24,000 nucleotides of DNA, taken from positions 775,160-799,159 of the forward strand of contig CAXWPJ010000002.1 in assembly GCA_963664115.2 (NCBI GenBank), in the 5' to 3' direction. Below the pieces are notes generated by a model, which had not been told where the DNA came from, did no database searches, and saw nothing but the letters and a program-made list of their open reading frames with translations. The DNA comes from Terriglobia bacterium (GTDB taxonomy: Bacteria > Acidobacteriota > Terriglobia > 20CM-2-55-15). Numbering within the stretch: the first letter of the stretch is position 1; every line of letters starts with the position of its first letter. The translations under genes were made by a program, and so were the position numbers. Positions 1-24,000 of this stretch are shown here, piece by piece.

Positions 1-343
1 GCGGTCTGTTGTATTCCAGCAAGCGCGCCAGACCAACGGGATTCGCGCCTCCGAGCGGATCGTTCCCAAACGCTGGGGGTGCGCGTCTTGGCCCTTTTCC
101 CGGCTTGTTTTCGTTGAACGCGGCCAGCCCCTGCGGCGTCCATGGCGGTTCCTGGTTGCTCCATTCCGTCAGGCGGATCCCCTCGTCCACCAGGGCGCCG
201 CCTCCGCCTGTTCCGAACATCCATACGCCGGTGAGGTCCTGCTTATCGAATCCTTGCTGCCCCCCCTGGGCCATGGCCCCAAGCGAAAGGAAACCCAGGG
301 CGAACGCCAACAATATGATTAAACTGATTCCACGATTCTGCAT
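1..343 (-). CDS. Secreted hypothetical protein, N-terminal part (gene continues past the left edge)
   Basis: Absent from the ORF track because it has no stop inside the window. ATG at 343-341 with GGAG 6 nt upstream. Hand translation: MQNRGISLIILLAFALGFLSLGAMAQGGQQGFDKQDLTGVWMFGTGGGGALVDEGIRLTEWSNQEPPWTPQGLAAFNENKPGKGPRR... This is a signal peptide followed by a non-repetitive mature sequence, open to position 1. It lies 28 nt downstream of the 372..761 gene on the same strand. Confidence 0.6.
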   Translation of the reverse strand, partial: MQNRGISLIILLAFALGFLSLGAMAQGGQQGFDKQDLTGVWMFGTGGGGALVDEGIRLTEWSNQEPPWTPQGLAAFNENKPGKGPRRAPPAFGNDPLGGANPVGLARLLEYNRP

Positions 344-371
344 CTGAAACTCCACGTTGTTGAGACCAGTC

Positions 372-761
372 TTACTCGATCGGCAAGAGTTCCTCGCCGT
401 TCACAAACACGGACTCCCGCCAGTCGATCTCCCCAATGGGCGAGCCGGCCCTAGATGGATACATGTAAAGTCTGACCTCGTCGCCCAGTTCAAAAATGTC
501 TTGGGCATACCCCCGCCTGGCGAACATGCCCGGGCTGAGAGTCTCCGCGCCCCAATTCACCACTTTTCCATCCGCGCCGGTCACATCGAAGAAGAGCCGA
601 GCGTGTGGATTGGCCCAAACCCACTCGGTCACGGTTCCTTCCAGCTCGATGGGATTGTCGCGGTCATAGGATATCGCCGTGCCGTGGTGCGCGAACACCG
701 GCCCGGAAACCACAAGAAAGCCCACGAGTAAGGCAAGGCATGTTCGGTCCGTCACTTTCAT
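372..761 (-). CDS. Small secreted protein, DUF6152-like; predicted mature N-terminus HHGTA
   Basis: ATG at 761 with AGGAGA 6 nt upstream. Signal peptide ...SGPVFA|HHGTAISYD. The pattern HH..YD...G.V.EW.W.NPH matches my memory of the DUF6152 family. The plus-strand ORF 357..731 is its Arg/Pro-rich shadow. Confidence 0.7.
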   Translation of the reverse strand: MKVTDRTCLALLVGFLVVSGPVFAHHGTAISYDRDNPIELEGTVTEWVWANPHARLFFDVTGADGKVVNWGAETLSPGMFARRGYAQDIFELGDEVRLYMYPSRAGSPIGEIDWRESVFVNGEELLPIE

Positions 762-771
762 GTGAACTCTC

Positions 772-1119
772 CTAAATAAATGCTAGTTGTAAAATAGATA
801 CTTGCCTCTTGTTGGTGAGGGACCGATACGACATCCGCGCCTCGGCCTGTGGCCGCGCGCGGGTTGACATAACACCCATACGACGACATTGACAGCGCTG
901 CCATAGCCGTCGGCCGCTGCTTATATCGCTTATCCGTAGCTTGGCTTCACGTTCAAACCACGCGAGTCGATCCGCATCCTTGGCAAACTCTTCAGGAAGC
1001 GTCTTGATGGCGACTTCGCGTCCGAGTTTCGTATCTCGCGCACGCCACACTTCCCCCATGCCTCCTTTTCCAAGGAGCGTTGAGATCTCGTAGTGGCCGA
1101 GTTTGGTGCCGGATTCCAT
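772..1119 (-). pseudogene. Ser/Thr protein kinase remnant; only the first ~61 codons are kinase-like
   Basis: [61 protein letters not shown] carries the Gly-rich ATP loop and the VAIK lysine. Kinase similarity ends near nt 937. The rest of the ORF is Arg/Cys-rich nonsense and no catalytic loop follows. Confidence 0.7.
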
Positions 1120-1239
1120 AATTACGGTCTGTCAGAACAGTGTATAGAAAGCTGGGGGCAGTCTATAGAAGGAGTGGGATAGCAGGCAATGAATTCTCAA
1201 GGTCCGACAAGATGATTTCTCAGGACTTGAACTCGAACA

Positions 1240-2190
1240 TCAGGGTACCGGAACCCGTTCCTTCAGTTCTTCAAACCAGTTAAGGACGATATTGATTTGG
1301 GGGCGGGAGGGTTCGCCCGGTTCTGTCTGCCCGCTCGCCGGCACCCAGGCGAGCGACCCCGAGTCGGAAACAGAGTACTGGGACGGTCGCGTCCGAACAC
1401 CCTCGAAGAGGGTAACCGGCTCACCCACGGCTTCGAGCGTGGTCAGATCAAACGGAACCGCGAACAGCACATCATCTAAACCGTAAAGAAGGTGACCGGT
1501 CGGGAGATACCGCGGGAATAAACCGGGGAACAGGACCTTTCTCTCTCCGGATTCCAGCGACTGCACGACGACGTCTCCTTCTACTGGCCCCTCGGCCTGG
1601 AACAGCACCGATCTTCCGTCGGGCAGAATCCGAGGCCCATAAGTAAGAGACGCACCGGAGTCCTCGATCAGCACTTCAGGCGGCCCCCCATTTGCCGAAA
1701 CCTGCATGACGGTTTCGTTCTGGCCCCACACGATGGTCTCGTCAGCGCCCCAAAATGGGCGGCCTGTCGGATCGCCGGCAGTATCGGTGAGCGTCACGTG
1801 AGTGCCCCCGCTGACGGGAATCTTCTTCAATTGACTGTCAGCTTCAGACCAGTAGCCAATCCACGCGCCATCCGGTGAAAAGAATGGGTCCGATGGATCG
1901 ACATCGCTTCCCGGAATAGGGCTCGATACGAGGGTATCCATTGCCAACAAATAGAATTGTTGATTGGCTACGTACACCATCATGGAGCCGTTCGGAGAAA
2001 GAGCCATAAGCGGGCTGCCTACGAGAGTGAATTGTTGGCCTTCGGGCAGGACATGAGAAAAGCGGCTGACCTCTAAGGCAGATGGGGCCGGGGAAGGCCT
2101 CGAGTTGCAGGCGGCTGTGGCGGCGATCACGGCCAGAACGATGGCCGCAGCCCACGGCAGCTTCGATTGCGCTTTGGTACCTGAATCCAT
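1240..2190 (-). CDS. Membrane-anchored TolB-like beta-propeller protein (C-terminal module of kinase-propeller proteins, no kinase domain)
   Basis: N-terminal hydrophobic segment LPWAAAIVLAVIAATAAC. Repeated SPDG/LPDG propeller motifs (FFSPDGAWIGY, ILPDGRSVLF). The C-terminal ...INIVLNWFEELKERVPVP tail is typical of acidobacterial kinase-propeller proteins. Confidence 0.75.
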   Translation of the reverse strand: MDSGTKAQSKLPWAAAIVLAVIAATAACNSRPSPAPSALEVSRFSHVLPEGQQFTLVGSPLMALSPNGSMMVYVANQQFYLLAMDTLVSSPIPGSDVDPSDPFFSPDGAWIGYWSEADSQLKKIPVSGGTHVTLTDTAGDPTGRPFWGADETIVWGQNETVMQVSANGGPPEVLIEDSGASLTYGPRILPDGRSVLFQAEGPVEGDVVVQSLESGERKVLFPGLFPRYLPTGHLLYGLDDVLFAVPFDLTTLEAVGEPVTLFEGVRTRPSQYSVSDSGSLAWVPASGQTEPGEPSRPQINIVLNWFEELKERVPVP

Positions 2191-2192
2191 TG

Positions 2193-2221
2193 ATTATATG
2201 TACAGAAAAACGAAATTTGAA
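2193..2221 (-). promoter_or_regulatory. Possible sigma70-type promoter giving a leaderless transcript for the 1240..2190 gene
   Basis: On the minus strand: TTCAAA (2221-2216), 17-nt spacer, TATAAT (2198-2193), then CA, then ATG at 2190. No Shine-Dalgarno sequence. It lies in an AT-rich 80-nt gap. Confidence 0.25.
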
Positions 2222-2269
2222 AATATGGCTAGATATAACTACAGCTTGGATTGATAAGCAAGAAAAGTC

Positions 2270-4198
2270 TCAAGGCCTGAGCCCTTTGCTGAACACTTCA
2301 TATTGCCGGGCAGCCAAAGGCAATACCAATGCCAGGCCGAGCAGGTCGGTGATCCAACCGGGATGAATTAACACCACGGCTCCGACGAACACGACCGTGC
2401 GTTCCCATCCCGCCAGTGCTGTCCTGGCGTGTCCGATGACTCCGGCTGCGAGCGCCATGACCCCGATCACGCCTGTCGTTGCTGCCAGGAGAATTTCGGT
2501 GGCGGTACCGATCATCAAAAACGCGGGATTCAGCACGAACATGAACGGCAGGATGTAGCCGGCAAGGGAAAACCTCCATGCCGTAAACCCTGTCCGCATG
2601 ATGTCGGCGCCCGCGATCGCTGCGCCGGCATATGCTGCCAGAGCCGTTGGGGGCGTCACCATCGACATCATGCCGAAGTAGAGAATGAACATATGCGCGC
2701 CGATCGGGAGAATCCCCAAGCTCACCAGTGCGGGTGCCGCCAGGGTTGCCAGCAGGAGATAGCAAATGGTTGTCGGGAGCCCGAGTCCGAGAATCACGGA
2801 GGAAAACATCACCAATACCAACGCCGCGTAGATATTCCCGGCGGACAACTCGAGAATGATGGATGCAAAACGGGAGCCCAGAGCCGTCATCACGGTGATC
2901 CCAATGATGATTCCAACCGAGGCGCTGGCGCAGCTGAGAGACGTTGAATTATAGGCGGCAGTTTCCAGAACGCTGACGATCCGCCTCGGAGTCAGCCGCC
3001 CTCCTCTCACGAACATGCTGGTTACGAAGGTGACGACCAGTGCAAATGACGCCGCTCTCGGGGGACTGTATCCGGAAAGCATGAGCCCGACGAGGCAGCC
3101 CACCGGCAGGACGAACAAGAAAAGCTGAGGGCGTCTCAGGATGGTGAGCGCCCGCGCTCCCTGGCCTTCGGGCGACAGGCCACCGATGCCATGACGGACG
3201 GAGTAGAAGTGAATCGTCGTAAACAGAGCCACATAAAAGAGCAGGCCAGGTATCAAAGCCGCTGCGGCGATTCCCAGGTAGGGGACTCCCAGCAACTCCG
3301 CCATGATGAAGGCCGCGGCGCCCATCACGGGCGGGATGAGCTGGCCGCCCGTGGACGCAACGGCTTCGACGGCCCCGGCCACGTGCGGCTGGAAACCGAT
3401 TTTTTTCATCATCGGAATGGTGAGCGATCCCCCGGTGACGACGTTCGCGACGGCGCTGCCGTTGATCATTCCAAGCAGACCGCTTGAAACGACCGCAACC
3501 TTGGCGGGCCCCCCTCGAAATTGCCCGAATGCGGCCTGACCCAGATCAATCGCGAAGTCCAGAGCTCCGACCGTCTGAAGCACAGCCCCAAAGAAGACGA
3601 AGGGAAACACGTAGGTAAACATCACCGTCAGCGCGATGCCGAAGATGCCCTCCATGGTCAGAAACGACTGCGTGAGGATGCGGCTCACGCTGTATCCCGC
3701 GTGGCCGCCGATGTATGTGGGCAGATACGCACCGTAATATGCATACAGGACGAACACCGCGGCAAGGGTCGGAAGCGGCCAGCCGATCAATCTCCGGGTC
3801 GCCTCCAAAACAAGCGTCGTGCCCACGGCGCCCATCACAACGTCCAGAGTTGTCGGCGTGCCCATGCGGTTGATCAGGCCCTCGTAGTCGACCACGATGT
3901 ACGCACAGGCGATGATGCCCCCGGCGGCGAAGGCAAAGTCCAGGAGAGCCCGAAACGGACGCTGCGGACTCCCATCGGGTCTGTCGGTGGGCCGCAGAAA
4001 GGACAAGGCCAGCGCGAACAGCAGGAATATCGCGCGCTCCTGAAACGGTGGCAGCGTAAGCGTGTTGATCTCAAAGAGGACGTAGATCGAAAAGCATGCA
4101 GCCAGGACTCGAATCGAATAGCGGTGAACAGTTTCGAAGCGTGAAGGTCGTGGCCGGGCGGCGGTTTGGACTCCCCCAACGCCGTCGTTCGTGATCAT
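2270..4198 (-). CDS. TRAP transporter fused permease (TAXI-type, DctQM-like fusion)
   Basis: About 640 aa, highly hydrophobic and multi-spanning, directly downstream of a TAXI solute-binding gene. The track starts at TTG 4219. ATG 4198 has AAGGA 7 nt upstream and is the more likely start. Confidence 0.9.
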   Translation of the reverse strand: MITNDGVGGVQTAARPRPSRFETVHRYSIRVLAACFSIYVLFEINTLTLPPFQERAIFLLFALALSFLRPTDRPDGSPQRPFRALLDFAFAAGGIIACAYIVVDYEGLINRMGTPTTLDVVMGAVGTTLVLEATRRLIGWPLPTLAAVFVLYAYYGAYLPTYIGGHAGYSVSRILTQSFLTMEGIFGIALTVMFTYVFPFVFFGAVLQTVGALDFAIDLGQAAFGQFRGGPAKVAVVSSGLLGMINGSAVANVVTGGSLTIPMMKKIGFQPHVAGAVEAVASTGGQLIPPVMGAAAFIMAELLGVPYLGIAAAALIPGLLFYVALFTTIHFYSVRHGIGGLSPEGQGARALTILRRPQLFLFVLPVGCLVGLMLSGYSPPRAASFALVVTFVTSMFVRGGRLTPRRIVSVLETAAYNSTSLSCASASVGIIIGITVMTALGSRFASIILELSAGNIYAALVLVMFSSVILGLGLPTTICYLLLATLAAPALVSLGILPIGAHMFILYFGMMSMVTPPTALAAYAGAAIAGADIMRTGFTAWRFSLAGYILPFMFVLNPAFLMIGTATEILLAATTGVIGVMALAAGVIGHARTALAGWERTVVFVGAVVLIHPGWITDLLGLALVLPLAARQYEVFSKGLRP

Positions 4199-4230
4199 GT
4201 CAGCGTCCTTGATGGCCAATGGGGATTCGG

Positions 4231-5331
4231 CTAGCGGACCGGAGACAGGGTGTCTGTGGCATTAGCTGGTTGCGGGTTCCAAATTCCGATCTCTTCGAAA
4301 TACCGCAGGCTGCCTTCATGATATGGAATCCCGATATCCATAGCCGCCCGTTCCGGTGTGATTTCCGCGCCATGGCGGACCAGATCGGCGATCATACCCC
4401 TGTTTTCGTAGATGGTCTTGGCGATGAGGTAAACGTAATCGGGATCGGCGTCGGCCCTGACAAGCAGTTGGCAGGTGCCCGTGTCGACTGCCCAGAAATC
4501 CGAATCCATGCCTGCGTATGTCCCACCGGGAATCATGTACTTCTGAATAGTGGGGATCTGGGCCCGAAGGCTGTCCAGACTTTCCTCGTCGAACTCGAGG
4601 AATTTGAGGTTGTGTGTGGCCGTGGCGGCCAGAATGGTCGCATGCGGGATACTGCCTCCAACCTGGACCGCATCGACGATCCTGTCGGTCAGCATGGTGA
4701 CCGCGTTCGATTGGCCTTCGTAGACAGGCCGGATGTCGGCGTAGCTCACGCCATGGGCCGCCAGGATAGGACGCGTGAAGCTGTCCCAATTGCCCCCTGC
4801 CGGTCCAACGGCCACTCGTTTTCCCGCGAAGTCTGAGAACTGGGTGAGGCCGCTGTCTTCGAGCGCGAAGAAGAGGTTGACGCTCGCATGAAGAGAAATG
4901 ACGGCCCGGACGGGAAACTGTTTGTCGAAGGGTTCACGTCCCTCGATAGCCGGAAGCGTGACGGAAGCATTGGCAAGCCCGAAGTGGAGCTCACCTCCAT
5001 CCAACATTCGCAAATTCTGTCCCGACCCACTCGTCGCTTCGTTCGTAGCAATCACTCCCGCCAACTGAGTACCGAGGACCTGCGCGATCGCATTACCCAT
5101 TGGATAGTAGGCACCCCCGACAGTGCTGCTCGCAATCTTGATCCTGGATGGCACCGTCGTTCCGTCAATGACCACGGTGCGTTCGGAACCCTCGGGTCGG
5201 GCACACGATGTGGAGATCAAAACAGCAAGCGCGGCAATCAGTGCAATTGCTGGTCGGATCCGGGGATCTCGTCGAGATGCAAATTCAACCGTGTGAGACG
5301 GAGGTTCGAATACCCACTGAATCGTTTTCAT
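4231..5331 (-). CDS. TAXI-family TRAP solute-binding protein
   Basis: The core TVGGAYYPMGNAIAQVL...ATNEATSGSGQNLRML... matches the TAXI (COG2358-type) binding-protein pattern. The track start is GTG 5439. ATG 5331 (MKTIQ...) has GGGAG 9 nt upstream and is followed by a hydrophobic signal or anchor ending ...LISTSC. Confidence 0.85.
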   Translation of the reverse strand: MKTIQWVFEPPSHTVEFASRRDPRIRPAIALIAALAVLISTSCARPEGSERTVVIDGTTVPSRIKIASSTVGGAYYPMGNAIAQVLGTQLAGVIATNEATSGSGQNLRMLDGGELHFGLANASVTLPAIEGREPFDKQFPVRAVISLHASVNLFFALEDSGLTQFSDFAGKRVAVGPAGGNWDSFTRPILAAHGVSYADIRPVYEGQSNAVTMLTDRIVDAVQVGGSIPHATILAATATHNLKFLEFDEESLDSLRAQIPTIQKYMIPGGTYAGMDSDFWAVDTGTCQLLVRADADPDYVYLIAKTIYENRGMIADLVRHGAEITPERAAMDIGIPYHEGSLRYFEEIGIWNPQPANATDTLSPVR

Positions 5332-5693
5332 AGAAGTTTGCTCCCAGATATGCGCGCGTCGTTCCATCGATCGTTTAAAGACACGCCGCGCCTGACGTTT
5401 CCCCGAGACAGGGTACCTTTGACCGTTCGCTTTTGTCACGATCCGAATTTCGTGTTTTACGGACAGGCCGAGAGGCGTGGAGAGGGCGTATCAGGCGTTG
5501 ATGTCAATATAGGAGCGCCCCTGTACGGGGCGTGTCTTAACGAACAATGGTTCCATCGAACCCGGGCCATGGTTGATCTCGCAGGCGGAGATGCCTGTCG
5601 CGGGGCTGACAAACCGTGACGTAGGGGATACAATCGCGCTGACCCCATGGGTATCCAGCGTCGGCATGTGCTGCCATAGGCATACCCCCTGGG

Positions 5694-5912
5694 ATGAGCG
5701 CTGCAATGAACGAAAAAGTCTCGACTGAACTCGTTCTCACACTCGCTGGTTATGCCGGCCTGCCCCTCGCAGAGGATAGAGCCCAAGCCCTTGCCCTCAT
5801 CCTCGGTCCAGCGCTACAGAATCTGCGAGCGATGCGGCCCGAGGGTTACGAGCACCTGGCGCCGGGTCTGAACTTCCGTGTTCCTACCGCAGGCGACGAC
5901 ACGCCGGGATGA
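5694..5912 (+). CDS. Small AtzG/GatC-like (DUF4089-like) putative amidase accessory subunit
   Basis: A 72-aa ORF whose TGA overlaps the amidase ATG as ATGA (5909-5912). The pattern ...LAGYAGLPLAEDRAQALALILGPALQNLRAMRP... resembles GatC/AtzG helical hairpins. The start codon is uncertain (5694 or 5706). Confidence 0.55.
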   Translation: MSAAMNEKVSTELVLTLAGYAGLPLAEDRAQALALILGPALQNLRAMRPEGYEHLAPGLNFRVPTAGDDTPG

Positions 5913-7327
5913 GTGTTATTGATGACGGCGAGATCTTCTACCTTTCCCTCAAGCAAGTCTCCGAACGTATCGCAAGTGGCGATCTGTCGCCCGTAGAGGT
6001 CCTGAACGCTGTGATCGAGCGCACCTCGGGCCTCGAACCTCGCTTGAACGCTTACATCACACCCACCTTCGAGAGAGCCATGGACGATGCGCGAATGGCC
6101 GAGCGCGAGATTGCGGCTGGCAAATATCGCGGGCCACTGCATGGCGTGCCCATCGGGCTCAAAGACAACTACTGGACGGAGGGCATCCCAACGACCGCCG
6201 GCTCGAAGCTTCTCGCTGATTTTGTCCCGACCGAGGATGGCAACGCAGTCGCCAGGCTTCGGGCTGCGGGCGCCGTAATCACAGGCAAACTCAATATGCA
6301 TGAGCTTGCGATCGGTGGGACGACGACGAACCCCCACTACGGGGCGACACGCAATCCCTGGGGACTGGACCGCATTCCCGGCGGGTCGAGCGGCGGATCG
6401 GCCGCGGCCGTCGCGGCAGGTTTCTGCTTCGCCGCATTGGGCACCGACACGGTCGCGTCGGTGCGCCACCCGGCATCCCACTGTGGCCTGGTCGGGATGA
6501 AAGCAACATTCGGGCGGGTCAGCGTCTTTGGAACGGTGCCCCTCTCCTGGAGTCTCGATCATGTGGGTCCGATCACCCGTACGGTCGAGGATGCCGCGCT
6601 TGTATTGAACCGAATAGCCGGTTACGACCCCAGGGATTCCGGCTCGGTCGACGTCGAGGTGCCTGATTTCACCCGCCGGCTGGGGGAGGACCTGAACGGC
6701 GTTCGGATTGGGCTGCCACGGAAATATTTTTTCGAGCCTCTCGATCCCGAAGTGCGCGACTCGGTCGAAGCGGCCATCGGGGTGCTGCGGGATCTGGGCG
6801 CCAGCATTCGCGACCTTGAGTTTCCAAGCGCCCCGGAAGCCCACGTCATTTTTCCCTTCCTGAGCCGGCCCGAGGCGGCATCGTTTCAGGAAGATTTTAT
6901 TCGCGGGCGGGCTGAGGCATACGGGGATGTCCGATGGAACGTGGAACTGGGAGAGTTGATTCTCGCGACCGACTATATCCGGGCCCAGCGCCTGCGCACC
7001 GCCATGCGGCAGGAACTTGAGGGAATCATGCGGGAGGTCGATGCCTTGGTGATGCCCACCACTCGAACCGTCGCCCACCCTATCGGTGCTCCGTTTACGA
7101 CCGTCGACGGAAAATCCCTGGACGCATTCGGGCTGATGGTGGGTTTGACAGCGCCCTTTTCACTCACGGGTTCGCCGGCGATTTCCGTTCCATGCGGGTT
7201 TAATTCGGAAGGCCTCCCGATCGGGCTCCAGATTGTCGGCCGCGCGTGGGACGAGGCGATGATCCTGCGGATCGGGGCCGCCTACGAAGGCGCGACGCCT
7301 TGGAGTGACAGACACCCCACGCTTTGA
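5909..7327 (+). CDS. Amidase-signature family hydrolase (GatA/AtzE-like)
   Basis: Carries the GGSSGGSAAAVAAG signature and the upstream KDN motif (GLKDNYWT). Length is 472 aa. Confidence 0.9.
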   Translation: MSVIDDGEIFYLSLKQVSERIASGDLSPVEVLNAVIERTSGLEPRLNAYITPTFERAMDDARMAEREIAAGKYRGPLHGVPIGLKDNYWTEGIPTTAGSKLLADFVPTEDGNAVARLRAAGAVITGKLNMHELAIGGTTTNPHYGATRNPWGLDRIPGGSSGGSAAAVAAGFCFAALGTDTVASVRHPASHCGLVGMKATFGRVSVFGTVPLSWSLDHVGPITRTVEDAALVLNRIAGYDPRDSGSVDVEVPDFTRRLGEDLNGVRIGLPRKYFFEPLDPEVRDSVEAAIGVLRDLGASIRDLEFPSAPEAHVIFPFLSRPEAASFQEDFIRGRAEAYGDVRWNVELGELILATDYIRAQRLRTAMRQELEGIMREVDALVMPTTRTVAHPIGAPFTTVDGKSLDAFGLMVGLTAPFSLTGSPAISVPCGFNSEGLPIGLQIVGRAWDEAMILRIGAAYEGATPWSDRHPTL

Positions 7328-7442
7328 CCGAGCGATCAGGACGTTCTGGCGCTGGGCCCATCAGCGACGACCGCTTGACCATTCATTGAGCCACCGGTCA
7401 GTAACACACAGCATCAAACAATCACGCAAAGGAGTTTCTGGA

Positions 7443-8423
7443 ATGGACGGGAAAATCGTGTTTGAAGAACATATGGCAATCCCCGATACCCTGGACGATT
7501 CGCGCACATTCGCCGAAGGATCCGGGAAGTGGGACCAGTTCGCCCGCCAAATCCTGGATATCGAGGACGAGCGTATCGCCCGAATGGACAGCAACGGCAT
7601 TGAATTCGCCATTCTCTCGCTCAACGCCCCCGCGATTCAGGCGATTCTGGACACGGACACGGCGATCGAAGTGGCTACCCGTGCCAACGACCATCTGGCG
7701 GAGGCCGTCGCCAAACATCCGAATCGTTTTGCGGGCTTTGCAGCCCTTCCCATGCAAGATCCGGACGCCGCCTCGGAAGAGCTGATCCGCTCGGTCAAAG
7801 ATCTGGGTTTCAAGGGTGCTCTCGTCAATGGATTCACACAGAAAGGTGTTCCCGATTCGGCGATCTACTTCGATATCCCCGAGTACCGGAGTTTCTGGTC
7901 CACGGTGTCCGAACTGGACGTGCCGTTCTATCTACACCCAAGAATGCAGATTCCTTCACGTGCTCAACCCTATGAAGGGCACCCGTGGCTGATGAGTTCG
8001 CCCTGGGGCTTTGCGGTGGAAACTTCGATCCACGCACTCCGAATGTGTGGTTCAGGCATGTTCGACGATTTTCCCAATCTGAAAATAATTGTCGGCCATC
8101 TCGGTGAACACATCCCTTACGATCTCTGGCGCATCGACGCCCGGATGCGCTTTTCCCGGCGCGGCTACGAGGGCAAGCGCTTTCTCGGCGAGTACTTCCG
8201 CGACCACTTCTATGTGACGACCAGCGGCAATTTCTGTGATCCGTCGTTCCAGTGCGCCCTGGAAGTGATGGGCGCAGCTCGCATGTTTTTTTCGGCTGAT
8301 TATCCATTCGAGAAAATGGAAGATGCTGCCGACTGGTTCGACAACGCCCCCCTGTCCGATGCCGAGCGCCTGCAGATTGGCCGTACCAACGCGATCAAGC
8401 TGTTTAATCTGGAATTGAAGTGA
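7443..8423 (+). CDS. Amidohydrolase-2 family non-oxidative hydroxybenzoate decarboxylase (gamma-resorcylate / 2,3-dihydroxybenzoate decarboxylase-like)
   Basis: ATG 7443 has AAAGGAG 8 nt upstream; the track ORF starts earlier, at 7305. MDGKIVFEEHMAIPDT...LSLNAPAIQA...FAALPMQDPDAA..ELIRSVKDLGFKGALVNGF...PFYLHPR...IIVGHLGE.IPY.LWRID closely follows my remembered gamma-resorcylate decarboxylase sequence. Confidence 0.85.
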   Translation: MDGKIVFEEHMAIPDTLDDSRTFAEGSGKWDQFARQILDIEDERIARMDSNGIEFAILSLNAPAIQAILDTDTAIEVATRANDHLAEAVAKHPNRFAGFAALPMQDPDAASEELIRSVKDLGFKGALVNGFTQKGVPDSAIYFDIPEYRSFWSTVSELDVPFYLHPRMQIPSRAQPYEGHPWLMSSPWGFAVETSIHALRMCGSGMFDDFPNLKIIVGHLGEHIPYDLWRIDARMRFSRRGYEGKRFLGEYFRDHFYVTTSGNFCDPSFQCALEVMGAARMFFSADYPFEKMEDAADWFDNAPLSDAERLQIGRTNAIKLFNLELK

Positions 8424-8704
8424 CGCGGAGTGGTCGGGTGTCAGAAGTTCGATGCTTGAGAGTTTCGTCGGACGCGATCATGGAAATACCATGTAACGTG
8501 GCGCATCGCTCGCCGCGGAGGATCGGCTCTAGCGGGATGTTTCGCTGGACCTGTGAATTCGGCCGTGCGCCGGCGTTCCGATCAATCTGGAAAACGAGTG
8601 GAACCGTGTCGTACTGAGGGAGGAAAACTTCTCGACGAGCGTGTTACGCTCGACCGGACTGCGGCGACGAAACTGGTGTACACGCATCGCTTCTGAGGAG
8701 CCCC

Positions 8705-9712
8705 ATGATTATTGATTGTCACGGACACTACACAACGGCGCCGGATGCGCTGGGAGAATATCGAAAGCAGCAGATTGCCGCGTTTGATTCATCCCAACCT
8801 GCGGCAAAAGGCGAGATAAACATTTCCGACGATCAACTCCGCGAGAGCGTCGAGGGTGCGCAACTGAAGTTTCAGCGCGAACGCGGTACCGACATGACGA
8901 TATTTTCTCCGCGCGCGTCGTGGATGGCCCATCACCTGGGCGATGCGATGGTGAGCCAGTACTGGAGTGAACACTGCAATGATTTAATCCATCGCCTCTG
9001 TGGGCTGTATCCGAAAAACTTTGTCGGCGTTTGCCAGTTGCCGCAGTCTCCGGGTGTCGGACCGGCGAACTGCATCGGCGAGCTTGAACGGTGTGTCAAC
9101 GAACTGGGAATGATCGGGTGCAATTTAAGTCCCGATCCCTCCGGCGGCCGTTGGACGGCGCCCCCGCTGAGCGATCCATACTGGTATCCGGTCTACGAAA
9201 AGATGGTCGAGTTGGATGTGCCCGCGATGGTTCATGTCAGTGCTTCCTGCAATCCTGCTTTTCATACGACGGGTGCGCACTACCTCAACGCCGACACGAC
9301 GGCCTTCATGCAGTTTCTGACCTCGGATCTATTCAAGGACTTTCCGGCTCTGAGATTCGTCATACCCCATGGTGGGGGTGCTGTGCCGTATCATTGGGGT
9401 CGGTATCGTGGCATGGCTCAGGACCAGAAGCGTCCGCCGCTGACGGAGCTTATGGGTGGCAACATCTTCTTCGACACCTGTGTCTACCACATGCCGGGAA
9501 TCGAGTTGCTTACAAAAGTCGTACCCACCGACAACATCCTCTTCGGTTCAGAGATGGTCGGCGCCGTTCGGGGTGTCGATCCGGAAACGGGGCACTACTA
9601 CGACGATACGAAACGGTACATCGACCAAGCTTCGTGGCTGAGCGATGAAGAGAAGCAAAAAATATTCGAAGGGAACGCACGCAAGGTGTATCCCCGCATC
9701 AACCGGAAATAG
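8705..9712 (+). CDS. ligJ: 4-oxalomesaconate hydratase-like amidohydrolase
   Basis: GAGGAG lies 5 nt upstream of ATG 8705. MIIDCHGHYT..., MVELDVPAMVHVSASCNPAFHTTGAHYLNADTTAFMQ, LRFVIPHGGGAVPYHWGRYRG, FFDTCVYH.PGIELL and NILFGSEMVGAVRGVDPETGHYYDDTKRYID match my memory of Sphingobium LigJ almost block for block. Confidence 0.8.
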   Translation: MIIDCHGHYTTAPDALGEYRKQQIAAFDSSQPAAKGEINISDDQLRESVEGAQLKFQRERGTDMTIFSPRASWMAHHLGDAMVSQYWSEHCNDLIHRLCGLYPKNFVGVCQLPQSPGVGPANCIGELERCVNELGMIGCNLSPDPSGGRWTAPPLSDPYWYPVYEKMVELDVPAMVHVSASCNPAFHTTGAHYLNADTTAFMQFLTSDLFKDFPALRFVIPHGGGAVPYHWGRYRGMAQDQKRPPLTELMGGNIFFDTCVYHMPGIELLTKVVPTDNILFGSEMVGAVRGVDPETGHYYDDTKRYIDQASWLSDEEKQKIFEGNARKVYPRINRK

Positions 9713-9743
9713 GGGACGGACACTTCATGAAGTGTCCGTCCCC
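9712..9743. repeat. Perfect 32-nt palindrome GGGGACGGACACTTCA|TGAAGTGTCCGTCCCC; copy 1 of a palindromic repeat family
   Basis: Read directly. It starts at the last base of the ligJ-like TAG stop. It shares a 21-nt core, CATGAAGTGTCCGTCCCCTTC, with 18248-18268. It could act as a transcription terminator or attenuator between ligJ and the peptidase gene. Confidence 0.85.
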
Positions 9744-10700
9744 TTCCTGTTCGCGGTTCTGACGATCTCTTTACAGGGTTCGGCGCTAGGCCTCGTTCAG
9801 GACGCCCCCCGTGATCCCGGCTTCGGCGCCCTAGCGCGTGAACATATCGGTGAGCTGTCTGACCGAATCGGTGCGCGTGTCGCTGGAAGCCCGGGTGAAG
9901 TGCGGGCCGCCGGATATATCGAAAATGTTTTCTCCCAAATTGGCTACCCGACCCGCGTCCAACCCTTCAGCTTTTCCGGTGGGCCCCGGGACCGCCGGTC
10001 TACACGGGAATCGGCGAATGTTATTGCTGTGAAGGCAGGATCGTCGAACGAGGAAATCATTGTTGGCGCGCACTATGATTCCGAAGTTCGCGGCCGGGGA
10101 GCGGGGGACAATGCGTCGGGAGTAGGCGTGATGCTCGAAATCGCCGCCGCGATTCGGGACGTCGCGACGCCGTACACGATTCGGTTCATCGCTTTCGGTG
10201 CCGAAGAAGAGGGTCTGGCAGGATCGCGCTATACGGTGAGTGAGATCCCCCCTGAGGACATCGGGCGTGTGGTGGCCATGATCAATCTGGACAGCCTGAT
10301 TGCAGGAGACTTCGCTTACGTCTACGGGGATCGAGGAGACAGAGGTGTGGTTCGTGACTGGGTTCTGGCCCGAGCCAGGGAACAGGGTCTTGATCTGCGG
10401 ACACAACCGGGTGAGAACCCTGAATATCCGAGGGGAACGACAGGAGAGTTTTCCGATCACGCTCCTTTCGAGGACGTGGGCATCCAGTATGCGTATTTTG
10501 AATCGACCAACTGGTCACTGGGAGAGCGAGACGGATACGTCCAGGTTGACCCTCAACTCGGAGAAAACGGTTACATCTGGCATACACCGTTCGATACGAT
10601 GGGCTATATCGAGTCGACGTTTCCTGGAAGGATTGATGCGCGTCTCCACTTGTTTGCGACGATGCTCTACCAGGTATTGACAGAATTTTCCGCCCCTTAG
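9732..10700 (+). CDS. M28-family metallo-aminopeptidase, secreted
   Basis: M28 metal-ligand blocks are present: GAHYDS, GAGDNASGVGVMLEIA, FIAFGAEEEGLAGS, MINLDS, SDHAPF. The start is uncertain. GTG 9732 gives (M)SVPFLFAVLTISLQGSALG as a signal peptide. The track ATG 9645 would overlap the conserved ligJ 3' end by 68 nt. Confidence 0.75.
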   Translation: MSVPFLFAVLTISLQGSALGLVQDAPRDPGFGALAREHIGELSDRIGARVAGSPGEVRAAGYIENVFSQIGYPTRVQPFSFSGGPRDRRSTRESANVIAVKAGSSNEEIIVGAHYDSEVRGRGAGDNASGVGVMLEIAAAIRDVATPYTIRFIAFGAEEEGLAGSRYTVSEIPPEDIGRVVAMINLDSLIAGDFAYVYGDRGDRGVVRDWVLARAREQGLDLRTQPGENPEYPRGTTGEFSDHAPFEDVGIQYAYFESTNWSLGERDGYVQVDPQLGENGYIWHTPFDTMGYIESTFPGRIDARLHLFATMLYQVLTEFSAP

Positions 10701-10744
10701 TGTCGGTCAGGAATCTATGTTTATGATTGTGAAGGAGATTGCGC

Positions 10745-11218
10745 ATGGGTGAAGTGAAGTACGTATCCCGAGTCCAACTGGAAAGAAAGAAGGGTCCGCT
10801 GCGTCTGGCGACAATTCCCGCCGAGAGCGAACCGGTATGGTTCGGGGTTCACGGAGCGATCGCAGAGCATTACGGTGTGGACACTGCGAAACTGGAAGAG
10901 GTCCATGCGACAACGCTCGACTACGTTGTCGCTGCCGCCGGTGGCTGAATGATGGGAACCTTCGGGGGCGCGCTGGAAGCGCGCAAAATTGATGCTTCAG
11001 GTGGTCGGCTTACTGCGGAAGTGAGCGGAGAAGTGGAAACGGACGGCGGTGTGCTGATCATCAAACGTATCCACGTCGCCATGCAGTTGCGTGCATCGGA
11101 AGACGACAGAGAAGTTGTCGAACGGGTGCATGGTGTATTTGCCAACAAGTGTCCCGTCTTTCGTAGTATTGGTCCGGCGATAGCGATAACATCGTCCTAC
11201 GAATTGGTCGGGGATTAA
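10745..11218 (+). CDS. OsmC/YhfA-like thiol peroxidase-family protein with in-frame TGA (10946-10948) at the conserved Cys; candidate selenoprotein or nonsense pseudogene
   Basis: Track ORFs 10739..10948 and 10949..11218 are in the same frame and separated only by TGA. The joined sequence reads ...LDYVVAAAGG[TGA]MMGTFGGAL...ANKCPVFRSIG...ITSSYELVGD, compared with E. coli YhfA ...MEMVLMAAGGCSAIDV...AEKYCSVALML...ITHSYEVVA. GGAG lies 7 nt upstream of ATG 10745. Confidence 0.6.
10968..10984 (+). promoter_or_regulatory. SECIS-like hairpin downstream of the in-frame TGA
   Basis: GCGCGC-TGGAA-GCGCGC has a 6-bp GC stem and a 5-nt loop containing GG. The stem starts 19 nt after the TGA. This fits the loose bacterial SECIS geometry. 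The hairpin is short and could be fortuitous. Confidence 0.35.
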
Positions 11219-11247
11219 TTGGTCGGGGATTAATTGGTCGGAGGTTA
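11203..11247 (+). repeat. 15-bp tandem repeat x3 (ATTGGTCGGGGATTA, ATTGGTCGGGGATTA, ATTGGTCGGAGGTTA)
   Basis: Read directly. Copy 1 holds the OsmC-like C-terminus and TAA stop. Copy 3 differs at 2 positions, which creates the GGAGG Shine-Dalgarno sequence 8 nt upstream of the ATG at 11253. Confidence 0.9.
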
Positions 11248-11252
11248 AGCTG

Positions 11253-11957
11253 ATGAAGAACGTTTCGCTCCTGGCCGTGACATTGGCCGTAATGGTCGTA
11301 CTCGGTGTGTGGGTCAACTCAGTGGAAGCTGGAGAACGCCGCACGGTCACGCTGAGCTATGGCGGGGGAGAGAATCTGTCCCTCACGGTTGTCCTGCCTC
11401 TGGGCTATACGCCGGACACCGAGTATCCGCTTGTCTTTGCCTTGCCGCCCGGACCGGGCACCCCGGAGATGGTCAACGCGTTTCTGGGCAACTACTGGCT
11501 CGATGAGGCGGATCGTAGGGGATATATTCTGGTTTCACCTGCCATATTTGGACCGAACCTTGAAGGCTCGGCCGCTGAGGTTGTCGACACGGTGTTCGAC
11601 TGGGTCGGAGAGAATCTCAGTTACGATGCCGCGCGCGTCACGCTGGCGGGTCAGTCCAACGGAGGACTTGGCGCGTTCCATCTAGCTCGTGCCGACCCGG
11701 ATCGTTTTGGATCGATAGTGGTCATGCCGGGCGGTTATGGATCGGCCGGCGATCTGGCTCAACTCGGTGGAAAGCCGGTCTTGTTGGCCGTTGGGGAGCG
11801 CGACACGCAGTGGGTCACGTTGACGAACCGCACGCGCGACCTTCTTGTGCTGGCCGGCGCCGCTCCGCGGGTCGATGTCATACCGGGTGCAGGCCATGTT
11901 TTCCCGTATCCTGTCGATACTCTGTTTGACTGGATCGAGCAGGCACACCCCGAGTAG
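11253..11957 (+). CDS. Secreted alpha/beta-hydrolase (esterase / predicted peptidase type)
   Basis: Signal peptide MKNVSLLAVTLAVMVVLGVWVNSVEA. Nucleophile elbow GQSNGG. C-terminal GAGHVF histidine block. Confidence 0.8.
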   Translation: MKNVSLLAVTLAVMVVLGVWVNSVEAGERRTVTLSYGGGENLSLTVVLPLGYTPDTEYPLVFALPPGPGTPEMVNAFLGNYWLDEADRRGYILVSPAIFGPNLEGSAAEVVDTVFDWVGENLSYDAARVTLAGQSNGGLGAFHLARADPDRFGSIVVMPGGYGSAGDLAQLGGKPVLLAVGERDTQWVTLTNRTRDLLVLAGAAPRVDVIPGAGHVFPYPVDTLFDWIEQAHPE

Positions 11958-12019
11958 CGGTGAACTGGGGCTGCGGACATTGCTTGGCATGGGCTCACCG
12001 AACCAACAGTTGAACGCAC

Positions 12020-12724
12020 ATGAACCTTGATAAAGCGACGGTCCTGGTCACGGGCGGAACGAGCGGCATCGGACGGGCCATAGCGGAGTCCTTGATAACT
12101 GCGGGCGCAAGCGTTGCGGTTACGGGTCGGGATTCCGCCCGGCTTGAGGAGACGGCCGGGGCATTGAGTGCTCTCCCGATTCAGGCGGACGTTGCGAATG
12201 AATCCGACGTGCAGCGGACCTACGAGCAAGTCTTCGATGCCTTCGGTCACCTGGACATACTGATCAACAACGCCGGTCACGGACTCTTCAAGCCCCTGGT
12301 GGACACCGATCGCACCGAGTTCGACCGAATCCTTCAGACGAATGTGACGGGAGCGATGTTGATGGGACGCGAGGCAGCCCGGCATTTTGTTTCCCGGGGG
12401 GGCGGCAACATCGTCAATATTGCCTCGACGGGTGCGGTGCGCGGTGGACCCAACGGCACAGCCTACTACGCGAGCAAATTTGCCCTTCGGGGAATGACCG
12501 AATGCTGGCGGGCCGAACTCCGGCCCCACAATGTGCGGGTGTTCCTCATCAATCCCAGTGAGGTCATCACAAGTTTCGCCGCGACGGCCGGTTTCCCTCA
12601 GGATGACAATCCAACCAAGCTGCACGCGGAAGACATCGCCCACATGGTAAAAGGCGTTCTGGAAATGGACGATCGCGGCTTCACGACCGAGTTGACGATC
12701 TTTGCGACGAATCCTAAGGACTAG
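12020..12724 (+). CDS. Short-chain dehydrogenase/reductase (classical SDR)
   Basis: Carries TGGTSGIGRAIA, NNAG and YYASK motifs. Length is 234 aa. Confidence 0.9.
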   Translation: MNLDKATVLVTGGTSGIGRAIAESLITAGASVAVTGRDSARLEETAGALSALPIQADVANESDVQRTYEQVFDAFGHLDILINNAGHGLFKPLVDTDRTEFDRILQTNVTGAMLMGREAARHFVSRGGGNIVNIASTGAVRGGPNGTAYYASKFALRGMTECWRAELRPHNVRVFLINPSEVITSFAATAGFPQDDNPTKLHAEDIAHMVKGVLEMDDRGFTTELTIFATNPKD

Positions 12725-12760
12725 GTAGAGGAATGGGTGGGGTGGTCGCGATTTAAGATT

Positions 12761-12831
12761 TCGCTCGGTCGTTCAAACGGCCATCCTGGCCGAACGACCG
12801 GCGACCCTTGCCATCATCCTGATGGCAAGGG
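12761..12831 (-). repeat. 71-nt double-hairpin element, copy A (possible structured RNA or REP-like element)
   Basis: The minus strand reads CCCTTGCCATC-AGGAT-GATGGCAAGGG then TCGCCGGTCGTTC-GGCC-AGGAT-GGCC-GTTT-GAACGACCGAGCGA. The same architecture occurs at 23145..23215 (+), with compensatory stem changes. It lies in the convergent gap 160 nt downstream of the methyltransferase stop, on the same strand. Confidence 0.7.
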
Positions 12832-12871
12832 TTATTGGGATCGGCCGAACGATTAAGCATTCCCCAATACG

Positions 12872-12896
12872 ACCCGCAGCGTTCCTCGCTGCGGGT
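12872..12896 (-). other. 10-bp hairpin with AGGAA loop in the operon 3' region
   Basis: The minus strand reads ACCCGCAGCG-AGGAA-CGCTGCGGGT. It lies between the methyltransferase stop and element copy A. Confidence 0.4.
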
Positions 12897-12991
12897 GAAC
12901 AACGAGGCGGTAGCCGAGGCGTTTAGAGTAATAAGATGATTGGATCGGACCCGAACGAAGTTGCCAAGCAGGAAACTCCCAACCCCCGCCA

Positions 12992-13804
12992 CTAGCCAAT
13001 CCGTGTAGCCGTTATCAGCGCATATCCCAGTTGACCTGCGTTGATGGCTTCAAGTGCCGCCTTGGCCATGTGTTTTGCGCTCGTGAAGTCCACGCCGTCC
13101 AGGTCGATCTTCTTGAGTCCGACTGCGATTTCCAGGCCCAGCAACTTCCCGCGAATCTGGTTGACCATTTGCGTGAGTGCATCGTCGTGAGCTGTGACCG
13201 AATCCATCCTGAAACCGGCCGCTTGAAGCATCTCCGTGTAGCCATCGACGGGTCGGGCGTCGGCGATACATGCCACCCACGCCATCAGGGAATCCAGAGC
13301 TTCAGGCAACGTGTCGCTGCGAGTGATGTCGCTGAGGCCGAGGCGGCTTCCTCTCCGCAGGACACGATGGAACTGGGCCCCCGCCTTCGCTTTGTCCGGG
13401 AAGGTACAAAAGGCACATTCGCAGATGATCGCGTCGAATGATGCGTCTTCAAAAGGTAAAAGCTCGGAATCGCCCTGTTGGAATTGGACACGTCCACTGA
13501 GACCGCGTGCGGCGGCTTCCTCGTTTGCCATACGGACGTTGTCCGCTCCGTAATCCACACCCACGACTTCGCAATCAAAGGTTTCGGCAACATGAAGGGC
13601 ACTCGTGCCGGTACCGGAGGCCACGTCCAGAACTCTCAGACCAGGTTCGAGATTCAGTGCCTGTCCGAGTTCAGTGGTCAAGGCCAGTCCGCCCGGATGA
13701 AACGAGTCGCCCAGAAGCAGCCGAACAAAATCCTGTTCGTAAAGTTGCGCGCAGCAGGATTTGAGGTCTTGTCTGGCTGTGGGAAGATCCATCGATTCCT
13801 TCAT
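12992..13804 (-). CDS. Class I SAM-dependent methyltransferase, ArsM-like core
   Basis: SAM motif I is VLDVASGTG. ICECAFCTFPDK aligns with ArsM ISNCVINLSPDK, LGLSDI with LAISDV, and WVACIADA with the ArsM GC.AGA block. There is an N-terminal SCC pair. Its ATG overlaps the radical SAM stop as ATGA (13801-13804). Confidence 0.8.
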   Translation of the reverse strand: MKESMDLPTARQDLKSCCAQLYEQDFVRLLLGDSFHPGGLALTTELGQALNLEPGLRVLDVASGTGTSALHVAETFDCEVVGVDYGADNVRMANEEAAARGLSGRVQFQQGDSELLPFEDASFDAIICECAFCTFPDKAKAGAQFHRVLRRGSRLGLSDITRSDTLPEALDSLMAWVACIADARPVDGYTEMLQAAGFRMDSVTAHDDALTQMVNQIRGKLLGLEIAVGLKKIDLDGVDFTSAKHMAKAALEAINAGQLGYALITATRIG

Positions 13805-15309
13805 GAGTCACCCTTATTGAACGAGAAAGTAACCGGCTGTGGTTCGTATGGGGTGCCTTCTTTGCGAGCCTTGCGTCGTGCGGGTTCCATGCCGTCAAGC
13901 TGCGAACGGGCCTGTTCACGATAGCCCACTGTGTTGTATGCGCAGAACGGGATTTGTTTGCCACCGGGCAGGAGGAATTCCTTACAGCATTTCATCAGGT
14001 TCTTCTGATTGAACGTCCACGGATCCATGAAATCCTGCAACATGATCATGAGCACGTGTTCGGCTATATCGTCCACCGCGATCGATTCCGGAATGCCGCA
14101 GGCCTGACACGAGGCTAAGATCTGTCCGGAGGACTTATCGGAACCGGGAACTGAGGACGAGGACCACAAGCCTTCCAGAGCTTGTGTCACATCCTGGTTC
14201 CAGTCCGGCAGTGCGCGATTGGTGATGTAGTCCAGATAGTCGTCCACGTTGACGACGCGGGGTATGGGAGTCACGGTGTCCCCGTCGATGAACGCGTACG
14301 TCACCGAGTTGCATGTCGGAAAACAGCACGGGACAGGCACGAAATCGCTGACCACGAATTGCTTCTTCGTCTGTTCCTCGATCAACCGCAGAACGTCGGG
14401 TATCGTCATGCGTTCCATGGGATCGTGTGCCATATGACGACCGGTGTGAAACGCCGGCTGGAAGTTGATGCCGCGGACGGCGGGGTGTTTGATCGCCAGG
14501 TCGATGATCTTTCCAAGCTCGTGATCGTTGACCGCACGCTCGATCGCAGGAACAAGCGTGACGCTCAGCCCTATTGCCGCAAGCCTGTCCAGCGCGCGGA
14601 GCTTCTGCTCGAGAATGTCGGGCTCGCCTCGAATGATTCGGTATGTTTCGCTGTCGAAACCGTCGAACTGAAAATAAATGGAAGGACGCGCCAGGTTGAG
14701 TTGTTCTAGAAACGCATCATCGGTGGCGATCCGTTTGCCGTTCGTATTGAGCATGACCATCGGAATACCACGGGCCTTGGCCGCGCCGATGAAATCGATA
14801 ATCTGCGGATGAATCGTCGGCTCCCCGCCGGAAAACTGGACGACTTCGGGGTCGCCCTCGGTACGAACAAAGTCGTCCAGCATTCCCTCAACCTCTTCCA
14901 GAGTGAGGCTGAAGCCGGGACCGGCTTCGGAGAAGCAGAGCGGGCAGCTCATATTGCAGGCGCTGTTTACTTCTATGATTCCGAGACATGCATGCTGCTG
15001 GTGATCCGGACACAGACCACAATCATGAGGGCATCCGTCCTGAATGTCCGTTCCGAAAGCCAAGGGAATAGTGCCGGGCTTGTTGTACTTGCTCTGGGCG
15101 ACATACATCTGGGCGTCGCCGTATACCAATCCCTCAAAGGGCCCACATTCCGGGCAGCGTTTGCGCATGTAGACCTTGTTGTTGCGCAACAGGATCTGGG
15201 CATCGATCACCTTGCGGCATTCCGGACAGATGCTGCGTGTGAGTTCGTAGAAGATGTAGTCGGCGTCTTTCTTCTTTGGTGTTTCGGAAGGCGAAACCTG
15301 TTTTGCCAT
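13801..15309 (-). CDS. Large radical SAM enzyme with N-terminal rubredoxin-like ribbon and extra Cys clusters (Tes/GDGT-MAS-like architecture)
   Basis: CPEC..(20)..CPEC ribbon, then CPHDCGLCPDHQQHAC, then the radical SAM motif CNMSCPLC with GGEP downstream. C-terminal Cys groups are PCCFPTC, CQAC and CC...C. ATG 15309 is preceded by GGAGGA. The track start, GTG 15333, would overlap the upstream stop as GTGA. Confidence 0.85.
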   Translation of the reverse strand: MAKQVSPSETPKKKDADYIFYELTRSICPECRKVIDAQILLRNNKVYMRKRCPECGPFEGLVYGDAQMYVAQSKYNKPGTIPLAFGTDIQDGCPHDCGLCPDHQQHACLGIIEVNSACNMSCPLCFSEAGPGFSLTLEEVEGMLDDFVRTEGDPEVVQFSGGEPTIHPQIIDFIGAAKARGIPMVMLNTNGKRIATDDAFLEQLNLARPSIYFQFDGFDSETYRIIRGEPDILEQKLRALDRLAAIGLSVTLVPAIERAVNDHELGKIIDLAIKHPAVRGINFQPAFHTGRHMAHDPMERMTIPDVLRLIEEQTKKQFVVSDFVPVPCCFPTCNSVTYAFIDGDTVTPIPRVVNVDDYLDYITNRALPDWNQDVTQALEGLWSSSSVPGSDKSSGQILASCQACGIPESIAVDDIAEHVLMIMLQDFMDPWTFNQKNLMKCCKEFLLPGGKQIPFCAYNTVGYREQARSQLDGMEPARRKARKEGTPYEPQPVTFSFNKGDS

Positions 15310-15329
15310 CGTTCCTCCAGCGGGCTGTA

Positions 15330-16736
15330 TCACCGCAACAGTTTTGAAATTCCCCGGATCACTTTTCCCTTAGTGCCGGTGAGTGTCTGTTCGACGGCGA
15401 CGTCCGCAGCGAGTTGCCCCACGGCAGTTGAATACGTTGGATAGGGGTGCATCGTAGCGGCCAAGTCTCTGAGGCGCAGCTTCCTCTCGATCGCAATGAC
15501 GAACTCCGTGATGACTTCGCCGGCCCGCCCCGCCACGATCGTTGCACCCAGAATGATGTCGTCGGCCCCTGTAACGACTTTGAGAAAACCTCGAATATCG
15601 TTTTCGCAGACGGCGCGATCGACATGGCTCATTCCCCGGCGGTGCACCCGGACCGCGTTGCCGAATTGATTTCGAGCTTCTCCCTCGCTCAAGCCAATAT
15701 GCGCTATCTCAGGATCCGTGTATGTGACCCATGGCACGATAGAGGTGAATCCGGAGCTGTGGCCGGGAAGCAGGGCATTGCGAACTGCCTGGAATCCCTG
15801 CCATGCCGCAAAGTGTGTGAACTGAACCCCACCCGTGACGTCGCCCGCCGCGTATATGTGTTTGACACTGGTGCGCAGTTGGTCGTCGACCTCGATGCCC
15901 TTCGGGGTGTGCCGGACGCCGGCTTTGTCCAGGCCGAGTGTCTCCAGGTTTGGGGCGCGGCCTGTGGCTACCAGTAGCAGTTCCGACCGGTTCTGGCCCG
16001 ACGGTGTATCTATGATCACGTAGCTACCGTCATGATAAACCCGGGTTGCCAGGCCTTCCAGAAATCGAATGCCCTCACCTCGGAGAACTTCCAGCATGAG
16101 CTCTCGCGCTTCAGGCTCTTCTCTCGGCAAGAGCGCGACGTCGATTATCGTGACCTGGGAACCCAGCCGCTGGTAGGCCTGGGCCAACTCGACGCCGATC
16201 GGTCCGGCGCCGATGATCGCCATGGTTTTGGGAAGGCGGTCGATGTCGAAGACCTGTTCGTATGTGATGAATGGGGTTTTCTCCAAGCCCGGAATAGGTG
16301 GCAGCATCGGACGGGCGCCGGTCGTGATCAGAAACGCTTTCGCCTTGAGGAGCCGGTCACCGGCCAGCAGAGTTTCCTCATCCACGAACTCGGCCGCGGC
16401 TTGAATGACTGCGACACCAGCCTCCTGGAACGTTTCGGGTGTCTCGTACTGGTAAACCTGACGGATGGCTGCGCTCACGTAGCGCTTCACCTGGCTCATA
16501 TCGACAGTTGGAGGGGACACGGTTATACCGTAATGTGACGCCGTGCGCGCCTCGTGCGCGACCTTGGCGGCTTTGAGCAGCGCTTTGCTCGGGACACAGC
16601 CCGTCCAGGTGCAGTCGCCTCCGATGCGGTCTTTTTCGACCAGAGCTGTTCTCGCTCCCAGCTTCGCGGCAAAATTCGCTGCCGTTATTCCGCCCGATCC
16701 CGCACCGACGATTACAAGGTCGAATGGTGATTCCAT
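15330..16736 (-). CDS. Class I pyridine nucleotide-disulfide oxidoreductase (flavoprotein disulfide reductase; not a canonical MerA)
   Basis: FAD fold VIVGAGSGG. Redox-active GGDCTWTGCVPSK. NAD(P) fold IIGAGPIGVE. GD motif YAAGDV. C-terminal dimerisation-domain HPYPTYS. ATG 16736 shares one base with the MFS TGA (TGATG). The track start is TTG 16739. Confidence 0.9.
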   Translation of the reverse strand: MESPFDLVIVGAGSGGITAANFAAKLGARTALVEKDRIGGDCTWTGCVPSKALLKAAKVAHEARTASHYGITVSPPTVDMSQVKRYVSAAIRQVYQYETPETFQEAGVAVIQAAAEFVDEETLLAGDRLLKAKAFLITTGARPMLPPIPGLEKTPFITYEQVFDIDRLPKTMAIIGAGPIGVELAQAYQRLGSQVTIIDVALLPREEPEARELMLEVLRGEGIRFLEGLATRVYHDGSYVIIDTPSGQNRSELLLVATGRAPNLETLGLDKAGVRHTPKGIEVDDQLRTSVKHIYAAGDVTGGVQFTHFAAWQGFQAVRNALLPGHSSGFTSIVPWVTYTDPEIAHIGLSEGEARNQFGNAVRVHRRGMSHVDRAVCENDIRGFLKVVTGADDIILGATIVAGRAGEVITEFVIAIERKLRLRDLAATMHPYPTYSTAVGQLAADVAVEQTLTGTKGKVIRGISKLLR

Positions 16737-18124
16737 CAAAGTGAGTCCCTCTCCGGAAGATTACGAATGGTTACCAGCGCCACTACGACCAGCGCCACGG
16801 TCCCGTGTATCAATCCGTCCACCCCGAACGCCGCTCCGAGAACACTTCCGATCAGAGCGCCCAGCAGCGCTCCGACACCAAGCAGTGCCGAATATATTCC
16901 CATCGTTGCCCCGCGACCGGCCGCACCCCCGACGATATCTGCAAGCAGGGCCAGAGCTCCCGGCGTGAACCCGCTCTCAACCATCACCGCCGCAGCCAGA
17001 AACACCAGTAGTCCCAGCCGTGGGGCGTTTCCCAACGCGGGAGTATGATTCAAGACATATAGCCCTGCACACACGACCAGTGTTGCCGTCAATCCGGCCA
17101 CGAGAACTGTTTTTCTATCGACGCGGTCGAGAAAGAAACTCCAGATCGTCACGCCGATCGCAAACACGAGGGCGTATCCAAGAAACACCCAGCCGACCTG
17201 TTCCGGGTTGTCCGCGAACAATCCGTTCAAATACTGCGTACTTTCCTGTCGCAGCGTGAGAAGGAAAGTGACCATCGGGCCCAACCAGAGACCCACGATC
17301 GCATTGATCGCGATCCATGCGGGTGCAAGCATCCTGATCGAGGGGTCTCCCAGTGCCCGTCTCAGTCCTTCGAACGCTTCGACCGTGCTCCGGGATTCGG
17401 CCGTTTCCGCGCCAAACCAGAAGGTGGCTGAACTCGCCAGATATATGCCGGCCATCGCGACAAATGCGCCCGTTCCCAAAAGCTGCCAGAGACCCGCACC
17501 GATCGGGGCTCCAAGGGCAAGGCCTGCCAGGAGAGTCAGTTCAAACAGAGCCATCACGCGGCCACGCATGTTAAGCCCGTCTTCGGTCAGGTCTGTCAGG
17601 TAGGCTAGGATAGCCGGTGAGCTGGCCGCCCATGCGCTTCCGTCGACGCTACGGGCAACGAAGAATGCTGGTACTGAGCGGGCCACTCCCAGCAGGCCCA
17701 TCCCGGCTGCACCAAGCAGGCCGCTTCCAATCATCAGGAAGCGGGGAGACAGACGGTCTGCAAGAATCCCCATCGGCAGTGCCCCGATCAGTTCCGCACC
17801 GTAGGCCACCGCACCGAGGAGGCCCACGATCGCCGCGTTCACGTCCTGACCTTGATTTCCGAGGTCGGCAAAGTAGAGTCCAACCAGAACGCCGCCGGCC
17901 CCGCCCGCGATTCGGACGAGCGCGTTTCCCGCGAGCACGACGGGCCAGCGCCGACTATCGTTTCGCAATGAATGTGTTTCCACGTCGTTAAGAGAGGGTG
18001 CCCGAAGATTCACCAACCCTCGTGCGAGAGTTTCACCCGGCCTGCCCATGCTACTGCTTCGTGCGTTCCGGAATCCAAATTTCGGGTTAAGGAAATTCGA
18101 AATCGCCGCAGACTGGGGGGACAC
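16736..18124 (-). CDS. MFS-type transporter (about 12 TM)
   Basis: Repeated hydrophobic spans. A D-R-x-x-R-like loop (GILADRLSPRF) follows TM2. It is the first gene of the operon. The start is uncertain: GTG 18124 or ATG 18049, neither with a strong Shine-Dalgarno sequence. Confidence 0.8.
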   Translation of the reverse strand: MSPQSAAISNFLNPKFGFRNARSSSMGRPGETLARGLVNLRAPSLNDVETHSLRNDSRRWPVVLAGNALVRIAGGAGGVLVGLYFADLGNQGQDVNAAIVGLLGAVAYGAELIGALPMGILADRLSPRFLMIGSGLLGAAGMGLLGVARSVPAFFVARSVDGSAWAASSPAILAYLTDLTEDGLNMRGRVMALFELTLLAGLALGAPIGAGLWQLLGTGAFVAMAGIYLASSATFWFGAETAESRSTVEAFEGLRRALGDPSIRMLAPAWIAINAIVGLWLGPMVTFLLTLRQESTQYLNGLFADNPEQVGWVFLGYALVFAIGVTIWSFFLDRVDRKTVLVAGLTATLVVCAGLYVLNHTPALGNAPRLGLLVFLAAAVMVESGFTPGALALLADIVGGAAGRGATMGIYSALLGVGALLGALIGSVLGAAFGVDGLIHGTVALVVVALVTIRNLPERDSL

Positions 18125-18185
18125 AAATCCCGAAAATTAATGAATATAGCAAGTCAGGTGGATGTTGCCGGTGGGATGTCTTACA

Positions 18186-18277
18186 GAAGGGGACGTGAAG
18201 GGAACGGCCACTTCAGCCGAAATATACTCGTCACGCCCCAATTTCGCATGAAGTGTCCGTCCCCTTCACGTCCCTTC
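18186..18277. repeat. Long imperfect inverted repeat (about 30-nt arms, about 33-nt spacer); copy 2 of the palindromic repeat family, probable terminator of the barrel gene
   Basis: The left arm is GAAGGGGACGTGAAGGGAACGGCCACTTCA (18186-18215). The right arm is TGAAGTGTCCGTCCCCTTCACGTCCCTTC (18249-18277). GCCGAAAT/ATTTCGC extends the pairing inward. The right arm abuts the TGA of the 18276..20786 gene and contains the 21-nt core shared with 9726-9746. Confidence 0.8.
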
Positions 18278-20786
18278 AAAACTGATACCGCATGCCGGCC
18301 TGGATTCGCCGTGGCGAACTGGCGCTGGTGGAGAGCCCGAAGTTTTTCGAGCTTAAGGTGCCACTCGGAGTGCCCAGGTTGGTCATGTTGAAGGCGTTGC
18401 TCAGATTGGCGAAGACGCTGACCCGGGATCTGCCAGCCAATTCAAGTGCTTTCGACAGATTGAACCCCCAAGTCAGCGAATTTGGACCGGTTTCGCTGTT
18501 GCGGACGAGGATGGCCTGTCCCGGCTCGGGATCCAGATCAAAGGCCCCGAAATCTGTTATGACAACACCGGGTCGGGTGAGGTCGGTAGCGAGAGCGGGC
18601 CGGTCTGTGAACTCACCGTCCCTGTTGTTGTCCTTACCCGTCGTGATCGAGTACATGTCGCCGCTCGTGAAGTTGACCACAGTTGTTAGATAGACATCCC
18701 ACGGCAACCTCGAGTTGACGCTCGCGTTGAGGCGGTGTGTCTGTCTCAGGCCCGCACGGCCCCAGTCCCCTCGAAGATCGTAGCTGTTTGCAGGAAGCCG
18801 TCTTCCGTCGCCGTCGCTATGGCCCACGTTACCGCTGTAGTCGACGTTGATGTTGAAGATGCTGAAACGTTGTCGCAATCGGACTTTGAAATTCTTGTGT
18901 ATGGATAGTCCGCTCGATTCCAGTTGGAGAATGTCACCTTCTTCGGGAACAGGCCGGATGCCGTCGGGATGTTCGTCGCTGAGCGTTCCGGGCAGGGGGG
19001 CGTTGGTGTTGCGCATACGGCGCATCTTGAGGCCTCGGTTGTAGTCGAAACTCACTGTCAGGAAGAGGTTGGCTGGCAGGCTCTGCTCAACCGAGATCAG
19101 CGAACTGAAGTAGTAACCGGAGAGGAAGTCCGGTGCGAGGACGCGACGCGAGGGAGGCGGAATAGCTTCAAGATCACCCGCCTGGTAGGGATCCGGCCAG
19201 CCCGGATCCGAAATTCGAATCCGGTGTTGACGTGTTCCATCCTCTTGCAAGACCCTCCGAAACTCCCAGTGGTTGAGCCGCTGATGAAAGAGTCCTGTGC
19301 CACCCCGGACGACGGTCGAGTTTCCCACCGCATACGCAAATCCCAAACGGGGATCGAAATCGTTGCGGTCGTTGAGATTGTTCTGCGTCGAGTAGAGCAG
19401 GCCGAGGTTCAGGGTAAAACGGTTGCTCAGCCGCAAATCACTCTGGACGAAAAATTCACTGTCGACTTGGGTTTGTTCGAATCCAGGATCACCCACGTTG
19501 ACATCGTACTGCTCGGGTTGGCCGCTCCGGAATTTGTCCAGATCCGAGAAGGTAAACCGGCCTTCAAAATTACTTTGCTGTATAGAATTTTCATCCCAAT
19601 AGTCTATCTTGCTCCCCGCTCTCAGCCTCAGACGGGAGCCTTCGTAATAGAGAAGGTTTTTGAACTGCATGCTCGTGGCGTCGAGTTCATTGCGATTCTG
19701 ACCGCCACCGCCATTGAAAGCGTCCAGGACGTTGATCGCCTGTCCCGTCGTGATGGGAATCGTTTCATTGGATTGGTCGTTCCATGAAAAGCTGGTCTCG
19801 TGAACTGTGTTGTCAGAGAAGACAGTGATCTGCCGCAAGTCGAAGCCGACACTTTGTTCGGACGAATTGGAACCGCGTTCAGGCAAGGTGAAACGGCCGA
19901 TACCGTTGTTTTCTTCCGATTCGGAATCGTACTCTACGCCAAAATGAAGGGAATTCGCCTCGTTGAGCTGAAGAATGCCTTCCGCTTCGTAATTCTTCGA
20001 GACACGGGGTCGTGTAATGCCGAGCGTAAACGGCCCCTCCAGCGTCTGTGCAACCACACTCCCCACGTTTTCCTGCCTGTTGTTGTCGATGGAGAAGCTG
20101 GCGGTGAGGCGGTCTTGAATGACGGGACCACTGATGTTTCCACTGATGGCGCGTTCGCGAGACTCAGGTTTGTTATCCGCAGTCGGGTTGCGGGCGTTTA
20201 AGGCATCGTCTTCGAATTCCGCGATAAAATTTCCGTGGAAGGCGCCCGATCCGCCACGTTCGATGACTTCGGTCCGCTGGCCCCCCTGAGGCCCGTTGCT
20301 TCCCGACCGTCCGTTCTCGACATTGAACGTATTGTTCGTGACGCGGATCTGCTGAATCTGGCTGACCTCGGTGCCGGCTTCTTCCGCACCGTCGATCGTT
20401 GCTGCGAGTGTTCCACCTTGAGACTCGAACTCTTCGACCGCGGCCCTTTGATCGATTGTCAGGTAATCGGAGAGCTTGGCCCGGAAGGCATCATGGATCC
20501 ACTGGATACTTGCAAGAGCGCGGTCACGCTCCGCTCCCTCCGGTATTCCATCGCTGAAATCCATGATGTCCCCGAAGAGACTCTCCGAGGCCTGGCGTTG
20601 TTCCTCAACGAGCAGGGTCACCTGGCCTTCCTGTGCCGGGGTAAAAGGAACGCCTGCTTCAGCCAGGACTCGGGAGAGTTGCTCTTTGAGCTGGTCAAGC
20701 GGATTCTGGGTGACCAACTGCGCGTGGGCGGGCAGGGTCGCCAGAACAAGACATAGAACCAGTTGACGTAAATACATTATTCGCAT
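18276..20786 (-). CDS. Oar-like TonB-dependent-receptor-family outer-membrane beta-barrel with atypical helical N-terminal domain
   Basis: Signal peptide ...ATLPAHA|Q. An Oar-type block is present: FHGNFIAEFEDDALNARNP. A long beta-rich region ends ...RIQAGMRYQF with a terminal aromatic residue. The usual carboxypeptidase-regulatory N-domain is replaced by about 110 helical residues containing FTPAQ and LTIDQ motifs. Confidence 0.8.
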   Translation of the reverse strand: MRIMYLRQLVLCLVLATLPAHAQLVTQNPLDQLKEQLSRVLAEAGVPFTPAQEGQVTLLVEEQRQASESLFGDIMDFSDGIPEGAERDRALASIQWIHDAFRAKLSDYLTIDQRAAVEEFESQGGTLAATIDGAEEAGTEVSQIQQIRVTNNTFNVENGRSGSNGPQGGQRTEVIERGGSGAFHGNFIAEFEDDALNARNPTADNKPESRERAISGNISGPVIQDRLTASFSIDNNRQENVGSVVAQTLEGPFTLGITRPRVSKNYEAEGILQLNEANSLHFGVEYDSESEENNGIGRFTLPERGSNSSEQSVGFDLRQITVFSDNTVHETSFSWNDQSNETIPITTGQAINVLDAFNGGGGQNRNELDATSMQFKNLLYYEGSRLRLRAGSKIDYWDENSIQQSNFEGRFTFSDLDKFRSGQPEQYDVNVGDPGFEQTQVDSEFFVQSDLRLSNRFTLNLGLLYSTQNNLNDRNDFDPRLGFAYAVGNSTVVRGGTGLFHQRLNHWEFRRVLQEDGTRQHRIRISDPGWPDPYQAGDLEAIPPPSRRVLAPDFLSGYYFSSLISVEQSLPANLFLTVSFDYNRGLKMRRMRNTNAPLPGTLSDEHPDGIRPVPEEGDILQLESSGLSIHKNFKVRLRQRFSIFNINVDYSGNVGHSDGDGRRLPANSYDLRGDWGRAGLRQTHRLNASVNSRLPWDVYLTTVVNFTSGDMYSITTGKDNNRDGEFTDRPALATDLTRPGVVITDFGAFDLDPEPGQAILVRNSETGPNSLTWGFNLSKALELAGRSRVSVFANLSNAFNMTNLGTPSGTLSSKNFGLSTSASSPRRIQAGMRYQF

Positions 20787-21015
20787 CGAAGGCGTGCAGA
20801 ATCAAAGACTTCATCGATTCTAACGAGATGACAGGGTTTTGTCTAAGCCCGAGTCGGTCCCGCTTGACCCGGAACCGGCAAAACCTCTTGACGCTCCAAG
20901 CCCCGAAGATGATCATGGGCACACAGCTTCTTGGCGAAGTTGTTTACTGATGATTCGGGCAAGGATTCGGATTGCCTCTCGCACCTTATGCTCAGGGTGC
21001 GGGTTTGGAGAGCTT

Positions 21016-22029
21016 ATGAAATCGAGAACAGTGCTTGTTGGGGTATCGTGTCTTGTCGGGGCCGCGCTCGTTCTGGCCCAGGCCCAGGCACAGGAAGTGC
21101 GACCGGGCGAAAGGGAATGGCTTGTCCGGGCGATTGCTGGCGTTGTCGCTTCCGGAGCCGAGTGGACGCTGGCCTGGGACGGCTATGACAATGCGGACGG
21201 AATTGTCGGTGCCCCCGACGGCAGCCTTCTGTTTGCTCAGGAACAGCCCAGCCGAGTGCGCAGGCTCGCGCCCGACGACAGCACCTCGGTTTACATGGAG
21301 GGCACCGGTCACGCCGGATCCATCGCCATTGATTCCGAGGGCCGTCTGCTTGCTGTACAGCGGGGTTGCACGGACCCGGGGCGACCTGCCGAAATTGAAT
21401 GCAGCGTAGCGCCGAAACTCAGTGTCCTGGCTCCGGATTACGAGGTCCGGGTGGACAGGTTTTCAAACGGCGACGCGTTTGGCCGGCTCAACGACCTGGT
21501 TGTCGATCGCAGGGGCGGCGCGTACTTCACGGTCGGAGGCGCCTACTACGCCAGTCCGGACGGCGAAGTGATCACGGTTGCTGCGGCCGGTGATATCCGT
21601 TCAAACGGGATTACGCTCAGCCGGGACGAACGAACCTTGTACGTGACCAACCGCGAGGTCGTCGTCGCTTTCGATGTGCAGCCGGATGGGTCGGTGCGCA
21701 ACCGCCGTGATTTCGGCACACTCGATGGAGATGGCGGCGGTGACGGGATGACCATCGATGCCGAAGGCCGGGTCTACGTAACCGGAAACCTGGGTGTCCA
21801 TGTGCTGAGCCCGGAGGGAGAGCATCTCGGAATGATTCCGACGCCGCGCCGTCCCATAACCGTTGCCTTCGCCGGACCCGAGAAGAAGACCCTTTATATT
21901 GTAGGTAGCGGGGCCGTTGACGTCTTCAGAGAACGGAATTTTGAAACCCCTGAGGGTGTTCGCAATAATTCGAAGACCATATACAAGATTCCCATGCTGG
22001 CCGAAGGATTCCAGGGGCGGGCAAAGTAG
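21016..22029 (+). CDS. Secreted SMP-30/gluconolactonase/LRE-like beta-propeller protein, paralog 1
   Basis: ATG 21016 (MKSRTVLVGVSCLVGAALVLAQAQA) has GGAG upstream. Motifs NGITLS.DE.TLYVT, DGM.ID.EGR.YV and AFAGP.KKTLY are typical of this fold. The track ORF from 20839 adds an implausible leader. Confidence 0.8.
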   Translation: MKSRTVLVGVSCLVGAALVLAQAQAQEVRPGEREWLVRAIAGVVASGAEWTLAWDGYDNADGIVGAPDGSLLFAQEQPSRVRRLAPDDSTSVYMEGTGHAGSIAIDSEGRLLAVQRGCTDPGRPAEIECSVAPKLSVLAPDYEVRVDRFSNGDAFGRLNDLVVDRRGGAYFTVGGAYYASPDGEVITVAAAGDIRSNGITLSRDERTLYVTNREVVVAFDVQPDGSVRNRRDFGTLDGDGGGDGMTIDAEGRVYVTGNLGVHVLSPEGEHLGMIPTPRRPITVAFAGPEKKTLYIVGSGAVDVFRERNFETPEGVRNNSKTIYKIPMLAEGFQGRAK

Positions 22030-22138
22030 AGGTCTCATCTGGGATTCTCGACGATGCCGCTGATGCAGATGACGTCTGCATGTGTTCTTGGCATTCATAT
22101 CGCTGGTTTTTCCCCGCGCGCGCGGGATTGGAGAAATT

Positions 22139-23083
22139 ATGAAATCGAAGACTGTATTCACGATTATCGGATGTGTTCTGGGGTCGACCCTGATGTTTAG
22201 CTCGGTGACTGCGGCACAGGGGCCGCAGGCGGAGACGCCGGTCACGACTCGGAGCATCCCGGGGGTCGTCGCTGCCGGTGTGAGGGTCGAACATGTCTGG
22301 AAAGGATTGCAGGCAGCGGATGGTCTCATCAGCGAACCGGACGGAACGCTCCTGCTGCCCGAGCAGCGAGCGGATAGGATCGGCAGGTTCAACGCGGACG
22401 GAACAGTCACGCCCTACCTGGAAGACACGAACGAAGCCGGTGGACTCGCGTTCGACGCGATGGGCCGCCTCATTTCTGTAGAGAGAAGAATGCCCCAGGT
22501 GAGGGTCCTGGTTCCCGAACGCAGAGTCCTGGCGGACAGCTACGAAGGTGAGCCGCTCGGGCGGCTGAGCGATATCATCGCAGACCAGAAAGGGGGTGTG
22601 TATATCACCGAGGGCCGCAACGCCTCGGTCTACTACCTCAACGCAGGCGGCAGACTCAACCGCGTCGCCGACGACATCGACGGCGCAAACGGCATCACGC
22701 TGAGTCCGGATGAGAGCACCCTCTACGTGACCAATCGAGAGGCCGGCATCCTGGCCTACGATGTTGCCCCGGACGGGGGTATCGGAAACCGCCGCCCCTT
22801 CGTGCAGCCGGAAGGCGGACAGGACGGCCTGGCAGTCGACGGCACGGGACGGCTCTATGTCGCCGGCCAGGCTGGCGTTCAGGTCTTCAGCCCCCAGGGA
22901 CAGTTCCTGGGACTCATTCCCATACCCCGGCCTACGACGACTCTGGCCTTTGCCGGACCGGACAAGAAGACGCTCTACGTCATCGGCCGCGGCAACGATC
23001 TTCCAGGCGGTGACAGCGGCGATGCAAGGTCGATGTACAGGATCTCAATGCTTGCGGAGGGTTTCAAAGGCCGCGCCAAGTAA
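22139..23083 (+). CDS. Secreted SMP-30/gluconolactonase/LRE-like beta-propeller protein, paralog 2
   Basis: ATG 22139 (MKSKTVFTIIGCVLGSTLMFSSVTAAQG). The start region GCGGGATTGGAGAAATTATGAAATCGAAGAC is nearly identical to that of paralog 1 (GCGGGTTTGGAGAGCTTATGAAATCGAGAAC). It shares the C-terminus MLAEGF.GRAK. Confidence 0.8.
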   Translation: MKSKTVFTIIGCVLGSTLMFSSVTAAQGPQAETPVTTRSIPGVVAAGVRVEHVWKGLQAADGLISEPDGTLLLPEQRADRIGRFNADGTVTPYLEDTNEAGGLAFDAMGRLISVERRMPQVRVLVPERRVLADSYEGEPLGRLSDIIADQKGGVYITEGRNASVYYLNAGGRLNRVADDIDGANGITLSPDESTLYVTNREAGILAYDVAPDGGIGNRRPFVQPEGGQDGLAVDGTGRLYVAGQAGVQVFSPQGQFLGLIPIPRPTTTLAFAGPDKKTLYVIGRGNDLPGGDSGDARSMYRISMLAEGFKGRAK

Positions 23084-23144
23084 CGTAAGTCGTGCACGGT
23101 TTGAAACCGAGCGTGGGGCTGGAACAGGTCGATATACCGAAGAG

Positions 23145-23215
23145 GCCTCACAATCAGGATGATCGTGAGGCTCGCCGGTCGTTCCGACAGGATGTCCGAT
23201 TGAACGACCGAGCGA
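23145..23215 (+). repeat. 71-nt double-hairpin element, copy B
   Basis: The plus strand reads GCCTCACAATC-AGGAT-GATCGTGAGGC then TCGCCGGTCGTTC-CGAC-AGGAT-GTCC-GATT-GAACGACCGAGCGA, followed by AAAAAA. It lies 61 nt downstream of the paralog-2 stop on the same strand, in a convergent gap. Confidence 0.7.
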
Positions 23216-23286
23216 AAAAAGCCCCCCGGCCCGGAGACTGAAGTTCAAAGTTATGCACTGCGGGCAGGGTCGAAGCCGCGTCCGTT

Positions 23287-24000
23287 CTATTTCGACCGAC
23301 CCGGGTAGCCTCGGGCCACCATGGGAATCTTGTAGATCGTTTTGCCGTTGTTCCGGAAACCCTCCACAAGCTCATAATCTCTGCCATTAGGAGCCAGTGC
23401 TCCCCTGCCAACCACGTAGAGTGTCATCTTTTCGGGTCCCGCGAATGCAGCGTTGACGACGCCGCGCGGCGTGGGAATGGTGCCGAGGTATCCACCTTCG
23501 GGGCTGAATACGCGAACGCCGTTATTCCCGGTGACATAGAGACGGCCTTCGTTGTCGACCGCCATGGCGTTGCCGTTCCCGTCGGGGAGCGTCGCGAATT
23601 CCCGCCCGTTGCCGACCGTTCCGTCGGCCTGGATGTCGAAAGCGTGGACCAGGGAGCCGCTGCCTATATAGAGGGTTGTTTCATCCGGACTCAGCATGAT
23701 TCCGCTGGCGCGGATCGTGTCGCTGATTCGGATCGTCCGACCGCCGGGCTTGATGTAATAAGCCAGGCCGTCGGTGAAATAAACTGTATCGTTCCTGTCG
23801 ACGACGGCTTCGCTCGGCCGTGTGAGTGGGGTTCCCTCGTAGTTATCGGCGATGACCCGGCGTTCGTTTTCGGGATAAACGATGCCGATCTTTGTGGGCA
23901 CGTTGCAGGGCAGATTGCCCCTGCCGGAATCCGTGCAGGTTTTCTGCGCGGCCACGAGGCGGCCTTTGTAGTCGATCGTGACGGCACCGGCACCTTCCGT
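23287..24000 (-). CDS. SMP-30/gluconolactonase/LRE-like protein, paralog 3 (N-terminus beyond the right edge)
   Basis: The frame stays open upstream of the track start: 23956-24000 translates as TEGAGAVTIDYKGRLV, which matches paralog 1 (GHAGSIAIDSEGRLL). The C-terminus is ...TIYKIPMVARGYPGRSK. Confidence 0.75.
   Translation of the reverse strand, partial: TEGAGAVTIDYKGRLVAAQKTCTDSGRGNLPCNVPTKIGIVYPENERRVIADNYEGTPLTRPSEAVVDRNDTVYFTDGLAYYIKPGGRTIRISDTIRASGIMLSPDETTLYIGSGSLVHAFDIQADGTVGNGREFATLPDGNGNAMAVDNEGRLYVTGNNGVRVFSPEGGYLGTIPTPRGVVNAAFAGPEKMTLYVVGRGALAPNGRDYELVEGFRNNGKTIYKIPMVARGYPGRSK

Follow-up and report, generated by a model that had tools for sequence, protein, structure and literature searches.

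Results

Two double hairpins between convergent genes

The window, that is, the whole stretch of 24,000 nt analyzed here, harbors two copies of a 71-nt double hairpin, each of them located between convergent genes. Copy A separates a class I methyltransferase gene from a short-chain dehydrogenase gene, and copy B lies between two genes for SMP-30/gluconolactonase-like (SGL) proteins. These genes, the hairpins and the longer elements that surround them, which we assign to a family of MITEs below, have the following positions:

8431-8483 (+): third remnant of the element, strongly decayed; 5' terminal repeat plus subterminal sequence, TGGTCGGGTGTCAGAAGTTCGATGCTTGAGAGTTTCGTCGGACGCGATCATGG; weak profile hit
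12020-12724 (+): short-chain dehydrogenase gene (Pfam), on the other side of copy A
12722-12724 (+): stop codon (TAG) ending the short-chain dehydrogenase gene, formed by one flanking TA and the terminal base of the element
12721-12995 (-): MITE copy A, full-length but old, including the two flanking CTAG sites (nhmmer family profile, consensus ends)
12724-12992 (-): copy A, element proper, with TA flanks at 12993-12994 and 12722-12723
12724-12744 (-): 3' terminal inverted repeat of copy A, decayed (about 7/21 matches, hand count)
12761-12804 (-): hairpin H2 of copy A, TCGC/CGGTCGTTC/GGCC-AGGAT-GGCC/GTTT/GAACGACCG/A/GCGA
12805-12831 (-): hairpin H1 of copy A, CCCTTGCCATC-AGGAT-GATGGCAAGGG, a perfect 11-bp stem
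12872-12896 (-): hairpin H0 of copy A, ACCCGCAGCG-AGGAA-CGCTGCGGGT, a third hairpin outside the 71 nt
12972-12992 (-): 5' terminal inverted repeat of copy A, decayed, GTGGCGGGGGTTGGGAGTTTC (12/21 matches to the consensus GTGTCCTGAGTCAGAAGTTCG, hand count)
12992-12994 (-): stop codon (TAG) ending the methyltransferase gene, formed by the flanking TA together with the first G of the element
12992-13804 (-): class I methyltransferase gene (Pfam), convergent with the short-chain dehydrogenase gene
22082-23083 (+): SGL gene (Pfam), convergent partner flanking copy B
23118-23217 (+): copy B, a fragment with a spacer of about 27 nt followed by H1 and H2 only (nhmmer, 97 bits, HMM positions 165-264)
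23145-23171 (+): hairpin H1 of copy B, GCCTCACAATC-AGGAT-GATCGTGAGGC
23172-23215 (+): hairpin H2 of copy B
23287-23955 (-): SGL gene (Pfam), convergent partner flanking copy B

The two copies (12761-12831, minus strand, and 23145-23215, plus strand) align without gaps and consist of two adjacent hairpins each, as the initial annotation had described them; its hairpins 2 and 1 correspond to our H1 and H2, respectively. The longest inverted repeat pair that a repeat search returned for the window was 12759-12839 versus 23137-23217, with 81 nt and 81% complementarity. AGGAT is the loop sequence of both H1 and H2 in both copies. The differences between the copies were also as claimed: in H1, they comprise eight positions of the lower stem, six of which form three compensatory pairs (C-G to G-C, U-A to C-G and G-C to A-U), while H2 has identical outer arms and an upper stem with one C-G to A-U change and one mismatch. 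The fourth changed pair in the lower stem of H1 is an A.C on the strand that reads AGGAU and a G.U on the opposite strand. All strands of copies A and B fold far better than shuffled sequences, with z scores of -5.2 to -7.6 and none of 200 shuffles reaching an equal value. Likewise, an Rfam scan of the whole window returned no family at gathering thresholds, in agreement with the original impression that the hairpins belong to no recognized family.

The hairpins are the core of a dispersed element

For the search for further copies that had been suggested on the basis of the two hairpins, we used the invariant core TCGCCGGTCGTTCNNNCAGGATG as a search pattern, with each species represented by one genome. 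Instead of just two copies, it yielded matches in at least 92 further stretches of public genomes, at least 64 of which are found in a single Terriglobia MAG, on two CBDCKF01 contigs (1.8 and 4.6 Mb), and others in three further Terriglobia MAGs. Two matches are located on contigs of less than 4 kb whose bins carry the labels Gammaproteobacteria and Verrucomicrobia (L002 and L019), and these placements outside Terriglobia are probably due to mis-binning; a further candidate from Phycisphaerae (L003) was discarded as a chance, partial match of the pattern. The core pattern had no match in viral contigs, and the full element had none in plasmid and phage collections. So far, this hitherto undescribed MITE family appears confined to a few Terriglobia MAGs, from a group of Acidobacteria that lives in soil.

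Around the core anchor, conservation extends over about 200 nt upstream and about 80 nt downstream, and a family profile made from the copies gave 130 hits within the 0.74 Mb of sequence that was fetched around the copies. The consensus of 53 full copies reads (C)TA GTGTCCTGAGTCAGAAGTTCG ... CGAACTTCTGACTCAGGACAC TA(G) and has perfect 21-nt terminal inverted repeats, which are paired at a distance of 260-281 bp across the copies of the family. Upstream of H1 and H2, it features the third hairpin, H0, with the consensus ACCCGCACCG-TCGGAC-CGGTGCGGGT. Since the profile reaches beyond the 71 nt in both copies of the window, the double hairpin is the core of a longer element, and the sharp boundaries that had been attributed to it are merely the limits of the part shared by copies A and B: the profile match extends over 12721-13002 in copy A and over 23118-23217 in copy B. 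In the former, it runs from 13002 to 12721 with 257 bits and covers HMM positions 16-302, that is, nearly the full length, whereas in the latter it is limited to positions 165-264; copy A is therefore full-length and copy B fragmentary. As the terminal repeats of copy A are badly decayed, its family membership rests on the profile match together with the family consensus.

Copy A spans the sequence between two CTAG sites (12992-12995 and 12721-12724), which provide the TAG stop codons of both neighboring genes, and the entire intergenic spacer is therefore the element. It contains no open reading frame of at least 80 aa (12721-12995). Among the 50 ends of 25 copies in which both ends are recognizable, 16 have a terminal TAG that closes an open reading frame of 80 codons or more. 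Of the 78 copies with classifiable neighbors, 33 lie between convergent, 38 between tandem and 7 between divergent genes.

Ends, target site and mobility

Most well-kept copies have a TA next to either end of the element, followed outwards by C at the 5' and G at the 3' end in about 70% of cases. The outer flank bases vary (e.g. TTA..TAG or CTA..TAC) while the TA remains constant, and we therefore place them outside the element. For this reason, a 4-bp CTAG duplication, which we had considered as a model, was dropped in favor of TA; even the youngest copy (L060) reads CTA...TAC. Among the matches listed in a search with the terminal repeat, 55 of 63 elements have TA on either flank, with one of the two TAs belonging to the search pattern. 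From these flanks, we infer that the target TA is duplicated on insertion. An empty-site scan of metagenomes for copy A gave no match, and no pair of filled and empty sites differing by the element and one TA was recovered.

Differences between related genomes became apparent at orthologous loci, which we reached through homologs of the methyltransferase. In CBDCKF, the gap between the methyltransferase (83% protein identity) and the short-chain dehydrogenase is likewise filled from stop to stop by a copy of the element, but this copy has the opposite orientation and a different H0 subtype compared to that of the window; hence, they probably go back to separate insertions into one and the same CTAG. 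Two further relatives have 60 or 130 nt of unrelated sequence without the element in the corresponding gap, and the genes end in TGA or TAA. The site of copy B is occupied in CBDCKF by an orthologous spacer that lacks the element, and the place orthologous to the third remnant of the window (8431-8483) holds a longer remnant.

The terminal repeats do not behave like the arms of an RNA stem. Across the family, 208 of their changes are one-sided and 29 two-sided, with 17 two-sided changes expected if the ends were independent, and the idea that they pair as an RNA stem was rejected on these grounds. Rather than a conserved stem, they are recognition sequences for a protein, which decay after insertion.

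An IS630-type insertion sequence with the same ends

A scan of metagenomes with the sequence TAGTGTCCTGAGTCAGAAGTTCG detected at least 120 loci. Among the matches listed, 64 are elements with both ends, of which 19 measure 1147-1212 bp and the remainder 98-616 bp. In the long elements, which comprise L112 (1151 bp), L128 (1158 bp), L157 (1201 bp) and at least 16 more, both ends match the terminal repeat exactly and are inverted relative to each other. Two of them were inspected for their coding capacity: L128 has an open reading frame of 366 aa and L112 one of 326 aa, and both match the Pfam families DDE_3, HTH_32, HTH_29, HTH_23 and HTH_28, with values of 9.6e-24 recorded for DDE_3 and 3.1e-15 for HTH_32. 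The combination of a DDE_3 domain with helix-turn-helix domains is the architecture of IS630-family transposases.

The flanks of these elements fit this assignment. Among the matches listed, each of the 18 long elements that could be scored has TA on both sides, and the reading CTA...TAG applies to 44 of the 63 elements when every size is included. Members of the IS630/Tc1-mariner group insert at TA and duplicate it (PMC2170065), and the same article, together with the title of the work by Tenzen and Ohtsubo (1991) that it cites, indicates a preference of IS630 for TA within CTAG. Judging from their ends and predicted domains, the 1.15-1.2 kb elements are the putative autonomous partner of the MITE, and its mobilizing transposase would belong to the IS630/Tc1-mariner superfamily. 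The copies of this partner detected so far come from soil and peat metagenome contigs rather than from the genomes bearing the hairpin MITEs; within the 0.74 Mb sampled around the MITE copies, no insertion sequence with the same ends was seen.

With the hairpin MITE, the long elements share the terminal repeat region only, and their interiors are unrelated. None of the metagenome MITEs among the matches listed has the double hairpin either; their interiors are different, but likewise consist of stacks of GC-rich hairpins. The double-hairpin core is therefore the cargo of one particular MITE family, which belongs to a larger set of elements sharing these transposase ends.

Three other insertion sequences were considered as partners and rejected. 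An IS4-like sequence (DUF4372 and DDE_Tnp_1) nested in L022 has its own repeats and a duplication of about 10 bp, and the ends of a 1105-bp IS5-type sequence near the copies differ from those of the MITE, as do those of an 822-bp IS5-family sequence (with a DUF4096 orfA) that inserts at CTAG.

The interior is more constrained than the ends

For the analysis of covariation, we aligned 95 distinct copies under a specified structure of H0, H1 and H2. Standard pairs make up 93.6% of the alignment cells, and 18 of the 38 pairs are changed on both sides, in 140 cells altogether. The middle of H2 was part of the search pattern and thus unable to vary in most of these copies. The compensatory change seen between copies A and B is real and general. 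The covariation score of 0.144 compares with 0.055 in column shuffles, none of 500 of which reaches it, and with about 0.02 when the pairing partners are slid against each other. Across the family, double changes affect 8 of the 10 pairs in the H0 stem. RNAalifold, run unguided, predicted the same three hairpins and found 14 of 24 pairs compensated.

The 17 copies that were not found via the pattern share about 86% identity with the consensus in their hairpin modules, compared to 73% in the spacers. Conservation was also measured between copies that occupy one site in different species (L010/L042 and L005/L017/L073). Of the 46 nt of the core not subject to selection by the search, namely H1 and the 3' half of H2, 2-5 differ (4-11%), and the rest outside the hairpins differs by 30-50% (Fisher p 7e-3 to 1e-6). 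The few differences in the core are mostly compensatory. The stems of copy A itself are still perfect despite terminal repeats that have been reduced to 12/21 and about 7/21 matches. The interior of the MITE is more constrained than its transposition signals, and the core persists where the terminal repeats are gone.

The loops are conserved to a similar extent as the stems. GGA is kept in the H1 loops of 95 of 116 copies, about 4 of which have no loop sequence in the alignment, and it is present in 14 of 17 unselected H2 loops and in 60 of about 100 H0 loops. In four copies, the H1 loop is exactly inverted (ATCCT for AGGAT), which indicates that DNA-level palindrome events do occur; these, too, might give rise to 'compensatory' changes.

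Discussion

Nature of the element

The element of the window is short and non-coding, is bounded by terminal inverted repeats, occurs in dispersed copies that differ in their presence and absence between relatives and has a putative autonomous partner; it is, in other words, a MITE. In our view, it is highly probable that the 71-nt double hairpin represents the conserved core of a 260-281 bp MITE, which is mobilized by an IS630-type transposase and carries the hairpins as cargo. The covariation noted in the initial annotation is genuine, yet it reflects constraint on the structured cargo of a transposon that exists in at least 92 copies and not a structured RNA present in two copies.

The following scenario would account for the observations. 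An IS630-type transposase would excise the MITE and paste it into a TA, preferably one within CTAG. As the first base of the element beside the TA is a G, a TAG stop codon hit by the insertion would be rebuilt, which would explain the copies that lie flush against gene ends. In the window, a single old copy would fill the whole gap between the convergent genes and supply both of their stop codons. H0, H1 and H2 are cargo that is absent from the autonomous insertion sequence; compensatory changes keep their stems intact, and the core formed by H1 and H2 outlasts the decay of terminal repeats and spacers. Finally, the hairpins would form in read-through transcripts of the adjacent genes, where they would act as 3'-end structures of the REP type or as a protein-binding module and thereby render insertions harmless or useful. 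Such an RNA-level role in read-through transcripts is our best guess; more generally, the structure may act in RNA or in single-stranded DNA, or it may be kept up by DNA-level palindrome correction. Against a role in RNA stand the negative promoter and terminator scan of 12600-13100 and strand evidence that is at odds with itself: the G.U excess on the AGGAU strand of H1 is not shared by H0 or the outer H2 stem, and between tandem genes this strand is mostly antisense.

Alternative explanations

Several other explanations for the hairpins deserve consideration. The stems might have been 'compensated' by DNA mechanisms, such as template switching in quasi-palindromes, cruciform-associated repair or gene conversion, with the hairpins being selfish or neutral passengers. 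The exact inversion of the H1 loop in four copies is a hallmark of hairpin-mediated DNA events, folding is equally good on both strands, the orientation is not fixed at orthologous sites, and dozens of copies per genome would offer plentiful templates for conversion. Conversion, however, should homogenize whole elements, whereas only the hairpin modules are conserved and the spacers and terminal repeats diverge by 30-50%. Moreover, intermediates between the common stem variants of H1 are U.G or G.U on the AGGAU strand, where G.U wobbles outnumber A.C by 36 to 12, although these counts are not independent, as the copies are related by descent; strand-symmetric repair does not predict such a bias. 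H0 shows no asymmetry (19 versus 15), and in the outer stem of H2, whose 5' arm was fixed by the search pattern, A.C is the commoner form (14 versus 8 G.U). In view of the diverging spacers, the bias in H1 and the conservation of the loops, which equals that of the stems, we regard an origin of the covariation in DNA mechanisms as rather unlikely, albeit worth taking seriously. A bidirectional intrinsic terminator between convergent genes appears distinctly improbable. It would agree with the position of copies A and B and with the stability of the hairpins on either strand, but neither strand of 12600-13100 contains a hairpin followed by a T-run, H2 is followed by AGCGAAAUCUU, which provides no U tract, and the element is also found between tandem (38 copies) and divergent (7 copies) genes.

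A protein sponge of the Csr/Rsm type or a regulatory sRNA, whose CAGGAUG loops would titrate a CsrA-like protein, is suggested by the loop motif itself: CAGGAUG is the repeated motif of CsrB, and GGA in a loop is the core of the CsrA site (PMC7652899). CAGGATG is present in H1 and H2, GGA also in H0 of copy A, and the window contains CAGGATG 11 times compared to an expected 3.7. In a permissive Rfam scan of 12600-13000, which returned only sub-threshold noise (including mir-451), PrrB_RsmZ was the best weak hit on the strand that reads CAGGATG, but its 12.9 bits (E = 1.1) are far from the gathering score of 44. We also found neither promoter-like nor terminator-like sites on either strand of 12600-13100, and the family comprises dozens of dispersed, transposon-bounded copies per genome instead of one or a few genes. 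Its stems of 10-13 bp exceed those of selected CsrA ligands, which mostly have at most four contiguous pairs (PMC7652899), about 40% of the H0 loops lack GGA, and the GGA-bearing strand is usually antisense between tandem genes (AGGAU strand antisense in 27 copies, sense in 11). A tblastn search for csrA in 0.85 Mb, using E. coli CsrA as query, gave no hit and is uninformative at this size. Taken together, a Csr/Rsm-type function is very unlikely. Still less probable is a REP/BIME-type palindrome (REPIN) spread by a RAYT (Y1) transposase. GC-rich palindromes, high copy number and enrichment between convergent genes are typical of REPs (PMC3733652). The unit observed here, by contrast, is composite, measures 260-281 bp and has TA flanking its 21-nt terminal inverted repeats, its ends are common to a DDE_3 IS630-type insertion sequence, the feet of its consensus hairpins bear no GTAG or CGTC tag, and the multi-copy proteins encoded near the copies are IS4/IS5-type transposases without a Y1 domain. 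The initial annotation had considered a match to a known REP or MITE family with a RAYT transposase; in this respect, a MITE with an associated transposase is indeed what we find, but the transposase is of the IS630 type and the family was undescribed.

Implications

For annotation, a candidate 'novel structured RNA' is replaced by a repeat family with a consensus, defined ends, a target site and a partner transposase. This family can now be masked in Terriglobia genomes, where it occupies many spacers at gene ends and even supplies stop codons. What remains of biological interest is a MITE interior that is under stronger constraint than the transposition signals and shows abundant compensatory change. 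The unrelated stacks of GC-rich hairpins in other MITEs with the same ends hint that structured cargo helps such elements to persist at gene ends.

A more far-reaching, though improbable, version of the cargo model holds that the hairpin cluster is an exapted module, distributed by the MITE, whose sequence-specific AGGAU/CAGGAUG signal in two adjacent loops is read by a host protein that binds RNA or single strands, e.g. a CsrA-like regulator or a factor that processes or stabilizes 3' ends. If so, this would explain why the 71-nt core survived with compensatory changes after the transposon ends had decayed, and transposition would have connected the 3' ends of dozens of genes in a single post-transcriptional circuit.

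Comparison with known systems

The element resembles bacterial MITEs derived from the IS630/Tc1-mariner group in that its ends are identical to those of an insertion sequence with the DDE_3 and helix-turn-helix set. Further common features are the TA flanks within a preferred CTAG, the non-coding nature, the high copy number and the intergenic location (PMC2170065). It differs from them in its interior, which is unrelated to the parent insertion sequence and made up of three GC-rich hairpins; these covary and have been conserved to a higher degree than the terminal repeats. Compared to REP, BIME and REPIN sequences, stable extragenic palindromes at gene ends with an enrichment between convergent genes (PMC3733652), the similarity lies in this placement; REPs, however, measure 20-40 bp, are GTAG- or CGTC-tagged and linked to RAYTs, whereas the Terriglobia element is a composite bounded by terminal inverted repeats and linked to a DDE transposase. 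With the CsrB/RsmZ sRNAs, it shares the hairpin loop CAGGAUG (PMC7652899), but its score falls well short of the Rfam threshold, its stems are long, it is mobile and present in many copies, and it comes without transcription signals of its own.

The Correia elements of Neisseria (also known as NEMIS or CREE) have terminal inverted repeats of about 24 bp and TA termini with target duplication and are found in many intergenic copies (PMC2229807); they are co-transcribed with adjacent genes and yield a structured RNA that can be bound and cleaved by RNase III (PMC2229807, PMC2649163). The TA termini, the terminal inverted repeats and the many intergenic copies beside genes are thus common to both families. 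There is no sequence similarity between them, and while Correia elements are 107-155 bp long, A+T-rich and fold by end-to-end pairing, the Terriglobia element measures about 275 bp, is G+C-rich and has internal hairpins. The CIR elements of Caulobacter and Brucella, in turn, consist of two long stem-loops joined by a linker, with a short motif in the terminal loop (PMC2229807). Its counterpart in the Terriglobia element is the AGGAT/CAGGATG in both loops; the motif of CIR, by contrast, is the CcrM methylation site GANTC, and CIR lacks terminal inverted repeats, whereas those of the Terriglobia element are of the IS630 type. Overall, the closest in kind are other MITEs derived from the IS630/Tc1-mariner group and the Correia elements, while the two-arm architecture recalls CIR.

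Repeats of the window and their relation to neighboring genes

Besides its better-preserved copies of the main MITE family, the window carries a short remnant of this family and two further palindromic elements:

8431–8483, plus strand: decayed 5′ end of the main MITE family (terminal repeat and subterminal sequence)
9711–9744: perfect 34-nt palindrome AGGGGACGGACACTTCATGAAGTGTCCGTCCCCT, in the short gap following the ORF at 8705–9712
18190–18274: imperfect 85-nt inverted repeat related to this palindrome, between the gene for an outer-membrane barrel and the one that follows

The remnant follows immediately 3′ of the stop codon of the ORF at 7305–8423. Because the orthologous place in CBDCKF, a related Terriglobia MAG, carries a longer remnant of the same family (L103 15886–15987), it is an old insertion common to both genomes. 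Taken together, the two palindromic elements appear to form a second, small palindromic repeat, which, among the loci examined, is present in the window genome only. Several other long repeats of the window (D1, D7, I2, I3) are accounted for by three consecutive paralogous SMP-30/gluconolactonase-like (SGL) genes at 20839–23955.

The window is also represented in a contig of 385,711 bp (L093; ENA ERZ28669063 ctg85909), which derives either from its source or from a near-identical strain. Coordinates shift by 15 nt between the two, somewhere within window positions 9712–13000, and the sequences are therefore not strictly identical.

Among 78 main-family copies (loci L001–L092 and the window), those between tandem genes carry the AGGAU motif on the antisense strand in 27 cases and on the sense strand in 11, a bias for which we roughly estimate a binomial p of about 0.015.

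Nested insertion sequences and other MITE families

Some MITE copies are associated with other mobile elements, and besides the main MITE family, CBDCKF contains a second one, about 277 bp in length:

L025 3059–3880, also in L071 and L051: 822-bp IS5-family insertion sequence with a DUF4096 orfA and the terminal repeat GGGCGTGTTAACACTAA
L022 ~2340–3660: separate IS4-like insertion sequence, nested in the MITE copy, with a duplication of ~10 bp
L012 3058–3334, L020 1582–1858, L031 1065–1341; further loci L033, L037, L051, L055, L061, L071, L077, L082: second MITE family

The IS5-family element is inserted at CTAG, within or next to MITE copies. The IS4-like element encodes a 404-aa protein with DUF4372 and DDE_Tnp_1 domains, present in five near-identical copies. 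The terminal repeat of the second MITE family begins with CTAGTGRCCTGTAAC and has only its first bases in common with that of the main family; its copies often adjoin main-family copies, with CTAG shared between both.

Among the metagenome matches listed, there are shorter MITE families of 98–216 bp as well as others of about 260–285 bp:

L106, L119, L134, L143, L145, L149, L155, L156, L160, L164, L169, L172, L193, L203: MITE families of ~260–285 bp

The interiors of these longer families are again GC-rich hairpin stacks, unrelated to the main-family interior, and their IS630-type terminal repeats are the same as those of the main family.

Follow-up and report, generated by a model that had tools for sequence, protein, structure and literature searches.

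Soil Acidobacteria keep genes for a transporter, a disulfide reductase, a tetraether synthase-related radical SAM enzyme and a cysteine-rich methyltransferase together

A stretch of 24,000 nucleotides from a Terriglobia bacterium, called the window throughout, was analysed, and four adjacent minus-strand genes were characterized together with their surroundings (Table 1). One base is common to the stop codon of the MFS transporter gene and the ATG of the reductase gene (TGATG), exactly 20 nt, which hold a GGAGGA motif, separate the TGA of the reductase gene (15332-15330) from the ATG of the radical SAM gene (15309), and the TGA of the latter overlaps with the ATG of the methyltransferase gene (ATGA). 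These junctions had been described in a first-pass annotation and were verified by ORF analysis and sequence reading. Its four gene labels also agreed with the domain calls, which were MFS_1, Pyr_redox_2 plus Pyr_redox_dim, Radical_SAM plus Zn_ribbon_HMPTM, and Methyltransf_31.

Table 1. Features of the quartet locus and its flanks (window positions).
Feature	Position	Strand	Remarks
Long imperfect hairpin between upstream OMP gene and MFS gene	18186..18277	-	-57.7 kcal/mol, z -7.2
MFS transporter	16736..18124	-	462 aa from GTG 18124 (start uncertain: GTG 18124, ATG 18049 or GTG 17983); first gene of MFS-reductase module
Class I FAD/NAD(P)H pyridine nucleotide-disulfide oxidoreductase	15330..16736	-	468 aa
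GGAGGA ribosome-binding site	15313..15318	-	read directly from sequence; precedes radical SAM ATG
Tes/TrsS-superfamily radical SAM enzyme	13801..15309	-	502 aa
Class I SAM methyltransferase, DVU_1556-like / ArsM-like	12992..13804	-	270 aa
Four consecutive hairpins, methyltransferase stop to convergent SDR gene	12762..12896	-	-80.6 kcal/mol, z -8.4

The radical SAM family was found in Terriglobia, Bryobacterales, Blastocatellia and Vicinamibacterales, and it is very abundant in soil metagenomes. Comparison of the loci demonstrated that the coupled quartet is conserved across the Acidobacteriota and that it is modular, consisting of an MFS-reductase module and a radical SAM-methyltransferase module. 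The methyltransferase is an obligate partner of the radical SAM enzyme; its gene lies directly downstream wherever the contig extends far enough. A reductase gene was nearby in 53 of the 63 loci, while about 10 were devoid of it within 8 kb, and the MFS gene lay beside the reductase gene in 43 of 63 and was missing from about 16. The first module can be co-linear with the second, divergent or permuted, and in Blastocatellia there are insertions between the two. At least three rearranged layouts still hold both modules together, and this co-retention spans Acidobacteriota, Eremiobacterota and Proteobacteria bins. A lack of synteny in related genomes had been named in the first-pass annotation as an observation that would overturn its proposal of a four-gene operon; the proposal survived, because the quartet is syntenic in many genomes with wholly different flanking genes. 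The tightly coupled unit is thus real, but it is not one obligate operon. In 82 neighbourhoods genes for an ECF sigma factor, PiT (13 loci), VKOR, AhpD-like proteins, peroxiredoxin and MbnB/DUF2063 were recurrent, while neither lipid-synthesis genes nor ArsR, ArsC, Acr3, MerR or other metal-resistance genes recurred. VKOR was seen only in reductase-less loci (4 of 4), plus 3 short loci.

The MFS protein matched Pfam MFS_1 with an E-value of 1.6e-34, whereas named MFS subfamilies and YajR (3wdo) were matched only weakly. Its orthologs share conserved motifs, including ESGFTP, and one invariant cysteine. The reductase contains Pyr_redox_2 (E 4.8e-57), Pyr_redox_dim and the motif GGDCTWTGC. Among 55 orthologs only two of its cysteines are conserved, C43 and C48 (GGDCTWTGCVPSK), and the motif HPYPT is conserved as well; the domains and the two invariant residues confirmed the predicted CxxxxC flavoprotein reductase. 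The best NCBIfam match was NF004991 with 434 bits (cut-off 620), and the scores were 361 for MerA TIGR02053 (cut-off 454), 226 for RclA (cut-off 740) and 227 for the HOSCN reductase (cut-off 650). The nearest solved structures were MerA cores (E 1e-75). Nevertheless, an assignment as MerA was rejected on the TIGR02053 score and the absence of the NmerA domain and the C-terminal cysteine pair. The protein has the FAD/NAD(P)H disulfide oxidoreductase fold and the invariant CxxxxC in common with MerA, RclA and the HOSCN reductase. The His of HPYPT aligns with the Phe of 'FPYLT' in MerA 4k8d and, unlike MerA-type enzymes, the window reductase is translationally coupled to an MFS transporter.

The radical SAM protein had been predicted to be tetraether synthase-like, and this prediction was borne out by the NCBIfam matches, by the similarity to GDGT-MAS 7tol (E 4e-79) and by structure modelling. 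The AF2 model (pLDDT 87.9) aligned with 7TOM with a TM-score of 0.79 over 493 columns at 31% identity, and a structural search retrieved GDGT-MAS with TM 0.79-0.80, while the next match reached 0.36. The protein shares its full-length fold with Tes/GDGT-MAS (MJ0619, MA_1486; PDB 7TOL/7TOM; NCBIfam NF045702). All four metallocofactor sites are kept. Near the N-terminus these are a rubredoxin-like Cys4 site and a [4Fe-4S] site whose His is conserved; the radical SAM site is of the CX3CX2C type, and the remodelled cluster domain at the C-terminus includes the Tes cysteines C333, C441 and C456. However, several features differ. The fourth rubredoxin ligand is Cys instead of His, the labile Met439 of Tes is replaced by Gln, and the invariant cysteines C108/C328/C442 plus C329/C401/C404 are added. 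In total, 19 cysteines were near-invariant in 80 orthologs, which had a mean identity of 84% to the consensus; conservation across classes was 74-94%. The protein scored 328 bits with the Tes family (cut-off 450) and 318 bits with TrsS (cut-off 490), whereas representatives without the extra cysteines pass the Tes cut-off. The representative that passes it has no methyltransferase partner, in contrast to the constant partner of the window family. Furthermore, Tes is archaeal, while the window enzyme is bacterial and stems from mostly aerobic soil Acidobacteriota. An identity with Tes or TrsS was rejected on the cut-offs, the extra invariant cysteines and the Gln, and the protein, with the full-length fold of the lipid-binding GDGT-MAS, is not ArsL- or ArsS-like. 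The hydrophobicity of a putative second lipid pocket did not separate the groups.

The best NCBIfam family of the methyltransferase was DVU_1556 (131 bits, cut-off 155), and the second to fifth best families were all ArsM-type. Each of seven cysteines (C17, C18, C78, C128, C130, C133, C179) is conserved to at least 96% in 76 orthologs. C130 and C179 align with the cysteines of 'SNCVINL' and 'ECLAGA' in ArsM (5evj), so that, by alignment, two conserved cysteines would occupy the As(III)-binding positions of ArsM. Both enzymes are class I methyltransferases with additional N-terminal cysteines, but where ArsM has its 'GCG' cysteine, the window family has an invariant His (FHPGG). The protein failed every ArsM cut-off (PRK11873, 103 bits versus 263; arsinothricin ArsM NF040538, 32 versus 500), and ArsM was absent among the top 50 structural neighbours of its AF2 model (pLDDT 85.1). 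The earlier ArsM-like label thus holds for the active-site cysteines, while an identity with ArsM was rejected. Likewise, the suggested parallel of methyltransferase, radical SAM enzyme and permease to arsM-arsL-arsQ (PMC8552651) is a formal analogy only. arsQML lies inside an ars operon (PMC8552651), a context that is missing from the window locus, and no ars genes recur in the neighbourhoods.

A close counterpart of the pair is TrsS (NF045646) with the DVU_1556 methyltransferase (NF045667), a sister pair already curated by NCBIfam. It combines a Tes-related radical SAM protein with a cysteine-bearing class I methyltransferase that belongs to the same branch as the window methyltransferase. 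The whole window radical SAM protein is covered by the TrsS profile in one stretch. Relatives at 36-44% identity still show the pairing, the methyltransferase cysteine signature is retained in partners at 36-41% identity, and it is also retained in P0222, a natural fusion of TrsS and the DVU_1556 methyltransferase. The constant presence of the methyltransferase and this fusion argue that it is an integral component. In contrast to the window enzyme, to which it is 31-34% identical, TrsS proper is a radical SAM (seleno)protein, still has Met at the labile-ligand position and is variable at residues 328 and 442; the window enzyme is devoid of selenocysteine. TrsS is partnered by, and can be fused to, a DVU_1551 MocA-like NTP transferase and an MbdU-like metal-binding domain, neither of which is present at the window locus, where the partners are the MFS transporter and the disulfide reductase. 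Beyond a table entry in PMC13188914, no publication on the TrsS/DVU_1556 pair was found. Also for the quartet no published description was found, in agreement with the first-pass annotation, but its radical SAM component is not new. 'Tes homologs' of Acidobacteria have been put forward, without tests, as synthases of brGDGTs (PMC8941075, PMC10087280), and the family is a proposed maker of bacterial palaeothermometer lipids.

Tentatively, with a probability of about 0.4, we favour a two-component enzyme that modifies lipid tails and needs thiol/disulfide turnover. We infer that the radical SAM enzyme and the methyltransferase would act together, the former cleaving SAM and, by analogy to archaeal tetraether synthase, abstracting hydrogen from a hydrophobic alkyl chain at an unactivated carbon. 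This chain would most likely be the tail of a membrane lipid. The new bond may form at the C-terminal [4Fe-4S] cluster. The constant methyltransferase partner with its ArsM-type active-site thiols suggests that the transfer of a methyl group to or via a soft atom (sulfur, possibly a metalloid) would be an integral step. The MFS protein would serve transport, and the NAD(P)H disulfide reductase may keep a dithiol/disulfide couple reduced; in a few genomes the thiol oxidoreductase VKOR is found in its place. The most likely product would be a modified brGDGT-type lipid that spans the membrane or carries methyl branches, formed by chemistry unlike plain Tes coupling.

Several observations are in line with this reading, among them the GDGT-MAS fold with its four metal sites, the constant methyltransferase with its ArsM-type cysteines, and the frequent reductase with VKOR in loci devoid of it. 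Other branches of the superfamily occur in type II FAS-like clusters, in an Lgt fusion and as an Lgt neighbour. GDGT-MAS takes hydrogen from the terminal lipid carbon, which is then stored in a C-S(cluster) intermediate (PMC9433317), MFS genes also accompany the archaeal radical SAM genes for lipid methylation (10.1101/2025.10.20.683597), and iso-diabolic acid and brGDGT lipids are known from the acidobacterial groups that carry the family (PMC13159169). In contrast, no bacterial Tes homolog has experimental support (PMC11868695), and Tes homologs were found in only 3 of 14 acidobacteria that produce iso-diabolic acid. The neighbourhoods without recurrent lipid-synthesis genes and the non-discriminating hydrophobicity of the second lipid pocket also speak against it. 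TrsS, the only named relative with the same methyltransferase partnership, sits in a non-lipid context. The reductase travels with the MFS protein and not with the radical SAM-methyltransferase pair, which fits an action on a transported solute. To our knowledge, class I methyltransferases are unable to methylate saturated carbons on their own.

As the main rival, a small-molecule system centred on a metalloid or thiol appears possible but rather unlikely. The radical SAM-methyltransferase pair would act in the synthesis or detoxification of an organic arsenic, selenium or sulfur compound or of a thiol/metal-binding cofactor. The reductase would reduce an oxidised form of it (disulfide or oxyanion), and the MFS protein would export or import it. 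The ArsM-type family matches and active-site cysteines, the MerA-like reductase core, the coupled MFS-reductase module that moves as one, and the metal-binding and MocA-like fusions of TrsS are all consistent with such a system. The same is true for the recurrent VKOR, AhpD-like, peroxiredoxin and ECF sigma factor genes, for the copper-related MbnB/DUF2063 and for PiT; PiT transporters carry phosphate and arsenate-type oxyanions. It is opposed by the lack of recurrent metal-resistance genes, the failed ArsM comparisons, the lipid-binding-enzyme fold of the radical SAM protein, and the missing MerA-specific elements of the reductase. In addition, the high conservation of the radical SAM protein across classes would be unusual for a resistance gene.

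Less probable is a plain bacterial tetraether synthase, as proposed for acidobacterial Tes homologs by Zeng et al. 2022 and Halamka et al. 2022. The radical SAM enzyme alone would couple two iso-C15 tails to brGDGT, and the other three genes would be neighbours with unrelated tailoring or housekeeping roles; alternatively, the reductase would only donate electrons from NAD(P)H to the rubredoxin domain. The kept Tes fold and metal sites fit, and so does the abundance of the family in soil metagenomes, brGDGTs being abundant in soils. The flavoprotein superfamily of the window reductase also includes rubredoxin reductases, which suits the donor variant; however, the redox-active disulfide of the window reductase is invariant, and its partner is the MFS protein and not the radical SAM enzyme. 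The failed Tes cut-off, the altered C-terminal cluster (Met439 to Gln; added C328, C329, C401, C404, C442) and the invariable, fusible methyltransferase also speak against plain coupling, and S. usitatus Acid_5929 has no demonstrated membership in the window family.

A neighbourhood of four independently functioning genes, adjacent through shared ancestry in one lineage, would agree with the loci devoid of reductase or MFS genes and with the Blastocatellia insertions, but it is largely refuted by the start/stop codon overlaps, the natural methyltransferase-radical SAM fusion, and the persistence of the quartet through rearrangements, different phyla and exchanged flanks.

The structured repeats noticed earlier at both ends of the quartet are real, and their folding is far beyond chance, but they are dispersed palindromes or terminators outside the system. 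The downstream hairpins, among which no T-tract terminators were called, are likely a bidirectional terminator or insulator. The upstream hairpin has 34-nt arms that are 88% complementary, and it matched no Rfam family. It is probably a REP-like element or a terminator: its 16-mer core also forms a perfect palindrome at 9711-9744, and in a 94%-identical relative (L001) the sole copy of the 16-mer is located about 3 kb downstream of the operon.

The ORF calling agreed with the arrangement described in the first-pass annotation, i.e. four genes on the minus strand, and the Pfam domains upheld all four product labels. The junctions could be read directly in the sequence. The stop codon of the MFS transporter gene and the start codon of the reductase gene are joined in TGATG, a gap of 20 nt that contains GGAGGA (15318-15313) precedes the ATG of the radical SAM gene, and the stop codon of the latter overlaps with the start codon of the methyltransferase gene in the sequence ATGA.

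Genes of the quartet in the window
Gene	Position	Strand	Basis
MFS transporter	16736-18124	-	ORF call, Pfam
Flavoprotein disulfide reductase	15330-16736	-	ORF call, Pfam
Radical SAM enzyme	13801-15309	-	ORF call, Pfam
Methyltransferase	12992-13804	-	ORF call, Pfam

The closest relative was found in a Terriglobia MAG, the radical SAM enzyme of which is 94% identical. In a scan of one genome per species, 316 genomes contained a relative. The best 80 of these 316 came almost exclusively from Acidobacteriota (Terriglobia including Acidobacteriaceae and Bryobacterales, Blastocatellia, and Vicinamibacterales), together with a few bins of Eremiobacterota, Rhodanobacteraceae, and Xanthobacteraceae. The quartet is also carried by Bryobacteraceae MAGs. 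Soil metagenomes contain the radical SAM family in great abundance (more than 7000 database clusters, top matches of 75–94% identity). With regard to cultured strains, all members of the radical SAM cluster were MAG-derived and had generic names, and a search with a Bryobacteraceae ortholog yielded no named Solibacter match.

To analyze the synteny, ORFs were called and clustered in 82 genomic neighbourhoods of relatives. The methyltransferase gene was located directly downstream of the radical SAM gene in every locus in which the contig continued. The MFS transporter and the reductase formed a second pair with a conserved internal order, and their one-base overlap was kept in both relatives with inspected gene calls (n = 2). 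The two pairs were co-linear as in the window in about 20 loci, divergent in about 21–25 loci, and permuted in one (L013), and in Blastocatellia genes were inserted between them. In the 63 loci with at least 5 kb of upstream sequence, the reductase was present 53 times and both the reductase and the MFS transporter 43 times, showing that the linkage of the second pair to the first is usual, not universal. The four genes had been proposed to constitute one functional unit, and they were indeed syntenic across genomes, but not as one obligate operon; the quartet is better described as two modules.

A gene for a VKOR-family thiol oxidoreductase, a stand-alone protein of 157 aa with a CxxC motif, was found directly upstream of the radical SAM gene only in loci without the reductase and the MFS transporter (four of four, plus three short loci; L058, L063, L075, L080, L024, L059, L061). 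The mutual exclusivity had a p value of about 3.5e-4 in our own hypergeometric estimate, and because the VKOR loci are closely related, a single evolutionary event, or two, may account for the pattern.

The radical SAM enzyme had been described as similar to the archaeal tetraether lipid synthase (Tes, identical to GDGT-MAS), and the structural comparison bore this out. GDGT-MAS was its only close solved relative (E 4e-79). The AF2 model was confident (pLDDT 87.9, with low confidence for residues 355–415) and superposed on the GDGT-MAS structure 7TOM over the full length (TM 0.79–0.80, 493 columns), while the next best match reached only 0.36. The four metal sites described for GDGT-MAS (PMC9433317) are all kept, namely the rubredoxin-like site, [4Fe-4S]N, the radical SAM CX3CX2C motif, and [4Fe-4S]C. 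The ligand cysteines are nearly 100% conserved, and 19 cysteines are nearly invariant in the family. In contrast to Tes, in which the fourth rubredoxin ligand is a histidine, the window family has a cysteine at this position.

In spite of the common fold, the enzyme could not be assigned to a curated family. The Tes model (NF045702) gave 328.1 bits in two stretches, the best of which covered residues 32–340, and the model of the radical SAM (seleno)protein TrsS (NF045646) gave 317.8 bits in one full-length stretch. The two models were thus matched about equally, and neither the Tes equivalog cut-off of 450 nor the TrsS cut-off of 490 was reached. In comparison, the controls P0212 and P0213 had 481 and 518 bits on the Tes model, and true TrsS sequences had 635–698 bits on the TrsS model.

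Residues specific for the window family were identified by a comparison of 86 full-length representatives of the superfamily. C108, C328, and C442 are invariant in the window family and absent in Tes, including the two controls above the Tes cut-off. Most bacterial relatives possess this co-varying trio and fail both the Tes and the TrsS cut-offs. The window family further adds C329, C401, and C404. The position aligned to Met439 of Tes, the labile ligand of the catalytic C-terminal cluster, is a methionine in three of four Tes and in TrsS proper, a histidine in 26 of 38 bacterial relatives, and a glutamine in 17 of 18 window-family members. Because the fold and the metal sites of Tes are kept, while the Met439 position and the set of cysteines are changed, the enzyme uses the Tes scaffold, and the site at which Tes forms its C–S intermediate is remodelled. 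The window enzyme thus lacks a Tes-type environment at the catalytic C-terminal cluster, and the abundant acidobacterial family is not a Tes equivalog. In a crude comparison, the hydrophobicity of the segment matching the second lipid pocket of GDGT-MAS did not differ between Tes and the window family. Within the same genomes the radical SAM enzyme is far more conserved (74–94% identity; 84% mean identity to the consensus) than its three partners (about 65%).

The best match of the methyltransferase was the DVU_1556 family (NF045667) with 130.9 bits, below the cut-off of 155. The next four NCBIfam families were all of the ArsM type, and all scores were below the respective cut-offs; the ArsM models PRK11873, NF040538, and NF038099 gave 103.4, 32.5, and 37.6 bits (cut-offs of 263, 500, and 400). 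In a set of 76 orthologs, seven cysteines show a conservation of at least 96% each, and the conserved motifs are CC, FHPGG, CECAFC, and ACIADA. C130 and C179, both 97% conserved, align with the cysteines of "SNCVINL" and "ECLAGA" in the Chlamydomonas ArsM (5evj), which correspond to the two As(III)-binding residues of the catalytic domain (C174 and C224 in CmArsM). In addition, the N-terminal CC17/18 is conserved, and the histidine of FHPGG is invariant. The latter was presumed to occupy the position of the GCG motif of ArsM, a region outside the alignment, judging from the motif context and from ArsM sequences. The overall structure is nearer to RebM/AtmM, TleD, MitM, PEAMT, and GPP C-methyltransferase than to ArsM. 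As the thiols align with ArsM, but the cut-offs were failed and the structure is nearer to other enzymes, the designation "ArsM-like" in the first-pass annotation is true of the active-site thiols, not of the family.

A homologue search with the methyltransferase retrieved close orthologs only. In the JGI pipeline its orthologs are named "arsenite methyltransferase" or "UbiE" (P0281, P0283, P0293, and others), and those of the radical SAM enzyme "HMPT dimethyltransferase" or "tetraether lipid synthase". None of these orthologs reaches the curated NCBIfam cut-offs, and therefore such automatic annotations may inflate the counts of arsM and Tes in soil metagenome surveys.

The adjacency of the methyltransferase to a Tes/TrsS-type radical SAM enzyme extends beyond the window family. 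Three radical SAM relatives with 36–44% identity (P0139, P0123, P0125) have a methyltransferase gene directly downstream, and its product keeps the N-terminal Cys, HPGG, E-C130, and C179. DVU_1556 was the best or second-best family for these methyltransferases, and the partner in L090 had 151.9 bits. In P0222, a bona fide DVU_1556 methyltransferase (252 bits) is naturally fused with a bona fide TrsS (698 bits). A representative that passed the Tes cut-off has no methyltransferase partner. Therefore, the methyltransferase is an integral partner that sets these enzymes apart from Tes, and the pairing, which is widespread from TrsS to Acidobacteria, is ancient. Two further candidates were discarded. 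P0238, an apparent fusion of the two enzymes, is probably an artefact, its methyltransferase part missing the first 80 residues, and the small ORFs that precede distant radical SAM genes, considered as a common third component or a precursor peptide, were unrelated to each other.

The context of the superfamily points two ways with respect to the substrate, to lipids or acyl chains on the one hand and to metals or cofactors on the other. P0148 and P0181 are encoded within clusters resembling type II fatty acid synthases, sometimes in tandem copies. In P0167, a Tes-like radical SAM enzyme is naturally fused to a domain of the Lgt family (diacylglyceryl transferase), and in the nearest outgroup, P0121 (L086:2385-5513, 55% identity), an Lgt gene lies two genes upstream and a methyltransferase gene is lacking. 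In contrast, other fusions of TrsS proper involve a DVU_1551 MocA-like NTP transferase, in some cases together with an HD domain, or a DUF5714/MbdU-like metal-binding domain. The fusion proteins P0222, P0223, P0227, and P0251 outline an otherwise unpublished TrsS system. The DVU_1551-1557 partners of TrsS, i.e. the NTP transferase and the metal-binding domain, are missing from the window and from the recurrent neighbours; the methyltransferase is the only partner in common with TrsS. In the literature TrsS was found as a table entry only (PMC13188914), and a search for DVU_1553-1557 retrieved nothing. An analysis of Sec truncation in short representatives, aimed at placing the selenocysteine of TrsS, gave no clear signal.

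In L093:3348-15425, L094:2930-14161, and L092:2927-12937, type II FAS/PKS-like clusters harbour Tes-like radical SAM genes, either singly or as two or three tandem copies. These clusters encode ACP, ketoreductase, FabA/ApeI-like dehydratases, ketosynthase pairs, nitroreductase, and GH3 proteins, and appear to represent an undescribed pathway for the radical modification of acyl chains.

With a Pyr_redox_2 and a dimerisation domain (Pfam), the reductase belongs to the class I pyridine nucleotide-disulfide oxidoreductases. Its proposed CxxxxC motif was verified as C43 and C48, which are 100% conserved, and the C-terminal HPYPT motif is conserved in the family. Its closest solved structures are MerA cores, and it scored 361.5 bits on the MerA model TIGR02053, below the cut-off of 454. 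The scores also remained below the cut-offs for RclA, HOSCN-reductase, glutathione reductase, and lipoamide dehydrogenase. The protein has three cysteines only and ends with ...GISKLLR, i.e. it lacks a C-terminal cysteine pair, and Pfam revealed no HMA/NmerA domain. The transporter matched MFS_1 with 119.8 bits (gathering score 33.4) without reaching the cut-off of any named subfamily, and a search for a close characterized relative retrieved none. Because the two genes travel together with overlapping codons, the reductase is predicted to act on or with a transported solute or a thiol couple, and not simply to serve as electron donor of the radical SAM enzyme. MFS genes occur in 56% of the neighbourhoods of archaeal GDGT-methylating radical SAM genes (10.1101/2025.10.20.683597), and thus the transporter is no argument against a role in lipid metabolism.

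What the system acts on, which reaction it performs, and what its conserved thiols do was inferred from these comparisons. With a probability of roughly 40%, the quartet represents a lipid-tail-modifying two-component enzyme, composed of the Tes-type radical SAM enzyme and the thiol-bearing methyltransferase and serviced by the disulfide reductase (or VKOR) and the MFS transporter. The likely product would be a modified lipid, of the brGDGT type or of another, that arises from a chemistry unlike plain Tes coupling. It is somewhat less probable that the genes form a system for metalloids or thiol-containing small molecules. This would be in line with the TrsS context and with the redox- and metal-flavoured genes among the recurrent neighbours in the 82 loci (ECF sigma factor, PiT/PHO4 transporter, HAD hydrolase, AhpD-like protein, peroxiredoxin, MbnB/DUF692 with DUF2063, and DUF6789). 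The parallel to the arsQML cluster that had been drawn earlier is only an analogy: arsQML has an ArsL-type radical SAM enzyme in an ars operon, whereas the 25 best NCBIfam models for the window enzyme included neither ArsL nor ArsS, and ars genes, like mer and lipid-synthesis genes, did not recur in the 82 neighbourhoods. A plain brGDGT synthase with incidental neighbours is unlikely; it would agree with the full-length fold, and the altered catalytic cluster and the constant methyltransferase argue for a different enzyme. Chance adjacency of the four genes is highly improbable, as the quartet was kept while its flanking genes differed completely from genome to genome, which supports a functional unit.

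As a more daring version of the lipid-tail-modifying enzyme, the radical SAM–methyltransferase pair could be a new cobalamin-independent two-component enzyme that transfers a methyl group, or methylated S, Se, or As, onto an unactivated lipid-tail carbon, with the thiol site of the methyltransferase as carrier and the reductase recycling the disulfide. This is quite improbable at present. If it were true and the substrate were a brGDGT precursor, the coupling and/or the number of methyl branches behind the MBT/CBT palaeothermometer would be determined by this locus instead of a plain Tes homolog. If the heteroatom were arsenic, a route to omega-arsenolipids would be opened, for which no genetic pathway was found in the literature.

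The brGDGT lipids rank with the most widely applied terrestrial proxies of palaeotemperature and pH. To our knowledge, no enzyme is known for their synthesis or methylation, and the acidobacterial "Tes homologs" are the leading candidates for their synthesis. Bacterial Tes homologs, including acidobacterial ones, have been proposed as brGDGT synthases (PMC8941075; PMC10087280), but this activity is unconfirmed (PMC11868695; PMC13459092), and Tes homologs were found in only three of 14 acidobacteria that produce iso-diabolic acid (PMC13159169). Each of the parts is a member of a known superfamily, and the radical SAM enzyme had been flagged as a "Tes homolog". Methyltransferase, reductase, or MFS neighbours of acidobacterial Tes homologs were not found to be mentioned in the literature, nor was a paper found that describes a DVU_1556/ArsM-type methyltransferase as obligate partner, the modular connection with an MFS–disulfide reductase pair, or the specific remodelling of the catalytic cluster. 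The quartet is of interest because it redirects the long-standing question of which enzymes build and methylate brGDGTs to a defined, testable set of genes. It changes which genes belong together in functional expression tests, and it warns that the capacity for brGDGT synthesis should not be deduced from a Tes BLAST match alone.

The structured repeats that had been noted on both sides of the quartet are real, as the folds of both are far more stable than those of shuffled controls (z -7.2 and -8.4), but the upstream one is not specific for the operon. The 16-mer GGGACGGACACTTCAT occurs as a perfect palindrome at 9711-9744 and also makes up the core of the long hairpin that precedes the operon (18248-18263), and in the closest relative (L001) this core was not found next to the operon. 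It looks like a dispersed REP-like element of this genome. An Rfam scan of the window matched no family, and thus the hairpins are not a known riboswitch or RNA; a promoter and terminator scan yielded nothing informative. Both regions were regarded as insulators of the unit, either dispersed palindromes or terminators.

The neighbours in the window are unrelated to the quartet (OMP beta-barrel, SGL lactonase paralogs, SDR, esterase, peptidases, and TRAP-type transporter). An ORF opposite the SDR gene (11759-12643, minus strand) and other antisense ORFs of 150–300 aa were rejected as artefacts of the high GC content. Three adjoining SMP-30/gluconolactonase/LRE-like (SGL) paralogs lie upstream of the OMP gene (20839-23955), and the same paralogs flank the operon in the relatives L001 and L006. 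In L002, a complete genome of 4.9 Mb, a gene for a CusF–peroxiredoxin fusion (L002:4374-5096) is located just upstream of the quartet and divergent from it, and an AhpC-TSA_2 gene just downstream. L082 and L083, and likewise L046 and L053, are two contigs of the same MAG that each carry a full reductase–MFS and radical SAM–methyltransferase set, representing either a true duplication or strain heterogeneity of the bin.

Follow-up and report, generated by a model that had tools for sequence, protein, structure and literature searches.

Gene content of the operon

The window, a stretch of 24,000 nucleotides from contig CAXWPJ010000002.1 of a soil acidobacterium of the Terriglobia, contains an operon of four genes on one strand, in the order MFS transporter, pyridine-nucleotide-disulfide reductase, radical SAM enzyme and methyltransferase:

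16736-18124, minus strand: MFS transporter, the operon's first gene (profile matches)
15330-16739, minus strand: MerA-like class-I flavoprotein disulfide reductase (profile matches, conservation)
13801-15333, minus strand: radical SAM gene; its product has the GDGT-MAS/Tes fold and belongs to a non-Tes subfamily, here called "CC-type" (profile, alignment and model matches)
12992-13804, minus strand: class-I SAM methyltransferase, the partner gene (profile matches, synteny, alignment)

The genes are tightly packed. The reductase start overlaps the MFS stop (TGATG), the methyltransferase and radical SAM genes share start and stop in the sequence ATGA, and about 20 nt separate the end of the reductase gene from the likely start of the radical SAM gene that follows it. 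The MFS gene probably begins downstream of its first GTG. The first GTG of the radical SAM ORF, at 15333, would give 510 aa; the true start is likely the ATG at 15309 (502 aa), since a GGAGG Shine-Dalgarno sequence precedes it and a homolog of 94% identity (P0001) is also 502 aa long. A preliminary description had announced a protein of about 500 aa, encoded together with a methyltransferase, a reductase and an exporter, and this is what the locus holds.

The Pfam Radical_SAM domain matches residues 121-280 of the protein (3e-18) and the family Zn_ribbon_HMPTM matches residues 28-71 (4.8e-18), and the ORF is a real radical SAM gene. Each of the cysteine motifs listed in that description was found in it:

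15121-15252, minus strand: N-terminal zinc ribbon or rubredoxin-like iron site, residues 28-71 (C36, C39, C60, C63) (Pfam PF23545)
14986-15033, minus strand: N-terminal auxiliary cluster motif CPHDCGLCPDHQQHAC (alignment to MJ0619)
14935-14958, minus strand: canonical radical SAM CX3CX2C motif (C126, C130, C133), CNMSCPLC (Pfam, alignment, conservation)
14311-14328, minus strand: PCCFPTC motif (C336, C337, C341) (alignment)
14098-14109, minus strand: CQAC pair (C409, C412), kept in the subfamily and missing from Tes
13942-13989, minus strand: KCC...FC (C449, C450, C464), the region of the C-terminal cluster ligands (alignment)

The motifs are more than chance occurrences, given the Pfam matches and the retention of the cysteines in other genomes. 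All 19 are conserved among 80 orthologs (73-94% identity) apart from C63, replaced by His in seven, and C449, replaced by Tyr in one. Conservation of the extra cysteines among orthologs is thereby established.

Tes fold and departures from Tes

The 7TOL match spans the whole radical SAM protein (E 4.5e-79). Its AlphaFold model (pLDDT 87.4) was matched by Foldseek to 7TOM and 7TOL with TM 0.78-0.80 over 490 columns, while the next matches cover the radical SAM core only, with TM about 0.35. Thus, the proposed similarity to the tetraether synthase family is strong and extends over the whole length: at 31% identity, the protein has in common with Tes/GDGT-MAS (MJ0619, 7TOL/7TOM, NF045702) a fold of four domains, namely a rubredoxin-like ribbon, an N-terminal cluster domain, the radical SAM core and a C-terminal cluster domain. 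Putative ligands could be aligned for all four cofactor sites (C36/C39/C60/C63, C101/C105/C108/H111, C126/C130/C133 and C341/C449-450/C464). The ribbon, CPEC...CPEC here, corresponds to C9/C12/C33/H36 of MJ0619, with Cys63 in place of His36; at this position, a His is found in Tes and in most relatives. The cysteines of CPHDCGLCPDHQQHAC are C101, C105, C108 and C116. The first three, with H111, match C73/C77/C80 and a His of MJ0619, whereas H114 and C116 are additional to the Tes set and conserved in the non-Tes subfamily only. C341 is aligned to one C-terminal-cluster cysteine of Tes.

The suggestion that the cysteine inventory fits Tes stands as far as the ligand sets are concerned but leaves a surplus. 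Judged from the alignments, four to five conserved cysteines (C116, C336, C409, C412 and C450) exceed the Tes cofactor set. Of 97 aligned sequences of the non-Tes subfamily, all have C336, C412 and C450, 96 have C116, 93 have C409 and 67 have C337. Tes-type sequences have few or no cysteines at the positions of C116, C409 and C412; Cys occurs at the C336 position in 17 of 80 Tes-type controls and at the C450 position in 19 of 80. The CQAC pair sits in a low-confidence stretch of the AlphaFold model.

Several results set the protein apart from Tes itself. Its score with the NCBIfam Tes model (NF045702) is 328.1 bits against a cut-off of 450, the best stretch comprising residues 32-340 only; genuine Tes-type representatives reach 481 and 638 bits. 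Met439, the labile cluster ligand of Tes, and Tyr459 are invariant in 1000 archaeal homologs, and our 80 Tes-type control loci conform (Met in 78/78, Tyr in 77/78). Here, the aligned positions are Gln433, upstream of the KCC...FC stretch, and Phe453, within it, and across the non-Tes subfamily position 433 is Q, K, T or H and position 453 E, F or Q. The best full-length NCBIfam match is a different family, TrsS (NF045646; residues 32-469), again below the cut-off (317.8 bits against 490); the nearest outgroups score 260-391 bits with this model. TrsS is a radical SAM (seleno)protein family, while the protein described here lacks selenocysteine. On the grounds that it falls below both the Tes and TrsS cut-offs, has Met439 and Tyr459 replaced and carries extra conserved cysteines, identity as Tes was rejected. 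The protein belongs to a separate, uncharacterised subfamily with the Tes fold.

The partner methyltransferase and recurrent neighbours

The methyltransferase gene lies directly downstream of the radical SAM gene at 78 of 80 acidobacterial loci, the other two being cut by contig ends. The pair is also found in Asgard archaea, Chloroflexota and other contigs, on a Mycolicibacterium plasmid and on haloarchaeal megaplasmids, and in one case (P0223) the two enzymes are fused into a single protein. The adjacency is thus near-obligate across bacteria and archaea. None of 80 genuine Tes-type loci has such a partner. Together with the failed Tes tests (see above), this agrees with the earlier remark that the context is not that of lipid synthesis and that the enzyme may perform another coupling.

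All seven cysteines of the methyltransferase are conserved. Alignment with a genuine ArsM from an arsR-arsM-arsC-acr3 operon placed C130 and C179 at the As(III)-binding cysteines of ArsM, in SNC (after strand 4) and GC(V/I)SGA (C-terminal domain), respectively. Every partner methyltransferase has both cysteines, the haloarchaeal and fused forms among them. For the first methyl transfer to As(III), ArsM depends on N-terminal cysteines, namely the GCG cysteine and those of the CC segment. The partner has a CC segment (C17/C18), with C18 aligned to the N-terminal CC of ArsM, but no GCG cysteine, the sequence there being FHPGGL, and haloarchaeal partners lack the CC segment entirely. The protein scores 103.4 bits with the NCBIfam ArsM model, below the cut-off of 263, and has no ars-operon context. 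Its best family is DVU_1556 (NF045667), at 131 bits against a cut-off of 155, and every partner methyltransferase has DVU_1556 and arsenite methyltransferase models as its best matches. The TrsS and DVU_1556 matches suggest a parallel radical SAM-methyltransferase pairing in anaerobes.

At the 80 acidobacterial loci, the reductase family is a neighbour in 60 and the MFS family in 58. The reductase has the conserved redox-active pair C43-x4-C48; it scores 361.5 bits with the MerA model, short of the cut-off at 454, and lacks both the NmerA domain and the Hg-binding C-terminal cysteine pair (its C-terminus reads ...GISKLLR). Elsewhere, the same reductase subfamily and AhpC occur with the pair at locus L088; a reductase, a redoxin, DsrE, TauE, an AhpD-like and an ArsC-like protein accompany it at haloarchaeal loci; and the mycobacterial plasmid locus has glutaredoxin, a protein disulfide oxidoreductase, CcdA and an MFS protein. 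The pair is therefore repeatedly found near exporters and proteins of thiol redox chemistry, disulfide reductases included.

Possible chemistry of the pair

We tentatively favour, at somewhat less than an even chance, a two-enzyme unit in which C-H activation and capture of a soft heteroatom are followed by methylation by the ArsM-like, cysteine-dependent enzyme, thiol recycling and export. The radical SAM enzyme would convert SAM to a 5'-deoxyadenosyl radical and remove a hydrogen from an sp3 carbon; the substrate would probably be hydrophobic. The carbon radical would then be trapped by a soft heteroatom in the Cys-rich C-terminal domain rather than by a second lipid tail. Candidates for this atom are a cluster sulfide, for which the C-S(cluster) intermediate of Tes is a precedent, or sulfur, selenium or an As(III)-type atom bound by cysteine. 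For the latter, ArsL offers a precedent, its RCCLKC motif having been suggested to hold As(III) and not a cluster. Cys130 and Cys179 of the methyltransferase, with Cys18, could hold the heteroatom for methylation, the MerA-like reductase could restore thiols from the disulfides formed, and the MFS protein might export the product.

From these parallels, we infer that the pathway may follow the logic of ArsL/ArsM/ArsQ or ArsS/ArsM, on a different radical SAM scaffold, and not that of C-C coupling between lipids. The arsQML genes for arsinothricin combine a radical SAM enzyme, a cysteine-dependent methyltransferase and a permease in the same architecture. The RCCLKC motif of ArsL is comparable with PCCFPTC and CQAC, and the order of reactions, in which the ArsL product is the methyltransferase substrate, may be likened to the order envisaged here. 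Likewise, the arsenosugar enzymes ArsS and ArsM pair a radical SAM enzyme having a Cys-rich C-terminal domain with an ArsM-type methyltransferase. However, arsQML lies in an ars operon and the present genes do not, ArsL generates an ACP radical by a non-canonical cleavage of SAM, unlike the canonical cleavage proposed here, and the methyltransferase is far from matching the AST-ArsM models, with 50 and 32 bits. ArsS (TIGR04167) is another radical SAM family and itself adds the 5'-deoxyadenosyl group, and neither ArsL nor ArsS families appear among the best 25 of 38 NCBIfam matches of the radical SAM protein. The likeness to these organoarsenical pathways is thus confined to gene-cluster architecture. 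Some observations count against the heteroatom pathway: relatives at L082 and L086 have no adjoining methyltransferase; by overall sequence, the closest solved relatives of the methyltransferase are the N- and O-methyltransferases MitM and PEAMT (E about 1e-21), ahead of ArsM (1e-10); and the surplus cysteines could just supply a fourth ligand or a fourth, electron-transfer cluster.

Sulfur or selenium might instead be inserted from an auxiliary cluster into a C-H bond and then methylated, as by a split methylthiotransferase, or a low-molecular-weight thiol might be made; we consider this unlikely. In the thiol variant, the adjoining flavoprotein would reduce the thiol's disulfide. The sulfur or selenium scheme amounts to a metalloid-free sub-case of the preferred pathway. 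It agrees with the C-S bond of Tes to its C-terminal cluster, with neighbours such as DsrE, TauE/SafE, thioredoxin, redoxin, AhpC, AhpD-like proteins and VKOR, several neighbour families having selenoprotein forms, and with reductases of the mycothione-reductase/MerA type. The near absence of ars genes from the 80 acidobacterial loci (ArsR 1, Acr3 1, ArsC 0), which weighs against the preferred pathway, also points this way. MiaB and RimO follow the same outline of radical C-H activation, capture of cluster sulfur and SAM-derived methylation, but as single polypeptides with a UPF0004 domain, homologous to the protein here in the radical SAM core only. Thiol S-methyltransferases are not known to require an ArsM-type cysteine pair, and sulfur-donor or cluster-repair genes are not consistently linked in Acidobacteria. 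The pair might also modify a nucleotide-linked or cofactor-like small molecule, for instance one related to pterin or to Mo, W or Se cofactors, with the methyltransferase tailoring it afterwards. Relatives P0222 and P0227 are fused with MobA-like NTP transferase and HD domains, and an HD protein adjoins the pair at L088. The namesake cluster of DVU_1556, the methyltransferase's best family, encodes an NTP transferase, an AMP ligase and a C-GCAxxG-C-C protein, and a protein of the latter kind lies close to the pair at L089. Many homologs are still annotated by JGI as pterin dimethyltransferases, yet attempts to reproduce the pterin methylase assignment of MJ0619 did not succeed and its pocket is a hydrophobic tunnel. 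Moreover, the fused proteins fall in other subfamilies, have Met at position 433 and lack C336, and an NTP transferase is not a conserved neighbour among the 80 acidobacterial loci. We regard a cofactor substrate as very improbable.

A bacterial counterpart of Tes would join two iso-C15 chains at their tails, giving membrane-spanning lipids of the iso-diabolic acid or brGDGT kind, which the methyltransferase, reductase and MFS protein would modify or flip. Such a role has been proposed in print for bacterial Tes homologs, including a protein of Edaphobacter aggregans (32% identity) and Solibacter usitatus, and the complete fold with all four cofactor sites conforms to it. The loci come from acidobacterial orders that we take to correspond to the iso-diabolic-acid-making subdivisions 1, 3, 4 and 6. 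Mss, the bacterial membrane-spanning lipid synthase, is a radical SAM enzyme of anaerobes, proposed to couple lipid tails with the aid of an auxiliary cluster; it is only remotely related to the present protein and reported absent in Acidobacteria, which leaves room for such a counterpart. The C-terminal pocket region equals that of Tes in hydrophobicity, and sister subfamilies are fused with, or adjoin, Lgt. Both features count against the heteroatom pathway and make a lipid substrate, even lipid coupling, still conceivable. However, the Met and Tyr of Tes are replaced and its cut-off is missed (see above), and only three of 14 iso-diabolic-acid-producing acidobacteria have Tes homologs. The pair is carried on plasmids of Mycolicibacterium and haloarchaea, which to our knowledge make no membrane-spanning lipids, and a cysteine-dependent methyltransferase, of the kind missing from Tes-type loci, would be superfluous for C-C coupling. 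We therefore regard tail coupling as distinctly unlikely.

Since the signature residues of Tes are missing and the enzyme is paired with an ArsM-like methyltransferase, its product is probably something other than membrane-spanning lipids. "Bacterial Tes homologs" are consequently unsafe as markers of brGDGT synthesis.

The Tes-related radical SAM gene

The minus-strand ORF at 13801-15333 is a real gene, confirming the preliminary description. It lies among four genes of the window, whose source is an uncultured member of the Terriglobia (Acidobacteriota):

16736-18124, minus strand, MFS transporter
15330-16739, minus strand, flavoprotein reductase
13801-15333, minus strand, radical SAM enzyme
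12992-13804, minus strand, partner methyltransferase

Read from its first GTG, the radical SAM ORF encodes 510 amino acids. An ATG at 15309, with a GGAGG Shine-Dalgarno sequence just 5' of it, is the likely start instead; it gives 502 residues, the length of a 94% identical homolog (P0001). The cysteine motifs noted previously were found at the places given, both in the N-terminal half (C36/C39/C60/C63, C101/C105/C108/C116 and C126/C130/C133) and in the C-terminal part (C336/C337/C341, C409/C412 and C449/C450/C464), and Pfam identifies an HMPTM-type zinc ribbon (residues 28-71) and a Radical_SAM domain (residues 121-280). These cysteines are not peculiar to this protein: all 19 are kept among 80 orthologs from species-representative genomes, save for replacement of C63 by His in seven sequences and of C449 by Tyr in one. 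More than 5,000 related proteins make up the family, and a pattern scan with six peptides gives 316 species genomes with homologs as a lower bound.

The nearest solved structure is the archaeal tetraether synthase GDGT-MAS, or Tes (MJ0619, 7TOL; E 4.5e-79). An AlphaFold model (pLDDT 87.4, pTM 0.87), which rests on a 97-sequence alignment, single-sequence prediction giving a pLDDT of only 37, matches 7TOM/7TOL with TM scores of 0.78-0.80 across 490 columns; all remaining PDB matches are confined to the radical SAM core (TM ~0.35). MJ0619 holds four metal sites (Lloyd et al. 2022, PMC9433317): a rubredoxin-like iron (C9/C12/C33/H36), an N-terminal cluster (C73/C77/C80 plus a conserved His), the radical SAM cluster, and a C-terminal cluster bound by three cysteines and a labile Met439. 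Since each of these ligand sets has an aligned counterpart in the radical SAM protein, the cofactor layout previously proposed by analogy with Tes holds. The earlier interpretation is supported. The JGI label "7,8-dihydro-6-hydroxymethylpterin dimethyltransferase" was dropped because the assignment could not be reproduced for MJ0619 (PMC9433317).

The gene is a new variant inside the GDGT-MAS/Tes superfamily. On the NCBIfam Tes model its product reaches 328 bits (cut-off 450), and on the TrsS model 318 bits (cut-off 490); genuine Tes-type representatives obtain 481-638 bits on the former. The Tes signature residues Met439 and Tyr459, invariant in 1000 archaeal homologs, align with Gln433 and Phe453 here; members of the subfamily differ at both positions (Q/K/T/H and E/F/Q, respectively), against Met in 78/78 and Tyr in 77/78 sequences of a control set of 80 metagenomic Tes-type loci. 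The subfamily also carries extra cysteines. Among 97 aligned members, C336, C412 and C450 occur in every one, C116 in 96, C409 in 93 and C337 in 67, and a cysteine at position 63 is restricted to the acidobacterial clade. In Tes-type proteins, positions 116, 409 and 412 are aliphatic or polar, and a cysteine occurs at 336 in only 17/80 and at 450 in only 19/80 controls. C409 and C412 fall in the sole low-confidence part of the model. The environment of the C-terminal cluster is altered relative to Tes; the analysis shows that the widespread acidobacterial Tes homolog is a distinct paralog without the Tes signature residues, and a role as tetraether synthase is very improbable.

The conserved radical SAM-methyltransferase cassette

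The operon previously described, with a methyltransferase, a reductase and an exporter, is borne out by the arrangement of the four genes. They share one orientation, with overlaps at the MFS/reductase (TGATG) and radical SAM/methyltransferase (ATGA) junctions, and about 20 nt separate the reductase stop from the likely radical SAM start downstream. Only these four families are conserved over 80 acidobacterial loci. The methyltransferase lies directly downstream of the radical SAM gene at 78 of them, the other two ending at a contig edge, and the reductase and MFS families occur at 60 and 58, placed upstream in the same orientation or else divergently. The radical SAM protein (73-94%) is far better conserved than its partners (40-89%). 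In the best locus, L001, synteny spans the entire neighbourhood.

The pair is also found in Asgard archaea (L081, L089), in Chloroflexota (L083) and on two other contigs (L087, L088), the second of which has the order AhpC, reductase of the same subfamily, HD protein, radical SAM, methyltransferase. On a Mycolicibacterium vanbaalenii plasmid it adjoins genes for a glutaredoxin, an MFS protein, a protein disulfide oxidoreductase and CcdA; on haloarchaeal megaplasmids its neighbours are disulfide reductase, redoxin, DsrE, TauE/SafE, DUF3179, AhpD-like, ArsC-like low-molecular-weight phosphatase, HAD-II and MFS genes. In one protein, P0223, the radical SAM enzyme is naturally fused to a methyltransferase of the partner type. 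An adjacent methyltransferase is absent in two relatives (L082, L086). No methyltransferase homolog lies beside the Tes-type gene at any of the 80 control loci, 65 of which continue for 900 bp or more downstream; there are just two weak generic methyltransferase matches, 1.4-2.3 kb off, and no reductase or MFS homologs. The radical SAM gene is one half of a conserved radical-SAM/ArsM-like-methyltransferase cassette. No mention of the pairing was found in the literature searched, though part of it may already be described in the paper defining TrsS (Haft & Tolstoy 2025); for TrsS, MduS and MbdU the literature search returned a table entry only.

All seven cysteines of the methyltransferase are kept in Acidobacteria. 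Upon alignment with a genuine ArsM, taken from an arsR-arsM-arsC-acr3 operon (L085), C130 and C179 coincide with the two As(III)-binding cysteines (SNC and GC[VI]SGA) and C18 with the N-terminal CC; the GCG cysteine of ArsM has no counterpart. C130 and C179 are invariant in all partner methyltransferases examined, including the fused and haloarchaeal ones. With NCBIfam, the partners score 121-148 bits on the DVU_1556-family model, just under its cut-off of 155; the arsenite methyltransferase model ranks next, and first for the Asgard protein. Since the best solved relatives by overall sequence are N- and O-methyltransferases, the resemblance to ArsM lies mainly in the catalytic cysteines and profile scores.

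The nearest relatives of the flavoprotein reductase are MerA catalytic cores (E ~1e-75), and its redox pair, C43/C48, is retained. The protein lacks NmerA and the C-terminal Cys pair, and was therefore classed as a disulfide reductase, not a mercuric reductase. No solved structure is related to the MFS protein by sequence, and it has no informative relative. Classical ars genes are essentially missing around the 80 acidobacterial loci, hence the cluster was not called an ars operon. A defence system was likewise rejected, PADLOC returning only generic viperin and methyltransferase matches.

Other features of the window and related loci

An Rfam scan of the window gave no match, and a promoter and terminator scan gave nothing above chance. 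Several further features were recorded:

9711-9746, inverted repeat of a 19-21-nt hairpin arm, at the amidohydrolase/peptidase junction
10949-11218, plus strand, 89-aa ORF matching only the C-terminal part of an OsmC-like peroxiredoxin domain
12805-12835, minus strand, perfect 11-bp stem CCCTTGCCATC/GATGGCAAGGG
18170-18285, minus strand, hairpin (-59.3 kcal/mol, z -7.2)
18276-20786, large outer-membrane beta-barrel gene, adjoining the next two
20839-22029 and 22082-23083, plus strand, two tandem SMP-30/gluconolactonase/LRE-like paralogs

The very stable 18170-18285 hairpin occupies the 150-bp gap between the beta-barrel and MFS genes; its arm, repeated at 9711-9746, looks like a REP-like palindromic element, which was not found in related loci. 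The 11-bp stem, about 160 nt past the methyltransferase stop and lacking a T-run, may be an operon terminator missed by the consensus scan. The 89-aa ORF is either a truncated gene or one with a mis-called start.

Twelve acidobacterial loci, L012 (6736-7845) among them, have a gene for a PHO4/PiT-family anion transporter with a conserved Cys-x-Cys loop in or near the cluster; in L012 it immediately precedes the radical SAM gene. This transporter hints at uptake of a phosphate-like or other oxyanion for the pathway. On a Halorarius halobius plasmid (L171, 6473-6883), a low-molecular-weight phosphatase-family gene directly precedes the radical SAM gene; it has a CX5R loop and, as is typical of thioredoxin-coupled ArsC, a Cys pair downstream of it, but scores only 62 bits (cut-off 174). 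An ECF sigma factor and a zf-HC2 (HxxxCxxC) anti-sigma factor, a type of pairing able to sense thiol-reactive stress, adjoin the cluster in L018 (3088-3966) and 10 other loci. About five loci, among them L052 (5514-6404), L034 (6457-7377) and L010 (2887-3165), have DUF692/DUF2063 gene pairs near the module, some with an added gene for a small secreted Cys/Lys-rich peptide (bufferin/MNIO-like cassettes). On the M. vanbaalenii JOB5 plasmid (L084, 1876-7197), the pair has homologs of M. tuberculosis Rv1678 and Rv1681 next to it, with disulfide oxidoreductase, acyl-CoA dehydrogenase and PhnD-like genes nearby, a neighbourhood that presumably resembles the Rv1676-Rv1681 cluster. Sister radical SAM subfamilies are fused to a MobA-like NTP transferase (with or without HD), to Lgt (prolipoprotein diacylglyceryl transferase) or to DUF5714 (P0222, P0227, P0167, P0251), and Lgt also adjoins a sister gene in a Chondrinema plasmid (L172, 5253-7374). 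The superfamily appears to hold several distinct, uncharacterised functions.

Possible chemistry of the cassette

That the enzyme might be a bacterial tetraether or iso-diabolic-acid synthase is an idea already published for bacterial homologs, whose function, according to reviews and surveys to 2026, is still unconfirmed. This reading is weakened by the missing Tes signature, by the dependence on a methyltransferase and by the presence of the pair on mycobacterial and haloarchaeal plasmids as well; moreover, a Tes homolog is reported in only 3 of 14 acidobacteria that produce iso-diabolic acid. A cofactor or nucleotide-linked substrate is suggested by the fusion of other subfamilies to MobA-like and HD domains. 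In the hydropathy of the C-terminal pocket region the subfamily is not separable from Tes, so that this property does not decide between lipid and non-lipid substrates. The substrate of the cassette is probably hydrophobic, given a pocket region as hydrophobic as that of Tes and the sister subfamilies fused or adjacent to Lgt.

In the mechanism we favour, the radical SAM enzyme would use a canonical 5'-dA radical to take hydrogen from an sp3 carbon. In Tes, a second lipid radical resolves a C-S(cluster) intermediate (PMC9433317); here, unlike in Tes, the carbon radical would be captured by a soft heteroatom held on the cluster or on the extra cysteines. Cys130 and Cys179 of the methyltransferase may hold the heteroatom and then methylate it, the thiols would be restored by the reductase, and the product would be exported by the MFS protein. 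ArsM catalysis produces an intramolecular disulfide that thioredoxin reduces. The nearest functional analogy to the cassette is arsQML, in which a non-cluster Cys motif of ArsL is proposed to hold As(III) and the ArsL product is methylated by ArsM. Arsenic as the heteroatom is suggested by the methyltransferase cysteines, the one haloarchaeal ArsC-like neighbour and the PiT transporter inserted in the operon (12 loci), sulfur or selenium by neighbours of the DsrE, TauE and thioredoxin types and by the virtual lack of ars genes. It is improbable that this Tes-derived module attaches a methylated soft heteroatom to the terminal carbon of a lipid or alkyl chain. A Tes-fold enzyme could then form a C-As (or C-S/C-Se) rather than a C-C bond, its ArsM-like partner methylating the product; in the boldest version, this could be a bacterial route of the arsenolipid type, placing a methylated arsenic at the end of a long alkyl chain.

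Few terrestrial palaeoclimate proxies are used as widely as branched GDGTs, whose biosynthesis is, to our knowledge, still unsolved. The capacity to make them is currently inferred by counting "bacterial Tes homologs" in genomes and metagenomes, and such counts may mislead because of an acidobacterial paralog that lacks the Tes signature and is locked to an ArsM-like methyltransferase. The two- to four-gene cassette, which ranges over soil bacteria, Asgard archaea, Chloroflexota and haloarchaea, is a compact system for new radical SAM chemistry that can be directly expressed and assayed, and it points to a new reaction on the Tes scaffold, formation of a carbon-heteroatom bond followed by methylation.
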